Shown: piece by piece, positions 1 to 64,000 of the stretch | How the letters are laid out: every line of letters begins with the position of its first letter | Position numbering within the stretch: the stretch's first letter is position 1 | Assembly (NCBI GenBank): GCA_038888155.1 | Contig: JAWAJB010000001.1 | Span: 288,001-352,000, forward strand | Direction of reading: 5' to 3' | Length of the DNA stretch: 64,000 nt | Origin: Desulfurococcaceae archaeon | GTDB lineage: Archaea > Thermoproteota > Thermoprotei_A > Sulfolobales > Desulfurococcaceae | Translations under genes and position numbers: made by a program | Notes under the pieces: model-generated | What the model was told of the DNA's origin: nothing | Seen by the model: the letters and a program-made list of their open reading frames with translations, nothing else | Database searches by the model: none

Positions 1-183
1 CATATAACAGATCGTGTGAATGGTATCCAAATTTGGATACGGTTCCGAGGTTTCTTCCCGCACTCGGTATTAATCGAAAACACGTGAATAAATACTATCA
101 AAGTATTCAAGTGAATGCTTTGTGGAAAATCAGTCAGGTAACCTGATGCGGTTTTCCTTGACTACCGACCAAGATCCCGGGTT

Positions 184-420
184 TCAATACACTTCCTCCC
201 CCTCCTCTTCCTCTTCCATCTTTTCTTCCGCTACCCCCTCTGCTTTTGCTTCTCCGAGCTCGTTGAGCCATGTTCCATGTTCAACGATAGCTTTGTACTC
301 GTCATCCGTGATACCCAGAATTCTCTTCAACTCGTCCTCCAGTTGGCTTCCATGGTTTCTGAAGATATCCTCGGCGACAGTGTTCAGGTCTCCACTATGG
401 TGAGAAGCAATTACCTCCAC
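184..420 (-). pseudogene. Short acidic-tailed ORF, possibly an orphan C-terminal fragment of an RM/specificity gene
   Basis: Directly follows the RM genes on the same strand. The frame is open only ~18 codons upstream of the GTG. Ends in a Glu-rich tail. Confidence 0.35.
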
Positions 421-478
421 TATCCTCCACGCACTACACTCCAGTAGTGCTCGCGATATGGGCGGAGATTGGGATTAT

Positions 479-1582
479 TTATGGATGTGGATTCTTCACG
501 CTTTCTCGGTCTTCGTTTTCTTGAGAATTTTTTTGAGGAGACGAGACCAGATTTAATGCGTCTTTTAATTTCTCTTTATCGACATAACCGTCAAGAATAC
601 GCACAATCTCTTTGAACTCGGGTCTTAAAGCGAGATGCCTAAAGGCGATTTCCTGGTTCGAATACTTGCTCCACGCTATTTTCCTAGATAGTTGACTGGA
701 GAGATCCGATATCTTTCTTCTAATGTCCTCTGGTACGGTCTTCCAGGATAAGCCGGCTACGATGATCGCTATCGCAGGCCTAGCGAACTGATCTCTTATA
801 AACGACCTTCCTATCTCAATAACCTTATAAGCTAGGTAGTTCAACACACCCGCGTAGTAGTAGGCTTGGTCCTGGTTTTCGCACTCTAGATATGCGACAT
901 GGCTTTCGGATACTGCTTTCGTGAGGTCCGTTGGTACGCATGCTGAGAACGTCCTCTGACATCTGTATATTACATAGTAGCGATTTTCGTCGAACATATC
1001 TATAAATGTCTTAAGCTCCGTAATTAGGGCATTAAGGTAGTTGAAGTCTCTTTGAGGCATTGCGTTTCGATTTAGCTCCACGAGGGTTTTCAGGAACTTC
1101 TTTAGGTCTTCATCGCCTCTCTTCGAGAGCAGAACGTTGTAAGTTCTGCAGCTGAACGGGTTTACCAGGCCCCTGTAGTATATTTTGTAGATGTCAACAC
1201 CATACCTGTTCATTAAGTCGATCGGTACGTTGTACGACTTGGTGAGGTTGCAGAGTCTAATGGATACGATTCCGCTCTTCGTACTGTACTGCTCTACAAT
1301 AAGTCCTGCGTACCCCGATTTACCCTTCTTCTTCTCACCTCCGAATAAACCCATTATGTAGCCTCCTTTTGGAACAACTCTTAGAACACCTAGTTCTCTT
1401 GCTATTCTCTCTGAGTCTTCCACAGCCCATGAAACCATTGGAGCAATGTAGTCGTCGTAGCTTGACTTAAGCTCCTCTATTTTCAATAAACTCTCTACTT
1501 CTTCTAGTGTCTTATTCTTTGAAATCCTTGAACTAGCTGTCTCCGCTGTGATCCTCAGTAGCTTAACCGGCACGCATCTCAC
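479..1582 (-). CDS. Putative target-recognition (specificity) part of a type IIG-like RM system
   Basis: Overlaps the end of the methylase ORF. YYYAGVLN-type motif and helical C-terminus resemble the C-terminal region of archaeal N-6 methylases. Confidence 0.6.
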   Translation of the reverse strand: MRCVPVKLLRITAETASSRISKNKTLEEVESLLKIEELKSSYDDYIAPMVSWAVEDSERIARELGVLRVVPKGGYIMGLFGGEKKKGKSGYAGLIVEQYSTKSGIVSIRLCNLTKSYNVPIDLMNRYGVDIYKIYYRGLVNPFSCRTYNVLLSKRGDEDLKKFLKTLVELNRNAMPQRDFNYLNALITELKTFIDMFDENRYYVIYRCQRTFSACVPTDLTKAVSESHVAYLECENQDQAYYYAGVLNYLAYKVIEIGRSFIRDQFARPAIAIIVAGLSWKTVPEDIRRKISDLSSQLSRKIAWSKYSNQEIAFRHLALRPEFKEIVRILDGYVDKEKLKDALNLVSSPQKNSQENEDRESVKNPHP

Positions 1583-3764
1583 CGGAGTATATCTTCTCCA
1601 TGATCTTTTTAACTACAACTACTGCGGGGTAGTTTCCATGCCCAAACGCATCGTAGTCAACGTCTATTAGCTTAACATCGCACTTTTCGAAGCTACTTCC
1701 ACAGATCTTCTCGATAATAGCGTAGGTTAAAAGAACGCCAGATCTCATCGGGCTTCTGGCATAGAACGACTGTTCTCTCGGCATCACGAATCCAACGCCC
1801 TCTTGTGCTATCTCAAGCGCTTTGTAAAGGGACATGCAGGCTACATCGGAACCGGTGACAACGGATGCCACTCTTTTTGCGTCGATCTTCAACACGTCAT
1901 TTAGGATTTTTTTGGCTTTTTCCCTGATAGACTCAATGTAAGTGGACTTATACCTAGTCATCGGAACCCAGGGTGGATTGGTAATTATCACGTGCGGTTT
2001 GAGAACTGTGGCCATGGATGGCATGATAGATGAAATTATGGTTGTAGCCCAGACACCGTTACCATACTTCTTTACCAACGTGCTCAACTTCTGAACAAAA
2101 TCGGTTTCATCTACTATTTTTTCAAACACATGCACCAGAAGATCTTCCTCTCTCAGATTCCTCAGATTCTTCAGCAGGTAATCTTTCAGCTCGTTCTCGA
2201 AACCCTCGTTGCTGGACAGGGAGATCTTTATACCAAGTGCGAGCAGTTGCTCTATCCTTGAGAGGGAAGTTAATAGTCGAAGGGGGTCCATCCGAGCGAA
2301 CGCAGATCCTTGCTCAATTTTCTTTGCATTAACGTGACTAATGACCGTGTTCACCACTCTCGTGTACTCCGGGTCCTTAAGGTCGAGGGCTTCTCCACCG
2401 TACCAAGCTGCGAGTGTGTCGGTGTGGTATATGCGTGGAGGAGATGGAGGGTTTTTTCCTGATACTCTACGAAAGGCAATTATCAGCTCAGCCCTAGCGA
2501 TAGCTACTGCGAGGGGGTTTACGTCGAACCCTACTAGTTCCTCGTAGGCGTTCTCCGGCTCTTCCTTTTCCTCATAGACTTTTCTGTAGAACGCTCTCAC
2601 CAGGAATGTTCCTGAACCGCAAAATGGGTCCATGACCAGCTTACCCTTGAGCTTGAATTCTTTTAGAATCATGTCTACTATCCACAGCGGTGTGTAGTAT
2701 TCACCTATTCTCCTGCGGGTCTCAGGCTCTACGAGAAACTCGTATAACTCTCTAAAGACATCTTCACCGGAGCCGAGCTCCCAGTCAACGAGGCGAGCTC
2801 TAGCAACCACTTCCTCGGCTACGTTCTCCACCTTGCTCTTGTATTCCTCTTTCATCTCTGGATGCGCTATCTTCCACCAGTTAAGGTATGGGAGTGCTAT
2901 GTCCAAGCTGTTACTATTAAAGGTCAGCAGAACACCGCTGCAAAGGTCGATTGGTTCGCCTACCAGTTTCAGTGCAGCTGCGAGACTAGCCATGACCATC
3001 ATGTGCATGAGGGTGTGTTTGACGAAGAGGTCTGCGTAGAAGCCCTCACCTACTGATTCGTCCTCACCATCCGACCTGTCTTCACCATAGAGTTGCTTCA
3101 TGATCTTCTTGTAAGCTTCGAAGAGGGGTCTTACTTTATCGTTTTCTCTAATACTATCGAACACTTCGCGCAACTCCTTGATCAACTTATCTGCGTTTAC
3201 AGTGTACAATGCCTCTATTGAGGCTGGATGTGGAGGTATTTTCAGGGCCTCCACTTTATCGGTGATTATTTGCTTTAGTACACTTACGGCTCCACTTCCT
3301 CCGTCTTCGTATATCCTCTCAAGTTTTATCTTGGGATCCCTCTGAACTCTGTAAATTCGCCATGAATCATAGTTTGTTACTACAAAGTACTCTACTTTCT
3401 TGAGGTGTGGTAAGTACTTGCTTGTAGCGTTCTCCACGGCCTGATCGAACTCTCTCTCACTGGACTTGTAATCAAACGCTATCGTTCCTCCAAACACAGC
3501 ATCAACTCTATACCTCTCGCTTCCAACGTACACCTCTTGAGGCATTAGAACTACAATGCCCTCCGAGACTTTGTCCTCGAGAAGGGATTGAAGAAGAACG
3601 AGCTCAAGACTCGGTTTAATCTTGGATCTCTCTCTTACAATACTTCTAAGAATGTTTATCAGTTCCATAGATACCTGCAACCTAACATTCTCATGCCAAG
3701 CTAATTTGCTACTGGACTTAACCTGGTCAAAACTAATGTATTTGTTATGTGTCACACTCGACAC
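1563..3764 (-). CDS. Type IIG-like restriction endonuclease / N6-adenine DNA methyltransferase
   Basis: GEYYTP, motif I DPFCGSGTFL, GFDVNPLA and motif IV NPPW (gamma order). N-terminal RVDAV..IAFDYK resembles a PD-(D/E)xK nuclease. Confidence 0.88.
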   Translation of the reverse strand: MSSVTHNKYISFDQVKSSSKLAWHENVRLQVSMELINILRSIVRERSKIKPSLELVLLQSLLEDKVSEGIVVLMPQEVYVGSERYRVDAVFGGTIAFDYKSSEREFDQAVENATSKYLPHLKKVEYFVVTNYDSWRIYRVQRDPKIKLERIYEDGGSGAVSVLKQIITDKVEALKIPPHPASIEALYTVNADKLIKELREVFDSIRENDKVRPLFEAYKKIMKQLYGEDRSDGEDESVGEGFYADLFVKHTLMHMMVMASLAAALKLVGEPIDLCSGVLLTFNSNSLDIALPYLNWWKIAHPEMKEEYKSKVENVAEEVVARARLVDWELGSGEDVFRELYEFLVEPETRRRIGEYYTPLWIVDMILKEFKLKGKLVMDPFCGSGTFLVRAFYRKVYEEKEEPENAYEELVGFDVNPLAVAIARAELIIAFRRVSGKNPPSPPRIYHTDTLAAWYGGEALDLKDPEYTRVVNTVISHVNAKKIEQGSAFARMDPLRLLTSLSRIEQLLALGIKISLSSNEGFENELKDYLLKNLRNLREEDLLVHVFEKIVDETDFVQKLSTLVKKYGNGVWATTIISSIMPSMATVLKPHVIITNPPWVPMTRYKSTYIESIREKAKKILNDVLKIDAKRVASVVTGSDVACMSLYKALEIAQEGVGFVMPREQSFYARSPMRSGVLLTYAIIEKICGSSFEKCDVKLIDVDYDAFGHGNYPAVVVVKKIMEKIYSGEMRAG

Positions 3765-3767
3765 CGT

Positions 3768-3965
3768 TTATTTTCTGGGTTTCATCTTGACTACAAAAAC
3801 TGTGTGCTTACCCCTCGGCGAAGTACCCTCATAGTGGTTGAACACGCCTTTACACTTAGGGCACTCGAGCATTCTGACCTCGTAGAACCCGTACCTCCAG
3901 GGCTCCCGCAGTAGCTTAAAGCTGCTTGCATCGGATTCGAAACTGCAGAACGGGCACTTAACCAC
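3768..3965 (-). CDS. Small Zn-ribbon protein (CPFC...CPKC)
   Basis: Two CxxC pairs. A GAGGTGA RBS precedes GTG at 3965, so the start is shortened relative to the ORF track. Confidence 0.75.
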   Translation of the reverse strand: MVKCPFCSFESDASSFKLLREPWRYGFYEVRMLECPKCKGVFNHYEGTSPRGKHTVFVVKMKPRK

Positions 3966-3970
3966 GCTGC

Positions 3971-4120
3971 TCACCTCTGCGCTTTCCTGATGTGGATTGC
4001 ACTGTTCTCGAAAACCCACTCGATCTCATCGTTCTCCCTCAGCTCAAGGAGCTTGCGAACCTCCCTGGGAACAGTTGCCCCGTAGTACCCGCCGATCCCG
4101 GTTCGAGCCACAACGAGCAT
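3971..4120 (-). CDS. AbrB/MazE/SpoVT-family DNA-binding protein
   Basis: TVPREVRKLLELRENDEIEWV is a typical AbrB signature; likely ATG at 4120. Confidence 0.8.
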   Translation of the reverse strand: MLVVARTGIGGYYGATVPREVRKLLELRENDEIEWVFENSAIHIRKAQR

Positions 4121-4388
4121 AAACCCTGCAGCACCCACTATAGAAAACCCCCGCTCAAGCATAAAACCTTTCACAAAGACAAACAAGCACAAAACAGGAC
4201 AAACCAAGCAGAAAGCAAACAAAACAATTGGGTGAAGACACGGCAACTTTGTCCCAACGCGTTCTGATTGACTCCACACTGTTAGAATGAGTCAGCGCAG
4301 TGTATAACGCCGTGCAACACGTCTCTACAACTGTGTAACAGCAATAGTACTGTTTTAAAACGGTTTCTATATACTACGGGTGAGCTGA

Positions 4389-4757
4389 GTGCCGAGGAGA
4401 CCTAGGAGAGAGGTTGACTACGAGTACAGTGTGAAAGCCTTGATGAGCAAAGACGAGAGAAAAGAGATCGTCGCGGCAATACTCGAAACACTGGCCAAGG
4501 AGCCCTTGACGACAAGCGAGGTCTCCCGCCGGGTCATCGCGGCGATGGGTAAACCGGTTCCAAGGTGGAGGATATACAGGACGCTACGGCTCCTCGAGAA
4601 GTACGGCTTCGTGAAGGCGAGGAAAATAATGTTCGAGAAGCAGTTGCTCTGGTGCACTACCGAGAGAACTGAATCGCTGCTGAGTACACTTCGCGGCCAT
4701 CGGGATCATACACAACAACCCTCCCATCGCGCACGGCAACAAAGTAGCCAGCACTGA
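4389..4757 (+). CDS. Winged helix-turn-helix DNA-binding protein
   Basis: PLTTSEVSRRV...RIYRTLRLLEKYGFV wHTH pattern; GGTGA RBS upstream. The 3' end overlaps the convergent ATPase gene. Confidence 0.75.
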   Translation: MPRRPRREVDYEYSVKALMSKDERKEIVAAILETLAKEPLTTSEVSRRVIAAMGKPVPRWRIYRTLRLLEKYGFVKARKIMFEKQLLWCTTERTESLLSTLRGHRDHTQQPSHRARQQSSQH

Positions 4758-7557
4758 TGAAACCGATGAGAATGCCGTACTCCTTCTCATCAACGCAAAC
4801 CCTAAACCCACCGGACACCGCGAGCTCTCTGCACTGCTGAGAGATCCGGCCAGGCTCACCAAGTGCAGTAACCACGGGCTCAGCGGCAACAGGCTTCTCC
4901 TCGCCGGCGGCTTGCACAGCTGGAGAAGCAGCCGCGGCTTCCTCCACGCGAGCAATCTTAGCTTCCTCCATCTTCACCGAGAATATCTTTACTTTGCCGT
5001 GGACTTCTCCGTGCTTCTCATACAGCTGCCTGAGCTTCTCGAAGCATTTCTCATCGGTCCAGCTGTGGATCTCCTTAAAGTCCTTGGCGGATTCTTTAAT
5101 CCAGTTTCTCACCACATGCTCTGGATGCGTCTCGAGCTCATTACAGGACTCTACCTCTATAGCAACAGCATTAGAGTAGAGGGGTCTCCAAGTCGATTTA
5201 TCGACTGGTACCGCCACGAGGTCCGGTCTAGCCTTGACCGATGGATCTTGCTTAGCGGGTAGAACCACGTATCCCTTACCATAGTATTTCAGCAAAACCC
5301 TTCTAGCTATCCCGTACCCCTCTTCGCTCGGAGCCGCCTGCTTAAGACCCCTGAACAGTCCTTTAATATAGACCAACATCTTTCTATTTCCTTCACGTTC
5401 AACCTCAATGTAGCCTAGTGCGCTAAGCCGGGCAACAGCGTCCTCGAGGTCTCTTCTGGGAGCACCAAGCCTTGTGGCTAAATCGGTGAGAGCTATTCTC
5501 TTAGACTTGTATATCTCGTATAATGCAAGCATTTCAAGGGGTCTAACAGGGTCTATGTATTTTAGCAATGTGTTGAGCATGCTCTTCAAATCAGCTTTAA
5601 CCGCTTCATCGGGATCAAAGATCTTCGTATATATGTTCTCTCTTGCAACTCTATGCTCTACATAGTCCATTTGCACTAAAACAGGTGGAGGTTGTTGCTC
5701 ACCTGGTCGAGCAGTAACTTTCACTACGGCTCTACCAATCGTTAAGCCCGTCAAAGCCTCTGCCAAAGCGTCTGCGAAAGAAGCATCCATCATTGATAAT
5801 CTTTTAATATCGCTACCGCCGACCATGAACGCTACTTTCACAGCGCAGTTTGTTAGAATGGACTGTAGTAGCGTCTGCGGTATCTGCCCTGTATGTTGAT
5901 GCGCTATAATCAAGTGCAACCCATACTTTCTCGCCTCCGAGAGAACAGTATCGATAACCGGTAAATCGGCTACGAACTGGAACTCATCTATGATCAGGAA
6001 TACAGGTGTTCTGGGTCTGTTTAAACGTGCACGCGCTAGAGCTTCGAACCACAGCTTCATCACTATGGTGCTAGCTACTAGTCTTGCAAAGTTCTCCCCT
6101 AGGTCTGCCTTGGGTATCGAGAATATGGTGATCGATCCAGGCGATAGAAGCTTATCCATATCTATAGTTGTTTTAGATGTCAGCCTCAAGAGCAACTTGT
6201 CATGTGCATAAGCTTCAAGCCTTGAAAGCGCTGAAATAAATGTCTGGTCCTGCATGTTCTGCAATGCTTCCAACTGCGCTTGCCACTCAACATCATCTAT
6301 ATCTAAGTCTAATTCTCCCTTGTATAGAGCTAGAATTGCATTGTAAAGATCTGCCATCTTGGGAGAATCCGATTTAGAGTAGAGCGCTCGTAATATTACC
6401 TGCAACAAGTACTTCACGTTTACGGCAGTCTCCATCAGCTTCAAGACCTCTTTGAAAATCTCTAACAGAATGTCTATAGCGATAGACACAGCGTGGTCTC
6501 TGTCCTCGATCTTTGGGAGGTCTAACGGGTTTAACCCAAACGGGCTCTTGATGGGGCATAGGTATATCGACTCGGGGATTTCCTCGGCCAATTCTCGTGC
6601 CATGTCTCCATGGGGGTCCACTATAACTATCGAGGCGCTTCCAAGCTCTTTCAACCTATGAACAAGTAGCTTGATGAAAGAGGTTTTGCCGGATCCTGTT
6701 TGCCCAATAACGTATACGTGCCTAAACATGTCCTCTAGGCCTAGCCTGAACTCGCGACCATCCTCCAAGACGCCTATGCGAAAGCTCCTTTCACCAGTTC
6801 TCTCGGGTATGACTAGAGGTAGAGGCGACCCCCTCACGAAGCCTATCTTGTGTAGGCTTGGATCTGGCAACCTCATGATTTCGTGGAGCAGATCCTCGGT
6901 AAGCACTATTTTGTTTCTTTCGCCGATCAGCCTTTCAAGAAAGCCTAGCTTAGGTGGTTGCAACAGCCTCTCTAAATCGCATTGTTTCCTAGCCTTCTTC
7001 CTCTCCCAGGAGAGCCTTACGCTGCATGAGCCCTCTACGAGCTTTTCTATGAGCTTACGCGATTTCTTGTCCGGCGCTAGGAGTAGTACCTTGCCCAATA
7101 CAACTTTGCTTACGCGGTTTCGCAGTAGCTTAGCCCTCTCCCTGTATGCTTGATTATTATACTTCACTGATTTATTCATCAGCTTCGAGATCTCATTAGC
7201 GAAGACCATCTTTAAGCCCGGGTCTCGGGCGATGCTTACGCAAACTCCGCTTACACTATTAAGCGAGTTCACGAGGCCGGCTATATCTGAAACAACGATG
7301 TCCGTGAACCAGAAGTCAAAGCAGTTCTTTAACCTTGCATCCGATGCGTGTATTTCACTATTGAATAATTGTAATATGCTGTTGTAGCTAGCTTTTGAGA
7401 CACCGAAGAAGTTCTTCAGCGTGTCAATAGATATTGGTGTTTCTACAAATACGTGTAGCTTCTTTGAGTCGTTCACAATGCACAGCGTGAACTCAGGCCC
7501 AAAGACAGAGAATGGCGGCTTCGAGGAGCCAACTCTGGGCAAGAGCTCAACGAGCAC
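4657..7557 (-). CDS. TraG/VirD4/HerA-like DNA-transfer ATPase with C-terminal wHTH and PD-(D/E)xK-like extension
   Basis: RHVYVIGQTGSGKT (Walker A), IVDPHGD, FGLNPL, IIDEFQ (Walker B), SEARKYGLHLIIAHQ; GGTGA RBS before GTG. Confidence 0.85.
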   Translation of the reverse strand: MLVELLPRVGSSKPPFSVFGPEFTLCIVNDSKKLHVFVETPISIDTLKNFFGVSKASYNSILQLFNSEIHASDARLKNCFDFWFTDIVVSDIAGLVNSLNSVSGVCVSIARDPGLKMVFANEISKLMNKSVKYNNQAYRERAKLLRNRVSKVVLGKVLLLAPDKKSRKLIEKLVEGSCSVRLSWERKKARKQCDLERLLQPPKLGFLERLIGERNKIVLTEDLLHEIMRLPDPSLHKIGFVRGSPLPLVIPERTGERSFRIGVLEDGREFRLGLEDMFRHVYVIGQTGSGKTSFIKLLVHRLKELGSASIVIVDPHGDMARELAEEIPESIYLCPIKSPFGLNPLDLPKIEDRDHAVSIAIDILLEIFKEVLKLMETAVNVKYLLQVILRALYSKSDSPKMADLYNAILALYKGELDLDIDDVEWQAQLEALQNMQDQTFISALSRLEAYAHDKLLLRLTSKTTIDMDKLLSPGSITIFSIPKADLGENFARLVASTIVMKLWFEALARARLNRPRTPVFLIIDEFQFVADLPVIDTVLSEARKYGLHLIIAHQHTGQIPQTLLQSILTNCAVKVAFMVGGSDIKRLSMMDASFADALAEALTGLTIGRAVVKVTARPGEQQPPPVLVQMDYVEHRVARENIYTKIFDPDEAVKADLKSMLNTLLKYIDPVRPLEMLALYEIYKSKRIALTDLATRLGAPRRDLEDAVARLSALGYIEVEREGNRKMLVYIKGLFRGLKQAAPSEEGYGIARRVLLKYYGKGYVVLPAKQDPSVKARPDLVAVPVDKSTWRPLYSNAVAIEVESCNELETHPEHVVRNWIKESAKDFKEIHSWTDEKCFEKLRQLYEKHGEVHGKVKIFSVKMEEAKIARVEEAAAASPAVQAAGEEKPVAAEPVVTALGEPGRISQQCRELAVSGGFRVCVDEKEYGILIGFISAGYFVAVRDGRVVVYDPDGREVYSAAIQFSR

Positions 7558-7631
7558 GAGGGCTCACCTTTTGCGGTGGATCCAAATTTGGAAACCACGG
7601 ATCATCTTACACACCTCCATTGGAAGAGCGC

Positions 7632-7646
7632 GTGCTTTAAAAGCAC
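7632..7646. promoter_or_regulatory. Inverted repeat GTGCTTT-A-AAAGCAC containing a TATA-like box in the divergent ATPase/pilin intergenic region
   Basis: Perfect 7-1-7 inverted repeat; TTTAAAA lies ~30 bp upstream of the pilin ATG. Confidence 0.5.
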
Positions 7647-7671
7647 TCCACATCTTAAACGGGGGTGTATT

Positions 7672-7992
7672 ATGAGGGTTTGCTTAAAGCCGAAGAGAGC
7701 GTTGGTCCCAATAACAACGCTACTTGCTCTAGCAGCCAATGCAGCTGTAGCCCAGCAGGTGCCAATAACAGTTGTGCCATCTCCACCGCCGGGCATCTCA
7801 GAGCCCATACAGAGGCTGCTCAGCTGGCTCGCGTGGGGCGGGTGGATAGCTGTAGCAGCTGCCTTCATTTTAGGCGCAATAAACTTCATAGTGGGGGACA
7901 GCGAGAAGGGGAAGAAGTACATTGCGGGGGCAATAATTGGGGCTATAATTATGGCCTTCTACTCAGCGTTAATAGCTGGGCTTATAGGATAG
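7672..7992 (+). CDS. VirB2/TrbC-like (CedA1/TedC-like) conjugative-type pilin
   Basis: Signal peptide ending AAVA-Q, then two hydrophobic helices split by the charged loop GDSEKGKKY. 106 aa from ATG 7672 with GGGGGTG RBS. Confidence 0.6.
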   Translation: MRVCLKPKRALVPITTLLALAANAAVAQQVPITVVPSPPPGISEPIQRLLSWLAWGGWIAVAAAFILGAINFIVGDSEKGKKYIAGAIIGAIIMAFYSALIAGLIG

Positions 7993-8224
7993 CCTCTACG
8001 CAGCTTTTCGCTACGCTCAACCTATTACCTCGGGTTTCTACTCGCTGTGCCCTGCACTTTTGTGCAATAGCGCGACTTCGGGACAACGCAAGTGAGAGCA
8101 GCTCAATGAATCTCAGCGAGTGCGCTTTTTCAACCGCTCCTCTAAAATTGGAGACAAAGGCAGATTAAGCGAGCTCCTTGGAGCGCGGCTTTTTAAGCTC
8201 AAATTAGTTCTTCGGGGTACAGCT

Positions 8225-8674
8225 TTGAAAGAGAAGAAGGCCATTAAGGGCGTCAGCGAGCTGATCACCATTATCAGCATACTGCTAGTAGCTGTAGTAG
8301 CTGTGTTCTCTTTTAGGGCCTGGGTCTCCTCGCAACAGCAGAGAATGGGCAGCATTGACATGGCCACTGCAACGTACAGCGTCCAGTACACTTCACCCGG
8401 CAACGCAGCTGTATCATTGCTTGTGAGGAACAACATGCCCAGTAGCATAAATGTAGCGAACGTGACTGCGATACTGTCAAACAACGCAGTGCTTTTCGCG
8501 GGCCAGAACTTCACAACTACGCCCGCTATTCCAGTTTCAACCTCAGCGAAATCTGACACTTTAATCTTCCTGACGATCTCAGGGCTACAGAACGCTGCAA
8601 TTAGGGAGCTGAGCGTGCAAATAGTTGACCCATCCACTAACCAAACGCAGTGGATTAAAGCTGTAGGGGGCTAG
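8225..8674 (+). CDS. Archaeal type IV pilin (class III signal peptide)
   Basis: KKAIKG/VSELITIISILLVAVVAV: basic leader, KG cleavage site, hydrophobic N-helix, then beta-rich domain. Probable TTG start at 8225. Confidence 0.8.
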   Translation: MKEKKAIKGVSELITIISILLVAVVAVFSFRAWVSSQQQRMGSIDMATATYSVQYTSPGNAAVSLLVRNNMPSSINVANVTAILSNNAVLFAGQNFTTTPAIPVSTSAKSDTLIFLTISGLQNAAIRELSVQIVDPSTNQTQWIKAVGG

Positions 8675-8697
8675 AGCAACAGCTTCACCTAAACCCC

Positions 8698-10167
8698 ATG
8701 CACTCTTTTTTAACCCCTCTTTCTTCAATGGAGAGGGCCTTGAAGATTAAGCTCAGACCATCTTTAACGCTAAAGCTAAAGAGAGCAAGTTCTTTGGCAC
8801 TCCTCCTTGGGAGAGGGGCAGAGAAGAGAGTTCAGCAGACCCTAGTTAGGGGATCTGAGGAGCCATTCAACGCCGTTACAAGCTACGGCATTGGCGCCTA
8901 CCTCGTCTCAATAGTTGAATCTGGGGGCAAACTCGAGTACGTAGTTCTACCCGTCTCAGAGCTAGAGGAGATGCGGAACGCTGTAAGCAAGAAGCTCGAC
9001 GACATAGTGCTGCTCTTGAGAAAAGGCAACGACCCCGGCGACATCCTATCCGCTGTCTTGAAAGTGCCGCGAAATAGAGTGGCCGATGCCCTGTATGTTC
9101 TTAGAACGTTAACGGGGTACGGCAAGCTGCAGGTTCTCCTCGACGACCCATACATTCAAGACATAAGCGCAGAGGGACCAGGCAGAATATGGATAAGGCA
9201 CTCCCTTGTGGAGGCGCTCAAGCCGGAGCAGGACTTCCTCCCCACTAACATCTACTTGAGCAGCGTTGAGGAAGTCGTAACGCTACAGCAAATCATAGCC
9301 ACTAAGTGCAACACGTACATCTCAACTTCCAACCCAATAGTTGACGCGCAGCTACCAACCCACGATGGAGGGCACAGGGCTCACTTGGTTTTCCCGACGA
9401 TATCTCAGAGCAGGCCCGAAATAGTCATTAGGAAGAGGTTGCCCCAGCCGCCTCGCCTAGATCAATTGGTTGACGCAGGAGTTTTGCCGAGAGCTGTTGC
9501 GGATTTATTCAGCTTAGTAATTAGAGGAAGAGGTTCCATAGTTATAGCTGGCCCGCCTGGCTCTGGCAAGACAACGCTGCTTCGGAGCGTGCTCTACAGC
9601 CTCACGCCGAAGACCTGGAAGGTAATAGTCATCGAGGATACAGGCGAGATTGATCCTCCCGCTGGGTCTCCGTGGACAAGGTACACTGCGTTCGAGCTCG
9701 GAGCAGTGAGGGTCGACCTATTTGACCTAGCCAAGGCCTCGTTGCGCTCGTCTGGGACGCGTTTAATAGTAGTGGGCGAGACGCGAGGGGCTGAAGCACA
9801 AGTCTTAAGCCAGGCGCTACTCGTGGGATTGGGGGCGCTCACTACTTTCCACGGCTCATCCCCAGAGGAAGTAATAGCCAGGCTCATGAGCCCTCCAATA
9901 GGCTTAACGCAGGGGCAGATAGGCATGTTCCACTATATCGCTGTCATGGGCTTTGGCGAGAAGCCCAGAAGGCAGCTAAAGCTCCTCTCTGAATTAGTTT
10001 ACAGCGCAAGCGAGAGCAAATTAAGCGCAAGAGCGCTTTGGAGGAGGGAGCAGGATGGATTAAACACATCGCTCGAGGACCTCGTCTCTAGGTCTGCTAG
10101 ATTTAATGAGCTGAAGGCGAGGCTCGAGGCACCGCAAAACAGCTCTCTGAGAGCAGAAGAAGGGTGA
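8698..10167 (+). CDS. Type II/IV secretion ATPase (TadA/VirB11/FlaI family)
   Basis: LLDDPYIQDI, GPPGSGKTT, IEDTGEI, VVGETRGAE, TTFHG. Confidence 0.9.
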   Translation: MHSFLTPLSSMERALKIKLRPSLTLKLKRASSLALLLGRGAEKRVQQTLVRGSEEPFNAVTSYGIGAYLVSIVESGGKLEYVVLPVSELEEMRNAVSKKLDDIVLLLRKGNDPGDILSAVLKVPRNRVADALYVLRTLTGYGKLQVLLDDPYIQDISAEGPGRIWIRHSLVEALKPEQDFLPTNIYLSSVEEVVTLQQIIATKCNTYISTSNPIVDAQLPTHDGGHRAHLVFPTISQSRPEIVIRKRLPQPPRLDQLVDAGVLPRAVADLFSLVIRGRGSIVIAGPPGSGKTTLLRSVLYSLTPKTWKVIVIEDTGEIDPPAGSPWTRYTAFELGAVRVDLFDLAKASLRSSGTRLIVVGETRGAEAQVLSQALLVGLGALTTFHGSSPEEVIARLMSPPIGLTQGQIGMFHYIAVMGFGEKPRRQLKLLSELVYSASESKLSARALWRREQDGLNTSLEDLVSRSARFNELKARLEAPQNSSLRAEEG

Positions 10168-11621
10168 TGCCTATCCTCGCGGGACTTGAGGAGAAGTACA
10201 AGCGCATTGTCGCAACTGCGAACCCCAATGTTGGGAAGTACGCGAGTGCTCCAAGGGAGCTCCGCCTTGCGATCATCTCATCTGTAGTGCTGTTATCGTC
10301 AACTGCCGCACTACACTGCGCAGGCGCACTAGACTTCTCTAATCCACTAGTAGCTGTTATTGTAGCGGCCTTGCCTGCTGTCCTGTGGCTCAAGGTAGCT
10401 GACACTGTTGCAGGCGTCTCATCGCTGCGCAGAAAGGTAGAGGAAGAGCTAGCCTTTCTCGTTGTGGCTTCAGCCGCTGTGAGCAAGACTGGACTAGAGC
10501 TAGCTGAGATGTTGAAATACGCAGCGAGCAGCAAGGTGTTTAGGGGCGTTAAGGCTCTCGGAGAGCGGTTTGCTCAACTAAGTAGTCTCTTTGGGGCTAA
10601 CCAAGCAATGCACGCGCTTTCTAGAATAGCTAGCGGCAAGGCCAGGCTACTGCTCACTGAGTACGCTGCATCCCTATCGGCGGGCACAGCTCTCTACCTT
10701 CTCAGAGATCGCGCGGGGGAATTCGTGAGGGCCGCAGCTTTAGATGCAGATAGGGCTGTTCAATCGAGGGCTGCCCTTGGATTAGTGCTAACTACTATCT
10801 TCGGCGTTGCCCCAAGCCTATTCAGCGGCATGCTAATGCTTCAGGGCATTGGAGTGGAGGGAAACATAGCTGAGCCAGGAATTGAAGCCTACGCGTACTC
10901 TTTAGCGATTGCGGCTTTCTCGCCCCTAGTTTTAGCGATGATACCTGGCTACCCGCTCTCAATGAGCGTCGTTTTAGACAAGAGGCTAGTTAAGTTGCTG
11001 AACGCCCTGACTGCCGCTGGGACTGCCCTGCTAGCTCTACCAGCCGTTGCGCTTGTCATCAACGGAAGCGAATTTAAGGGCAGCGCCCTCAAGCTTGCCC
11101 CTATATCTATAGCGCTGGGCTCGGCGGGATTTGCCTTAATCCTATCGGCTATGTTTACCTCTAGAGTAGATGCCTCAGTTGAAGAAATGCTGAACCACGT
11201 GAGGGTGTGGCGCAGCTTGCACCTCTACAGGCCCAGCGCTCTCGAGAGAGAGGAGAGGAGGGGGGCGAGGCTCTGGACCGCAGACTACCTAGCAGAGGCC
11301 TTGAGCTTCTTCAGGCAAGTTGGCGACTGCGATCCAGCAGTCTTCGAGCTGCTCGCAATGTATGTCCACGAGTGCAAGCGCTCGGCGAAGAAGTGCCTTC
11401 AAACTCTCGCGGTAATGCTAGCAGTAGTTCTCATTTCACCTGCTATGAATGCTTCTATGTTGAGCTTAGGCGCTAGGGCATTCCCGCAGTACATCCTGCT
11501 TGGGTATTTATCGAGCGTTGCCTATGGATTTATTGCGAGCAAGGTAGCTCTAGGGGAGAGCAAGAGCACTCTCCTCCCCGCTCTTTCAGCTCTAATCTTC
11601 GCCCTAGTTGCTCCAGATTGA
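10164..11621 (+). CDS. TadC/FlaJ-like membrane platform protein
   Basis: Multi-TM protein coupled to the ATPase by a GTGA overlap; RRKVEEELAF matches the T2SSF-type pattern. Confidence 0.65.
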   Translation: MMPILAGLEEKYKRIVATANPNVGKYASAPRELRLAIISSVVLLSSTAALHCAGALDFSNPLVAVIVAALPAVLWLKVADTVAGVSSLRRKVEEELAFLVVASAAVSKTGLELAEMLKYAASSKVFRGVKALGERFAQLSSLFGANQAMHALSRIASGKARLLLTEYAASLSAGTALYLLRDRAGEFVRAAALDADRAVQSRAALGLVLTTIFGVAPSLFSGMLMLQGIGVEGNIAEPGIEAYAYSLAIAAFSPLVLAMIPGYPLSMSVVLDKRLVKLLNALTAAGTALLALPAVALVINGSEFKGSALKLAPISIALGSAGFALILSAMFTSRVDASVEEMLNHVRVWRSLHLYRPSALEREERRGARLWTADYLAEALSFFRQVGDCDPAVFELLAMYVHECKRSAKKCLQTLAVMLAVVLISPAMNASMLSLGARAFPQYILLGYLSSVAYGFIASKVALGESKSTLLPALSALIFALVAPD

Positions 11622-11675
11622 GTGGCAGGCGAGATCGCGTGTGCTCTGCTGATCTCCAGCCAGATAATTAAAGAG

Positions 11676-11753
11676 TGGTGCGGCGGCCGGGATTTGAACC
11701 CGGGATCTCCGGCGTGGCAGGCCGGCGTCCTAGACCAGCTAGACTACCGCCGC
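11676..11753 (-). tRNA. tRNA-Gly(GCC), intronless, CCA encoded
   Basis: GCGGCGG acceptor stem, anticodon arm CCGGC-CTGCCAC-GCCGG, GGTTCAAATCC T-arm. Confidence 0.97.
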
Positions 11754-11890
11754 GCCATGTTTAAACTAGTAATTGAAGCGCTTTAAAAGTTTACCTCTCA
11801 GCGCCCTTGCCGCAACAACTACTGCCGAGAAAATCGAGGGGACACACATAAATACCTCAAGAGAACTTTGGTTTTATCTAGGTGCTATTT

Positions 11891-12940
11891 ATGGCTAGAG
11901 CCCCCGTGCGCGTTGTAGTTAACGGCTACGGAGTTATAGGCAAGAGAGTTGCTGACGCCGTTATGCGCCAACCAGACATGAAGCTAGCTGGCGTTTCAGA
12001 TGTAGCTGCTGACTGGAGAATTAAGGTAGCCGCAACGAGGGGAATTCCCATTTACGCGTCCTTAGCTGAGAAAGCCCCAGAGATGGCCAAGAGAGGGCTA
12101 AAGGTAGAGGGAACCCTTGAGGAGCTCCTCAAGAGCGGCTCAGTTGATGTAGTAGTGGACTGCACTCCTGGTGGCATTGGAGCTAAGAACAAGTCACTTT
12201 ACGAGAAGTACGGAGTTAAGGCTGTTTTCCAAGGAGGCGAGAAACACGAAGTCGCTGGCACTTCCTTTGTCGCCCAGAGAAACTACAGCGAATCCCTAGG
12301 AAAGCAGTTCACTAGAGTAGTTAGCTGCAACACGACGGCTATCTGCAGAGTAATAGGGGGAATTCACGAAAAGATAGGCGTGAAGAAAGCCAGAGTAGCG
12401 ATATTTAGGAGAGCTGTTGACGTTTGGGAGTCGAGTAGAGCTGGAATAATGAACACTGTTGTCCCAGAGCTACGCGTTCCCTCCCACCAAGGACCTGACG
12501 TCCAAACTGTCATAAAGGGCCTAGACATAGTGACTATGGCGGCTAAGGGTAGCCACAACTTATACCACCTCCACATGGCAATGGCTGAAGTGAGAGCAAA
12601 GACTACGCGCGAGGAAGTTTTAAGGGCAATTGAGGAAGAGCCTAGAGTGATATTCGTGAGCGGCGAGGACGGCTTCGAAGGGCTTAACTCTATATTCGAG
12701 CTCTCTAGGGATCTTGGGCGCCCTCGCGGAGATCTCTACGAAATACCCGTCTGGGCGGACAGCGTTTCAGTTTCGCGTGACGGAGCAGAAGTATACTTGA
12801 TCTGGGCTACTCCTAACGAGTCAAACGTAATTCCCGAAAACGTAGACGCCATTAGGGCCCTCACAGAGATTGAGGCTAGCGCTAAAGCTTCTATAGCGAA
12901 AACTGACAGCTACCTCGGCGTTTTGAAGAAAGTCTACTGA
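11891..12940 (+). CDS. gap: Glyceraldehyde-3-phosphate dehydrogenase, archaeal type II
   Basis: VNGYGVIGKRVADAV, VVSCNTT, SHQGPDV, VIPENVDAIRA. Confidence 0.95.
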   Translation: MARAPVRVVVNGYGVIGKRVADAVMRQPDMKLAGVSDVAADWRIKVAATRGIPIYASLAEKAPEMAKRGLKVEGTLEELLKSGSVDVVVDCTPGGIGAKNKSLYEKYGVKAVFQGGEKHEVAGTSFVAQRNYSESLGKQFTRVVSCNTTAICRVIGGIHEKIGVKKARVAIFRRAVDVWESSRAGIMNTVVPELRVPSHQGPDVQTVIKGLDIVTMAAKGSHNLYHLHMAMAEVRAKTTREEVLRAIEEEPRVIFVSGEDGFEGLNSIFELSRDLGRPRGDLYEIPVWADSVSVSRDGAEVYLIWATPNESNVIPENVDAIRALTEIEASAKASIAKTDSYLGVLKKVY

Positions 12941-13118
12941 TTGTAGGGCGCTTAAGCTCTAAGCTCACAAGACAAGCTCGATAAACCAAACTTTTTAAGT
13001 CCAGTTGAGCGAGCAGAGCTTCCTTGAACTAAATGATAATGATCTTACTTTAAGCGGGCAATTTAGGGCTTTACTGCGCTGTTTACCTATATAAACTCAG
13101 CCTGCGCTTAGGGATTTA

Positions 13119-14060
13119 GTGGTGTTTAGTGCTATGAAGCGCGCTTTATCTCTACCTGGCATTGAAGTACATGAAGTCCCAGTGGGACTAGAGCCGCACC
13201 CAGAGCTCATAAAGGCGTACATATTCCTCGACGTAGACTCAAAGATCATGCTACTCGCAGACCCAGGCCCGCTTTCGAGCTACAACGCAGTTAGAGGCGG
13301 AGTTGAGGTGTTCCTCGACAAGGGCTACGAGCTTCCATCTATCCTAATTACGCACATACACATAGATCACTACGGAGCTGCTACTCGCCTCGCAAAGGAG
13401 CTCGGCGCAAAAGTTCTCCTACACCCTAGAGCAGTTAAGCACGTAGCAGAGCCGTCGAAGCTGTGGGCTTCCTCTTTAGAGGTAATGGGCAACAGGGCGA
13501 ACGAGTACGGCAAGCCGTACCCGCTCGAAGAAGAGCTCGTGAGGCCTGTCAACGACGGAGAGCTACTTAAGTGGGGAAGAGTGCAGGTAGAGACATTACA
13601 CACCCCTGGCCACGCCCCCCACCACCAAGTGTACATTTTAAACGACATCCTGCTCGTCTCTGGCGACGCCGCTGGAGGCTATAACAGGGACTTAGACGTA
13701 GTCTTCACGACCTCTCCGCCTGGCTTGCGGCTAGACCTCTACATGGAGTCTCTTGACAAAATTGAGGCCAAGGGCTTTAAGTACTTAGCAGTAACTCACA
13801 TGGACATCGCCGAGAAGGGAAAAGAGGCGCTCAAGAGGCACCGCAGGCAGATGGAGGCGTGGAGGCAGAAAGTCTCTGAGCTATTGGGCAGGGGCGTTGA
13901 GCCTAAATTGGCGGATCTCCTCGAAGTCGACGCAGAGCTATCCCGCTACATGGAGTCCTTGAGAAAAACGGGCTTGTACCCCTCCATTGAAGGCACAATT
14001 AAGAGCGGCTTTGTAGCAGTAGTAATGGAAGTTCGCAGATTAATGAGCTCTCAGGGCTAA
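13119..14060 (+). CDS. MBL-fold metallo-hydrolase
   Basis: THIHIDHYG, TPGHAPHH, GDA. Confidence 0.9.
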   Translation: MVFSAMKRALSLPGIEVHEVPVGLEPHPELIKAYIFLDVDSKIMLLADPGPLSSYNAVRGGVEVFLDKGYELPSILITHIHIDHYGAATRLAKELGAKVLLHPRAVKHVAEPSKLWASSLEVMGNRANEYGKPYPLEEELVRPVNDGELLKWGRVQVETLHTPGHAPHHQVYILNDILLVSGDAAGGYNRDLDVVFTTSPPGLRLDLYMESLDKIEAKGFKYLAVTHMDIAEKGKEALKRHRRQMEAWRQKVSELLGRGVEPKLADLLEVDAELSRYMESLRKTGLYPSIEGTIKSGFVAVVMEVRRLMSSQG

Positions 14061-14172
14061 GCGCGAGAGGATAGAGGCAAGGTCTTCATTGAAATAAAAA
14101 CAAGTGCACAGCTTTAGGTATTTAGGGTCTCCTCTCCTAGCAAATGCGAGCTCTCACTGGATTCCCTACGCG

Positions 14173-14790
14173 CTACTTGGCTTTTAATCTCTTAACTAGG
14201 CTCTCCAGCTTCTCTAGGCCGCTCTCCAGCAGCGGGTCCCCGTGGCCTGGCATTACGTGCTTGAACTTGTAGCTCAGCAACTTCGCAATAGACTCCCTGT
14301 TTTTAGCGGGATCTTGAGTGTACTGTTGATCTACCTCGTGTAGCTCTTTGTTCTCTTCGTATACTAAGTCCCCTACAAATAGGGCCTCCCTCTCTAAGTC
14401 TAAGTAGCAAGCGCTTCCAGGGGTATGCCCTGGTGAGTGAATAACTTGAAAACCGGCTATAACGTCTCCGTGGCTGAGCAGTATATCAGCGGAAACTCCC
14501 TCCTTGCTCAGCAGCTCTTCTTCGTCTTTGTGTGCGGCTACTTTAGCCCCAGTGTACTCCTTTAGCCTCGGCAACCCATTTATGTGATCCCAGTGATAGT
14601 GAGTTACCAGTATGTACTTCACCTGGTTAGGCTTCAAGCCCAGGCTCTCAATGCTAGATATCACTAGCGGCGGGTCCTGCTGAGAGCCAGCGTCAATTAA
14701 GACGTAGCCACCTTGTTTTGCAACGAGGTAGATGTTCGATATCTCCCCCCTAATGAGGAAGACTCCCTTTAAGACTTCCACTAGTGTCAC
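14173..14790 (-). CDS. MBL-fold metallo-hydrolase (glyoxalase II-like)
   Basis: THYHWDH, SPGHTPGS, GD, PGHG. Confidence 0.9.
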   Translation of the reverse strand: MTLVEVLKGVFLIRGEISNIYLVAKQGGYVLIDAGSQQDPPLVISSIESLGLKPNQVKYILVTHYHWDHINGLPRLKEYTGAKVAAHKDEEELLSKEGVSADILLSHGDVIAGFQVIHSPGHTPGSACYLDLEREALFVGDLVYEENKELHEVDQQYTQDPAKNRESIAKLLSYKFKHVMPGHGDPLLESGLEKLESLVKRLKAK

Positions 14791-14937
14791 CCAAGAGTAT
14801 GTATGTAGAGAGGGAAAATATCCTTGCTGGGAGTTAGCGCTCAGTTGACTTGCGCAGTCCGGGCGCTCGAGGCTAGATGCCTCTAATTTGAGCAGATTTA
14901 AATAGACTTGTCGCCCTATATTTTAAGCGGTGTCGGG

Positions 14938-15291
14938 ATGTATATTCCTTCATCAGCTCTATACGTTAAGGGGAGCTTGAGCAACACCGAGAGGGGATTT
15001 AAGTTCACCCTCAAGAACACGCTAGTTGACGCAACTATATTGGGCCCAATTAGCCTCGTAGTAGACGGGAAGTCCGTAGAGCAGGGCAAAATAAAGGTGA
15101 TCTCCCAGGGAAAGGAAATGGCTAACTCTGAGATATCAGCGGCAAACCCCACGGTGTTCTACATCAACATGCCCGTCGAGGTAATCGTTGAGGGCGCTAA
15201 GCTCGAGCCTGGAGAGCACGTAATTGTAGTTGAGACCCCTACAGTGTACGGCGTCGTGAAGTTTGAGATCAAAGATCAAGTTACAACATAA
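14938..15291 (+). CDS. Hypothetical beta-rich protein
   Basis: LYVKGSLSNTERGFKFTLKN; ATG preceded by a GGTG RBS and a TATA-like box. Confidence 0.65.
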   Translation: MYIPSSALYVKGSLSNTERGFKFTLKNTLVDATILGPISLVVDGKSVEQGKIKVISQGKEMANSEISAANPTVFYINMPVEVIVEGAKLEPGEHVIVVETPTVYGVVKFEIKDQVTT

Positions 15292-15521
15292 GCGCAACTG
15301 TCCATTAGTATAAAATAGAAAGCCCCGAAGGCCTGAGGATCCTTTATATATTTTTTGCTTCCCATTTACCTCGGGCAAAGCGCGCCCACGAGCCCATTTT
15401 ATGCCCTCACGCTTGCATATGTCTTCTGCACAGAGTTTAATTGCCTTTAACATCTCAAAGGGCAACTTAAATATAAGCTGTAGGCCCTATAACCTATCCT
15501 GTTTGTGCAGGTGCAAGCTTT

Positions 15522-16862
15522 ATGGAGAGCAGGATTAAAGAGAGAGCTCTAAGCCTCCTCGAAGACCTAGTGTCCTTCAACACAGTGAATGACCCCGCTA
15601 GGGGCATTAAGCCAAGCGACGAGCTCCCCAAGTATATTGTCTCGTGGCTCGAGCAGAACGGCATAACTTCTGAGATCGTGGAGTCCAATGGCTACTACAG
15701 CGTGTTAGGCTTCTTGGGCCCAAAGCCGCCGTGCTTAGGCTACTTTGCTCACTTTGACACCGTCCCCGTAGTTAGAGAGAGGTGGAGATATGACCCATTC
15801 AAGTTAACAGTTGAGGGCAACAGGGCTTACGGCCGCGGATCATTCGATGACAAAGCCAATGTAGTCGCTATAATGGTTGCGCTCAGCGAGCTAGCCAAAG
15901 AGCCACTAGAGTGCGGAATAGTTTTCTCATTTAACGGCGACGAGGAAATAGGCGGCAGCAACGGCGCTTACATTATAGCTCAAGCCCTCAAATCCCAGGG
16001 GCTTTTGCCGAAATACCTAGTAAACGGCGATGGACTAGACTTAGCTCCAATTGTTAGGAGGAGGAAGATATTCACAGTAGAGCTGACCCTTCCCTCCAAG
16101 AAGAGAGGGATGAGGGGGACAGTTAAGAGGGCGAAGTTCGCAGCTAACTACCCTATCTCTCAGCACGCTCACGCAGCGTACTTCGTTGGCGGAGTTGACT
16201 CGCACCCGCTGATAGCTGCCTCTGTTTTAGCTAGGGAGAGCAAGGCCTACGCCTTAAGGCTCACTGGGAAATTCGTGAAGTCTAATGCAATTCCACCAGA
16301 AGTTGAACTAGAGTACTTAATCCCAGACCCCAACGGCAATGAAGTTGAAGTAGACGAGGGGCTAACTCAGCTGCTCAAGGCAGTTTTGCCGCTGTCTAGG
16401 GCGCCTGTTAAGACGAGCATTATCAGCGACTACGGCGTTTCAATTACTCCAAACTTCTACCAGCTCGAGGAAAGCAAGCACAAACTAGTGATTGACGTAA
16501 GGGCTATGGCTACACTGAGCGACGTAGAGGATGCCTTTAAGGCAGTAGTTGAGAGCGTTATACCCGAGGCAAAAGTCAAGGTAGAGACTGACCCTGGAGG
16601 CTGCTTAAATACTTCCCCGAGGTCAACCCTCGTGAGGGCAACGCTCAGCGCCATACAAGAGCTGGGCGATCAGGCCTCGCCGTTTGAAGCCGCTGGAGCT
16701 AGCGACTCTAGGTACTTCGTGCCGCTGGGCGTAGAGGCTATAGACTTAGGCCCGCGAGGCGGAGGGGTCCACGGCGACGATGAATACGTGGAAGTAGACT
16801 CGCTTGTAAAGCTAACCCAAATATACTACAAACTGCCTAAATACCTATGCAAGCACTGCTGA
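15522..16862 (+). CDS. M20/M25/M40 family metallopeptidase (ArgE/DapE-like)
   Basis: AHFDTVP, YGRGSFDDK, DEEIGG, HGDDEYV. Confidence 0.9.
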   Translation: MESRIKERALSLLEDLVSFNTVNDPARGIKPSDELPKYIVSWLEQNGITSEIVESNGYYSVLGFLGPKPPCLGYFAHFDTVPVVRERWRYDPFKLTVEGNRAYGRGSFDDKANVVAIMVALSELAKEPLECGIVFSFNGDEEIGGSNGAYIIAQALKSQGLLPKYLVNGDGLDLAPIVRRRKIFTVELTLPSKKRGMRGTVKRAKFAANYPISQHAHAAYFVGGVDSHPLIAASVLARESKAYALRLTGKFVKSNAIPPEVELEYLIPDPNGNEVEVDEGLTQLLKAVLPLSRAPVKTSIISDYGVSITPNFYQLEESKHKLVIDVRAMATLSDVEDAFKAVVESVIPEAKVKVETDPGGCLNTSPRSTLVRATLSAIQELGDQASPFEAAGASDSRYFVPLGVEAIDLGPRGGGVHGDDEYVEVDSLVKLTQIYYKLPKYLCKHC

Positions 16863-17006
16863 CATTTGGCAGTGAAGCGCTCTAGAGCAAAATTTTTTAA
16901 CGCTCCTCGGTGTGGGCAGCATCACGCTTAAGTTTTAGGCTGAAGTGCTAGGAGCCCAAGTAGAGCTAAGTGAAACGTTAAAAAAAGTCAGCTTACTGAG
17001 CGCCCT

Positions 17007-17840
17007 CTATTGCTGGGTCAGGATATAAGTTGCTATCTCCTCGGCTGTAGCAACCCATACGTCTTGCCTGTTTCTCGTAATGTATGTTAGGAACTCATCG
17101 AGGGCTTTTGCCCTTGACGGCTGGCCTATTTGCTGGGGGTGGCCTATGAACATTAGGTACAAGCTCTCGCTGCATATAACATCAAGCTCGTCGATCCAGA
17201 CCTGCAGCGCTGTTCTCGGGCTCTCGGGGCCCGTCCGCCTATACTCTAGCGGTGGGAAGTAGTTAAACCCGAAGTACACCCAGTCGTCCATAACCCACCT
17301 GAAAGGGAGCTCAACTATTCTTCCAGCGGGGGTTTTAATGATATACGGCAGGTCGTCGTCCATCATGCTGCTATCGTAGACCATTTTGTTCTTAGCTATT
17401 AGCTCGTGAGTCTTCTCCCCGAGGCCTTCTCCTGGAGACCTGTACCCCGCAGGCCTAACCCCGAACGCTCTCTCGAGGGCCTCTATCCCTCTTTTGAACT
17501 CTTCTTCCTCCATCTCGGGCGTAAGCCTTGACGGGACAATGTGATTGTGGCCGTGGTGAGCGATCTCGTGTCCGTCCCTCAATATGCCCATGAGAGTGTC
17601 CCTGTATTTTTCAGCTACTACTCCCGGTATGAAGAAGGTGGCCTTGATGCCGTGCTTTCTCAGTATGCTCAGCACTCGCCCTATCCCCCTTTTAATTTCG
17701 TAAATCCCCTGCGAAAGTACTACTGGCTCATCCCTCTCTATGTTGTTCCTCCTGAGGATCTGCCTCCAAGAAATATCTGCGTCGACGTCAAAGCTTATGC
17801 AGACAGCGCACTTCTTACTGCCGGGCCACTTAAGGCTCAT
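17007..17840 (-). CDS. Polysaccharide deacetylase (CE4, PuuE-like)
   Basis: SFDVDA, ATFFIPG, HEIAHHGHNH, GYRSP, YDSS. Confidence 0.9.
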   Translation of the reverse strand: MSLKWPGSKKCAVCISFDVDADISWRQILRRNNIERDEPVVLSQGIYEIKRGIGRVLSILRKHGIKATFFIPGVVAEKYRDTLMGILRDGHEIAHHGHNHIVPSRLTPEMEEEEFKRGIEALERAFGVRPAGYRSPGEGLGEKTHELIAKNKMVYDSSMMDDDLPYIIKTPAGRIVELPFRWVMDDWVYFGFNYFPPLEYRRTGPESPRTALQVWIDELDVICSESLYLMFIGHPQQIGQPSRAKALDEFLTYITRNRQDVWVATAEEIATYILTQQ

Positions 17841-17937
17841 TTATTTCCCCTGCTTTCATATGGGGCAAGTGAGATATAAAGCCTGCAGCAGTGGTGGGTA
17901 AAATGGAGTAGCAAATCCTAGGGCTGCTAAGCTGGAG

Positions 17938-17984
17938 GGCTTGCAACCGAGAGGCCCCGCGTTCAAATCCCGGCCGGTCCACCA
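17938..17984 (+). tRNA. 3' half only of tRNA-Ala(TGC) (att-site relic or split-tRNA half)
   Basis: GG-CTTGCAA-CCGAG-AGGC-CCGCG-TTCAAAT-CCCGG-CCGGTCC-ACCA. No 5' half upstream, and a C:C mismatch in the T-stem. Confidence 0.75.
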
Positions 17985-18045
17985 CACTCTTACTCAGTTC
18001 CTTTAGTTCCTGCCTGAGGTTATCCACAACGTATTGGGCTATGCG
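17938..18045 (-). pseudogene. Int(N)-like integrase fragment reading through the tRNA half
   Basis: RIAQYVVDNLRQELKELSKSVVDRPGFERGASRLQ. VDRPGFE is the antisense translation of the tRNA 3' end, as in SSV-type integrases. Confidence 0.5.
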
Positions 18046-18299
18046 TCAGAGTGTGCGTGGGGTCCATGCATGGATAACTGTTATCCCTGACTGTACTGCT
18101 TGGTGCGTCTCTGGGAGTCAGCCCTTAGTGGGATTTATCATAGCAGTACTGTTAATTATCATCGGATCGTACTTCTATCGTGCTAGAGAAAGAGAAGTTT
18201 TATTAACTCATTAAGATATGGTCTCTCTGATTAGAAGTTTTGTTGTGTTATCTAAAAATAAATTAAAGACGAGATTATTTTGATTATGTTGTTGTTTGT

Positions 18300-18817
18300 A
18301 TGGGTGAGCCTCAGCCAAAGAAGGTTGTGGGCAAGTCTGTTGCGATTGCTTTAGGACTTATATGTGCTGTCTTGTCTACTGGTCTGGTTGGTGCGGTGAC
18401 ATATTACACGTCAATAATCAATCAGAAGGACTCAGAGATAGCTGAACTGCAGGGACAGATCTCCGCACTGCAGTCGCAGGTAAACGAGCTTAGAGCCATA
18501 GTAAACCTCGAGAAAGTCGCAGCAATAGCTGACCACAGGATAATTAATCAGCCGCCAAGCTCGGCCACCACCTGGCCCTCCCGGCGAATTACGCTGGGTA
18601 CGAAGTCATTCAGATACACTCCTCCACAACGGATAAGACTTACGTCGAGGTGATCGTGAACAGCAATGTTGGAGCATCCTATAAGTTGACGTGGAGTGTG
18701 GGCTCAAGCGGCACCGTGACCGCACCAGTATTGCCGGGCTCAGTTCTCATTCAGTTAGGGAACAATAATATACTTAGCGGAGCAACCATGGAGGTATCAA
18801 TAAAGTACTGCTATTAA
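18300..18817 (+). pseudogene. Membrane-anchored coiled-coil plus beta-domain protein, frameshifted near 18580
   Basis: TM helix and coiled coil; the second frame continues ANYAGY...TTDKTYVEV...GATMEVSIKYCY to a stop at 18817. Confidence 0.7.
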
Positions 18818-19035
18818 TTCCTTAACGTATTTTTAAGCGTGGAATTCCACAAGGTCTTTTGCTAATCAAGACCTTAAAATAATCCTCTCGAGGAGCACGA
18901 GCATCTGGGCTTTAGTGCAAGTCACGGATTAACCACCGAGTATGGGTTAGGCGGGGGGGTATACATAAGCCTTTATGTAACTCCGTTCCATAGACTGAGG
19001 TCCCACCGAAAGTATCGGGGATCAACTCTGTGTGG

Positions 19036-20163
19036 TTAAGGCCTTGATTTCTTTGTTTCTAGTTGGGATCTGGACCTCATAGTCAATAGGTCCATGTAGA
19101 ACTTAGCCATGCCTGGGTGGAGGGCTAGGAGGTAGATGTGCGTTATGGGTTCTTCGGTTTTGCAGATGAACTGTCCGCCTTTAGCACGTCTAGTTACTAT
19201 CACATTTGTTGCTTCCAGTTTTGCTGTTAGAGTGATTAAGTAGCCTAGTAATTCTCTTTTATTACCCTCATTTTTATAGACTTTAGCCATTTTAACGTGT
19301 TGTAGGATCCCTTTCTCTAGATCTTCTATAGTTGTGACTTCTTTTTCTTCAGGTATTAGATTTGCTGGTTGGGTTGTTTCCTCGCCTACTCGCTCTATGC
19401 TGTACCTACTGCTTCCCAGTGCCTTCAGTCTTTTTTCTGCGAGCGACCGAGGTAAAAAAACTACAGGGATGGGTCTTAGCAACTCCGTTCCAGGGATTGG
19501 CGTGAGCGGTGCAATCATCATCAGTATTCTTGAAGACTTGCCTCTCTTACCACCTCTAAAGCAGTTGTTCACCGTGTAATCCTCAATGAGTCCCTCAACC
19601 CATTCGCTGAATACGTCTCTATGGGCTTTTTCATTCTCAACGTACTTGGTGTACGCTAAGTATGCTGAAACTACTAGCGAGCTGATTATGAATGTTGATG
19701 TGTAGATAGCGTAGGTGTCAAATAACGGCGTTAAAACGAGAGGACCTCCGTAGTATATTGCGTAGTGATCAACGATCGATATCACCAGAACTAGCAGGGC
19801 ATAATACGAGAACCAGAACACAATAGTGAATATCACGAACTTGCCCGATATTCTATCATTAATGTCGTCTAAGAAGCACGTCTCGCCAAGACGCTCAAGC
19901 AACTCAGGCACCTCACCAATGTTGAAACCTTCCTCAGCTGCCTCCCTTAATGCGTTAAGGATCCTCTGCCTAAGATAGGGTAGTAAGCTAACATAAGAAG
20001 CTAGAAACACTATCACGAAGAGCGGGTGCCAGTAAGTAATCCATGAGACCCCGAATAGAAGCCTGATCAGCCAGTAGAAGAGGACAGATAGACACACATG
20101 CACTACTAACCGGGGCTTTCTAGCGACGCCCCCTATCAGCTCATACATTAACGAGTCAATCAT
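19036..20163 (-). CDS. Hypothetical membrane protein (about 4 TM helices plus a soluble C-terminal domain)
   Basis: 375-aa intact ORF with hydrophobic N-terminal segments. Confidence 0.7.
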   Translation of the reverse strand: MIDSLMYELIGGVARKPRLVVHVCLSVLFYWLIRLLFGVSWITYWHPLFVIVFLASYVSLLPYLRQRILNALREAAEEGFNIGEVPELLERLGETCFLDDINDRISGKFVIFTIVFWFSYYALLVLVISIVDHYAIYYGGPLVLTPLFDTYAIYTSTFIISSLVVSAYLAYTKYVENEKAHRDVFSEWVEGLIEDYTVNNCFRGGKRGKSSRILMMIAPLTPIPGTELLRPIPVVFLPRSLAEKRLKALGSSRYSIERVGEETTQPANLIPEEKEVTTIEDLEKGILQHVKMAKVYKNEGNKRELLGYLITLTAKLEATNVIVTRRAKGGQFICKTEEPITHIYLLALHPGMAKFYMDLLTMRSRSQLETKKSRP

Positions 20164-20309
20164 GAGCCCAAAGTAAAATACTCTACAGCAACTATATAAA
20201 GAGAGAATCTAATAAGTTGCCTAAAACTCTATAGCCTCCTAAGACTACCCTCATGTTTAAGTAGTCCCTTATAGCCTGTCGATTCCGCCATGGCTTTTCC
20301 TTCTCTGCG

Positions 20310-21036
20310 TTAATAATTGAGGTGTGAGTAGTGTTCTAGCGTTGTTTTTACTGCGTTTACTATGATCTTCTTGTGTTCTTCCGTGACGGGACTGGCTTTG
20401 AGGTGTTGCTCCAGTCACAGCCCGCTCTCTCTTATTTTCTGTTTGGGGGAGTGTCTTCCGAGCCACTGGTCTGATGGCCTGCAGAGCCCGCAACCCGCTA
20501 CCGTCCCTATGAGGACTCTCTAACTCCTTAATCCTCCCTACATCTGAGGGGTTCTCTAATGCGATGAACCTGAATGTGAAGTTTTCCCTAAGTATTCTCG
20601 TGATTTCTGCTTCTATAGCCTTCTCCTTCTCTATGTCCCTGAGGTGGCTGAAGAGCTCCTTGTTCTTCCTAGGCGTGAAGTCCTTCTCCCATACCTGCAG
20701 GTATGGATCGCTATCTCTGTTGAGGAGGGCTCTCCCAATGTTCTTCCTGAAGACGCTCCTGTCGGAGGGCTTCGGCTTATCTTTATCGAAGTTCATCCGT
20801 GACTCGTCAAGGAGGAAGTGCTCTCCCATCCGGCTCCTGAAGTTGCCCTCCCCGCTGTGCGTGCCGATCCTGACGATCCTCGGCTTAACCCCTCCGTGCC
20901 TCCAGATCTCCCCCTTCTCGTAGAAGAAGTATATCCCGCTTTTAGGGAGCCGCTCAAGCTCGAAGGGATACCTAATCATGGGGAGCTGTTCCAGCTGCTC
21001 ATGTAGCCACTTACAGAGCTCAGACACCAGACTCAC
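20310..21036 (-). pseudogene. GIY-YIG-like nuclease, disrupted
   Basis: SGIYFFYE...RIVRIGTH...FRSRMGEH. Frameshift near 20514 into LIGTVAGCGLCRPSDQWLG, plus an in-frame TGA. Confidence 0.6.
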
Positions 21037-21436
21037 CTAATTTCCTCGAGATGCTTAAATAGCCTCACCCTACCTCTCAGCTTAGTCTCTCTCAGTAATC
21101 TCCTGTACAGTGGGTGGAAGCGTCTGGGATTGTGATAGAACCATATCTCATCGTAGCCTGTAAGCTTTCTATCGAAGTCTTCTAGGAGTTTATTAAACTC
21201 TTCTTCAGTAACCGTGCCCGGATCCTTCTCGTACCACCCATGCTCGACATCTGGAAACTAAACACCGTAGAGGTCGTAAAATATTGCCCACTCAACCACC
21301 ACCTCCTTACACCTCCTTATAAACCTCTTAATGTAGGTGGCTTATACAACTTATCCGGAGTCACATTCCTCCCAGTACCTCTCAATGAATCATCCTTCTT
21401 AGCAGAGCAGTGAGTTAAGTAGACCCGTTGCCTCAC
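21033..21436 (-). pseudogene. DUF6884-like protein, disrupted (not in ORF track)
   Basis: VYLTHCSAKK...TPDKLY/fs/ATYIKRF...WAIFYDLYGV*FPD...WYE. Its stop overlaps the next start (GTGA). Confidence 0.55.
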
Positions 21437-21467
21437 ACACCACCTTAGACCAGCTTTTCGGGCACAA

Positions 21468-21654
21468 TCATTCCTTCTTTTTGGCTACTATCCTCATTGT
21501 GAAGTTTTTGTATTTGCCTGTAGGGTCTACTTGGTACCTGAACTTACCACTGCATCTCGGGCACTGATGGAGGTTGACGTTCCAGAAGCGAACCTCCACG
21601 ACTTAAGGGTCTTGAACTCATCCTCATATAACTACAGAAAGGACACTTAACCAT
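21468..21654 (-). pseudogene. Zn-ribbon protein paralogous to 3768-3965, frameshifted (not in ORF track)
   Basis: MVKCPFCSY/fs/DEFKTLKSWR/fs/FWNVNLHQCPRCSGKFRYQVDPTGKYKNFTMRI. Confidence 0.65.
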
Positions 21655-21871
21655 TATAATCACCTTGATGTATTACGGCCCCGGCCTAGTTAAACCTCTA
21701 TTTCCTTGTGGTTGTTGTATTTTTCCGTAGTGTTGTATGTCTGGTGTTGTTTGGTTGTAGCACTATCCAGTTGATACTCTTCAGGTTTACTTTGCGGCTT
21801 GCCTAGAGCTTCAGCAGGAGCTCATCAGCCACGGGTTCTACGTTCCTAAGAGTCCTGATGAGAGGTTCCTC

Positions 21872-22404
21872 ATGCCGGTGCCGCTGATCTACTCCAACTT
21901 TCGTGGGAGGTTGAAGCCTGTCGAGCCTGTGACTGTTGAGAGGCTCATGCCTCCTGATTGGCTTGGGCTCACGCCGCAGCAACTCGGCTGGGTCGAGACT
22001 CTCAGGGGTGGGAAGGAGGTGTACGTTAATGTGGGGGTGGAGGACGACAAGGTTGTTATGGACTTAGATGTTAGGGGGTACCACCTTGAGAGGACGTCGA
22101 TCAGGGGCGTTAATCCCAATAAGTGGACTAACTGGGCTATGCTTTATGTCAGCGTTGAGTACCTCAATGAGCTTATCGCTTCTCTCAGGGGTTTCCTGCC
22201 TAGCCGTTACGGCTTGCTAGTTCCGGGAGGGTTCCTTAGCGGAGGAGGGAGGTCCAGCAGGGAGGTAAGGAAGTCACGTACTACGTTGAGGTTTCTGTGA
22301 GGGACTTCAGTCCCTGTCTAGGGTGTTTTGATTTGGCTAGACGCTACCACAATGTCAAGGCTGGAGAGCACTGCGTGATCGACTCTAACTCGTCCCTCCG
22401 CTAA
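21872..22404 (+). pseudogene. Hypothetical protein, probably frameshifted near 22240
   Basis: 142-aa ORF; another frame continues VQQGGKEVTYYVEVSV...CLGCFD. Confidence 0.4.
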
Positions 22405-22559
22405 GGAACCCCCAACTCTGTTGTCAGTGTCATGAAGCTGAGGCTGAAGCGTAGTCCCGCCGTCAAGTCATTCGCTAAGGTGGACGTGGCTAGGATATCA
22501 GGTAAGAGGCCGCAGGCGATGGTGAAGCTTGCTTCCGAGGAGCCCAGAATCACGATTCG

Positions 22560-22790
22560 TGGAGTGCTGAAGGACTCATAGCTAGACTTATTCAGCTCTA
22601 TGCGTTTGAACACCTTACTCACGTCCTCCTTACCGCAGAGCCTCAGCTCGGCCAGCCTCGGAACGTAGTACATTTACTGCTTGAGTGTGAACTCCCTCAA
22701 GCCCGGATTATCCTTAACCAGCCACGCCCTGAACTCTCCAACAAGCTCCAGAGTTATCTCAACGCACTCATGGATAACTTTACGCCTGGA
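22560..22790 (-). pseudogene. Int(C)-like tyrosine integrase remnant (N-terminal SAM-like part)
   Basis: ELVGEFRAWLVKDNPGLREFTLKQ*MYYVPRLAEL resembles the EFxxWL...T.K.Y..Y pattern of archaeal integrases; internal stop at 22674-22676. Confidence 0.45.
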
Positions 22791-22907
22791 ATCACTGCTC
22801 AGTCCTGGGCGGTAGTGGGCTATCTCCTCTCTATTTTCCAACTGTTGTTCTGCGTGGAGATAAATTTAATAAAGGCCTTGACTTTTTCAGCGATTGGGTG
22901 TGTAAGT

Positions 22908-23282
22908 ATGAAGTGGAGTGCAGTATACGCGCTTATTTACTCTATTTTCGCTCTCTCGTACGTCCTTCCCTGGGCAACGCTAAACGGGGAAGCCCTCTAC
23001 GGCTTCTCCATCCAGCCCTTCTCCCTTCCCTACTTGATAGGCGCCGCAGTGGGGCTGCTAACCTTTGTCTCTAAGCGCAGGTTAACGCTACTAGTATTAA
23101 TTGCGGGCTTACTGGGGGTAATTGGAGTTCTCCTAGTGGCTTTCTGGTGGTACGGGCTAGCCCTCCACTACTTCGCTGGTAGCGGAGTTAAGGTATTGCT
23201 CGAGCCAGGCGCTTGGTTAGCCCTTGTATCATCAGCGCTCTACGCAGCGCTCGGCGCACTTATCCGCAGGAGGTACGCTTAG
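22908..23282 (+). CDS. Small membrane protein (4 TM)
   Basis: Hydrophobic ORF; ATG 22908 with GGGTG RBS. Confidence 0.7.
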   Translation: MKWSAVYALIYSIFALSYVLPWATLNGEALYGFSIQPFSLPYLIGAAVGLLTFVSKRRLTLLVLIAGLLGVIGVLLVAFWWYGLALHYFAGSGVKVLLEPGAWLALVSSALYAALGALIRRRYA

Positions 23283-23343
23283 TTAAACAGCGCGATGAAG
23301 TTAAGGAGGGTAGTTTAAGGGTTAGAGCAGAGCAAAAAAGTTG

Positions 23344-23679
23344 TTAGCCCCATTTGTTCTTCTTCATGTGGACTTCAAGCTCAGCTTTTATCTTCTGAGT
23401 TGTTATGAGCGCGAAGTCTTTTGCCTCAACGAAAATTTTGTAGCAGCCTGGGTCTAGGTTGTCCTGTATGCCTTTGTCCGCTATTTCGAGCAACTCCTCT
23501 AGGAGGACAAGCGCTTTCATGTGTAGGAAGTTGCTTAGCCTAGACCTCAATATCAGCTTCTCTTCCTCTTCAGTTAGCTGCCTGAATTTCTCCCTCGGGG
23601 CTCCACACCTAGGGCATTTCTCAGGTGCCTCTGGGCCCTCGTACACTAGGCCGCACACGCTACACTTCCACATTGTCAT
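23344..23679 (-). CDS. Rubredoxin-like domain protein
   Basis: WKCSVCG...PEKCPRCGA followed by a helical domain (DNLDPGC). Confidence 0.85.
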   Translation of the reverse strand: MTMWKCSVCGLVYEGPEAPEKCPRCGAPREKFRQLTEEEEKLILRSRLSNFLHMKALVLLEELLEIADKGIQDNLDPGCYKIFVEAKDFALITTQKIKAELEVHMKKNKWG

Positions 23680-23981
23680 GCAAACTCATCTCTTCTAGAA
23701 ATAGAAATAGAGGAAAGAGTTATTAAACCTGTTTATTCAAAGAGCTAACTTTTTCACGCGGAGTTTTAACTGCTCTAAAGTTCGCCAGTGAAATAAGCGA
23801 ATTTGAGCCCCCTAAAGCTTAATAACTTAATGGGGTTTTGAAGAGGAGCTCGCGCCTATGGAAATAAGCTGTTGCCTTGCGTTATCACGAGCGCAGAGGT
23901 GGGTTAAGTCAACGTTTTCGGGGATAGGGAGAGAGGCGCTTTTGCGCTCAAGCTGCAAGCCTACACTGGAGGGGGAAGGAA

Positions 23982-26900
23982 ATGAGCAGGGTCTCTACGG
24001 GTAGCGTTCTCTCGAGTAAAGGTTACAGCTACCTCAGCTACGTAGAGCCAGGGTCTGATCCCCGCACAACAAGCGCGCTCTTTAAGGACGTAGTGCCAGA
24101 GCTATCTCTTCTCGATATTGGCGGGCAGAGGCTATATGCTCATCAGCATGTAGCTTACTCGAAGCTCAGAGAGGGCCTAAACGTAGTCCTAAGGGCGGGT
24201 ACAGGTAGCGGAAAGACAGAGGCCTGGACGCTCTACTTCCTCGAGCAGGTGAAGAGCTCTAGGGATTACTACGCTATTGCGCTCTACCCCACGCTGGCTC
24301 TAGCTAATGATCAAATCAAGAGGCTAGAAAAATACTTGGGCGCAGTCAACAAGAAGCTGCTCCAACTGGATAGCGTAAAGAAAGAAGAGCTCTCGAAGAG
24401 ATCAAGGCTGAGCGAGTTGAAAAATACAGTGGCTTTATCTAACCTCGTTGTAACTAACCCAGCGTTTTTGCTCCACGACTTAAAGAAATACTTCACTAGA
24501 AAGGAGTCCTCTCTCTTATCCCCTCTCTACAGCAAGCTTAACCTGCTAGTAATCGACGAGCTGGACTTCTACGGTCCCCGCAGCTTGGCACTATTACTAG
24601 CCATGATATCGCTCCTCTCTAGAGTGAGCGAGAGGAATGTACAGGTGGCTATTCTATCTGCAGGCATTGCCAACCCAGAGGAGCTCTGCTCCTTCCTCGA
24701 AGAAAATACGAGCCGCAAGTGCGTCAGCGTCGAGGGGGAGCCTTTTCGCGTGGTGAACTACGGGTATATTGTTCTGGGTAAAAACATAGAAGCCCTGTGG
24801 AAAAACATTAGAGAGGAGTGGCCCAGCATTTTAAGCAAGAACCCAGAGCTCAAGGGCCTCTCGGATGCTGTAAACAACTTCGAAGAGTTCAAGGGGAGGG
24901 CCTACCAAGTAGTATCAGTTATTGAGAGCTTAGGCTACACTGCTCCAAGCCTCAGCGTAGACATCTCCGAACTAGTGCCCGAGTACTTCAAGGACAGCTA
25001 CGTTACCCTAGTGTTCACTAGGAGCATTAGCGCAGCTGAAGAGCTCGTGAGAAGCGTAAAATCTAAGCTCGGCGAGGGCGCCCCAATTGCAGCTCACCAC
25101 CACTTAGTTTCAAAGAAGCAGAGAGAGGAAATTGAGGATAAGGTCAGGAGGGGAGAAGTAAAAGTCGTTGTATCTCCGCGAACTCTTTCACAGGGAATTG
25201 ACATAGGGCTTGTAGCCAGAATAGTCCACCTCGGGCTACCAGACGACGTTAGGGAGTACTACCAGAGAGAGGGGAGGAAGGGGCGGAGAAAGGAGGTTGA
25301 GTTCTCGGAGACAGTTATAATACCTCACTCGAGGTGGGACAGAGAGCTGTTGAGCAATGGAGTAGATGCGTTTAAGTCTTGGCTAAACTTAGGCCTAGAG
25401 AGAACGCTTGTGAACTCGGGCAACTTGTACATATACTTGCTAACGGGCCTCATTAAGTTGATATCTCCTTGGTTTAAACAGGACTTAAGCGCTAGGGAGA
25501 GAGAGGCGCTAGAGAGAGCAGGCGCAATTACAGCTGAGGGGCATTTAAGCGAGGACAGGCTCAGGGAGATATTCGATAAAATCAACTTCTACGAGTACGC
25601 CCCGCCGTACGGGATTAAGAGATACATTGAGAGAGAGGGGAAGCTTCAACCGCTAGAGCCTATAGGGCACTGCGACTTAGTTGAGAAGTTTCAGCCAGGG
25701 TGCATAGACTACGGAGAGGAAGCCCTCGTAGTAGCGCTAGAGCAGGGCAAAACCTCGAGGCTGATTAAGAGCGTAGTAGAGAAGAGGATCCGCGAAATAG
25801 ATTTCAAATCCTACGACGGGCTCGCAGAGGCTCTCGAAGAGTACAGGTACTCTAAGTTAAAGTGGAACGAGTCTCCCCACATAATAAAGGACCTCCTCGC
25901 CGGGAGAGTAACTAGCGAAATGATGTGCATAGTGTACACTCCTAGAAACGGCTTCGGAAGGTACACTAAAGTACCTGAGAGGTGCATTTGGGTAGTGCGC
26001 TCTGAGAGGCCGAAGTACGTGCTCGCCCGCGGAAAGCCGCTTGTGTACTACGACAAGAGGGCAATATACGTGCCAATGCCAATTGGAGGAGAGTACAGGG
26101 ACTTCACCTACGGTTTTACGTACTCAATTGACACACGCGAAAACGCCGACCTAGTCAGGCTTGGGCTGGCCCTCATTATGGTTGCAGTGAGGAGGTTTCT
26201 AGGCATACCCTTTGAGACAATTATGTACGATGTAGCTAAAATTGGCGAGTACAAGTACTTCTCACTGCACGAGCCTGAATCTGCTGGAATTATAGAGAAA
26301 ATAGATTGGCTAGGCCTCAGAGGGATAGTGGGGTCTTACTCACCCGATGATCTTGACCGCGTGCTGATATCCCAAATAGATGACATAGCCTACTCGACAT
26401 TAGTGACAATAGACTTCAACTGGGATATAGTCAAGGAGACCGCAATAAGAGTTATCGATTACATACTCGCGAGAGATAAAATCAAAGCTGTAGTTAAGGG
26501 CGTAGAAGTCGCCATACCCAGGCCCAGCCCCGCCTTAAAGATAATTTCCCTCGCTACTGTAAGCGAGGTACTAGAGAGCGAGTCCCTTATGCCATCGCTG
26601 ATCACTGCCCTAGGCGTTTACGATGGCTCTGAGTTTTGGGGAGAAGTTGATTTATACCCTCCTATACCGTTTATTAAGCCCCCGCAGTCGCTCCTAGACC
26701 TAGAGAGCTTTATCACAGATAAAGTGCTCTACGAAGACTACAAGCTGCTCGTTGAGAGCAGAGAGAGCACGATCTCCCAGCTCAAGCAGTCTAACTTGAG
26801 GAGGCTTGTATCTCTAATAGAGGGCAGTAGAGAGAGCTCAATAGACCTATCGGACATCGCTAAAAACAGAGGGATAGGCAAGTTGAGCGTAGAGGAAGTA

Positions 26901-27107
26901 GCAACTGCCTCTGGGCTCTCGCCCGCAACAATAGGCCACGCAACTATTAGAAGCATCCTAGGGAAAGTAAGGGAGCACAAGAGAATACTCGAGAGGGAAA
27001 AGGGGCTAATTCTGAAGTACATAGAGGAGAAGTGCAGAAGCCTCTACATTGCTTACTTAGTTGTAGATACCTTGTCCAGGCAAGGCAGTATTAAGGGCCT
27101 CGCGTGA
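23982..27107 (+). CDS. SF2 DEAD/DEAH-box helicase (Hrq1/MrfA-like)
   Basis: LYAHQ (Q motif), AGTGSGKT, YPTLALANDQ, DELD, SAG, GIDIG, QREGRKGR. Confidence 0.88.
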   Translation: MSRVSTGSVLSSKGYSYLSYVEPGSDPRTTSALFKDVVPELSLLDIGGQRLYAHQHVAYSKLREGLNVVLRAGTGSGKTEAWTLYFLEQVKSSRDYYAIALYPTLALANDQIKRLEKYLGAVNKKLLQLDSVKKEELSKRSRLSELKNTVALSNLVVTNPAFLLHDLKKYFTRKESSLLSPLYSKLNLLVIDELDFYGPRSLALLLAMISLLSRVSERNVQVAILSAGIANPEELCSFLEENTSRKCVSVEGEPFRVVNYGYIVLGKNIEALWKNIREEWPSILSKNPELKGLSDAVNNFEEFKGRAYQVVSVIESLGYTAPSLSVDISELVPEYFKDSYVTLVFTRSISAAEELVRSVKSKLGEGAPIAAHHHLVSKKQREEIEDKVRRGEVKVVVSPRTLSQGIDIGLVARIVHLGLPDDVREYYQREGRKGRRKEVEFSETVIIPHSRWDRELLSNGVDAFKSWLNLGLERTLVNSGNLYIYLLTGLIKLISPWFKQDLSAREREALERAGAITAEGHLSEDRLREIFDKINFYEYAPPYGIKRYIEREGKLQPLEPIGHCDLVEKFQPGCIDYGEEALVVALEQGKTSRLIKSVVEKRIREIDFKSYDGLAEALEEYRYSKLKWNESPHIIKDLLAGRVTSEMMCIVYTPRNGFGRYTKVPERCIWVVRSERPKYVLARGKPLVYYDKRAIYVPMPIGGEYRDFTYGFTYSIDTRENADLVRLGLALIMVAVRRFLGIPFETIMYDVAKIGEYKYFSLHEPESAGIIEKIDWLGLRGIVGSYSPDDLDRVLISQIDDIAYSTLVTIDFNWDIVKETAIRVIDYILARDKIKAVVKGVEVAIPRPSPALKIISLATVSEVLESESLMPSLITALGVYDGSEFWGEVDLYPPIPFIKPPQSLLDLESFITDKVLYEDYKLLVESRESTISQLKQSNLRRLVSLIEGSRESSIDLSDIAKNRGIGKLSVEEVATASGLSPATIGHATIRSILGKVREHKRILEREKGLILKYIEEKCRSLYIAYLVVDTLSRQGSIKGLA

Positions 27108-27157
27108 ATACTTATCGCGGGGATACAAATTTGATCTTTATCGGCCAAGAGGTTTTA

Positions 27158-27493
27158 ATGCTACACAAGCTAGTAGCTCTACTAATGTTTGTCCTCTTAG
27201 TTATGATCTCGCTCCTCGAGATGAAGGGCTTGACTAAGCTCCTTTTATCTATAGTCCTTGCGTCTCTGTTCATCACAAACTACTTAGTTTTGCTCTACAT
27301 CTCCCGCTACGTTGACCTTGCAGTATACCCGCTATTTGTAGTGGAGTCTACTTCCAAGGGGTCAACTTTATACATTGATCTTGGGCAGGTATCAGCGCTG
27401 CTTGCAGCGCTAATTTGGAGGAACAGCATATTAAAACTAGTGGAGCCCGTCAATAGGTATTTAAAGCGCATTGCAGGCAAGATTAAAGGGTAG
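27158..27493 (+). CDS. Small membrane protein
   Basis: Hydrophobic ORF; ATG with GAGGT RBS. Confidence 0.6.
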   Translation: MLHKLVALLMFVLLVMISLLEMKGLTKLLLSIVLASLFITNYLVLLYISRYVDLAVYPLFVVESTSKGSTLYIDLGQVSALLAALIWRNSILKLVEPVNRYLKRIAGKIKG

Positions 27494-27679
27494 CCTATGC
27501 TTAGAGCTCTATTTTGCAGTAGGTTGCTTTAAGCAGGAAGCGCTCCCTTGGATCTACTTAGACCACACGCAGTAGATAGGGCTTTTGGGGGCTCAGCCAG
27601 CTCCTCTAGCTCGCCTATCAGGTTAGCGCAAAAAATCTTTAAGTTCTAGGGGTCAATATTAATAATCGGGATAGTTTCC

Positions 27680-28906
27680 ATGTTGATACCCTACTCGCCG
27701 TATAAGCAGCTCACATCTCTATCGGCTATTTATTTACCCAAGAAAGTTGTCTTCGAGCTGGGGGGCACCTTTAGGCTTCTAGAAGAGCTGAAGCTCTTGG
27801 GCGTTGACAGGGGATCTGGAGTACTGCTCGTGCTAGATCCGGCTGTCAAACACCTAGACCAAGTAGTTAAGGGAGTCAAGCTACTAGAGGAGGCTGGATA
27901 CCGAGTTGACGCTTACACAGACATTGAGTACGAGCCCACTATAGAGTGCGCCAAGAGGCTAGCTGAGTACGCGTGGAGAGGGGACTACAGAGCTGTTGTA
28001 GGAATTGGCGGGGGCTCAACTATAGACCTTGCCAAAGTAGCCGCTGTGGGGAGGGACAACCCAGGCAAAGACATTGAGTTATTTATAGGCCTAGATAAAG
28101 TGCCCAGGAGGCTAACCCCGCTTATAGCTTTACCTACAACTGCTGGAACAGCAGCAGAAGTGAGCAGGTTCTCAATTTTCACTAAGGGCTACAGCAAGAC
28201 TGGAATACACGGGGTACACGTAATGCCCGACGTAGCAGTTGTAGACCCGGCGCTCACCTACTCGTTGCCGCCTAGAGTAACTGCGGGCACGGGCCTAGAC
28301 GCGTTAAGCCACGCTGTTGAAGGCCTATTATCCTATGATTCTACTCTATTCTCAGATGTAGCGGCCTATTTATCAATTGAGCTGATATTCAAGTACCTGA
28401 GAAGAGCGTACTTTAAGGGCTCTGACGTAGAGGCTAGGTATTTTATGTCCCTAGCCGCTACTACTGCTGGAATTCCCTTAAATGTAGCTAGGGTAATCCT
28501 AGGCCACAGCATATCGCAGGTCGTTGGGCCAACTTACAAGTTACACCACGGGGCGGCTTGCGGCATGGCGCTACCCTATATAATGGATTTCTACTTCCCA
28601 GTTGCCCAAGAAAAGCTCGCAGTAATTGCCAGGGCTGCTGGAGTAGATACTGCGCTGCTGGATGTCCAGGGAGCTGCAGAGGAAGCTGTTAGAGCGACGT
28701 GGGACTTAGTTATGGACCTAGATATACCCCTAAGCCTCAGAGAGGTTGGGGTCTCTAGGGCCGAGCTAGAGGCTCTCGCAGAAAGAACTGTTAAGGAGTG
28801 GCCGAGGCCTAACAGTCCAATAGATTTAACCAAGGAGAGAGTCCTCAAAGTATACCAAGCTATGTACGAAGGCAGCCTAGTGAGGGTCAAGGTCGGCCAG
28901 TCGTGA
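27680..28906 (+). CDS. Iron-containing alcohol dehydrogenase
   Basis: GGGSTIDLAK, PTTAGT, DALSHAVE, GHS, HG. Confidence 0.92.
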   Translation: MLIPYSPYKQLTSLSAIYLPKKVVFELGGTFRLLEELKLLGVDRGSGVLLVLDPAVKHLDQVVKGVKLLEEAGYRVDAYTDIEYEPTIECAKRLAEYAWRGDYRAVVGIGGGSTIDLAKVAAVGRDNPGKDIELFIGLDKVPRRLTPLIALPTTAGTAAEVSRFSIFTKGYSKTGIHGVHVMPDVAVVDPALTYSLPPRVTAGTGLDALSHAVEGLLSYDSTLFSDVAAYLSIELIFKYLRRAYFKGSDVEARYFMSLAATTAGIPLNVARVILGHSISQVVGPTYKLHHGAACGMALPYIMDFYFPVAQEKLAVIARAAGVDTALLDVQGAAEEAVRATWDLVMDLDIPLSLREVGVSRAELEALAERTVKEWPRPNSPIDLTKERVLKVYQAMYEGSLVRVKVGQS

Positions 28907-29029
28907 GCTCGCAAGGACGCGTTATCCCCTAAGGAGAAATTTTTAGCTTACACAGTCACAAAGGGGGAGTAGAGTTTAGAGCTCGAGCCCCAGTAGTTGA
29001 GGGAGTGAGGCAAGCGAGTTGTACCCCCA

Positions 29030-29848
29030 GTGGAGTTTGAAAAGGCTGAAGGGCGTTCACGCTTCTGCAAGGGCGAGGATATTTTAGGCTGTAGACAACT
29101 GATGATCAGAGGTGATACGCAACTGGCTCGGGAAATTGCAACGCTTATTAGCGGACTCGAGCTACAGGAGTGTATTATCCTGAAAAGGAACAACCTGTTC
29201 ACATTAGAGGCGCTCATGAGAGGTAGTACGAAGATTGTCTATATCAACAACACTGGGAGGCTCGCGGGCGTCCTCGAGAGGGGGAAAAAGGGCTATTGCG
29301 CGAAGAACGCTAGTGGAAGCCTGGCCTTCAGAATTATAGGAGTAGAGGAGGGGGAGTACGCCACGCTCGTGGATACTATGCTGCAGGAGAGGGCCTTCCT
29401 GATTGCCCAGAGGGAGGGACTTATCAAGTGGCTTCTTGACTGCCGCCTCCTCAAGAGGAACTACAGGCTGGACTCCGAGACAATCGATCTAGCGTACGCG
29501 TGTGGCGATCAACTTGTACTCGTTGAGCTTAAAAGCGCTATTATGAAGCTGGCTGGAGGCTACGCCGGTTACCCCGACGCCCCTACGGTAAGAGGCAGGA
29601 GGCAGATCAAGGCACTAGCGGACTACGTTAAGGGCGGCGGTAGGGCAGTATTGGTCTTCATTGCTGGAGTGCCATTCGCTAGCGGATTTAAGCTGTACTG
29701 CCGCGCAGACAGAGAAATTAAGGACGTTATAGACTACGCAGCTCAATCCGGCCTCGAGCTGAGGGCTGTGAACACCTGCTTAGACCCACAGAGTAAGAGC
29801 GTTATTCTGCTAGGGGGCGACCTACCGGTTGAATTGAGTTGTGCTTAA
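29030..29848 (+). CDS. sfsA: DNA/RNA nuclease SfsA
   Basis: NNTGRL, VELKS, YPDAPTVRGRRQI. The true start is probably downstream of the ORF start. Confidence 0.85.
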   Translation: MEFEKAEGRSRFCKGEDILGCRQLMIRGDTQLAREIATLISGLELQECIILKRNNLFTLEALMRGSTKIVYINNTGRLAGVLERGKKGYCAKNASGSLAFRIIGVEEGEYATLVDTMLQERAFLIAQREGLIKWLLDCRLLKRNYRLDSETIDLAYACGDQLVLVELKSAIMKLAGGYAGYPDAPTVRGRRQIKALADYVKGGGRAVLVFIAGVPFASGFKLYCRADREIKDVIDYAAQSGLELRAVNTCLDPQSKSVILLGGDLPVELSCA

Positions 29849-29889
29849 AATAAGACTTAAAAAACCCCGTGCAAGTTTCTATCTTAGGC

Positions 29890-29991
29890 GCCGCCGTAGT
29901 ATAGCCCGGTCAAGTATGCGGGCCTCTCGAGCCCGTGACACCCTAGGCCCGGTGGGTGCGGGAAACCCGGGTTCAAATCCCGGCGGCGGCA
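29890..29991 (+). tRNA. tRNA-Glu(CTC) with a 27-nt non-canonical intron at 45/46 (29938-29964)
   Basis: Anticodon arm CGGGC-CTCTCGA-GCCCG. The intron forms a BHB: CCCG/CGGG central helix, TG^A and AA^A bulges, CACCC/GGGTG outer stem. Confidence 0.92.
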
Positions 29992-30094
29992 TTAGCTCTT
30001 ACTGAGCTCCTCCAGCTTTTGACCACAACTATAATCTTGAAGGGCTACAACAATTCGCCTTTTCTCAGGGCGAGAGCTCCAAGAGCTCCTCCCG

Positions 30095-30916
30095 CTATAG
30101 AAGACTTACGCCTTTGCCCGGAACGATGTTTAATTTAAATGAAGTTCTCCTGTGATTAGTCATCCTCATTTTCTTTACTATCAAGTACCTCTTGACTTCA
30201 TGTGCAGTCTCTACTTCTTCCATCCATAAGTGAAAAACTCCATCAGCTATGTGCTCTAGCCCAAATCCAAAAGTAGAGCGAGTAGTCATAGCGTACTGCG
30301 AAACAAGGTAGGCAGTTACGTTCTCCCTATGCGTGGCTATTTTCAAGTCGTAGCTGTACTTCCTAGCCATAGCCGGTTTATCGGCCCAAAACGCGCTGAG
30401 GGAGTCTATTATTAATCTCACGTGTTTATATGGCGATCTCGCCTTCTCGTCCTTAAGAACCTCGAGCGCTCTATAAGCTTCGTGTATTGCCGCTATGAGA
30501 GTTTGAATATCTAGCGCTGCGTATCGCCTCCTTTTAGCGCTATCTGCCTGCGCTTGGGATTGTTCGCTCATTTGCCTAGCTATCTTCAGCAGGCCAAATA
30601 TGTCAACTACAACTATATCGGGGGGGCTACCGGCCTCCTGCTTGCTTGAGATGTCGTAGACTCTGCGGGACTCAAAGTCCATGCCAAACATCTTTGCCTG
30701 CCTAACTATATCCCTGAACTCGGCCTCAGTTGTCACGTACACTACAGGGTCACCCATCAGCAGGCCTGCCCAAGCGTAGTGCATGCACATTATTGACTTC
30801 CCCGTTCCCGGCTCACCAGTAATTGCAACCCAGCTACCCTTAGGCACCCCTCCTTCAAGGGCTTCGTCTAATTCTTGAATTCCCGTTGACACCCTAACTA
30901 CGCTTGTGTGCGACAT
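30095..30916 (-). CDS. KaiC-domain RecA-superfamily ATPase
   Basis: STGIQELD, GEPGTGKS, IIDSLS, EHIADG, KMRMTNH. Confidence 0.9.
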   Translation of the reverse strand: MSHTSVVRVSTGIQELDEALEGGVPKGSWVAITGEPGTGKSIMCMHYAWAGLLMGDPVVYVTTEAEFRDIVRQAKMFGMDFESRRVYDISSKQEAGSPPDIVVVDIFGLLKIARQMSEQSQAQADSAKRRRYAALDIQTLIAAIHEAYRALEVLKDEKARSPYKHVRLIIDSLSAFWADKPAMARKYSYDLKIATHRENVTAYLVSQYAMTTRSTFGFGLEHIADGVFHLWMEEVETAHEVKRYLIVKKMRMTNHRRTSFKLNIVPGKGVSLL

Positions 30917-31079
30917 AGCTCCACCACGGTAATAATACTAAAGACTAAAAGATATCTGCCTAGGAATTCCTAGAGCTAAATTTGCCCCTAAAGCTCTGCA
31001 AGGGCATTTTCCGGTTGTAGGGGCAATAAGATAAACTGCATGCGCTGATTTAGGGGGCGCGGCGCTGTATAAGCTTAAA

Positions 31080-31709
31080 TCAATACTGTAGCTCCTTTAA
31101 GTACTGCTCTATGTATAAGGTGTGATCTACTATTCTTTCAATGTGCCTCATCAACAGGGCTTTACACGCAACTTCTCTACTAACTGTTTCGCTCTTCGTA
31201 ATCTCCTTTAAAACACTGCCGTACCTCTCGTCAACCTCGCGGTCTATGTTCAGCAGCACCTCTTCGCTGAGGGGCTTTAGCTTATCTATGTCCCCAACAA
31301 TAGCTTTAACTGCGCTCGCAACTAAGGCAAACGTGCTTTGTAATTCCTGTATTCTGCTTATGCTGCTCTCGGGCATCATTAACATGTCTATCTTGGCTAT
31401 TTCCCTACAATACCTCGATATCCTGTACATATCGTACGTAATGCTTATAATGATTTGAGCCTCCCTGAGCTCTAGCCCGAGCGGCTGCCTTCTAGCTATG
31501 AAAACTAAGACCTCTGTCACTATTTCTTTCCTCAAGTTTTCCAGTATTATCGATATCTCGTTGATTTCGTCCCACGCTTTTTCCCTCTCACTTAAGTTTA
31601 TATCGCTTGAAAATAGCGCGTAGATCTTATCTGTGCTCTCTCCTGTAAGCTTCGCCATTCGGAGTAGGGCGCCCCTAATTCTCTGTAGTCCCTCGGAAGA
31701 CAACTTCAC
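31080..31709 (-). CDS. phoU: Phosphate uptake regulator PhoU
   Basis: [17 protein letters not shown]; last gene of the pst operon. Confidence 0.85.
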
Positions 31710-32455
31710 ACTTCACCTCTCAGAAACTTAGATGTAAACTCTGTCCTCGGACTTAAAAAGACTTGAGAGACTGGGCCCTGCTCGATTATCGAGCCGTTGT
31801 ATATCATCGCTACCTGGTCTGCAACTCTTGCTGCCTGGTGGGGGGAGTGAGTCACCATAATTATTGTGATGTCCTCCTTTAAAGCAGTTATTGCCTCCTC
31901 TATTTTTCGCGCGTTCAGCGGGTCTATGTTAGCAGTTGGCTCATCCAACAAGAGGAGCTTTGGCTTCATGGCAAGAGCTCTAGCTAAGCACAGCCTCTGC
32001 TTTTGACCTCCGCTGAGTACGTGCGGGTAGCTAGTGAGCCGATCCTCCACTTCATCCCACAGCATGGCCTTCTCCAGGGCCCACTTGACAATTTCATCGA
32101 GTTCCTTCTTGCTTCTAGCAACGCCATTTATCTTGGCTGCAATGGCGACGTTTTCATATATTGTCATGTGGGGAAATGGGTTTGGTATCTGGAAGACCAT
32201 CCCTATATTTTTCCTTAGATCGTACGGATCTACGCTATATGCATCTTGTCCAAGCACTTTCACTACGCCCTCAAGCCTTGAGCTCGGGTTCAGCTCAATG
32301 AGCCTGTTTAAAACCCTCAAAATAGTTGTCTTGCCCGATCCCGAGGGTCCCATTATTACGTATACTGTGTTGTATGGGACCTTTAATGAGATGTTCTTCA
32401 GTATGTGCTTGCTATCAATGTACAAGTTAACGTTGATTAACTCTGCAGCGTACAC
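31706..32455 (-). CDS. pstB: Phosphate ABC transporter ATPase
   Basis: [30 protein letters not shown]; probable GTG start at 32455. Confidence 0.93.
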
Positions 32456-33300
32456 TAAAGCTTCACCTCCTTTACGAGGAATTTTGTAGACAAGAATATA
32501 ATTAAATAAGATAAGAGAAGCAGGGCGGCTGCTGCCCATGAAAGCTCTTGGAACACTCTATATGGCGTTAACACGTAGTCAAATATAAGCAGGGGAATTG
32601 CATCGGTTGGACCAAATAAGGACAGCGAAACTTCAAGCCTGTACCTACCTGTTACGAAGAGTATTGCAGCTGTTTCTCCAAGTATTCTAGCCATTGTCAT
32701 TAAAATTGCAACAGAGAGCCCGCGCCTTATTATTGGGACGAATACGCTTATTATTGTCCTCCACCTGCTCATTGCAATTGAGTACGCAGCCTCTCTGTAA
32801 ATTGCTGGAATAGAGCGCATATACGTTGATATATACGTGTAGGAGTAAGGCAGAGATATTATTGTTAGCGCAACTGCGCCTGCGAGAGCTGAGAACTGCC
32901 CCATAGGAACTACTACAGTTAAGTAAACGGCCATTGAGACAACTATAGTGGGTATGCTTGCAAGGGATTTAGCGACGACGTCTACAATCATTGACAGCGG
33001 GTTCTTTGGGAACTCTGTCGACAGCACTGCAGCTAAAAAGGCTAAGGCAATAGAAATAGGCAGAGAGATTGCTGTCATCGTTATTGAGCCCACTAGGGCT
33101 GGCGCAATTCCTCCAACCTCTCTAGACAGGGGGGTTGGCGGCGTGTTGACGAAGAAGCCTATGCCGGCCCTTAGAATTATTGGCAGGCCATTGCTTAGCG
33201 TGACAATTATAGTGTGTACTATTGGTATTACAGCTATAACTGACATTAAAAGCACTAGTACAAAGAAAAGTCTGTCCTTTGTCCTCCTCAAATCATACAA
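32455..33300 (-). CDS. pstA: Phosphate ABC transporter permease
   Basis: [22 protein letters not shown]. Confidence 0.9.
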
Positions 33301-34210
33301 GGATCTTCCCCCTCCACTTAATCATCATTGACAGCCCCATGAAACTTAGTACGACGGCAATCAAGAGAATAAATAGAGCTGAGGCGTAGAGCGTGGACTC
33401 TGCGTATTTGTACAGGTACGCGTTAGCGAACTGAGATGCTATCAGCGCTGAAACAGTTATACCGGGAGAGAATATGCACGAACCGAAGTACACGGAGTTC
33501 CCAATTGTAGTTACAGCAATTGTTGTTTCCCCGAGAGACCTCGCGAACCCTAAGACTAGTGAGGCAAATACAGCAGGTTTTGCGAGAGACATTAAAATCC
33601 TTATTGACTCGTACCTCGTGCACCCAATTCCCAAGCAGGCCTCCCTGAGCGCTTGGGGGATACTTTGGTAAGCCTCGTACACCATAGCTGTAACATATGG
33701 AACTATGGAGATCCCTATTGATACCCCCGCTGTAAATATAGTGAAGCTCGTTATGGGCCTGCAAGAAAAGATCGGTAAAATCGATAAATACGCGTGCAGC
33801 GGATCCATTACGTAGTTTTTCAATATAGGTGCAAGGTACATTGAAGCCCACATAGCGTATATTATTGTTGGAACGCCGCCCATGAGCTCCACTACTGATG
33901 ACAACACGTTTTTCGCTGGCCCGCGTAGGTATTCAGCTATTAGAATAGTCAGGGGAAGCGAGAGAAGCAGAGCAGTAAACACTGCTAACACTGACGTCAG
34001 TACTGAGCCCCATATTGGCGTCAATAGGCCGTACCTGAGGTTCTCAGGATCCCAAGCGGTTGAAGTTATTAACTCGAGGCCGAAGCGATTTAGCGATTCG
34101 AGCGAATTTGAGGTAATCGTGATGACTGTAATTATCAGAATGCCCAACAATATAACTGAAGAAGGTAGCAACGAGAGAAAAAACACTTTATCCTTTCTAG
34201 ACAAGCGCAT
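33293..34210 (-). CDS. pstC: Phosphate ABC transporter permease
   Basis: WDPENLRYG, VPTIIY, REAC, RSLGET. Confidence 0.9.
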   Translation of the reverse strand: MRLSRKDKVFFLSLLPSSVILLGILIITVITITSNSLESLNRFGLELITSTAWDPENLRYGLLTPIWGSVLTSVLAVFTALLLSLPLTILIAEYLRGPAKNVLSSVVELMGGVPTIIYAMWASMYLAPILKNYVMDPLHAYLSILPIFSCRPITSFTIFTAGVSIGISIVPYVTAMVYEAYQSIPQALREACLGIGCTRYESIRILMSLAKPAVFASLVLGFARSLGETTIAVTTIGNSVYFGSCIFSPGITVSALIASQFANAYLYKYAESTLYASALFILLIAVVLSFMGLSMMIKWRGKILV

Positions 34211-34217
34211 AAAAGTA

Positions 34218-35339
34218 TCACGCAGTCTCTATAATGTTAATCGCATTATTTAATAACATTCTAATGGATTGGGGCGGCGGAACGTAGCCCGGAATGGTGT
34301 TGTTGTAGCCTTCGTCTAGTATCCACCTTAGAAATTCCTTTATTGTCAACGCCCTCGCTTGATCATACCTTCGCCACAGAATTAAATGAGTTAATGCCGA
34401 TATAGGGTAGCTCTTCGCGCCTGGAGCGTAGACAGCTTCGTAAACTACGTGACTGAAGTCGTCGAGCGGGGATGAAGGGATGTTGACGTTCTCTAAAGCG
34501 CTCATTAAAGTTTCCCTTGATGCCTCTACGAAGGCTCCTGCAGCGTTTTTCAATAAGGCTGTTGGCAGGTTATTAGCTATCGCGTATCCCCACTCTACAT
34601 AGCCTATGCTATAGGGAGTCTGCTTCACTATTTGTGTGACTCCTTCGTTTCCCTTTCCGCCTATGCCCCTACCTAAGGCTATTACAGGCCAATTCACTGT
34701 TTTTCCAACTAGCTCTTTTGGCCACATGTTGTTGGTTGCCTTATTGAGGTAAGTTGTGAATATTTCCGTAGTTCCGCTTGAGTCAGACCTGTATACAGCG
34801 ATAATCTCCTTATGTGGGAGAGCTCCTGCGATCCCTGGGTTTAAGTTCTTGATGTAGGAGTCGTCCCAGTAAGCGATTTCGCCTTTGTATATTTTAGCGA
34901 GTGCAATTTCATCAAGTCTTATTGTAGTGTTTACCGGCACTTCGGGTATGTTGTAGATAACTACAACGCCGCCGATAAGCCAGGGTATCTGAATTATCTC
35001 TCCTTTGTTCTTCTCCCACACGTCTTTTGAGAGAGGCGGGTCGCTGCAGGCGAAGTCTACTGTTCCCTGGAAAAACATGCTGAGTCCTGCGCCGCTTCCA
35101 ACTGATTGATAGTTAACCCTTATTCCCTTCTTTGCGTAGAAGAGTTGTGCCCACTCGTTTACCTGTGGGAATACAAATGAGGCGCCTGCACCTTGCAACA
35201 GTGTGAACTGGGGCGTAGGGGTTGGTGTTGGTGTGGGAGTGACCACGTTACGTGGGATAGTTGTCATGTACGCGAGTATTATTGCCCCAATTACTACTAG
35301 CGTTGCTATTATTGTCAAGTTTTTGTACTTACCATTCAT
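34218..35339 (-). CDS. pstS: Phosphate-binding protein
   Basis: GAGASF, YQSVGSGAG, RSDSSGTT, GKGNEGV; N-terminal TM followed by a PT linker. Confidence 0.95.
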   Translation of the reverse strand: MNGKYKNLTIIATLVVIGAIILAYMTTIPRNVVTPTPTPTPTPQFTLLQGAGASFVFPQVNEWAQLFYAKKGIRVNYQSVGSGAGLSMFFQGTVDFACSDPPLSKDVWEKNKGEIIQIPWLIGGVVVIYNIPEVPVNTTIRLDEIALAKIYKGEIAYWDDSYIKNLNPGIAGALPHKEIIAVYRSDSSGTTEIFTTYLNKATNNMWPKELVGKTVNWPVIALGRGIGGKGNEGVTQIVKQTPYSIGYVEWGYAIANNLPTALLKNAAGAFVEASRETLMSALENVNIPSSPLDDFSHVVYEAVYAPGAKSYPISALTHLILWRRYDQARALTIKEFLRWILDEGYNNTIPGYVPPPQSIRMLLNNAINIIETA

Positions 35340-35455
35340 ATTAACCTCCGTATCTAGGAATCAAAGTATGTACTTTTAAATACCTTTAATATTAAATTTA
35401 AATATAGTTTAAATATTTAAATGTATTTTGAGAATAAATGCACTAGGCGATAGGC

Positions 35456-36475
35456 GTGTTTAAAAGGAGAGTTCAAGCCATAGGGGACACATTCATAATA
35501 TCAATCCCAAAGGAGTGGGCTAGGCTTCACAACTTAAAGCGCCAAGACGAAGTGCTATTAGAGACTCTCCCAGACCTCAGCTTGATGATAATACCGCCGT
35601 CCAAATCAACAAAGCAGGTGAGAACTCACTCAATTGAGCTTGAGCTCGTTGGAGACTTAAAGTACGACTTAATGAACGCTATATCTAGGTACCTCGTAGG
35701 ATATGATGAATTCTATTTAAAGGCTAACCTCGCTAACCAAGACTACTTAAAGCTCTTCATTAAGGAATTAACGTCAAAGGTGCTAGGACTAGAGATCGTC
35801 AGCTTTGAAGAGAGCTCGGCTGTAGTGAAAAACGTAGCTGGAGACTTCAGTTTAAATGTAAACGAAGTAGTGGAGAGGCTATTTAAAATCCTCGACTCAA
35901 CTATGAGGGACTTGCTCGCAGCAATTAAGAGCGAGAACCCCAGCGAAAGCAAGCTTGCAGAGCTAGTTGAAAAGGACGGCCTAGCTGACAAATTAACCAT
36001 GTACTCGCTGAGGGTACTAAACAAGATTTTGCTGGGAGAGTACTTACCTAGGGAATACGGGTTTTCATCGTTCCTTGAGGCGAACATAACGCACGATGTA
36101 CTCAGAGACCTCGAAAGATCTATTGATCATATAGCTTATATTGCACAGAGCATGCTCGGATCACAAATGAAGTTTGCCGATGAAGATAGAGCGCTTGTAA
36201 TAAGCCATTTCGAGAAGCTAATAGAATTTTCAAGTGTTGTTAGGGGAGCCGTTGAGGAGTTCCAGCATGAACAAGTCCACACAGTGATTAGCGCCAAATA
36301 TAACGAGCTAATGAGCATTGAGGGAGAATACGCGAATGCTATAAAGAAGAACCCCAACATGCACTTGATGCTTGACAATTTACGCAGAGTTAAGGCGTAC
36401 CTATTCGATATAGTTGAGCTCATGATGGATAAGAGCGCTACCTTAACTAAGGTGCCGGGCGCAAGTAAAAAATAG
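35456..36475 (+). CDS. AbrB-PhoU fusion phosphate regulator
   Basis: RRVQ..G.TFIISIPKEWA (AbrB-type N-terminus) plus PhoU repeats (LERSIDH); divergent from pstS. Confidence 0.85.
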   Translation: MFKRRVQAIGDTFIISIPKEWARLHNLKRQDEVLLETLPDLSLMIIPPSKSTKQVRTHSIELELVGDLKYDLMNAISRYLVGYDEFYLKANLANQDYLKLFIKELTSKVLGLEIVSFEESSAVVKNVAGDFSLNVNEVVERLFKILDSTMRDLLAAIKSENPSESKLAELVEKDGLADKLTMYSLRVLNKILLGEYLPREYGFSSFLEANITHDVLRDLERSIDHIAYIAQSMLGSQMKFADEDRALVISHFEKLIEFSSVVRGAVEEFQHEQVHTVISAKYNELMSIEGEYANAIKKNPNMHLMLDNLRRVKAYLFDIVELMMDKSATLTKVPGASKK

Positions 36476-36573
36476 CTTAATGGCTGCGTTGAGCTTCGGC
36501 TCTGACTGTATTATGCAGAGCTTGCTTGAATCAAACGCTACTGAAAGCGCTAACGACAGCGCTCTGCCCTAGA

Positions 36574-36915
36574 CTACCTCTCCGACACTGCTCCCCCAAT
36601 AACTCCCCCTATACCAGCTAGAATAGCAGTAAGTAGGCTGAAGAGAATGCTCAGGGCGCCAACAATTATCCCCAGGAAGGCGCCCACTATTGCTCCTATG
36701 ATTCCACCTATGGCTCCTCCAATGAAAGTCAGAAGCGTAAACACGAGGATGCCTCCGAGAATTCCTCCAGTGAAGCCTGCAATAAACCCTCCCCTTGTCC
36801 CCCTTCCAGTTACAATTCCCCCCACAATTCCAGCTAGTAGCGGGCCAACAATAGGGATCCACCCAATGAGCAGGAGGAGCACAAATGTAACAATAACGCC
36901 AGCCGCGTAGCCCAT
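36574..36915 (-). CDS. Gly-rich small membrane protein (DUF5518-like)
   Basis: WIPIVGPLLAGIVGG...GGFIAGF. Confidence 0.7.
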   Translation of the reverse strand: MGYAAGVIVTFVLLLLIGWIPIVGPLLAGIVGGIVTGRGTRGGFIAGFTGGILGGILVFTLLTFIGGAIGGIIGAIVGAFLGIIVGALSILFSLLTAILAGIGGVIGGAVSER

Positions 36916-37002
36916 GAGTTCCCCTCTCTTTGCATTATTTAGCCCATATCTGAAAGCTGCGTATTATATTTATCTGCTAATTGCGCCTGCGCGAATAGGG
37001 CC

Positions 37003-37530
37003 TTAGTCGGGTTTAGGAGGAGTGACGTTCAGTTGCCCCTGGTACTTACCCTGATATGGCTTGAACACTGGGCTACTTGTCCTCAAGAACACTATGTGTA
37101 GAAAGCGCTGCTCGGGGTACACTCTAACGGGGTGAGGTCCGCCAATTATTTCAATTGTAATGTTGCCCTTAAAGCCCGCGTCAATAACTGTAGGCGGAAT
37201 GTATATGCCGGCCCTAGCGAAACTGCTACGCAGGTTGACTAACCCCACGAGGTCGTTTGGTAGCTCTACCCACTCAAGCGTAGTAGCTAAAACGTGTTCG
37301 TAAGGGTTTATAACGAAGCCGCTGTCTGCATCCATATCTAGGCACTCCATTACATCAGAAACGTTCATGGCCTTAGTGTCCACTAGCGTGTTGTTTCCCC
37401 TAAACTTGCAGAACCTGTAGCCGAACCTCAAGTCTACGCCGTTTTCCCTCACAGTGTCATCAAAGAGCGGACTTATTGTAAGCAACTTCTTCTCCAAGTA
37501 CACCTTGATATCCCAGTCGCTTAAAATCAC
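37003..37530 (-). CDS. dcd: dCTP deaminase
   Basis: MILSDWDI, RSSFARAG, IDAGFKGNITIE, GKYQGQ. Confidence 0.95.
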   Translation of the reverse strand: MILSDWDIKVYLEKKLLTISPLFDDTVRENGVDLRFGYRFCKFRGNNTLVDTKAMNVSDVMECLDMDADSGFVINPYEHVLATTLEWVELPNDLVGLVNLRSSFARAGIYIPPTVIDAGFKGNITIEIIGGPHPVRVYPEQRFLHIVFLRTSSPVFKPYQGKYQGQLNVTPPKPD

Positions 37531-37575
37531 TTGCTGACACCTCGCCTCTGAGTTTAGATTTGGCTTCTTTTGTTT

Positions 37576-38484
37576 TTAAGAGGGGAGATCTATTTGTGCT
37601 CTCTTGAGGCAGCTACGCATTTGATCTCTTGGAACTCTCTCGGGGCACCTAGATATAGTGAAGGTTGCTTCCCCAACTAGGTACTCCCTCAGCGTGCAGG
37701 TTTTCTCGCCAGCTCTGTTCTCGTACAGCACGCACCTAGGCCCTGTGTACCAGAATATTAGCGGGTGGGCCCTTACTAGCTGTTGCCAGAGACTCCACGC
37801 TATCATCCTAATCTCCCACTGAGCCCTGTTGCACATCCTCAGCGGGAGGAAAACCTCGACTAGCTCTCTAGCGTTCATTGACACGACAACTCTCGTTTTA
37901 ACGGCCTGTGGAAGAATGTAGCGAGCGTCCTCGTGTGGAATGCCCATGCTTAGCGCTCTGTAGTAGTTTGCTGTGTACTCTAGAAGCGACTTAAGGAGCT
38001 CTACGCGCTGCTTCTCTACTGCAGAGGGCGGTATTATAAAGGCCTCGCCCAAGAGGTCGAGCAACGCGTTGAACTCGAGGTGGCTTTTAGCTACCCGGCT
38101 CAAAACATCTGCGTGGAGTTCATAGGAATCCCTATAATCTACTCCAGCGAGTTCGCAAGCCTTTATAACAAGTTTCTTTAGGTATTTGTCGCTATATCTT
38201 TGGCTGAGCTGGCTGTAGCTAGCGTGTCTGTGCCTTACTAGTTGGTGGCTGGTAACGCGGCTACAGACAACTTCGTATACGTACAGGCAATGCTCTAGCG
38301 GGCTTCCGTGTCCTCTAGCTATTAGCTCTTTGATCCACCCTCCAATATCGCTACTCTCCATGTTCTCGCTTATTTCTGTGAAGTCTTTTGGGGAGAGAGT
38401 TGCCTTTGCAGATGAAGCTACAATTTTCTCTGCGAGCGGTGTAGCGTAGATTAGCTTAACTGTGGGGAGGTAGTTTAAGCTCAC
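37576..38484 (-). CDS. thyX: FAD-dependent thymidylate synthase
   Basis: GHGSPLEH, HQLVRHR...SQRY, EDARYILP, RAQWEIR. Confidence 0.95.
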   Translation of the reverse strand: MSLNYLPTVKLIYATPLAEKIVASSAKATLSPKDFTEISENMESSDIGGWIKELIARGHGSPLEHCLYVYEVVCSRVTSHQLVRHRHASYSQLSQRYSDKYLKKLVIKACELAGVDYRDSYELHADVLSRVAKSHLEFNALLDLLGEAFIIPPSAVEKQRVELLKSLLEYTANYYRALSMGIPHEDARYILPQAVKTRVVVSMNARELVEVFLPLRMCNRAQWEIRMIAWSLWQQLVRAHPLIFWYTGPRCVLYENRAGEKTCTLREYLVGEATFTISRCPERVPRDQMRSCLKRAQIDLPS

Positions 38485-39251
38485 TGCTGAAACCCCGGAA
38501 TAGCTTTAACAAATATCCTTGAAAAACCGTGTGACTTCAGTGCTTCAACTATCTTCGACAAGTGCTCGCTGTTGACGCCGCAGTACTCTCTGCTCCACTC
38601 CGAGCTTCGAGGCGACACTAGGGGTTCGCCTAAAAGCGGGTTCACTACAACTGTAGTTTTTTCTGCGCGGAGTTTATCTGCGATTTGAGATATGTAGTGA
38701 GATAAAATCTCGGGGCTGAGCTTCCTATGAACAGGTATCCTCAGCTCTAAGGGTATAGAGAGCTCGCCTACAATTAACAGCGAGCTCAAGAAGTTCTGCC
38801 AGAGCTTTCTCGAAGCGCTAGGGGGTAGCCCGTACAGTTCTTCGGGGGGCGCCTTTAAATCAGTGACTACGTGGTCAACTAATCCCCTCTCGGCGAGGTG
38901 CTTAAATTCGCTGATTAAAGTTAGGTTGGAGTTCAAGCTGCGCGGGATTTCAGCGTTGCCTAACTCTATGAAAAGCTCTGCTAGCTTGTCGTGTTGAAGC
39001 AGCGGCTCTCCGCCAGTGACGTGAAAGTAGTCTATTAGCGCCCTACTTGCGTGAACTTCCTCTAGGATGTTTTTTACGTCAACGTACCTGCACACAGAGC
39101 CTTCAGCGTTTGCTATTCTCCAGTTGTGGCAGAAAGGACAGTTGAGGTTGCAACCGCACAGCCACAGAGTAAAAGAGGGGTGACCGTAAACATCGATAAG
39201 TGAAACGCTCTTCCATCCAGCTATTAATAGCGTTCTTTCTGGGGAGGTCAT
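38481..39251 (-). CDS. nrdG: Anaerobic RNR activating enzyme (radical SAM)
   Basis: CNLNCPFCHN, TGGEPL; adjacent to nrdD. Confidence 0.9.
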   Translation of the reverse strand: MTSPERTLLIAGWKSVSLIDVYGHPSFTLWLCGCNLNCPFCHNWRIANAEGSVCRYVDVKNILEEVHASRALIDYFHVTGGEPLLQHDKLAELFIELGNAEIPRSLNSNLTLISEFKHLAERGLVDHVVTDLKAPPEELYGLPPSASRKLWQNFLSSLLIVGELSIPLELRIPVHRKLSPEILSHYISQIADKLRAEKTTVVVNPLLGEPLVSPRSSEWSREYCGVNSEHLSKIVEALKSHGFSRIFVKAIPGFQQ

Positions 39252-39297
39252 CAGGAATCAGCTGCTACTACCAAAGAGGGATTAATGGCTTTGACCC

Positions 39298-42200
39298 TCA
39301 TAAATTAAAATTGTAGTGCTTCCTAGTCCAGAACTCCTTCCTCCTCTGGGGGTTCCAGTTCCTCAACGGCCTATAGTAGCCTATTATCCTGCTCCAAATA
39401 TCAACGTTGTTGCTACTGCATGATGGGCATGCAGTGTAAACTCCAGTGAACGTCCTATCGCAGCTATTGCAGTGAGTTATTGCTGGCGTGTAGCTCCAGT
39501 AAATTAAGTCCGTCTGTATGAGCTTCTTTGTGAGGGAAGAGAGAGACTCTGGATCTGCCTCCTCGCCTAGGAATATGTGCATCATGACGCCCCCTGTAAA
39601 GTACCTTTGAACTCTCTGCTCGACTTCGACTCTGTCCGGCAACTCCATAGGCGCGTAATAGGGCGCTACGCTACTTGCGTATACAGGGTTTTCGGGCTCA
39701 GGTAAGTATTCGGCGAGCTCGGGGTACTTCTTTAAATCGAGCATCGCTAGTTTAGGCCCCGCAGATTCTCCGGGGACTTCCTCTACGTTCCAAGGAATGC
39801 CTTCCTCTGTCATCCACTTTCTCGCAGCGTTAGTAGCGTACTCGACAATTCTCCTCATGAGATCAGCCGCTCTCAGCCAATTCCTTCTAGGGCCGTCGAG
39901 CCACAAGTTCGGATCTCCCATTAGTATAGCTACTGCCTCCGGCAGGCCTATTAACCCTATAGTGTTGAAGTGAGTTGAGGGAAATTCCGGCATGTACTCC
40001 TGTATCATAGCGTAGAAGTTGGGGTAGTTCTTCATTATATATATGTACCTGTTCCTAAACCAGTCGACTCCCTCCTTTACGAGCATCAAGATCTCGCTGT
40101 ACTTTTCCCAGAACAGGTGCTCTTCTCTCTTGGACTCTAGGGCCAGCCTGGGCAGGTTGACGTCTACTATGTTTACTGACCCTGTGACATCTGGCATAGC
40201 CCATATTCCTCCGAACCTCTGCCTCTCAATAGCTTTCCAGAACTCTTCTTTCAACTCCTCTGCGTCCTTTCTGAGAGAGCTCAGGGAGAGCTTGCTGTTC
40301 ATATACGCGTAGATCATCTCGCTTTTCTGTATGCTGAGCCGACAGCAGTTGTGCGTTACCACTCCGCCGCTGTGGACAAAGTAGTGATCTTCCTCGAGCT
40401 CTAAATCAACGAATAGCTCGTCCTCCTGGAACTCTAGCTCCTCGACACTTGATATGTCCACCCAGACAACGTCGGCGGTGTTCCTGTAGCCCCTTGCGAG
40501 CGCCTCAACGCCATTGTCCAGCTCTTTATCAACAAAGTTGAGGAGCAACTTTATCGTTCCGCCCTCGCAACGCTTGAATTGCGCGTCAACTCCGCTGAGC
40601 GACGCAAGCAAGAGCAAATCTTGTGCGAGCTCCTCGCTCTTAATGCACAGCTCCCACTGCCCTTCCCTGTATTGCCCGATAGAGTCCAGCAAGCCCCTTA
40701 TGAATTGCCTCCTCACGCTTGGGGGGCTGGACCAAATGAACCAAGGAATGCGCTTCTCGTTAAATAGCGGTCTAACGCAGCTACTGTAGAGCAAGTCAGC
40801 GAGCGCGCCGCCAGCTGGTTCAATGTAAGGTTCGCCACCCCAATTGGAGCCTTCACGCGTGCTCAACGGGCACCCTACAACCAGCTCATAGCCGTAGAGG
40901 TAGCCTGTGTTTTCAGGCCCAACTGAATTGACTGGAGAGTATAATCCACTCGTGAAGTGCCTCTCCCTTACTGCTTCCTCTGGCGCTCTCTTCCCAGAAG
41001 GCGAGCTCTGCAAGAGCTCTTCCCTTAGATTCAGGCCTGCTGAGTAGCCAATTAAGTAGCCGAGCCCTTCGTCGAGTGTTGCCGATACACCTCCTTTAGC
41101 GCCCCCAATCTCTAAGTAGGCGTTACTAGTAAGCATCTCTGCCAATGCGACAGGTACTTGGAGCGGCTGCAGCTTGTTGTCGCTGCCTCTAATTTTAAGC
41201 TCGAGTAGCTCAGATGCCATTATTAGCCTAGGCTCCAGCATAGACTCCCCCCTTATGAGGAGGGGGTGGTCATGAGTTACTACGAAAGTCCTCCCGTCCG
41301 CTAGGCTTATTCTAACTGCTCGCCTGCAGCTCTTGGCGAGGAATCTCTTAATTTTCCTCCACGCTACCTTTCCAGTCTCTGGGCTGTACGCTAGAGCCTC
41401 GACATCCCCCCTCGCGCTGTACCACTCTGCGCCGTCCCTTTCTTTGGCCTCGAGTTGGCCGGCGTAATTCTTAAATAAATTCCCTATTGTTGTCGCGCTT
41501 ACAGTGCCCCCGTGCCTGAAAACTACTAGCTCTTTTTCGTGCAGGCACATCGCGTAAGTGGCGTCGGGGTCTACTATCCTAGTATTTAACCAGTAGAAGC
41601 TCCCCCGCTTAGCGGCTGTTTTAAACACTGCTTCGTGTATTTCAGGGTCGTCCCACAGCCACTTAGCTGTTGCCATTAGAGTGGGTATGGGGAAAGTGAA
41701 GGGCTGTCCAACGGAGTCGCCCTCGTAATAGAGCTCTGTCAGTGCCTTAAAGAAGACTTTAGCCTCCCCCTCGTAGTCCCCTAGCGGGCCTGCCTCCTCG
41801 CCGCCGTAGACAGCTTGATCTCCTTCGAGCATTTTCCTAGGAGCGTTCATTGTGACTGTAAAGTTGCTGAAGGGAGTTTGAAGCCCTATTCTCGTCGGGT
41901 AGTTCAAGTTGTAGAGTAGCCTCTGTATCTGCTGCTTAATTTGCTTGTAACTGGGCTTGTCCTTCCTTATAAATGGCCCAGTGTACCACTCAACGCTCGA
42001 GAGCGCTTGAGCGCCAGTGAAGTAGTGCTGCATTGTTATGAGGAAGTTAGCTATGTGATCAACTAGAGTGTCGAAGTGCCTTGCCGGCCGGGATACAATA
42101 GTTATTGTCCTCAAGCCCTTCTTCAAGAGCCTCGAAATGCTGTGCCCCGTGCAGTACGGTATGTAAACGCTGTGGGGCAGTTTGTGCACGTATATTAAGC

Positions 42201-42396
42201 CATCGGCGTGCGACTTAAGGATGCTCTTGGGTAGCAAGTTAACTGCGTCGCGCTCAAGGTACTTATCGAGGAGCCACGCAAAGAATCCGCTTGGCCCCTG
42301 ATATCTATTAGCGTTCTCGTTAACGTCTAGGCGGTTCCAACCAGCGTAATCAACTAACGGGTCCCTGTAGTCAGATTGCTCTGAGCCTTCCTGCAA
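39298..42396 (-). CDS. nrdD: Class III anaerobic ribonucleotide reductase containing an intein
   Basis: ENAN, PYCTG, FTFPIPT, EEVPGES, TGG, C-terminal CxxC...CxxC and glycyl-radical motif SRIIGYYRP. Confidence 0.95.
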   Translation of the reverse strand: MQEGSEQSDYRDPLVDYAGWNRLDVNENANRYQGPSGFFAWLLDKYLERDAVNLLPKSILKSHADGLIYVHKLPHSVYIPYCTGHSISRLLKKGLRTITIVSRPARHFDTLVDHIANFLITMQHYFTGAQALSSVEWYTGPFIRKDKPSYKQIKQQIQRLLYNLNYPTRIGLQTPFSNFTVTMNAPRKMLEGDQAVYGGEEAGPLGDYEGEAKVFFKALTELYYEGDSVGQPFTFPIPTLMATAKWLWDDPEIHEAVFKTAAKRGSFYWLNTRIVDPDATYAMCLHEKELVVFRHGGTVSATTIGNLFKNYAGQLEAKERDGAEWYSARGDVEALAYSPETGKVAWRKIKRFLAKSCRRAVRISLADGRTFVVTHDHPLLIRGESMLEPRLIMASELLELKIRGSDNKLQPLQVPVALAEMLTSNAYLEIGGAKGGVSATLDEGLGYLIGYSAGLNLREELLQSSPSGKRAPEEAVRERHFTSGLYSPVNSVGPENTGYLYGYELVVGCPLSTREGSNWGGEPYIEPAGGALADLLYSSCVRPLFNEKRIPWFIWSSPPSVRRQFIRGLLDSIGQYREGQWELCIKSEELAQDLLLLASLSGVDAQFKRCEGGTIKLLLNFVDKELDNGVEALARGYRNTADVVWVDISSVEELEFQEDELFVDLELEEDHYFVHSGGVVTHNCCRLSIQKSEMIYAYMNSKLSLSSLRKDAEELKEEFWKAIERQRFGGIWAMPDVTGSVNIVDVNLPRLALESKREEHLFWEKYSEILMLVKEGVDWFRNRYIYIMKNYPNFYAMIQEYMPEFPSTHFNTIGLIGLPEAVAILMGDPNLWLDGPRRNWLRAADLMRRIVEYATNAARKWMTEEGIPWNVEEVPGESAGPKLAMLDLKKYPELAEYLPEPENPVYASSVAPYYAPMELPDRVEVEQRVQRYFTGGVMMHIFLGEEADPESLSSLTKKLIQTDLIYWSYTPAITHCNSCDRTFTGVYTACPSCSSNNVDIWSRIIGYYRPLRNWNPQRRKEFWTRKHYNFNL
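40348..41547 (-). mobile_element. Intein (400 aa) with degenerate LAGLIDADG endonuclease
   Basis: Starts CLHEKELV, contains VTHDHPL (block B), ends VVTHN followed by Cys. Removal restores AM-CCRL. Confidence 0.92.
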
Positions 42397-42465
42397 GTAA
42401 ATCCCCTTTACACTACTTCTAAATTGCTTCTTTTAAAAGCATCGCCGTAAGTTTCGCAAGCGTAG

Positions 42466-43167
42466 TTAGAGTTCAAGTATTCCGAGGGCTCTTTCAGCAG
42501 ATGCTATAGTCCTTGAAACTACAACAAATGTAGTTAAGGGCTCCCTGTAAATAGAGTAGCAGTAATCGGCTTGTTCAGCTGTTTTCTCGCTGAAGTCGCC
42601 GTGCGGGAATGCCCCAATGCCAACTGCTAGCTCATCCCTCACTGCCTGCTTAACTACATCGTGAACCGGCTTGTACTCGCAGATCTCGCGTAGAAGTATT
42701 AAGCCTCTAGCGCCTATTGCCTCCACGAGGCGCTTGAGCTCGATTGATTTCAAGTACATTAGCGGCTTGCTCCCTACTGGGGGAACCCTGCCGTGCTGAA
42801 ACAGCTGTTCAATTAATCCTATAAACCTGTTGTAGTTCTTTGTTATCCTCGTCCGTGGATCTACAAATATGCAGTGCCCCCCTAAGGTGTGGACAGCTAC
42901 CCTTAGGAGGCTGTTCTTGTTTAATGGGCTCTCGAGGGCCTCGAGTAGGCTTACGTGTACGATGTCGGGCCTGCCTCTCTTCTCCGCGCCCTGAAGGCTT
43001 TTCATTGCGTGGTAGTGCACGCTGATGTCTAGTAATATCTCGTTGGGCTTCTTTTTGCGCCTCTTAGCTGCCTTCAGCACAGAAGGATGAGTAGCGATCT
43101 CGGGAGGAACTAGCTCGAGAGACGCCTCTAGCAACAATAGCGTGAGCTGTTGCATTGAATAACCCAC
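42466..43167 (-). CDS. nep1: 16S rRNA pseudouridine N1-methyltransferase Nep1/Emg1
   Basis: LELVP, RGRPDIVH, NYNRFIGL, GAFPHGDF. Confidence 0.92.
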   Translation of the reverse strand: MGYSMQQLTLLLLEASLELVPPEIATHPSVLKAAKRRKKKPNEILLDISVHYHAMKSLQGAEKRGRPDIVHVSLLEALESPLNKNSLLRVAVHTLGGHCIFVDPRTRITKNYNRFIGLIEQLFQHGRVPPVGSKPLMYLKSIELKRLVEAIGARGLILLREICEYKPVHDVVKQAVRDELAVGIGAFPHGDFSEKTAEQADYCYSIYREPLTTFVVVSRTIASAERALGILEL

Positions 43168-43232
43168 TTGTTTATGGCATATCTTATCAACGTATTATAC
43201 CCCTCTTTAAGTTATAGTTTTACTGATTTACC

Positions 43233-43586
43233 ATGAAGAAGGGCAGGGCCAAGCTGAGAGCAATAGCCTTAGAGAGAGTGCGCGTTCTATTAGATGCAGC
43301 TGTTTGTAGAGCTAGAGGGGGAGACTTAGACTTAGCTAGAAGGTACGTTCAAGTCGCTTTAAGGATTGCCGGCAAGGCTAAGCTGAAGCTCCCTAAAAGC
43401 ATTAAAAGGGGCTATTGCAGAAAGTGTTTTGTGCCATTGATACCCGGGCTAACGCTTAGCGTGAGGATTCGCAGCGTTGGAAGGGGGTCTAGGGTTGTAT
43501 ACAGGTGTCTTCTTTGCGGTTGGACGAGAAGGTTCATGATAAAGGCTTCAAGGAGAGAGTCAAGGAGAGAGTTGCCGGCAAAGTAG
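43233..43586 (+). CDS. rnp4: RNase P protein component 4 (Rpp21)
   Basis: IALERV, LARRY, CRKC...CLLCG. Confidence 0.92.
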   Translation: MKKGRAKLRAIALERVRVLLDAAVCRARGGDLDLARRYVQVALRIAGKAKLKLPKSIKRGYCRKCFVPLIPGLTLSVRIRSVGRGSRVVYRCLLCGWTRRFMIKASRRESRRELPAK

Positions 43587-43804
43587 ACATGCAACTGGGT
43601 AAAAGCGGCATTACTGCGGGTTTCCTCAGGGAGCTCGAGGCCAGGCTTAAAAGGGGAGGAGTTGTTAAAGTCAAGGTGCTGAAGTCCTTTAGAAGAGCGA
43701 CTTGGGAGAGCATTGATCGCGTCGCTGAGGAGCTCGCGGGAAGAACTAGCTCCCGCATATACGAGATAAGGGGCTTTACAATCACGCTTATAAAGGAAAA
43801 ATAA
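43505..43804 (+). CDS. YhbY/CRM RNA-binding protein
   Basis: QLGKSGIT, VVKVKVLKS, EIRGFT. Confidence 0.85.
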   Translation: MSSLRLDEKVHDKGFKERVKERVAGKVDMQLGKSGITAGFLRELEARLKRGGVVKVKVLKSFRRATWESIDRVAEELAGRTSSRIYEIRGFTITLIKEK

Positions 43805-43852
43805 GCTAAAATCACAGGCGAGGGGAAAAGGCATAGAAATTGGTGTCTCAGC

Positions 43853-44353
43853 ATGGTAACAGCGTTAGATGTACCAGTAGAGGTGTTTATCCCGAAGCTA
43901 GCTACTTACATTAAGGACAATATACCAGAGGTTAAGCCGCCTGTTTGGAGCTTATTTGTTAAAACTGGCTGCTTTAAGGAGAAGCCTCCATCCGACCCAG
44001 AGTGGTGGTATTACAGGGCTGCAAGCGTACTTAGGAAGCTCTACAAGGCGAAAGATCCAGTCGGCCTATCAGAGCTGAGAAGAGATTACGGGGGCAGGAA
44101 GAGGAGAGGCGTAAGGCCGAGCAGGACGCGTAGGGCGCCTGGGAACACCGTGAGGAGGATACTCCATCAGTTAGAGCAAGCTCAACTGGTGAGGAAAACA
44201 AGAGATGGAAGAGTTTTAACCCCTCAAGGGCGGGCGCTTCTCGATAGGATAGCGTTTGAGGTGCTCGTGGACATCGCCAAGGAGAGGCCCGAGTTCGCAA
44301 AATACCTACCTCAGTCAGTAAAGCTTAAGCTGAGTCAAAGTGGTGCTCCATGA
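43853..44353 (+). CDS. rps19e: 30S ribosomal protein S19e
   Basis: [23 protein letters not shown]. Confidence 0.97.
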
Positions 44354-44685
44354 GCGATGAGTACTCTGGCTACGACGAAGAGCTCGAAAACATTAGAATG
44401 CGCAAGCTAGCGGAGATGAGAAAGAAGATTGAAGAGGAGAAAGAGAGGAGAGCTAGGATAGAGGCTACGCTGAGGCAGATACTGACTCCAGAGGCTCGGG
44501 AGAGGCTTTACAATCTCAGGCTAGTTAAACCCGAGCTGGCTACTGCCCTTGAGGAGCAGTTAATTCTTTTGGCTCAGAGCGGTAAGGTGCACATCCCAAT
44601 AACAGATGAGTTTTTAAAGAAAATCCTACTAGATCTATATGCTCAGAGCAGTCGAGAGACAAAGATAACTTTCAAGAGGAAGTAG
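44350..44685 (+). CDS. PDCD5-like DNA-binding protein
   Basis: [22 protein letters not shown]. Confidence 0.93.
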
Positions 44686-44695
44686 GGTGATTTTA

Positions 44696-44854
44696 TTGGC
44701 AAGGTTCAAGCACGTCGCTAGGAAAATTAGATTGGCGGCTGCCCACAACAGCAATAAGCCCGTGCCAGTTTGGGTTACTATGAAGACAAGGCTGAGAGTT
44801 AGAAGGCCCTTTAGGTTGAGGCACTGGAGAAGAGTTAAGTTGAAGAACATTTAG
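44696..44854 (+). CDS. rpl39e: 50S ribosomal protein L39e (not in ORF track)
   Basis: MARFKHVARKIRLA...PVPVWV..KT...RHWRR; TTG start with GGTGA RBS. Confidence 0.95.
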   Translation: MARFKHVARKIRLAAAHNSNKPVPVWVTMKTRLRVRRPFRLRHWRRVKLKNI

Positions 44855-44871
44855 CGTTGAGGTGAGCGTGG

Positions 44872-45171
44872 TTGAGCGAAAAGAAAAGCCTAGAGAGCGT
44901 TCTCGCGGTAATTCCGCTTAAGAGAGTGTACTTTGGCCGCAGAGCGAATCGCGCTGACAGAGCTGTCAGGTTAGTGAGGAAATACGTGCACAGGCACTAC
45001 AAGGAGGCAGAGAGAGTAGTCGTAGACCCTTCATTAAACAAGTACATATGGTCTCGCGGCAGGATAAAACCGCCTAGAAGAGTTCTAGTTAAAATACTGC
45101 TAGATAGGGAATCTAAAGTAGCGCGAGTGCTATTAGCGAGGTCTAGGGGGCAGAAAGCCGCCAAATCCTAG
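44872..45171 (+). CDS. rpl31e: 50S ribosomal protein L31e
   Basis: IPLKRV...RADRAV, LNKYIWSRG..KPP. Confidence 0.95.
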   Translation: MSEKKSLESVLAVIPLKRVYFGRRANRADRAVRLVRKYVHRHYKEAERVVVDPSLNKYIWSRGRIKPPRRVLVKILLDRESKVARVLLARSRGQKAAKS

Positions 45172-45183
45172 TAGGGGTAATCA

Positions 45184-45876
45184 ATGGTCGATATAATAAG
45201 AATGAGCTTTTTCGGAAACTCGAACATAGGTATATACGCGTATGCAAATGACAAAGTGCTTCTCATCCCGCCGGGCTTAAAGGAAGTAGACGTGCGCGAA
45301 ATGGCAAGCGCGCTTGGCGTTGAGCCAATTGAGGCAAAGGTGGCGGGAACTACCTTAAATGGAGTTTTCATAGCTGGCAACAACAGAGCTATTATATTAC
45401 CGCACATTATCTTCCAAGACGAGCTAATGCGCTTAAGGAGCGCAATAAGCGAGAGGGGAGTAGACGTCGAGATCATTGTCTCTGAGAGCAAGTTAACTGC
45501 GCTCGGCAACGTCTTGCTGTGCAATGATCGCGGCTGTATTGGAAGCCCCCTAATCGAGGAGCCAACGCTGAGGAGAATTGAGGACTCCCTTGGAGTTGAA
45601 GTAGTTAAGGCTAGGTTAGTTAACATGGAGGTACCGGGCGGCGTATCAGTTATATCAAACAGGGGCGGAGTTATTCATCCCGACGCGAGCGAAGATGATA
45701 TAAGGGTCCTCAAAGATGTCACTAAGGTAAGCGTAGAGCCGGCTACCGTCAACGCAGGTATACCGTTCGTTAAAAGCGGGATTATTGCAAATAATAAAGG
45801 CGTGGTTGTTGGTGGTATAACTACGGGCCCGGAGATATTTCGAATTAAGGCAGGATTCGAGGGTGGTGGAGTATGA
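45184..45876 (+). CDS. eif6: Translation initiation factor 6
   Basis: GNSNIG, ALGN, TVNAGIPFVKSG, TTGPE. Confidence 0.95.
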   Translation: MVDIIRMSFFGNSNIGIYAYANDKVLLIPPGLKEVDVREMASALGVEPIEAKVAGTTLNGVFIAGNNRAIILPHIIFQDELMRLRSAISERGVDVEIIVSESKLTALGNVLLCNDRGCIGSPLIEEPTLRRIEDSLGVEVVKARLVNMEVPGGVSVISNRGGVIHPDASEDDIRVLKDVTKVSVEPATVNAGIPFVKSGIIANNKGVVVGGITTGPEIFRIKAGFEGGGV

Positions 45877-46136
45877 GCGGGGAAGTTAAGATCTACAGGA
45901 TTACAGGTTACATGTTAGTAAACCACGATAGGCTCCCTACGTGGTTGAAGTTCACCCAAGAGGTAACAGCTTTACACGAGAGGGAGGCGCTAGAGAAGAT
46001 CTACTCCATCCTAGGGAGTAGGCACAAGCTAAAAAGGTACCACATTAAAATATCCGATATTAGAACAATTAGCCCTGCAGAGGCCTCGAAGGCCAATATT
46101 TCGCACATAATGAAGTTAGAGAGGATTGTTAAATAA
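45873..46136 (+). CDS. rpl18a: 50S ribosomal protein L18Ae/LX
   Basis: VKIYRITG, ALEKIYSILGSRHKLKR. Confidence 0.93.
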   Translation: MSGEVKIYRITGYMLVNHDRLPTWLKFTQEVTALHEREALEKIYSILGSRHKLKRYHIKISDIRTISPAEASKANISHIMKLERIVK

Positions 46137-46600
46137 TGAGCTCAAGCAAACAAGAGAAGGGAGCAGGGGAGGCTATAAGCGTAGACGAGCTAGTTGCCAA
46201 GGCGGGCGAGCTAAAAGACCACATTGATACCCTTAACGCTACGCTAAACATTTACTTGAACCAATACCGAGAGATACAGCTTGCATCTGAGACCCTGAGA
46301 AACCTACCTCAAGGCAATTTACAAGGCTACCTAGTCTTGGACAGGCTTTCGAGTGCGCTGGTCCCAGCCAATATAAGCGATAGCTGGTTCAATAGCGTGC
46401 TCGTAAATCTAGGCTTAGGGTACTACGTTAAGGCAGATAGGGATAAGGCCGTTGAGGTGCTATCCAAGAGGGTCCAGGAGCTAGAGAAAGTTATTAACAC
46501 CCTTCAAGCGCAGCAAAAGGCGGCAGTAGAGCAGTACCTCAGCATCCAGCGGCTAATTAACCAAGTTATCGGGGCTCAGCAATCTAAGTCGCAAAAGTGA
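46136..46600 (+). CDS. pfdA: Prefoldin alpha subunit
   Basis: Coiled coils flanking VLVNLGLGYYV; conserved gene context. Confidence 0.88.
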   Translation: MSSSKQEKGAGEAISVDELVAKAGELKDHIDTLNATLNIYLNQYREIQLASETLRNLPQGNLQGYLVLDRLSSALVPANISDSWFNSVLVNLGLGYYVKADRDKAVEVLSKRVQELEKVINTLQAQQKAAVEQYLSIQRLINQVIGAQQSKSQK

Positions 46601-46607
46601 GCTTAAT

Positions 46608-47492
46608 TTGTTGCTAAAGCTAAAGGAAGCCTTTAGGAGATTTATTGACAGTGCTTCAGCTCTACTCTCTTCTAAGGAGAGGCTCCTCGACTCAGTAGAA
46701 GAGCTCAAGCTAGATCTAATTAGCAGAGATGTAGCATACGAAGTCGCGGAAGACATTGCGGCTAAGCTTAGAGACCTAATTGAGGAGGGCGCCATTAAAA
46801 ACAAGGAGAAACTAGCTGAGAGCATTCGCTCTATAATACTTGGCTACTTCAGTGAAGCTAAGCCAGTGGATATAGTTTCAGCCGCTAAAAACAGCAGGCC
46901 GTTTAAGGTAGTATTTATGGGAGTAAACGGTGTGGGCAAAACTACTAGCATAGCGAAGATGGCAGTTTACCTCAGGGGCTTTGGGCTACGACCTCTTATG
47001 ATTGCAGCTGATACCTTTAGGGCAGCTGCACAAGAGCAACTTAAAAGACACTCAGAGAGGACTTCGATCCCCGTTTTCTCTGGCAAGTATGGAGGCGACC
47101 CAGCCGCAGTAGCTTACAGCGGCGTAATGTACGGTTTATCTCGCGGCTTCGATGTGCTACTTATAGATACTGCTGGGCGCATGCACACAGACTCCGATCT
47201 CGTAGATGAACTCAAGAAAATAGTTAGAGTTGTAAAGCCCAATTTAAAAATACTAGTAGTTGATGCACTAACGGGCAATGACGCTGTAGAGCAGGCAAAG
47301 TTCTTCAGCGATGCAGTGGGAATAGATGGATTTATTGTGACCAAGCTCGACGCATACGAGGAGGGGGGCGCCCCTATTTCCTTAGTCTACATTTTTAAAA
47401 AGCCCGTGCTTTTCATAGGGACGGGGCAAGATTATAGGGATTTTAAGCCCTTTAACCCTTCTGAGTACGTAAGCGAGGTGCTCTCTATCTAG
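46608..47492 (+). CDS. ftsY: SRP receptor FtsY
   Basis: GVNGVGKTT, DTFRAAA, DTAGR, TKLD, GTGQ. Confidence 0.96.
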   Translation: MLLKLKEAFRRFIDSASALLSSKERLLDSVEELKLDLISRDVAYEVAEDIAAKLRDLIEEGAIKNKEKLAESIRSIILGYFSEAKPVDIVSAAKNSRPFKVVFMGVNGVGKTTSIAKMAVYLRGFGLRPLMIAADTFRAAAQEQLKRHSERTSIPVFSGKYGGDPAAVAYSGVMYGLSRGFDVLLIDTAGRMHTDSDLVDELKKIVRVVKPNLKILVVDALTGNDAVEQAKFFSDAVGIDGFIVTKLDAYEEGGAPISLVYIFKKPVLFIGTGQDYRDFKPFNPSEYVSEVLSI

Positions 47493-47508
47493 GGGCAGGT
47501 GACTGTTA

Positions 47509-47688
47509 ATGAACTTTAGGGAACTAGTTGAGTCTTGGAGGAAGATCTTGCAAATATCCTCAAAGCCGACTAGAGAGGAGTACTTAGCTATATTGAAAGT
47601 AACTTTTATAGGGCTCACCGCGATAGGAGTAGTAGCCTTTATTATAAGGATAATTTTCTACTCGCTTCTGTTTCCTTATACGGGTTGA
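47509..47688 (+). CDS. secE: Protein translocase SecE/Sec61-gamma (not in ORF track)
   Basis: WRKILQISSKPTREEY followed by a TM helix; lies between ftsY and spt5. Confidence 0.92.
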   Translation: MNFRELVESWRKILQISSKPTREEYLAILKVTFIGLTAIGVVAFIIRIIFYSLLFPYTG

Positions 47689-48173
47689 TTTACATGGACA
47701 AGCTCCAGCCAAAGGCATCTATTTTCGCTGTAAGGACGACATCCGGTAGAGAGCTAGATGTAGCGCTAATCATTGAAAGAAGGGTCCTCGAGAAGAGGGG
47801 CAAGGGCGAAGACCTCGGCATAACTGGCATCGTGGTAGCCCCAGGTGTAAAGGGGTTTGTCTTCGTTGAGACTTTAAAGCCAGCAGAGCTGTACAAGACG
47901 TTGCAGAACATAAAGTACGCCTCTACTAGCAGGCCTCTCAAAATACCTCTACAGGATGTCCTCAACATGCTGAAACCCAAAGAAGTTGTAGAGGAAGTCG
48001 CTGTAGGAGAAGAGGTTGAGATAATGAGGGGGCCCTTTAGGGGGATGAGAGCACGCGTTGTGTCAGTTGATAAAAGCAAAAATACTCTTACAGTAAATCT
48101 ATTAGAGGCAGCTTTTTCAATACCTATAACAATATCCATCAACTATGTAAAAAAGGTAACTAGGGGTGGTTAG
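47685..48173 (+). CDS. spt5: Transcription elongation factor Spt5
   Basis: AVRTTSGRE, KGFVFVE, KOW motif GPFRG. Confidence 0.95.
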   Translation: MIYMDKLQPKASIFAVRTTSGRELDVALIIERRVLEKRGKGEDLGITGIVVAPGVKGFVFVETLKPAELYKTLQNIKYASTSRPLKIPLQDVLNMLKPKEVVEEVAVGEEVEIMRGPFRGMRARVVSVDKSKNTLTVNLLEAAFSIPITISINYVKKVTRGG

Positions 48174-48175
48174 AA

Positions 48176-48685
48176 GTGGTTAAAAAAACGCTCAGGTTTG
48201 TCATAGAGGGAGGGAAAGCTACACCTGGCCCACCTATAGGACCAGCTCTATCTCCGTATAAAGTCAATGTCGTTGACGTTGTGAACTCAATCAACAACGC
48301 CACTAAGGAGTATGCGGGGCTTTCAGTCCCAGTTGAAGTTGCAATAGATACCGACACGAGGAAATACGAAGTTAAAGTTGGTATACCCACTACAACGGCT
48401 CTACTAATGAAAGCTGCTGGGGCAAAGGAACCAACTGGTGACCCTGCGCACCAGAAAATTGGGGACACGACAATAGAGGAGGTCATAAGAGTTGCAATTA
48501 TTAAAAAAGGCCAGCTGTCGGCTAAGACTCTAAAAGAGGCAGTGAAGACTATTCTTGGTACTGCGAGGAGCATTGGCATAACTATTGAAAGCAAAGACCC
48601 CAAAGAAATTATTGAGTTAATAAATAAAGGCCATTATGACGATGTTATATCAAAGTACGAGGAGAATTGGGCAGAGGCGGGGTAA
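48176..48685 (+). CDS. rpl11: 50S ribosomal protein L11
   Basis: GGKATPGPPIGPAL. Confidence 0.97.
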   Translation: MVKKTLRFVIEGGKATPGPPIGPALSPYKVNVVDVVNSINNATKEYAGLSVPVEVAIDTDTRKYEVKVGIPTTTALLMKAAGAKEPTGDPAHQKIGDTTIEEVIRVAIIKKGQLSAKTLKEAVKTILGTARSIGITIESKDPKEIIELINKGHYDDVISKYEENWAEAG

Positions 48686-48689
48686 TGCT

Positions 48690-49337
48690 ATGCCTGAACT
48701 CAACAAAGAGCAACTAGCAAGCGCTTTGTCAAAAGCGGTAGAGCTCGGTAAGGGCCGAGGCTTCAAACAAAGCGTTGAGCTAGTGATAGCTCTAAAGGAT
48801 GTAGACATAAAGTCACAGCAACTTAAGATTAGGGAAACAGTTTACTTGCCGAGCGGCAGGGGAAGGGATCTAAACGTCTGCGTTGTAGGGGATGGAGATG
48901 TAGCCGAGGCCGCCAAAGAAGCTGGCGCGCATATGGTAGTGCAGAGCTCAGATCTCAAGGGGTTTGACAAGAAGAGGGCTAGAAAGATTGCGTCTGAGTG
49001 CGATTGGATCCTCGTTAGGTCAGAATTAATGGGCATAGTTGGCCGCGTCTTGGGACCAGCCCTAGGACCTAGGGGCAAAATACCAGTGCCTATTCCGCCT
49101 GGAGCCTCTATAAAAACGTTAGTGACAAGGTACAAGAATACTGTGCTAGCTAGGGTGAAGGACCAACCCATAATAATGACCGCTATTGGAACAGAGGACA
49201 TGAAGCCGGTTGACTTAGCCGAGAACGCTTACACAGTAATATCAGCAGTTGAGAGCAAGCTCCCCGCGAGGCTCGCAAATATAGGTAAAATAGTTGTGAA
49301 GACTACTATGGGCACACCCGTAGAGGTGCAACTGTAA
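48690..49337 (+). CDS. rpl1: 50S ribosomal protein L1
   Basis: FKQSVEL, LGPALGPRGK, KTTMG. Confidence 0.97.
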   Translation: MPELNKEQLASALSKAVELGKGRGFKQSVELVIALKDVDIKSQQLKIRETVYLPSGRGRDLNVCVVGDGDVAEAAKEAGAHMVVQSSDLKGFDKKRARKIASECDWILVRSELMGIVGRVLGPALGPRGKIPVPIPPGASIKTLVTRYKNTVLARVKDQPIIMTAIGTEDMKPVDLAENAYTVISAVESKLPARLANIGKIVVKTTMGTPVEVQL

Positions 49338-49342
49338 GCAGG

Positions 49343-50383
49343 GTGATAAGTGTGGCCGTATTAGTTGCATCAAAGAGAGAACGCGTACCTGAGTGGAAGA
49401 AAGAGATCGTATCAGAGCTAGTTGAGTTGATCAAGAGCAGCCGCGCCGTTCTAGTAGCTGACTTAACTGGTGTTCCCACTAGGCACGTACAGATGTTGCG
49501 CAAAAAGCTCAGCAACGATGCCTATATGAGAGTTGTAAAGCCTAGGCTTGCCCTTAAGGCTTTCGAGGCGCTTGGGCTGTCAGTGGATAGCCTTGAACAG
49601 TACATGACTGGGCAGGTAATGCTGATCCTCTCCTCGAGCAAGAACTCATTTGAGCTCGCAAACGTCATTGAGAACTTTGTTACACAGGATTACTTCAGCC
49701 CGGGAGAGGTCGTAGACAAAGAGGTAGTTATACCTGAAGGCAACACTGGGATACCGGCAGGACCCGTGCTAAGCGTATTCGGCAGGTTGAAGGTCCAGAC
49801 AAAGGTTCAGGGCAACGTAATACACGTAGCTAAGGATACAACCGTAGCTAAACCGGGCGACGTCGTCTCGCAAGACTTAGCAAGCATTCTACAAAAGCTC
49901 GGCCTAGCGCTTAAAGAAACGAGGATAAAGGTAAAGTGCGCATACGAAGAGGGGTTAATTGTTCCAGGCGAGAAGTTGAAGCTCAATGTACTAGAGTACC
50001 AGGATTTAATTAAGTCCGCAGCTGTGGACGCATTTAAACTGTCCGTTGAACTAGTGATACCTGAACCTCCTGTGCTCCAGTATGTCTTAGTTAGAGCAGA
50101 GAGGCAGGCAATTGTGCTAGCTGCAGAGGCAGGGTTCATAACTCCTGAGACAGCGAAAGAAGTGTTCCAAGCTGCGCACAGCAAGGCCGTGCTTTTAGCG
50201 CTAGAGATATCCAAGAGTGCTCCAGATCTCAACCTAGGGGTGTCGACTGCAGTAATACCCCAACAACAACGAGAAGCCGAAGAGAAGAAAGGCGCAGAGA
50301 AAAAGGAAGAAGAGAAGAAGGAAGAGTCAAAGGAGCTTAGCGAGGAAGCTCTTGCAGAGGGCTTTTCATCGCTTTTCGGCTAG
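49343..50383 (+). CDS. rpl10: 50S ribosomal protein L10/P0
   Basis: PEWKKEIV, IPEGNTGIPAGP, acidic tail ending LFG. Confidence 0.96.
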   Translation: MISVAVLVASKRERVPEWKKEIVSELVELIKSSRAVLVADLTGVPTRHVQMLRKKLSNDAYMRVVKPRLALKAFEALGLSVDSLEQYMTGQVMLILSSSKNSFELANVIENFVTQDYFSPGEVVDKEVVIPEGNTGIPAGPVLSVFGRLKVQTKVQGNVIHVAKDTTVAKPGDVVSQDLASILQKLGLALKETRIKVKCAYEEGLIVPGEKLKLNVLEYQDLIKSAAVDAFKLSVELVIPEPPVLQYVLVRAERQAIVLAAEAGFITPETAKEVFQAAHSKAVLLALEISKSAPDLNLGVSTAVIPQQQREAEEKKGAEKKEEEKKEESKELSEEALAEGFSSLFG

Positions 50384-50779
50384 AGAGGAGTATTTAAAAG
50401 CCCCTTATTACATCCTAACTTAGCTTAGAGGCACATGGTTCAATTTAAGGGTGATTAATATAGAGTACGTATATGCAACTCTATTGCTTTACAAGGCCGG
50501 CAAAGAGATAAACGAGGAGAACCTAAAGCACGTACTCGAAGCAGCTGGTGTAGCAGTAGATGAAATAAGAGTGAAGTCCCTTGTAGCTGCAGTTAAAAAC
50601 ATAGATATAGCTAAAGTGCTCGAACAGGTGCTAGCTGCGCCTGTTTCAGCTGCACCAGTATCTGCAGCGCCTCAACAGGCTCCTGCGCCCGCAGAGAAAA
50701 AGGAAGAAGAGAAGAAGGAAGAGTCAAAGGAGCTTAGCGAGGAAGCTCTTGCAGAGGGCTTTTCATCGCTTTTCGGCTA
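50293..50779 (+). repeat. Exact 90-bp direct repeat forming the 3' ends of rpl10 (50293-50382) and rpl12 (50690-50779)
   Basis: Nucleotide-identical, including third codon positions. Confidence 0.95.
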
Positions 50780-50780
50780 A
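50451..50780 (+). CDS. rpl12: 50S ribosomal protein L12/P1
   Basis: EYVYATLLL, Ala/Pro hinge, EEALAEGFSSLFG. Confidence 0.96.
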   Translation: MINIEYVYATLLLYKAGKEINEENLKHVLEAAGVAVDEIRVKSLVAAVKNIDIAKVLEQVLAAPVSAAPVSAAPQQAPAPAEKKEEEKKEESKELSEEALAEGFSSLFG

Positions 50781-50918
50781 TCTAGTATGTTTTTACGCTG
50801 ATACAAAGGCGGCGCACTCACGCCGCGTAGAAACCTTTAACTGCGTCAAGGCGCTGGGCATCTTTCCTCAGCAATAAATATTTTAAATGCACTATATAAC
50901 TTGCTTTATGGGATTACT

Positions 50919-53648
50919 ATGGATATAGGTGTGAACTACGACTACCTAAGAGTGAACTACAATTACAGCAGGTATAAGTGCAAAAATTGCGGGGAGTATT
51001 TCTGGAGTAGAGTTCCTAGGGACACATGTCCAGATCGACCGTGCAGTAAGTACGAGTTCCTATTCAAGGAATACAGGGGAGTTTATTCCCTCTCTATAAG
51101 CGATACTAGACAAAAATTCATTGATTTTCTCGTTAGGAGAGGCCATGGGGTAGTTCAGCCCTACCCAGTCTTAGCCAAGTGGAGAAACGACCTATACTTG
51201 ACAATAGCGTCTATAATTGTATTTCAGCCTTCAGTTACAGACGGCTTGGTTGATCCCCCCTACAATCCGCTAGTTGTAGTTCAACCTTCAATAAGGCTAA
51301 CTGACATCGACAATGTAGGATTGACTTTTGGAAGGCACCTCTCGAGCTTTGAAATGGGCGGAATGCACGCCTTTAACAAGCAGGGTAAAGTAATCTATTG
51401 GTCAGATGGGATATTGGAGAACACAATAGACTTCTTTACTAATGAAATCGGCGTAGAATTAGACGACTTAGTTTTCAAAGAGGGGTGGTGGGAGGGCGGC
51501 GGTAATGCCGGCCCCGCGCCAGAAGTTCTCATAGACGGCTTAGAGGTCGCGACACTAGTTCACATGGCGTACAAAGTAGTGAATGGGCAGCGCGAGCCCA
51601 ACCCCATACTAGTAGTTGACTGCGGCTATGGCATTGAGAGGATCGCTTGGTTTACACAGAAAACGCCTACAGGTTTCCACTCCATATACGGAGGTCTAGT
51701 CAAAAGATACAAGGATATCTTAGGAGTTGAAGAGCCCCCCTACGACATATTGAAGAACGCTGTATACGAGCTCAGCAACGCGGAAATTAGCGACATGAAC
51801 GACTTCGTGAAGCGAATACGCCAACTAGGACTAGAGGAGCGCATCAAAGACTTCTTAAATGCCATTTACCTTTACAGCACTCTTGACCACGTAAGAACGG
51901 CTGAGTTGATGTTAGCCGATGGAGCAGTTCCCTCCAACACTGGCGAGGGCTACTTAGTGAGGCTTATAATTCGAAGGCTCCTGAGAAACTTAGTTAAAAT
52001 GGGCGTTGAACACTACAACTTGCCTAAGGTGGTAGTAGCACTAGCAGAGGAGCAGGCGAAGTACTGGAAAAACGACTACATTTACGACAAGTTCAGCAAG
52101 CACGTAGACTACATAGCCGATGTGCTTGAAACTGAGGCAAATAAGTTCACGAACACAGTAATCCGCGGTATAGAGGTAGTTGAGAAAATTATCAAGAGAA
52201 AGAAGACTATCAGCGGAAATGACCTCGCCGAGCTATACGACTCTCATGGGATTCCTCCAGAGTTCGTAGCAGAGAGAGCGATGTCTTACGGCGTGCACGT
52301 AGAGATCCCGCGAGATTTCTACTCAATGATTGCCTCAAAGCACTCCTCTCCTCGCGCTTTAGCCAAGGAGAAAGAGCACGTCCTCTCAGAGGTTGTGTCT
52401 GAGTGGGCTGCAGGATTTAACAAGACGCGCGCGGCTTTCCACGAAAGCCCGTACACTACAAGCGCTCGCGCTAGGGTTCTAGGCGTAAGGGACAACAACG
52501 TAATCCTCGACGTCACTATAGCTTACCCGTGGGGAGGGGGACAGGATCACGACGTAGGTATTATAAGGCACGGCAGCCAAGACTACAAAATAACATATGT
52601 GGGAAAAGTTGGAGACGTTATAGTCCACGCGTTGGAGAGGCCTCCTCTGTTTAAACCGGGAGATGAAGTAGTGATTGAGATAGATTGGGAGAGGAGGTAC
52701 AAGCTCATGAAACACCACACAGCGACGCACATCGTCCTAGCTGCAGCTAGAAAGGTTCTCGGAGAGCACGTCTGGCAGGCAGGCGCTGAGAAAACTACAG
52801 AGAAGGCCCGCCTTGATATAACTCACCACAAATCGATAACAGAGGAAGAGCTGAAAAGAATAGAGGATCTCGCGAACGACATCGTTGCAAGCAGGTTGGA
52901 TTTGAAGTTTTGCTACGCTGACAGATTTAAAGCCGAGGAAACTTATGGGCCTAGAATCTACCAAGGAGGGGCAGTGTATTCGCCCCTGCTCAGAGTAGTT
53001 GAGATACCTGGGTGGGATGCACAGGCCTGTTTCGGCACGCACGTTTACAACACATCTGAAGTAGGCGGAATAAAGATCATAAAGTCAGAGAGAATACAGG
53101 ACGGCGTTATAAGGCTGGAGTTCATCGCTGGAATTAAGCTAGTCGAGTACATTAGGGAGCTCGAAGCCCAGAGAGAGGAAGCTCTAGCTGCAATTAACGT
53201 TAAAGACCGAGATATTGTAGCTGCTGTCAAAAAGCTGTACGCAAGCTATGTAGATCAAGACCGCCTGTTAAACACGTATAGGGAGGTTCTCAGCAAAATG
53301 GTCGTCGAAAAGGCCCTAGCAGAGAGAACGGATATCTGTGGAACTGCTGTATCTTATGTAGAGCTTCCACTTAGAGACGAGAAGCTAATTAAAGATATAG
53401 TAGAGGAGCTGTCATTTAAGAACAAGACTCTAGTGGCAATAGCGGCTGGGGATAGCATAGAGCTTTCAATAGACCCTGCTAGGGCCAAGGAATTAAAACT
53501 TGACTTAAGGGACATTATACAGCATTTAGCCAAGTACGAAGTTAAAGGAGGGGGAAAGGAAGATCATGTCTTCTTGAAGACTGCTAGCAAAATAAGCAAG
53601 GAAGATGTCTTAGGCGCCGTTAAAAACCTCATATGCGCCCAGAGATGA
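50919..53648 (+). CDS. alaS: Alanine--tRNA ligase
   Basis: LTIASI..FQP, GRHLSSFEM, VDCGYGIER, HHTATH editing motif, QACFGTH. Confidence 0.97.
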   Translation: MDIGVNYDYLRVNYNYSRYKCKNCGEYFWSRVPRDTCPDRPCSKYEFLFKEYRGVYSLSISDTRQKFIDFLVRRGHGVVQPYPVLAKWRNDLYLTIASIIVFQPSVTDGLVDPPYNPLVVVQPSIRLTDIDNVGLTFGRHLSSFEMGGMHAFNKQGKVIYWSDGILENTIDFFTNEIGVELDDLVFKEGWWEGGGNAGPAPEVLIDGLEVATLVHMAYKVVNGQREPNPILVVDCGYGIERIAWFTQKTPTGFHSIYGGLVKRYKDILGVEEPPYDILKNAVYELSNAEISDMNDFVKRIRQLGLEERIKDFLNAIYLYSTLDHVRTAELMLADGAVPSNTGEGYLVRLIIRRLLRNLVKMGVEHYNLPKVVVALAEEQAKYWKNDYIYDKFSKHVDYIADVLETEANKFTNTVIRGIEVVEKIIKRKKTISGNDLAELYDSHGIPPEFVAERAMSYGVHVEIPRDFYSMIASKHSSPRALAKEKEHVLSEVVSEWAAGFNKTRAAFHESPYTTSARARVLGVRDNNVILDVTIAYPWGGGQDHDVGIIRHGSQDYKITYVGKVGDVIVHALERPPLFKPGDEVVIEIDWERRYKLMKHHTATHIVLAAARKVLGEHVWQAGAEKTTEKARLDITHHKSITEEELKRIEDLANDIVASRLDLKFCYADRFKAEETYGPRIYQGGAVYSPLLRVVEIPGWDAQACFGTHVYNTSEVGGIKIIKSERIQDGVIRLEFIAGIKLVEYIRELEAQREEALAAINVKDRDIVAAVKKLYASYVDQDRLLNTYREVLSKMVVEKALAERTDICGTAVSYVELPLRDEKLIKDIVEELSFKNKTLVAIAAGDSIELSIDPARAKELKLDLRDIIQHLAKYEVKGGGKEDHVFLKTASKISKEDVLGAVKNLICAQR

Positions 53649-53708
53649 AAAGAGGCACTGAAGTTAAATATATATTTTCCCATAAACAGTAAACTAATAA
53701 AGACCGCA

Positions 53709-53802
53709 GGGCCCGTCGCCTAGCCAGGACAGGGCGCCGGCCTTCTAAGCTGGCCGGTGCGAGGCTAGCCGGAGGACCCGGGTTCAAATCCCGGCGGGCC
53801 CG
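53709..53802 (+). tRNA. tRNA-Arg(TCT) with a 19-nt canonical intron at 37/38 (53748-53766)
   Basis: GGGCCCG acceptor stem, CCGGC-CTTCTA^; BHB central helix CTTC/GAGG. Confidence 0.93.
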
Positions 53803-54091
53803 CTGTCCTTAAGCTACCAGCAAGCCTGTACTTGAACTCACATTGGAAAAAATAAACAAGCGGGCTCCTTAGTTGCGAAGTTAGAGCCTCTGGCATGCGC
53901 TTTTATCTGGCCCTTAAGAGGGACCTTGGGGGGTGCTTTGCCGAGCGCGTGAGGTAGGTTAACCGCTGTTGTTCCCTCCTTGCAGCTTGCTTGTGATTAT
54001 GATAATTTAAGGGGGGCGAGCTTTAGTTCACGCGCTCGCGCGTTACTACTCGCTTAATGCAGCTGAGGCTCGTTGACAGCTCTATAGTTCT

Positions 54092-54778
54092 TCAGATGTA
54101 AACGCTTTTGGTCGCTTTAAATCTAGCTGTCCAGTCCAGTAGCGTTCTCTTCTGTAGCTGCGGGATGGGGTGTTCCAACGTTTTCTCTGCAAATACTCTT
54201 GTGCCCTGTTGTTTAACGGGGTGCTTCACGAGATCGGCCAATATCCACTTATTTTTTCGCGTAAGCTTTACAATTACCTTCACTAGGTGGTGGTGTAGGC
54301 TACCGCCCTCGGGCATGTAGTAGCCGAAGTTTGATAGGCTGTTAAATAACAACACCCTGTTGGAAAGGGCCAGCCTGCCTATTATTCCTGTGATCTCTGT
54401 TGCCACAGTGTACTTTGAGGGGTTTTTGGGCAAGTACCTATAGGGGAACACTAAGAGCACCGTTGACCTCTGCACCTTCAAGAGCTCCTTGAGTATGTTC
54501 AATGTCTCTTTCAGCCTAAAGGCCCTCGAGATAAATATGCTGTCTGGCTTGCAATCGAGCACTCTGCAGAGCCTCGCGAAGTAGAGCGTGTCTATGCCGC
54601 CAAACTCCACGTTGAAAACAACGTGGACTGCGTTGTCCCTGCTTCTATAAACCATAGCGTAGTGCATCACGCGTAGCACTGCGTTACTATCCCCGTAGAG
54701 CTCTACAATCCAGCGCTCATCTATTGGCTCCAACAGCTCGTCAATAGGCTTAACGCCAGTTAGCCCCAAAGCTATCAT
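54092..54778 (-). CDS. Degenerate RadA-like protein associated with PolB2
   Basis: TGVKPIDELL, IVELYG with no GKT, ISRAF, PEGG..HHH; divergent from the PolB2 genes. Confidence 0.7.
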   Translation of the reverse strand: MIALGLTGVKPIDELLEPIDERWIVELYGDSNAVLRVMHYAMVYRSRDNAVHVVFNVEFGGIDTLYFARLCRVLDCKPDSIFISRAFRLKETLNILKELLKVQRSTVLLVFPYRYLPKNPSKYTVATEITGIIGRLALSNRVLLFNSLSNFGYYMPEGGSLHHHLVKVIVKLTRKNKWILADLVKHPVKQQGTRVFAEKTLEHPIPQLQKRTLLDWTARFKATKSVYI

Positions 54779-54881
54779 CTACTTTAGCAGAGCTCCCTAA
54801 AACTTGGAGAGGAGGCCGAAAGTAAGGCTAAGACCCTAGTGCTTAAATGCCCAGCGCAGTTGAGCTTTACATAGGGAGCTA

Positions 54882-55115
54882 ATGGGCCGCAACACACCTT
54901 CACTGAGAATAGTTGTCCGCGAGTATGTTGCTAGGTTAAGCAAGATAGCCGAGGTCTTGCCTCCTAGCGAAAAGAAGCTGTTTGATTGCTACCTCGAGGA
55001 CTTAGAGTCTACGCTATCGATATGCATGCACACGGGGGTAGCAGACCCAGTTGAGGTCTTCTTAGTGCACTTAATTCGCAAACTAAGTTATTTCGAGAAG
55101 TGCCGCGAGGAGTAG
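54882..55115 (+). CDS. Small helical protein associated with PolB2
   Basis: MGRNTPSLR N-terminus; position directly upstream of PolB2. Confidence 0.75.
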   Translation: MGRNTPSLRIVVREYVARLSKIAEVLPPSEKKLFDCYLEDLESTLSICMHTGVADPVEVFLVHLIRKLSYFEKCREE

Positions 55116-55164
55116 TTTCGGCGACCACTTCATTAAATAAAGTGCGCGTTAGTAAGGGCTACCC

Positions 55165-57072
55165 TTGAGTAGAGTGTGGCTACTGGACGCTTTTACTAAA
55201 AATGACGGTAGCGTAGCGTTTACGCTATACAACGAGGAAGACAGAACTGTAGAGGAGCGCCAAGCATCGCTGTGCTTCTATGGGTACATAGTAGCGAAAA
55301 GCCCTCAAGCTGTAGCTATGGAGTTAGAGAGCTTAGACGGCGTTGAGGGCGCCTGGGTTGAGGAGTGGAGAGCCCCTCCATACTACACTAATACATTAAG
55401 CGTAGTAGTGTTTAAGACAAAGAACTACGGGTTGCTCGAGAGGCTCATAAAGACAAGTGCCCTTAGAGGACTACAGGTAGTGAACACTTTTCCCCACCCG
55501 CTAGTAGAGGCTCTACGCAGAGCTGAGATCCGCCCTTTGCTGAAGCTTAGGGGCTGGAGGAGAGGGCTACCGGTGATGGCGCCTTGGGACTTCTCCGACG
55601 AGGACCCTGCGATAAGCTATGCGACTATCAGCTACGAGAGCGGCTACTACGTGCTTGAGACAGCTAGCGATAGAGAGCTATTTTGGGATCTCGGCGACCT
55701 AGCTAGTAGCGTCCTGTCGGGGAGGTTCTGCTTAGGGTTCAGCGATCCCCATATTTTCATTAAACTCGTAGAGCTCGAGCCCAGAGTCGCCTCAAGCGTT
55801 TACAGGTGGATTACTGGAGGGACTTTTAATCCCTCAGAGTACTTTATGTGGAGTAGACTCAGTTACACTCCCCTGAGCCTAATGAACAACGTAACAATAG
55901 GGAGAGTGCTTACTACTCTCGAAGCTTTAGTAGCTAGAGGTAAGCGATTTATCGTTGACAAATCTCACGGCAGGGAAGAGCCTTGGAGGAGTATGAGGGA
56001 TCTCCTAGTTAACGACAGGGGCGGAGTGGTCTACCAGCCCAAGCCTGGGCTCTACTGGAACGTGTGCCAGGTAGACTTCAAGAGCCTATACCCTAGCATA
56101 ATTGTCAAGTACAACGTGTCTGGGGAGACCGTCGATAGGCGCCCGTGTAACAATGCGCTAGAGCTCCCCTGGACGCCCCACAGGGTCTGCGCAGATGAGG
56201 AAGGCGTTGTTCCAGCCAGCATTAAAGAGCTACTCAACGCTAAGGAGCTCTACGAATTTCTCGCTAAGAAGACCAAGCTACCTCTATACGAGCACAGGAG
56301 GAGGGCCGTAAAGTGGATTCTAGTTGCTAGTTTCGGGTACCTCGGCTACAGGAACAGCTTGTTTGGCTCAATAATGGCGCACGAAGTAGTAACTAGCACT
56401 AGCCGCGAGGTGTTGAAGCGAGCTAGAGTTATAGCTGAGAGATACGGCTATAGGGTTATACACGCTATAGTGGACAGCGTCTTCATCGTTGGAGTGAAAG
56501 CGAAAGAGGACTGCGAATGCATTAAGGAGAAAATAGAAGAGGGGACGGGTTTTAAAGCTAAAGTTGAGGCGCACTACAAGTGGCTCTACATACCCCACTG
56601 CGTTGAGGGGCTCGGCGGGGCATCTAACAAGTACTACGGCTTGATCTCAGACGGCTCAAGGAAGATCAAGGGTATACTCGCTATTCGCAGGGACACGCCC
56701 TTGCTTGTAAAGAGAGCGCAACTAGAGGCCTTAGAGAAGCTCTTCGCAGCTGAGTTACCCGAGGAAATGCGCGCTAAGCTGGAGGAAGCACACAGGGTAA
56801 TAGACTCCTACGCAAAATTGCTAGAGCGGGGCACAGTTGATCCCAAAATGCTCGTGGTCTCTAGGGGCAGCGGAGAGCGAGATTATAAGAGTCCTCCAAA
56901 TTACGCCTTGGAGTCAGCTCCGCCCTTTAGGCTTCTCTACGCGTCAAGCAGGTTAGTGCCTTTTAGTGAGGAAATTCTAGGGAATGTAGATACCTATAAA
57001 TATATCGACCTCTTGGAGAAAGCAAGAGGAGAACTACCGCTTAGAGAGGAGGTTGTCGCAGCTAGGCATTAG
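55165..57072 (+). CDS. polB2: Family B DNA polymerase, PolB2 group (degenerate exonuclease)
   Basis: RGGVVYQP, DFKSLYPSII, KWILVASFGYLG, HAIVDS in place of YGDTDS, KIKG..RRD. Confidence 0.88.
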   Translation: MSRVWLLDAFTKNDGSVAFTLYNEEDRTVEERQASLCFYGYIVAKSPQAVAMELESLDGVEGAWVEEWRAPPYYTNTLSVVVFKTKNYGLLERLIKTSALRGLQVVNTFPHPLVEALRRAEIRPLLKLRGWRRGLPVMAPWDFSDEDPAISYATISYESGYYVLETASDRELFWDLGDLASSVLSGRFCLGFSDPHIFIKLVELEPRVASSVYRWITGGTFNPSEYFMWSRLSYTPLSLMNNVTIGRVLTTLEALVARGKRFIVDKSHGREEPWRSMRDLLVNDRGGVVYQPKPGLYWNVCQVDFKSLYPSIIVKYNVSGETVDRRPCNNALELPWTPHRVCADEEGVVPASIKELLNAKELYEFLAKKTKLPLYEHRRRAVKWILVASFGYLGYRNSLFGSIMAHEVVTSTSREVLKRARVIAERYGYRVIHAIVDSVFIVGVKAKEDCECIKEKIEEGTGFKAKVEAHYKWLYIPHCVEGLGGASNKYYGLISDGSRKIKGILAIRRDTPLLVKRAQLEALEKLFAAELPEEMRAKLEEAHRVIDSYAKLLERGTVDPKMLVVSRGSGERDYKSPPNYALESAPPFRLLYASSRLVPFSEEILGNVDTYKYIDLLEKARGELPLREEVVAARH

Positions 57073-57248
57073 CAATTAACTGACCACTTTCTCCTTTGAG
57101 CGAAAAAGTTTTAATATAGACCGCGCGATCGCGCGAAGAGCTAGAGCGCCTCGAGCTGTAAGCCTAAGTAAAATTGGCTCTGGAAAACGCGAGGGATTTC
57201 AGGGTATTTTAAGGGAGAAAGAAAAATAACCAATAACAAGGTGATAGT

Positions 57249-57428
57249 GTGCCCAGCGCCGTAGATCCCGTGTGCGGAATGACAGTCGACACTGAGAAGT
57301 CGAAGTATAAGTCCATATATAAGGGCGTAATTTACCACTTCTGTAGCAAGTACTGTAAGAGTGAGTTTGATCAGAACCCTGAGCGATATTTAATGGGCGG
57401 CCCTAAGGGGATGCCAGAGCGCACGTAA
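57249..57428 (+). CDS. YHS/TRASH-domain metallochaperone (not in ORF track)
   Basis: DPVCGMTV...YHFCSKYCKSEFDQNPERY; directly upstream of copA. Confidence 0.9.
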   Translation: MPSAVDPVCGMTVDTEKSKYKSIYKGVIYHFCSKYCKSEFDQNPERYLMGGPKGMPERT

Positions 57429-57449
57429 TGTAAACTTTAGGGATTCAAG

Positions 57450-59855
57450 TTGAAAAAAGAGAAAATCAAGATCATCGGCGTAGACTGCCCTACCTGCATT
57501 CTATCTATTCAAAGAAGCCTCCAGAGGGTTAACGGCTTCCGCTCAATTAACGTTGATATCTCAACTGGGGAGTCAACTATCGTCCACGATGAAAGCTGTA
57601 GCTTAAGGGATATTTACAGGGCCATTAGGGATGCAGGGTATGACATATACAAAGAGGTAGTCGTTCTATTCCTGCCTGATCTTGCCGAGGATCAATACAC
57701 TCGCGTTGAATCTGCGTTGATGAATGAACGGGGCGTAATCGAGGTCAAGGTCTCTGTAGTCAGCAAATTAGTCAAAGTGGCATACAACCCTTTCTCTTTA
57801 TCTAAGGGCGACGTAGTTGAGTCCCTAAGAAGGATGGGGTTAAAGCCAGTAGAGTCTCTAGACAAGGATGCTCAGGGCAAGTTCACCAATTTCACGCCCT
57901 ACCGCCGAGTTGTAGGGTTTGTGCTTGGATCCGCGGTTTTGCTCCTTGGCATGTCGTCAATGAGCTTGAGCCCTTATATAGGCAACATTGAGTTGCTTTT
58001 AGTTTCCGCAACAGTAGCAGTGTTGCTCCTCGGGTACGATATTCTCATGAGGGGCTTGAAGGGCCTCGCCAGAGGATCGCCAGTAATGGATTCGCTAATT
58101 GCGTTTTCCACTATTTCAACATTTTCAGCTGGACTGTTGGCGCATCTAGGTATATACGATTTTGGTCACTTATTACACGCTTCGTCCTTTCTTGAGGCTT
58201 CAGCGGGTATTATGGGCTTTACAAGCATAGGTAGGTACTTAGAGGAGCGATTAAAGAGGAGAGCATTTAAATCTCTAGAGGAACTAGCCAACTCTATTTA
58301 CGGCAGAGCGAGAGTAGTTACTGAAAACCAACTTATTGAGAGGCCTGTTAGCGAAGTCGTCCCAGGAGAAGTCGTAGAGGTAAAGAGCGGCGAGTTCATC
58401 CCAGTGGATGGCATTGTAGTTGAGGGAGAGGGCTACGTGGATGAGTCCACCTTCACGGGCGAATCCCTCCCCGCTCTAAAGAAGAGCGCGAGTAGAGACC
58501 CCGTCCTCGCCGGCAGCATCTTAGTGAGCGGGTACTTAAGGGTGAGAACAACTAGAGCGTCCAAGGATACACTGCTGTACTACATAGTCGAGACGGTCAA
58601 GGAAGCCCAGTTTTACAAGCCCTCCATATCTAGGCTGGCCGACAGAGTTGTAGGTGTTTTCACTTGGATTGTTATAGGCATAGCTATACTCACTCTCCTC
58701 TATTGGTGGATATTGAGGGGCAGTCTAGAAATGGGCGTAATCTTCACGGCGGCAGTCCTCACGGTCGCCTGTCCATGTGCGCTTGGGTTGGCTATCCCCA
58801 TGGCTGTCTCTATAGCAGTGCTTAGAGCGTCTAGGAGGGGCGTCTTAATACGCGCTGGTGACGTCTTCGAGAGAATAGTTAAGGGCAACTCAATTATCTT
58901 CGATAAAACTGGGACTCTCACTGTTGGCAAGCCCGTTTTAGTGGAGATCCACAAGGCGAAAAACATCGACACGGGCAAACTAATGAAATATATTTGCGGC
59001 GTAGAGTCTAAGAGCGAACACGCTATCTCCAAGGCTATAGTGGAGTACTGTAGCTCTCGAGGAATTGAGCTATACTCTGACGGCGTAGACTACGAGTACT
59101 TCCCTGGAATGGGCGTGATTGGCGGAATAAAGGACGTTGGGAAGGTAGTAATAGGGAATGCAGAGTTGCACAGCAAAATGGGCATAGATCTAAACGGCGA
59201 AGTCCTAGAGAGAGTTAGAGATATAGGCAGGAGGGGGAGAACTCCTGTCATTGTGTCGTTTAACTCTGAGGTAGAGGCAGTTTTAGAGGTAGGCGACAGG
59301 CTGAGAGAGGACGCACAAGCTGTAATCAAAGAGCTAAAGAAAAGGGGGTACAGAGTTGGAATAGCTAGCGGCGACATCAAGGAGAGCGTAGAGTATTACG
59401 CAGGGCTGTTAGGAGTTGACTTCTATTACTATGGACTAAAGCCAGATGAGAAAGCAGATTTAATAAAAGATCTTTTGTCTAAAGGAGTTAGAACCATATA
59501 CGTAGGCGACGGCATAAACGACGCTGTCGCTATAACCTCCTCTTACCTCGGCGTAGCAATGGGGGGAGGCTCTGATGTATCAAAGGAAGCCGGAGACGCA
59601 ATACTAGCAAGCAACAGGCTCTCAGATATAATCTTTATGATCGAGCTAAGCGGAGCAGTGAGAGGGATATCCCTTCAAAACCTACTGTGGGCACTCGTGT
59701 ACAACGTGCTTATGATCCCGCTTGCTGCAGGAGCAGCTTTTTACACGTATGGGCTGTTCATTAGGCCGGAGCTAGCCGCGCTAGCAATGATCCTTAGCGA
59801 TATAAGTGTTGTCTCTAACTCTCTCAGGATCTTAGCTAAAAACCTTACTTTATGA
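57450..59855 (+). CDS. copA: Copper-translocating P1B-type ATPase
   Basis: HMA CPTC, TGES, CPC, DKTGT, GDGIND, YN and MxxS. Confidence 0.93.
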   Translation: MKKEKIKIIGVDCPTCILSIQRSLQRVNGFRSINVDISTGESTIVHDESCSLRDIYRAIRDAGYDIYKEVVVLFLPDLAEDQYTRVESALMNERGVIEVKVSVVSKLVKVAYNPFSLSKGDVVESLRRMGLKPVESLDKDAQGKFTNFTPYRRVVGFVLGSAVLLLGMSSMSLSPYIGNIELLLVSATVAVLLLGYDILMRGLKGLARGSPVMDSLIAFSTISTFSAGLLAHLGIYDFGHLLHASSFLEASAGIMGFTSIGRYLEERLKRRAFKSLEELANSIYGRARVVTENQLIERPVSEVVPGEVVEVKSGEFIPVDGIVVEGEGYVDESTFTGESLPALKKSASRDPVLAGSILVSGYLRVRTTRASKDTLLYYIVETVKEAQFYKPSISRLADRVVGVFTWIVIGIAILTLLYWWILRGSLEMGVIFTAAVLTVACPCALGLAIPMAVSIAVLRASRRGVLIRAGDVFERIVKGNSIIFDKTGTLTVGKPVLVEIHKAKNIDTGKLMKYICGVESKSEHAISKAIVEYCSSRGIELYSDGVDYEYFPGMGVIGGIKDVGKVVIGNAELHSKMGIDLNGEVLERVRDIGRRGRTPVIVSFNSEVEAVLEVGDRLREDAQAVIKELKKRGYRVGIASGDIKESVEYYAGLLGVDFYYYGLKPDEKADLIKDLLSKGVRTIYVGDGINDAVAITSSYLGVAMGGGSDVSKEAGDAILASNRLSDIIFMIELSGAVRGISLQNLLWALVYNVLMIPLAAGAAFYTYGLFIRPELAALAMILSDISVVSNSLRILAKNLTL

Positions 59856-60833
59856 AACTAAGAGAGCCAAGATAACTGATAGAATTGACGGAATTAAGCC
59901 GTATTTAAACAGCTGCTTTAGCGCTTGCTCTATCCTGTAGCGCCCCATGATGTTCTTTACAGTTATAGCTACTAAAAGTAGGGCGATATACTTAGCGGAA
60001 AGGACAAGCAGCCCCTCCAGGGATAGGTGCCTGAATGGAGCTGGTCCGCCTAGCAACAAGTATGTACCAGTTAGCACAGCTATCACTAGGTCCAAGTCGT
60101 GGAGTAGCCTCGCGAGAGCTAGCAGTGGACCTGAGAACTCTGTTTCAAACCCCGCGATTAGCTCTTGCTCAGCCTCTGGGATATTGAACGGCGGGAGCAT
60201 TACCTTTGCCTGAATGCTGACAGCGAAGGCAATTAGTGAAAGTACCATTATAAACCCCGTAATGGGGTTCAACCACAAGCTGGGGATGCCGATGTAGCCC
60301 GCACTAATGCTCATAAAGGGCGCTCTTGCTCGAGTGGCTAGGTACAGCGGAACTACGAGGCTTGCGAAGTAAGTAGGCTCACCTATAGTGGCCATTGAGA
60401 GCATGCGCGAAATGCCGATGCTAGTGTACGGACCCGGCATTGCTAGCGAGGCCATTGTGAGCATAAATAGGGGCATAACGCTCGTCATGTAGAAGAATAT
60501 TAGTAGGTCGAACTCGCTCCTCACGCTATAGAAGCTCAGCGGCAACAGTATGATCGAGCCCGCTATGAAGGCTATTCCAGCTAGTAGCGAGATCTCCGCC
60601 GTCCTTATCATGCTGTACTTTGTTCGCGCTATCTCCTTTACCCTTAGGAGCTTAATGAAGTCGAATAAAGGCTGGAGTATACCCAGCGGCCCAACGTAGC
60701 TAGGTCCCATTCTCCTTTGATACCTTGCGCTTATTTTCCTAACGAGGTACTGTGTAAAAAACGCTAGTGTTATTAAAAAGAGCAACCCTGGGAAAACTGT
60801 TACGCTGAGGATCGCCACTAGGAGCTCTATCAA
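59850..60833 (-). CDS. NuoH/MbhM-like membrane subunit
   Basis: RRMGP, QPLFDFIKL, PFNIPEAEQEL.AG..TEFSG. Confidence 0.9.
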   Translation of the reverse strand: MIELLVAILSVTVFPGLLFLITLAFFTQYLVRKISARYQRRMGPSYVGPLGILQPLFDFIKLLRVKEIARTKYSMIRTAEISLLAGIAFIAGSIILLPLSFYSVRSEFDLLIFFYMTSVMPLFMLTMASLAMPGPYTSIGISRMLSMATIGEPTYFASLVVPLYLATRARAPFMSISAGYIGIPSLWLNPITGFIMVLSLIAFAVSIQAKVMLPPFNIPEAEQELIAGFETEFSGPLLALARLLHDLDLVIAVLTGTYLLLGGPAPFRHLSLEGLLVLSAKYIALLLVAITVKNIMGRYRIEQALKQLFKYGLIPSILSVILALLVS

Positions 60834-60838
60834 CTAGA

Positions 60839-61189
60839 TCACCTCGTGAACAACACTACGAGCGAGAGGACAATTGCTGTTATAATTAGAATAGAGAGCC
60901 ACGATGAAATAAACCTATACCAGTCGTGGAGGCTACCTGTGTGAATCTTCTCAATTAAGGCGCTGTATATAGACTTGGCAAATTTCCTTATGAATCCCCA
61001 GTAGAGGGATCCTACGCTTGGTGTTGTGCTTGAAACCACTACTTCTGGCTCGCCGGACAGGTACACAGGGGTCTCTCGCACGCGCTTCCCCTTAAGGAGG
61101 TAGTACATAAATATCAGCAGAGCTAGGACAAGGCCTGCCGATACAGTGGTTAAGTAAACTGCCTCGTATGGACTAGTGTACAGCTTCAT
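60839..61189 (-). CDS. MbhI-like membrane subunit
   Basis: TM, YLSGE, YWGF, HTGSLHDW, TM. Confidence 0.75.
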   Translation of the reverse strand: MKLYTSPYEAVYLTTVSAGLVLALLIFMYYLLKGKRVRETPVYLSGEPEVVVSSTTPSVGSLYWGFIRKFAKSIYSALIEKIHTGSLHDWYRFISSWLSILIITAIVLSLVVLFTR

Positions 61190-61195
61190 GCAATA

Positions 61196-62785
61196 TCACC
61201 CAAGTAGCCATATGAATAGCTCTTGAGGAATTTTGTCTAGGGCAGCCATGATATACCGCCTGATCCCCTCTGTAGATATTGCGCTAAGGGCTGCGCTATT
61301 ATATGATGTCCACGTGTGCTGGAAAAGCACGCCGAGTACTAGCAGAGAGACGGCCATAGCTAGTAGCATTATCTCAATCCACCCGCCCTTTACAGGGCGC
61401 TTTGGTTCACTCCCAGTTGCAAAGACTACTGCTGATATGACCTTCATGTAGCCTGGAATAGATAGAGCAGATATTGCAATAATTATAATAGCGCCAATTA
61501 AATACCCGCCGTTAAGGTAGCCCAGTGTAATTAACAGCTTTGAGTAGAAGCCGAGAAACGGGAGGAATCCAGCTAAGTTGAGGAAGCCAAGCACTAACGC
61601 TAAAGATGTAATGGGGTAGTACCTGCCTATCCCCCGCATGTTGTCTAGGTCCCTCGACTCTGCAGCGTCTATTAGAATGCCGCTAGCCATGAAGAGCAAA
61701 GCCTTGGCGACGCCGTGGGCAATAATGTGAATAGTTGCCCCAGTCATGGCGAGCTCAATAGCTTCGCGTGCACCAGCGAGGAAGCCAACAGAAATTCCGA
61801 GGTAGATTATGCCTACATGGCATATCGTGCTATACGCCAGTAGCCTCTTAATATCTCTTTGAGTCATCATCATTAGCGCGCCGACAATTCCACTAGCTGC
61901 TCCAAGTATAGACAAGAATACTAGGGTTATCTCCCTAAAACCACCGGCAACGCTGTCAGTCCCGAAAATAGTGTAGAGGAACCTTACTGTAGCGTAAATA
62001 CCTATGTTAACAACTAGCCCTGAAAGGGCTGCAGAAACAGGAGTAGGCGCCTCCGGGTGGGCGTCGGGCAACCAAAAGTGGTTTGGAAACAGAGCGGACT
62101 TGTACGTGAATACCCACAGCGCAAAGGATATAGTGAGCACGCTAATGTACTTAAATGCCAGCGGTAAATTGGGAGACCTAGTGTATATGGACAACAAGGC
62201 CATGTTAACAGTTCCGTAGCCAGCGTACGTTATTATTACAGCAGTAAAGTAGAGTACTGTGGCTACAGCACCTATAAGGGCGTACTTTGCCGCCGCTTCA
62301 ACTGCCTCTGCTCTATCTCTGTGGTAGGCAACTAACCCGTACGCAGATATGCTGAGCACTTCGATCATTACGAACAGGTTAAACGCGTCGCCAGTGTACG
62401 TGCAGCCCAGCAGGCCTGTCTCTAGGCCCAACAGCAGGGTATAATACCACGTGGGGTCATCAATGTGATGGCCATACCAATATGAGTACACTACAACAGC
62501 CAGCAACACCCAAGATATGAGCAACCCTATGAGAGCATTGAAGGCGTCGATCTCGTACACTATGCCGAAGTGTGGTGGCCACCCGCCGTACAAGTAGAGC
62601 AGGGGTCCCATTTTTTGGACATGGTAGAATACTGCAGTCGATGAAATGGCTGCGAACACAGAAGCAATAACAGCTACGACGAAGGAACAGCGCGGTACCT
62701 TAAAGAGCTTAGTCATTGGAATTATAAATGCTGACAGCGCGAGTATAGGGGTTAGCAAGCCTAACAGATTTACTGCGAATTCCAA
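61196..62785 (-). CDS. MrpD/MbhH-like antiporter subunit
   Basis: GDAFNLFVMIE, HFWLPDAHPEAP, KRLLAYS. Confidence 0.92.
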   Translation of the reverse strand: MEFAVNLLGLLTPILALSAFIIPMTKLFKVPRCSFVVAVIASVFAAISSTAVFYHVQKMGPLLYLYGGWPPHFGIVYEIDAFNALIGLLISWVLLAVVVYSYWYGHHIDDPTWYYTLLLGLETGLLGCTYTGDAFNLFVMIEVLSISAYGLVAYHRDRAEAVEAAAKYALIGAVATVLYFTAVIITYAGYGTVNMALLSIYTRSPNLPLAFKYISVLTISFALWVFTYKSALFPNHFWLPDAHPEAPTPVSAALSGLVVNIGIYATVRFLYTIFGTDSVAGGFREITLVFLSILGAASGIVGALMMMTQRDIKRLLAYSTICHVGIIYLGISVGFLAGAREAIELAMTGATIHIIAHGVAKALLFMASGILIDAAESRDLDNMRGIGRYYPITSLALVLGFLNLAGFLPFLGFYSKLLITLGYLNGGYLIGAIIIIAISALSIPGYMKVISAVVFATGSEPKRPVKGGWIEIMLLAMAVSLLVLGVLFQHTWTSYNSAALSAISTEGIRRYIMAALDKIPQELFIWLLG

Positions 62786-62796
62786 GTTCTCTCACC

Positions 62797-63303
62797 TCAA
62801 TCGAAAATTTTCCCTGAGTACTCCTCAAAGACCCTTGAAATCTGCTCTCTGGCTTGAGTTGGTTCCAGAGTCTTAGCATCTATCCAGTGGACATAAAAAA
62901 CTTTTTCCGACTCGTCAACTTCAACGACTATTGTGCCCGGGGTATTGCATATACTGCATGCAACAGCTGTCTTAGCGTAATCTGTCTGTACATTGAAGGG
63001 GACCTTAACTATTGCTGGGTTTACCGGAGCTTTGGGGTGAAGTATGCGCTTGATTACATCAACGTGTGCCTTTGTTTCATCTACTATGAAGTACCTGAGC
63101 GCGTATCTCAGCAAGTAGTACCACCTTCTCGGGTTTAGTGGCTTAGATGCGTCTTTTAGTGTTATATTAGAGAAGAGAATCCCAACGAAAACTGCTGTGA
63201 TCAACCCTGTCGCCAAGTCGTATATCGAGTAGCTCCCCGAGAATACTATGTAAATCAAAAAGGCGAGACACAAAACTATAAGTGCTCTACTTAGTGAAGT
63301 CAA
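62797..63303 (-). CDS. MnhE/MbhA-like subunit
   Basis: NPAIVKVP, SICNTPGT, YVHWI. Confidence 0.9.
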   Translation of the reverse strand: MTSLSRALIVLCLAFLIYIVFSGSYSIYDLATGLITAVFVGILFSNITLKDASKPLNPRRWYYLLRYALRYFIVDETKAHVDVIKRILHPKAPVNPAIVKVPFNVQTDYAKTAVACSICNTPGTIVVEVDESEKVFYVHWIDAKTLEPTQAREQISRVFEEYSGKIFD

Positions 63304-63308
63304 TTAGA

Positions 63309-63725
63309 TCACCCCTTGAGCCTCCTTATATCCCTCATATCAAGGGTCTTGTAGTGAGTGTACATTATGTAGCCGAGGAAAATGAGGAAGAGAGTAACTG
63401 CTAGCCCTATGACAATAGCTGTCAACACTAAGGCCTGGGGCAGGGGGTCAACTGCTTGTCTTACAAAATTAAATACAGCCCAGGGTGTAGGCTCGGATGT
63501 TAAAACTGGGGGCCTAGGGCTCGTTTCGCTAGTCCACCTCCTGTAGCCCAAGTATATAGCAAAAGTGTTAACGGAGTCAGACAGTATAGTCAAAGCGATG
63601 ATTTTCTTGGTGTAGTGAGGCTTAAAGAATATTCCGTACAGCGATATCACTGTATTTATAAGCAGAGCCGAGAGAGTTATAGAGAGCAAGTACGTGTTAA
63701 TTAAGCTCATATCCACACTACTCAC
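63309..63725 (-). CDS. MnhC/MbhG-like subunit
   Basis: KKIIAL, VDPLPQALVLTAIVIG. Confidence 0.92.
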   Translation of the reverse strand: MSSVDMSLINTYLLSITLSALLINTVISLYGIFFKPHYTKKIIALTILSDSVNTFAIYLGYRRWTSETSPRPPVLTSEPTPWAVFNFVRQAVDPLPQALVLTAIVIGLAVTLFLIFLGYIMYTHYKTLDMRDIRRLKG

Positions 63726-64000
63726 CCCACTTCAGAAGTAGAAGGATTATGAACACCATTGTGAAGCCAGCAGCAACGGCTAGCATTTCAAACAAGTTGA
63801 AAAACCATAAGGTGCCGCTTATTAACACGTCGCCGATGTAGTTGGGCAATCCAGCTGGAGCGTTGGGCTTTGGCATGTTTTGGAACACGTATCCAAAGCT
63901 TCCCGACGCTAACCCAACAAGGAATGCAGATACAGCTGTTATGCCTATTCCAGTTAAGCCAATGCTCCTCAAGGCGAGCATTTTGTTTGTAGTAATTCCC
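63718..64000 (-). CDS. MnhB/MbhF-like subunit (5' end outside the window)
   Basis: SGTLWFFNLFEMLAVAAGF C-terminus; operon context. Confidence 0.7.
   Translation of the reverse strand, partial: GITTNKMLALRSIGLTGIGITAVSAFLVGLASGSFGYVFQNMPKPNAPAGLPNYIGDVLISGTLWFFNLFEMLAVAAGFTMVFIILLLLKWGE

Follow-up and report, generated by a model that had tools for sequence, protein, structure and literature searches.

The window, by which we mean the whole 64,000-nucleotide stretch of Desulfurococcaceae archaeon DNA that was analysed, carries a chromosomal, T4SS-like conjugative gene cluster adjoining a plasmid-type replication module (P4-primase/prim-pol). Its features are listed in Table 1. The traG/virD4-like gene encodes the protein referred to here as P0001, and divergent from it lies the gene for the 138-aa candidate pilin, which matches T4SS_pilin below the cut-off (E 0.041); in 5 of 30 related loci a homologue of it adjoins traG. 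The 184-aa pilin-like protein has no family match in Pfam or NCBIfam, and its homologues are likewise present in 5 of the 30 loci. The secretion ATPase matches Pfam T2SSE at 1e-21 and, below the cut-offs of both models, NCBIfam FlaI (5e-44) and TadA (2e-38), with homologues in 11/30 loci, and the UpsF/TadC-like protein, which has about eight hydrophobic segments, matches NCBIfam UpsF at 1.6e-5 and recurs in 8/30. A VirB4-like gene and the synteny of the related loci support the conjugative setting that an initial annotation of the sequence had proposed for traG.

Table 1. Features of the traG region. Positions are those of the window unless prefixed by a locus name.
Feature	Position	Strand	Size or residues	Basis and remarks
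traG/virD4-like gene (P0001)	4657..7557	-	966 aa	Open ORF and translation, Pfam, plasmid TraG identity
P0001 N-terminal domain	6793..7557	-	residues 1-255	DUF8128/VirB4-N-like fold, no TM helix
P0001 P-loop ATPase, HerA/FtsK-TrwB-type	5638..6792	-	residues 256-640	
Walker A, GQTGSGKT	6682-6705	-	residues 285-292	
Walker B, IIDEFQ	5977-5994	-	residues 522-527	
P0001 winged helix-turn-helix	5353..5541	-	residues 673-735	AF2 model, MarR structural match
P0001 PD-(D/E)xK-fold nuclease-like domain	4975..5340	-	residues 740-861	AF2, fold matches, conservation
R777-P778-D779, 21-residue spacer, E801-V-E803-S804	5146-5229	-	residues 777-804	
P0001 linker and C-terminal tail	4660..4974	-	residues 862-966	Variable Ala/Glu/Pro-rich linker, small beta-rich tail
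Candidate VirB2/CedA1-type pilin	7576..7992	+	138 aa	Signal-like segment and two hydrophobic helices
Type IV pilin-like protein	8120..8674	+	184 aa	One N-terminal hydrophobic helix (TM scan)
FlaI/TadA/VirB11-type secretion ATPase	8698..10167	+	489 aa	
UpsF/TadC-like polytopic membrane protein	10164..11621	+	485 aa	
VirB4-like ATPase	L002:9244-11070			Homologues in 9/30 related loci
Membrane protein, channel candidate	L002:11565-13676		703 aa	About 10 TM; homologues in 11/30 related loci
N6-adenine DNA methyltransferase (P0002)	1563..3764	-	733 aa	Type IIG/MmeI-like

Contig C1 has no tyrosine recombinase, and a serine recombinase is absent from the whole genome. Direct repeats (at least 14 nt) of the tRNA-Gly region are found nowhere else in 68 kb except as T-arm matches to other tRNAs, no repeats of at least 11 nt are shared between the left junction and the tRNA-Gly side, and an empty site cannot be shown from the GAPDH and subtilase flanking genes of 20 relatives, which are too distant for that. 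Because there is neither a recognisable integrase nor att repeats, this copy may be immobile or domesticated. Relaxase genes of the PF13814 and PF03432 families are absent from the neighbourhood of traG, PF13814 being absent genome-wide, and the intergenic regions at 3900-4700 and 7400-8200, scanned for oriT-like repeats and covering both stretches that the initial annotation had singled out, contain nothing beyond repeats of 10-21 nt and short inverted repeats, of a size that chance would give, and no repeat arrays. That archaeal conjugative elements have no recognised relaxase, as the initial annotation had stated for pNOB8-type crenarchaeal plasmids, agrees with reviews of 2023 and 2025, which describe the relaxases of archaeal conjugation as unknown and the preparation of DNA for transfer as unclear.

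P0001 is almost certainly an archaeal conjugative TraG/VirD4-type ATPase, a TrwB-like member of the HerA-FtsK superfamily. Translation of the ORF places it, both Walker motifs and the RPD-x21-EVES motif exactly where they had first been annotated, and the TraG/VirD4/HerA-type core proposed at the same time is borne out by Pfam matches to DUF87/HerA (7e-17), TrwB_AAD_bind (6e-11) and TraG-D_C (6e-8), all of which pass their cut-offs; T4SS-DNA_transf is also matched in the ATPase region. The best NCBIfam match, conju_CD1115, falls far short of its cut-off (65.9 bits, cut-off 250), and no equivalog cut-off is reached. The N-terminal domain resembles those of DUF8128-DUF87-TrwB proteins and the VirB4 N-domain in an ESM Atlas structure search (TM 0.62-0.70). 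A hydropathy scan of the full protein (19-residue window) finds no membrane helix, confirming the initial impression that an N-terminal anchor is absent. Further along the protein, MarR_2 matches residues 673-723 at 3e-4, below the cut-off, and the tail has a weak match to DUF5678 (E 0.033).

Between the ATPase and the tail, the initial annotation had recognised a winged helix-turn-helix (wHTH, residues ~673-730) followed by a restriction-like D...ExE domain, and structural modelling upholds both. The AF2 model of residues 645-870 (pLDDT 91.7) consists of a winged helix and then an alpha-beta-beta-beta-alpha-beta core, and the winged helix superimposes on that of the MarR-type structure 3bpx with Z 11.8 (65 aa, rmsd 1.4; VIA-align). 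Since the winged helix swamped searches with the two-domain model, the nuclease-like domain was folded alone (residues 735-870, pLDDT 92.2). It models as a PD-(D/E)xK fold, with PaqCI as the best structural match (Z 9.0, 120 aa, rmsd 3.4), followed by AF1548, an XisH-like protein, BstEII, NucS, SdaI, Can2, HamA, BglII and BamHI; nearly all entries in the match lists are PD-(D/E)xK enzymes, and four chains reach a Z of at least 8. The top Foldseek match is EcoT38I (E 5e-3), with none at E <= 1e-3. Hjc and CRISPR ancillary nucleases are also among the closest folds.

In the model, D779 lies directly before strand 2, E801 and E803 are on strand 3 and K821 is on the next helix, and the putative centre comprises E745/E746 (helix 1), D779, E801 with E803, and N818/K821 (helix after strand 3). 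The position of the canonical Lys of the (D/E)xK motif is occupied by a Glu (E803), a substitution known from BamHI-type enzymes. The module has no PDB sequence match below E 0.2 (phmmer and profile hmmsearch), and no Pfam nuclease family is matched by the 18 module sequences searched; no characterised nuclease is linked to it by sequence, and the fold matches are middling. Complex prediction with two copies of residues 645-870 scores 0.00 against a mark of 0.42, which gives no verdict and is uninformative on nicking versus double-strand cutting.

The Asp and the ExE residues are kept in homologues, the TraG of pNOB8 included, as the initial annotation would have it. The motif is no coincidence: P778, D779, E801, E803 and K821 are invariant in 30 domain-bearing homologues, and H811 and N818 are nearly so. 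In a second alignment, of 18 sequences including six plasmid TraGs, D779 is present in 15 (Lys in two, a gap in one), E801 in 17/17, E803 in 15 (Ala in two) and K821 in 15 (Arg in two); the gapped sequence is frameshifted and contains the equivalents of D779, E801, E803 and K821. The changes D779K and E803A occur in two Archaeoglobi variants, which retain the domain itself. The ATPase residues K291, D524 and E525 are invariant in all 18 sequences. By mean column identity, the nuclease-like domain (0.62) ranks second in conservation after the ATPase (0.70), ahead of the wHTH (0.57), the N-domain (0.46, the least conserved globular part) and the tail (0.33), and the recognition-helix residues of the wHTH differ between clades.

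The module occurs almost only fused to TraG/TrwB-type ATPases. Its profile gives 151 matches among 1.84 billion representatives, and all eight long matches examined are TrwB/TraG-type ATPases. A tblastn search with the module alone matches 17 of the 72,556 plasmid records searched; each is archaeal, with the match lying under a traG CDS, and there is no match on a bacterial plasmid or in 50,697 phage records. In each of five long-form genomes the sole module match is inside traG. Short forms of TraG without the module (~630-660 aa) are found in 7 of 72 close relatives and also at locus L017, and in five short-TraG genomes, for which the long-form genomes served as positive control, the module is not found elsewhere. 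The module is thus dispensable for the existence of clusters of this type.

In tblastn comparisons with plasmids, 14 of the 116 matched records cover at least 80% of P0001, and each of the rows H1-H17 is a plasmid of Thermococcus or Sulfolobales whose match extends to residue 863. Over residues 4-863, at E <= 1e-150, identity is 41.9% to pT33-3, 38.2% to pARN3 and 36.9% to pNOB8, and it spans 35-42% for the TraGs of pT33-3, pNOB8, pING1, pARN3 and pAH1; the TraG CDS is 1025 aa in pNOB8 and 1370 aa in pT33-3 (NZ_OX281346.1). Judged by these alignments, P0001 is orthologous along its length to the TraGs of the conjugative plasmids of Sulfolobales and of pT33-3 from Thermococcus. The Sulfolobales TraGs (pNOB8, pING1, pARN3, pAH1, pTC1 ORF1019 and pM164) are collinear with it over the same residues at 35-38% identity, share its N-terminal domain, ATPase, wHTH and nuclease-like module, retain the D/E/E/K residues, also have no TM anchor and, like P0001, are paired with a TrbE/VirB4-like ATPase. 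Unlike them, P0001 is chromosomal, on a Desulfurococcales-type contig, with a FlaI/TadC/pilin operon adjoining and no integrase found, and the other proteins of its cluster have no tblastn match in the compared parts of the Sulfolobales plasmids. The VirD4-like protein of pT33-3, the best plasmid match, retains the nuclease-like module but is extended at the N-terminus and has a far longer tail at the C-terminus. For pM164, traG is reported to be essential both for conjugation and for an Hfr-like transfer that proceeds from the plasmid in one direction, by which a defined start is implied. Mutations in the VirB4- and VirD4-like genes of pT33-3 are reported in a review to abolish conjugation.

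The nuclease-like domain is more likely than not an active nuclease, and transfer might begin as follows. The winged helix would recognise a site on the element DNA, the restriction-like domain, with a D779/E801/E803 metal centre, would nick or cut the DNA at that site, and the hexameric motor of the same polypeptide would pass the released strand or end on to the membrane channel. As such a 'cut-and-pump' protein, TraG would take the place of the relaxase that bacteria encode separately. With no membrane anchor of its own, it would have to dock on a partner, for example the VirB4-like ATPase or the polytopic membrane protein. We regard the case for this whole transfer-initiating mechanism, in which TraG reads a site, cuts and pumps and for which we infer both catalysis and the relaxase role, as close to evenly balanced. 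In its favour are the conserved residues, the almost exclusive fusion to the motor, the lack of relaxase or recombinase genes near traG, the reported need for traG in transfer and the precedent of the MOB_C relaxases; against it stand the Glu in place of the canonical Lys, the middling fold matches, the short TraGs, the two Archaeoglobi variants, the flanking DNA free of oriT-like repeats and the possible immobility of this copy. More tentatively, and without holding it to be probable, we propose for archaeal TraG the role of relaxase and coupling protein in one: its wHTH would read the transfer origin, its BamHI-like D/ExE centre would open the DNA without a covalent intermediate and its fused hexameric motor would thread it into the channel. 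The available text of the literature contains no description of a nuclease domain in archaeal TraG that we could find, and supplements of PMC9899855 (Supplementary Figure 2) and PMC6563490 (data file 1) may annotate one.

It is unlikely that the wHTH and the restriction-like domain together make up a module without catalytic activity, for DNA recognition or loading or for partner docking, TraG then being a double-strand translocase similar to FtsK or Streptomyces TraB, guided by its winged helix, and any break that is needed coming from host nucleases, HerA-NurA or a ParB-like enzyme for example. P0001 does have a HerA/FtsK-type core and a C-terminal wHTH, and in FtsK and Streptomyces TraB a C-terminal wHTH alone suffices for sequence-directed loading. 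The same reading would accommodate the replacement of the canonical Lys, the retention of the domain in the two natural variants without D779 and E803, and the short TraGs with the module nowhere in the genome, and it has been proposed that host nucleases supply the Ced/Ted transfer substrate. However, at 30-40% overall identity, the sequences of Thermoproteota, Thermococcales and most Archaeoglobi all have the same four charged residues at PD-(D/E)xK positions, which is hard to reconcile with a purely structural domain.

We consider it rather improbable that the domain, as an active nuclease, serves some task other than starting transfer, such as end-of-transfer processing or trimming, the resolution of plasmid multimers or of integrated copies, or, for exclusion or anti-defence, an attack on DNA that is resident or competing. 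PD-(D/E)xK domains fill many such roles, the nearest structural neighbours are restriction enzymes, NucS and Hjc among others, with an XisH-like excision factor and CRISPR ancillary nucleases, and the element is without an integrase of known kind. Against this reading, the Sulfolobales plasmids are reported to carry an integrase of their own, and the strict fusion of the module to the coupling ATPase indicates action on the DNA that is being pumped. An anti-phage defence system, MADS-like or of a HerA-plus-nuclease type, in which the downstream methyltransferase would protect self DNA by methylation, is very improbable. Residues 277-629 of P0001 do match PADLOC mad8 at 2.4e-23, and P0002 (Pfam N6_Mtase, 6e-12), encoded on the same strand as traG, matches mad2 (1e-14) and the type IIG restriction-modification model REase_MTase_IIG (8e-23). 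Yet the mad8 match is confined to the ATPase core, P0001 is collinear with plasmid TraGs, and homologues of P0002 and P0003 are found in none of the 30 related loci, whereas the T4SS-type genes recur. The methyltransferase is thus not conserved with traG, so the MADS-like reading is rejected on synteny; P0002 is cargo, outside the conserved cluster.

P0001 is one more member of a known family, and the gain from this single locus is modest. Its wider interest is that the protein common to all proven archaeal conjugative plasmids, essential where tested, bears a conserved domain of restriction-enzyme type beside a DNA-reading domain, and the old open question of the relaxase becomes testable in systems with genetics, namely pM164 (Sulfolobus islandicus) and pT33-3 (Thermococcus). 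[quoted passage not shown]

Three groups of known systems invite comparison. The initial annotation had linked the module to the MOB_C/Replic_Relax relaxases (TraX of pAD1, MobC of CloDF13; PF13814), and the likeness in architecture stands: in these proteins, too, a winged helix is followed by a PD-(D/E)xK-type centre, and they are reported to act in conjugation with no covalent DNA intermediate. Kinship is not supported. PF13814 has no match on residues 645-870 at E <= 10 and matches none of the 18 module sequences, although it matches the true MOB_C protein of pTEF1, the positive control, at 2e-6, and hhalign of the module profile with that protein gives a probability of 1.5%. By sequence the module falls outside MOB_C/PF13814, the likeness being architectural only. 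MOB_C proteins are, moreover, small and separate, lying beside the coupling protein (as in pTEF1), whereas in P0001 the module is inside the coupling protein.

Bacterial type IV coupling proteins (TrwB, VirD4, TraD, TraG) share with P0001 the nucleotide-binding domain matched by TrwB_AAD_bind and TraG-D_C. They differ from it at both ends: P0001 has no N-terminal anchor and a VirB4-N/DUF8128-like N-domain instead, and its C-terminal wHTH and nuclease-like module are not found on bacterial plasmids by tblastn. Among other DNA-moving machines, the nucleases of NurA and phage terminases have an RNase H-like fold, and FtsK and TraB are without a nuclease; to our knowledge none of these systems lies in a T4SS-like conjugation cluster. 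What P0001 has in common with HerA-NurA, reported to be a ring ATPase coupled to a nuclease, and with phage large terminases, FtsK and Streptomyces TraB is the combination of a DNA-moving ring ATPase with a nuclease or nuclease-like domain, a sequence-reading winged helix, or both.

Translation of the traG/virD4-like reading frame on the minus strand of the window gives an uninterrupted protein of 966 residues (P0001), and the positions that the initial annotation had assigned to the frame and its motifs proved correct. Several Pfam families match P0001 above their cut-offs: DUF87/HerA at residues 261–485 (7e-17), TrwB_AAD_bind (6e-11), TraG-D_C (6e-8) and T4SS-DNA_transf (9e-8); MarR_2 at residues 673–723 is below threshold. 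The NCBIfam matches are distant only and all far under cut-off (a VirD4-like conjugation family at 3e-18, CedD at 6e-18, VirB4 and HerA). A hydropathy scan of the whole protein identifies no membrane helix, as had been supposed for the N-terminus. When 72,556 plasmid records are searched by tblastn, 116 match P0001, and in 14 of these the match spans ≥80% of its length. The best 17 rows are all archaeal, with alignments extending to residue 863, and include the TraGs of pT33-3 from Thermococcus nautili 33-3 (41.9% identity, a CDS of 1370 aa), pARN3 (38.2%) and pNOB8 (36.9%, 1025 aa), as well as pING1, pAH1, pTC1 and others; in the other plasmid rows listed (haloarchaea, Streptomyces, Bacillus) just the ATPase portion is aligned. 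Because of these plasmid matches, and because the residues of its C-terminal module are kept in an alignment of 18 sequences (see below), P0001 belongs, on sequence comparison, to the TraG family already described in archaeal conjugative plasmids, of which its gene is a further member. In Sulfolobus islandicus, traG of pM164 is described as essential both for conjugation and for chromosomal transfer of an Hfr-like, unidirectional kind (PMC9899855), and according to a review conjugation is abolished when the VirB4- and VirD4-like genes of pT33-3 are mutated (PMC12857230).

The module comprises two domains. Residues 645–870, folded using an alignment of 29 homologues, give a model with pLDDT 91.7 and pTM 0.85, and residues 735–870 folded separately give pLDDT 92.2. 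The first domain of the model is a winged helix, its match list headed by MarR 3bpx (Z 11.8 over 65 residues, rmsd 1.4) with dozens of similar rows below. In the second, helices and strands succeed one another as alpha-beta-beta-beta-alpha-beta, as in restriction-type nucleases, and among 48,161 representative chains its top match is PaqCI (Z 9.0, 120 aa, rmsd 3.4), followed by SPO1766, AF1548 and an XisH-like protein (Z 8.3–8.4) and then BstEII, YaeQ, NucS, SdaI, Can2, VRR-NUC, HamA, LlaBIII, BglII, Hjc and BamHI. Foldseek returns the same kind of proteins, with EcoT38I best at 5e-3 and none at E ≤ 1e-3. The match scores are middling, and it is because the list is consistent, rather than because of any single match, that the modelled domain is assigned a PD-(D/E)xK-type fold. 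In the model D779 lies immediately before strand 2, E801 and E803 are on strand 3, E745/E746 open helix 1, and N818 and K821 are on the helix following strand 3; with E801-V-E803 so placed, P0001 has a Glu where (D/E)xK usually has Lys. BamHI likewise has a Glu at this position. Sequence comparison ties the nuclease-like domain to no named family: phmmer and profile searches of PDB sequences give nothing below E 0.2, and Pfam detects a nuclease family in none of 18 module sequences.

There are 72 close relatives of P0001 at E ≤ 1e-145 in the first homology search, from Ignisphaera, Desulfurococcaceae, Zestosphaera, Fervidicoccaceae, Sulfolobales metagenome bins and a Thermococcus plasmid, and among the 32 aligned the module is present in 30, with P778, D779, E801, E803 and K821 invariant or nearly so. 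Mean column identity is 0.70 in the ATPase, 0.62 in the nuclease-like domain, 0.57 in the winged helix, 0.46 in the N-domain and 0.33 in the tail. The start of the recognition helix of the winged helix varies from clade to clade, a sequence pattern that would fit element-specific site reading. The alignment of 18 sets P0001 beside eleven homologues from genomes (of Archaeoglobi, Pyrodictiaceae, Acidilobaceae, Stygiolobus, Marsarchaeota and others) and six TraGs from plasmids. In it, 15 of 18 sequences have D779 (two have K, one a gap), 17 of 17 have E801, 15 have E803 (two have A) and 15 have K821 (two have R). The D and ExE residues singled out by the initial annotation are thus kept in most homologues, plasmid TraGs included. 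The gapped sequence, from related locus L022, is frameshifted, yet all four residues are kept. Both deviant sequences belong to one related pair on Archaeoglobi-type contigs (L025 and L026), where TraG has D779K, E803A and K821R and is without the positions H811/N818; the domain is otherwise intact, and its nuclease-like centre looks to have been inactivated in nature.

The nuclease-like domain is found fused to TraG and almost nowhere else. A profile built from the 18 sequences matches 151 of 1.84 billion representative proteins at E ≤ 1e-3; all eight long matches scanned are TrwB/TraG-type ATPases, some of ~620–670 aa that start at the ATPase, and the two short matches scanned are without any family. 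By tblastn the domain is present in 17 of the 72,556 plasmids, each time under a traG CDS and always in Sulfolobus, Saccharolobus, Acidianus or Thermococcus. Among 50,697 phage records it has no match, and in each of five long-TraG genomes traG itself holds the sole match. Short TraGs of ~630–660 aa, ending after the ATPase, account for 7 of the 72 close relatives. No module lies within 10 kb of the short traG at related locus L017, and whole-genome searches found none in five relatives with a short TraG (G022, G044, G055, G023 and G034); the module therefore need not be present in a cluster of this kind. In these five the short TraG matches from residue 2 to ~640, with in-frame stops in three of the five, and the short form is found in 3 of 3 genomes of one genus.

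Locations of traG motifs and neighbouring genes. Positions are in the window unless given as residues of P0001 or prefixed L002 (a neighbouring stretch of the same contig); the last column counts homologues beside traG in 30 related loci, many of them short contigs, so that counts are lower bounds.
Feature	Position	Strand	Details	Loci of 30
traG (P0001)	4657-7557	-
Walker A GQTGSGKT	residues 285-292	-
Walker B IIDEFQ	residues 522-527	-
Helix-turn-helix stretch	residues ~673-730	-
R777-P778-D779, 21 residues, E801-V-E803-S804	5146-5229	-
138-aa pilin-like protein		+	divergent from traG; signal-like segment, two hydrophobic helices; T4SS_pilin E 0.041, below cut-off	at least 5
184-aa pilin-like protein		+	divergent from traG; one N-terminal helix	at least 5
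FlaI/TadA-type ATPase		+	divergent from traG	at least 11
UpsF/TadC-like membrane protein		+	divergent from traG	at least 8
tRNA-Gly	11676-11753		beyond UpsF/TadC-like gene
GAPDH			beyond UpsF/TadC-like gene
693-aa protein	L002:5201-7282	-	upstream of window; soluble, no family	at least 6
373-aa protein	L002:7711-8832	-	outside window; N-terminus faintly like pilin-like BasB, 1e-4
108-aa two-helix protein			upstream of window	at least 6
VirB4-like ATPase			upstream of window; AAA_10/DUF87/TraG P-loop; conju_CD1110 4e-31	at least 9
703-aa membrane protein	L002:11565-13676	+	upstream of window; ~ten hydrophobic segments	at least 11
P4-family primase			upstream of window; above NCBIfam cut-off	0 found
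Prim-pol with PriX			upstream of window	0 found
HNH nuclease			upstream of window	0 found
Methyltransferase P0002 and overlapping P0003	479-3764	-	733 and 367 aa	0 found
83-aa zinc-ribbon protein	3768-4019	-	two Cys pairs	0 found
AbrB/MazE-like protein	3971-4279	-	SpoVT domain	0 found
122-aa TrmB/ArsR-like winged-helix protein	4389-4757	+	convergent with traG

The cluster, which has host-type genes (subtilase, ferritin) on its left, has the make-up described for thaumarchaeal integrative-conjugative elements, namely VirB4, VirD4, VirB6, TadC, FlaI and pilins (PMC6563490). Residues 131–218 of the 703-aa protein match the CPR pilus protein PamR (RbmA-like) at 4.5e-9, and the protein is a candidate VirB6/CedA-like channel. 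The 693-aa and 373-aa proteins are unexplained members of the cluster. PADLOC reports mad8 (the ATPase core only) and mad2, which we read as generic domains rather than a MADS system because of the integrative-conjugative make-up. No att-like repeats marking the borders of the element were found, nor a tyrosine recombinase on the contig or a serine recombinase in the genome, and the element may here have decayed or become fixed. Across the order the gene is unevenly spread, occurring in 11 of 61 genomes and 8 of 36 genera when the window's own genome is included.

Other observations concern the surroundings of traG. P0002, an N6-adenine methyltransferase, has weak N-terminal MmeI_N/HSDR_N-like matches and is type IIG-like (PADLOC REase_MTase_IIG, 8e-23), and P0003 has no family and a faint AbrEii-type match (0.003); the element may carry the pair as cargo for restriction-modification or for methylation. 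In the AbrB/MazE-like protein the SpoVT domain (residues 66–100, E 4e-6) follows two or three hydrophobic segments, and the zinc-ribbon gene lies behind it. The 122-aa reading frame as called overlaps the final ~33 codons of traG, and one related locus, L007, has a homologue (35% identity) on the downstream side of traG. Elsewhere on the contig, 28 nt at L003:660-687 (C1:250660-250687) repeat exactly, in inverted orientation, the T-arm part of the tRNA-Gly; ARAGORN calls no tRNA there, and the segment may be a piece of a tRNA or else a tRNA with an intron that was overlooked. At 2.42 Mb (contamination 6.4%) the assembly, G000, exceeds the 12 'same genus' genomes, which measure ~0.9–1.5 Mb. The contig's GAPDH shares 36–38% identity with same-genus GAPDHs as against 42–48% with GAPDHs from other families in the order; the bin label may name a different organism from the one that the contig comes from.

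The identity of P0001 as a TraG, its order of domains and fold class, the conservation of the charged residues, the near-exclusive fusion and the conjugative setting are established by these comparisons. We propose that the winged helix would bind a site on the element, that the putative D779/E801/E803 centre would nick or cut there, and that the motor in the same chain would pass the DNA to the channel. Since TraG is without an anchor, it would dock on a membrane partner, and the docking part may be its N-domain, similar to DUF8128 and to the N-domain of VirB4 (TM 0.62–0.70, Atlas's own model). The DNA moved may be a single strand, for which pilus lumens have been used as an argument, or a duplex, which an earlier suggestion for Sulfolobus plasmids favoured (PMC6563490).

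According to reviews and primary papers (PMC12857230 and PMC6563490 among them), the relaxase of archaeal conjugative elements is not known; the words relaxase, nuclease and oriT are absent from PMC9899855, and no description of a nuclease domain in an archaeal TraG came up among the papers that literature searches listed. The genome contains no MOB_P/Q-type relaxase (PF03432). A nuclease-like module present family-wide is a concrete and cheaply testable candidate for the missing archaeal DNA-processing enzyme. The initial annotation had likened this module, as a candidate built-in relaxase, to MOB_C/Replic_Relax proteins. Membership of that family fails: PF13814 has no match on residues 645–870, in the 18 module sequences or in the genome, although it recognizes the MOB_C protein of pTEF1 (2e-6, above cut-off), and the module profile aligns with that protein at a probability of 1.5% (hhalign). 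The resemblance in architecture nonetheless stands, in that the MOB_C relaxases, for example TraX of pAD1, are described in a review, which reports no covalent intermediate, as having an N-terminal winged helix and a PD-(D/E)xK-related active site, the same order of winged helix and then PD-(D/E)xK-type centre as in the TraG module.
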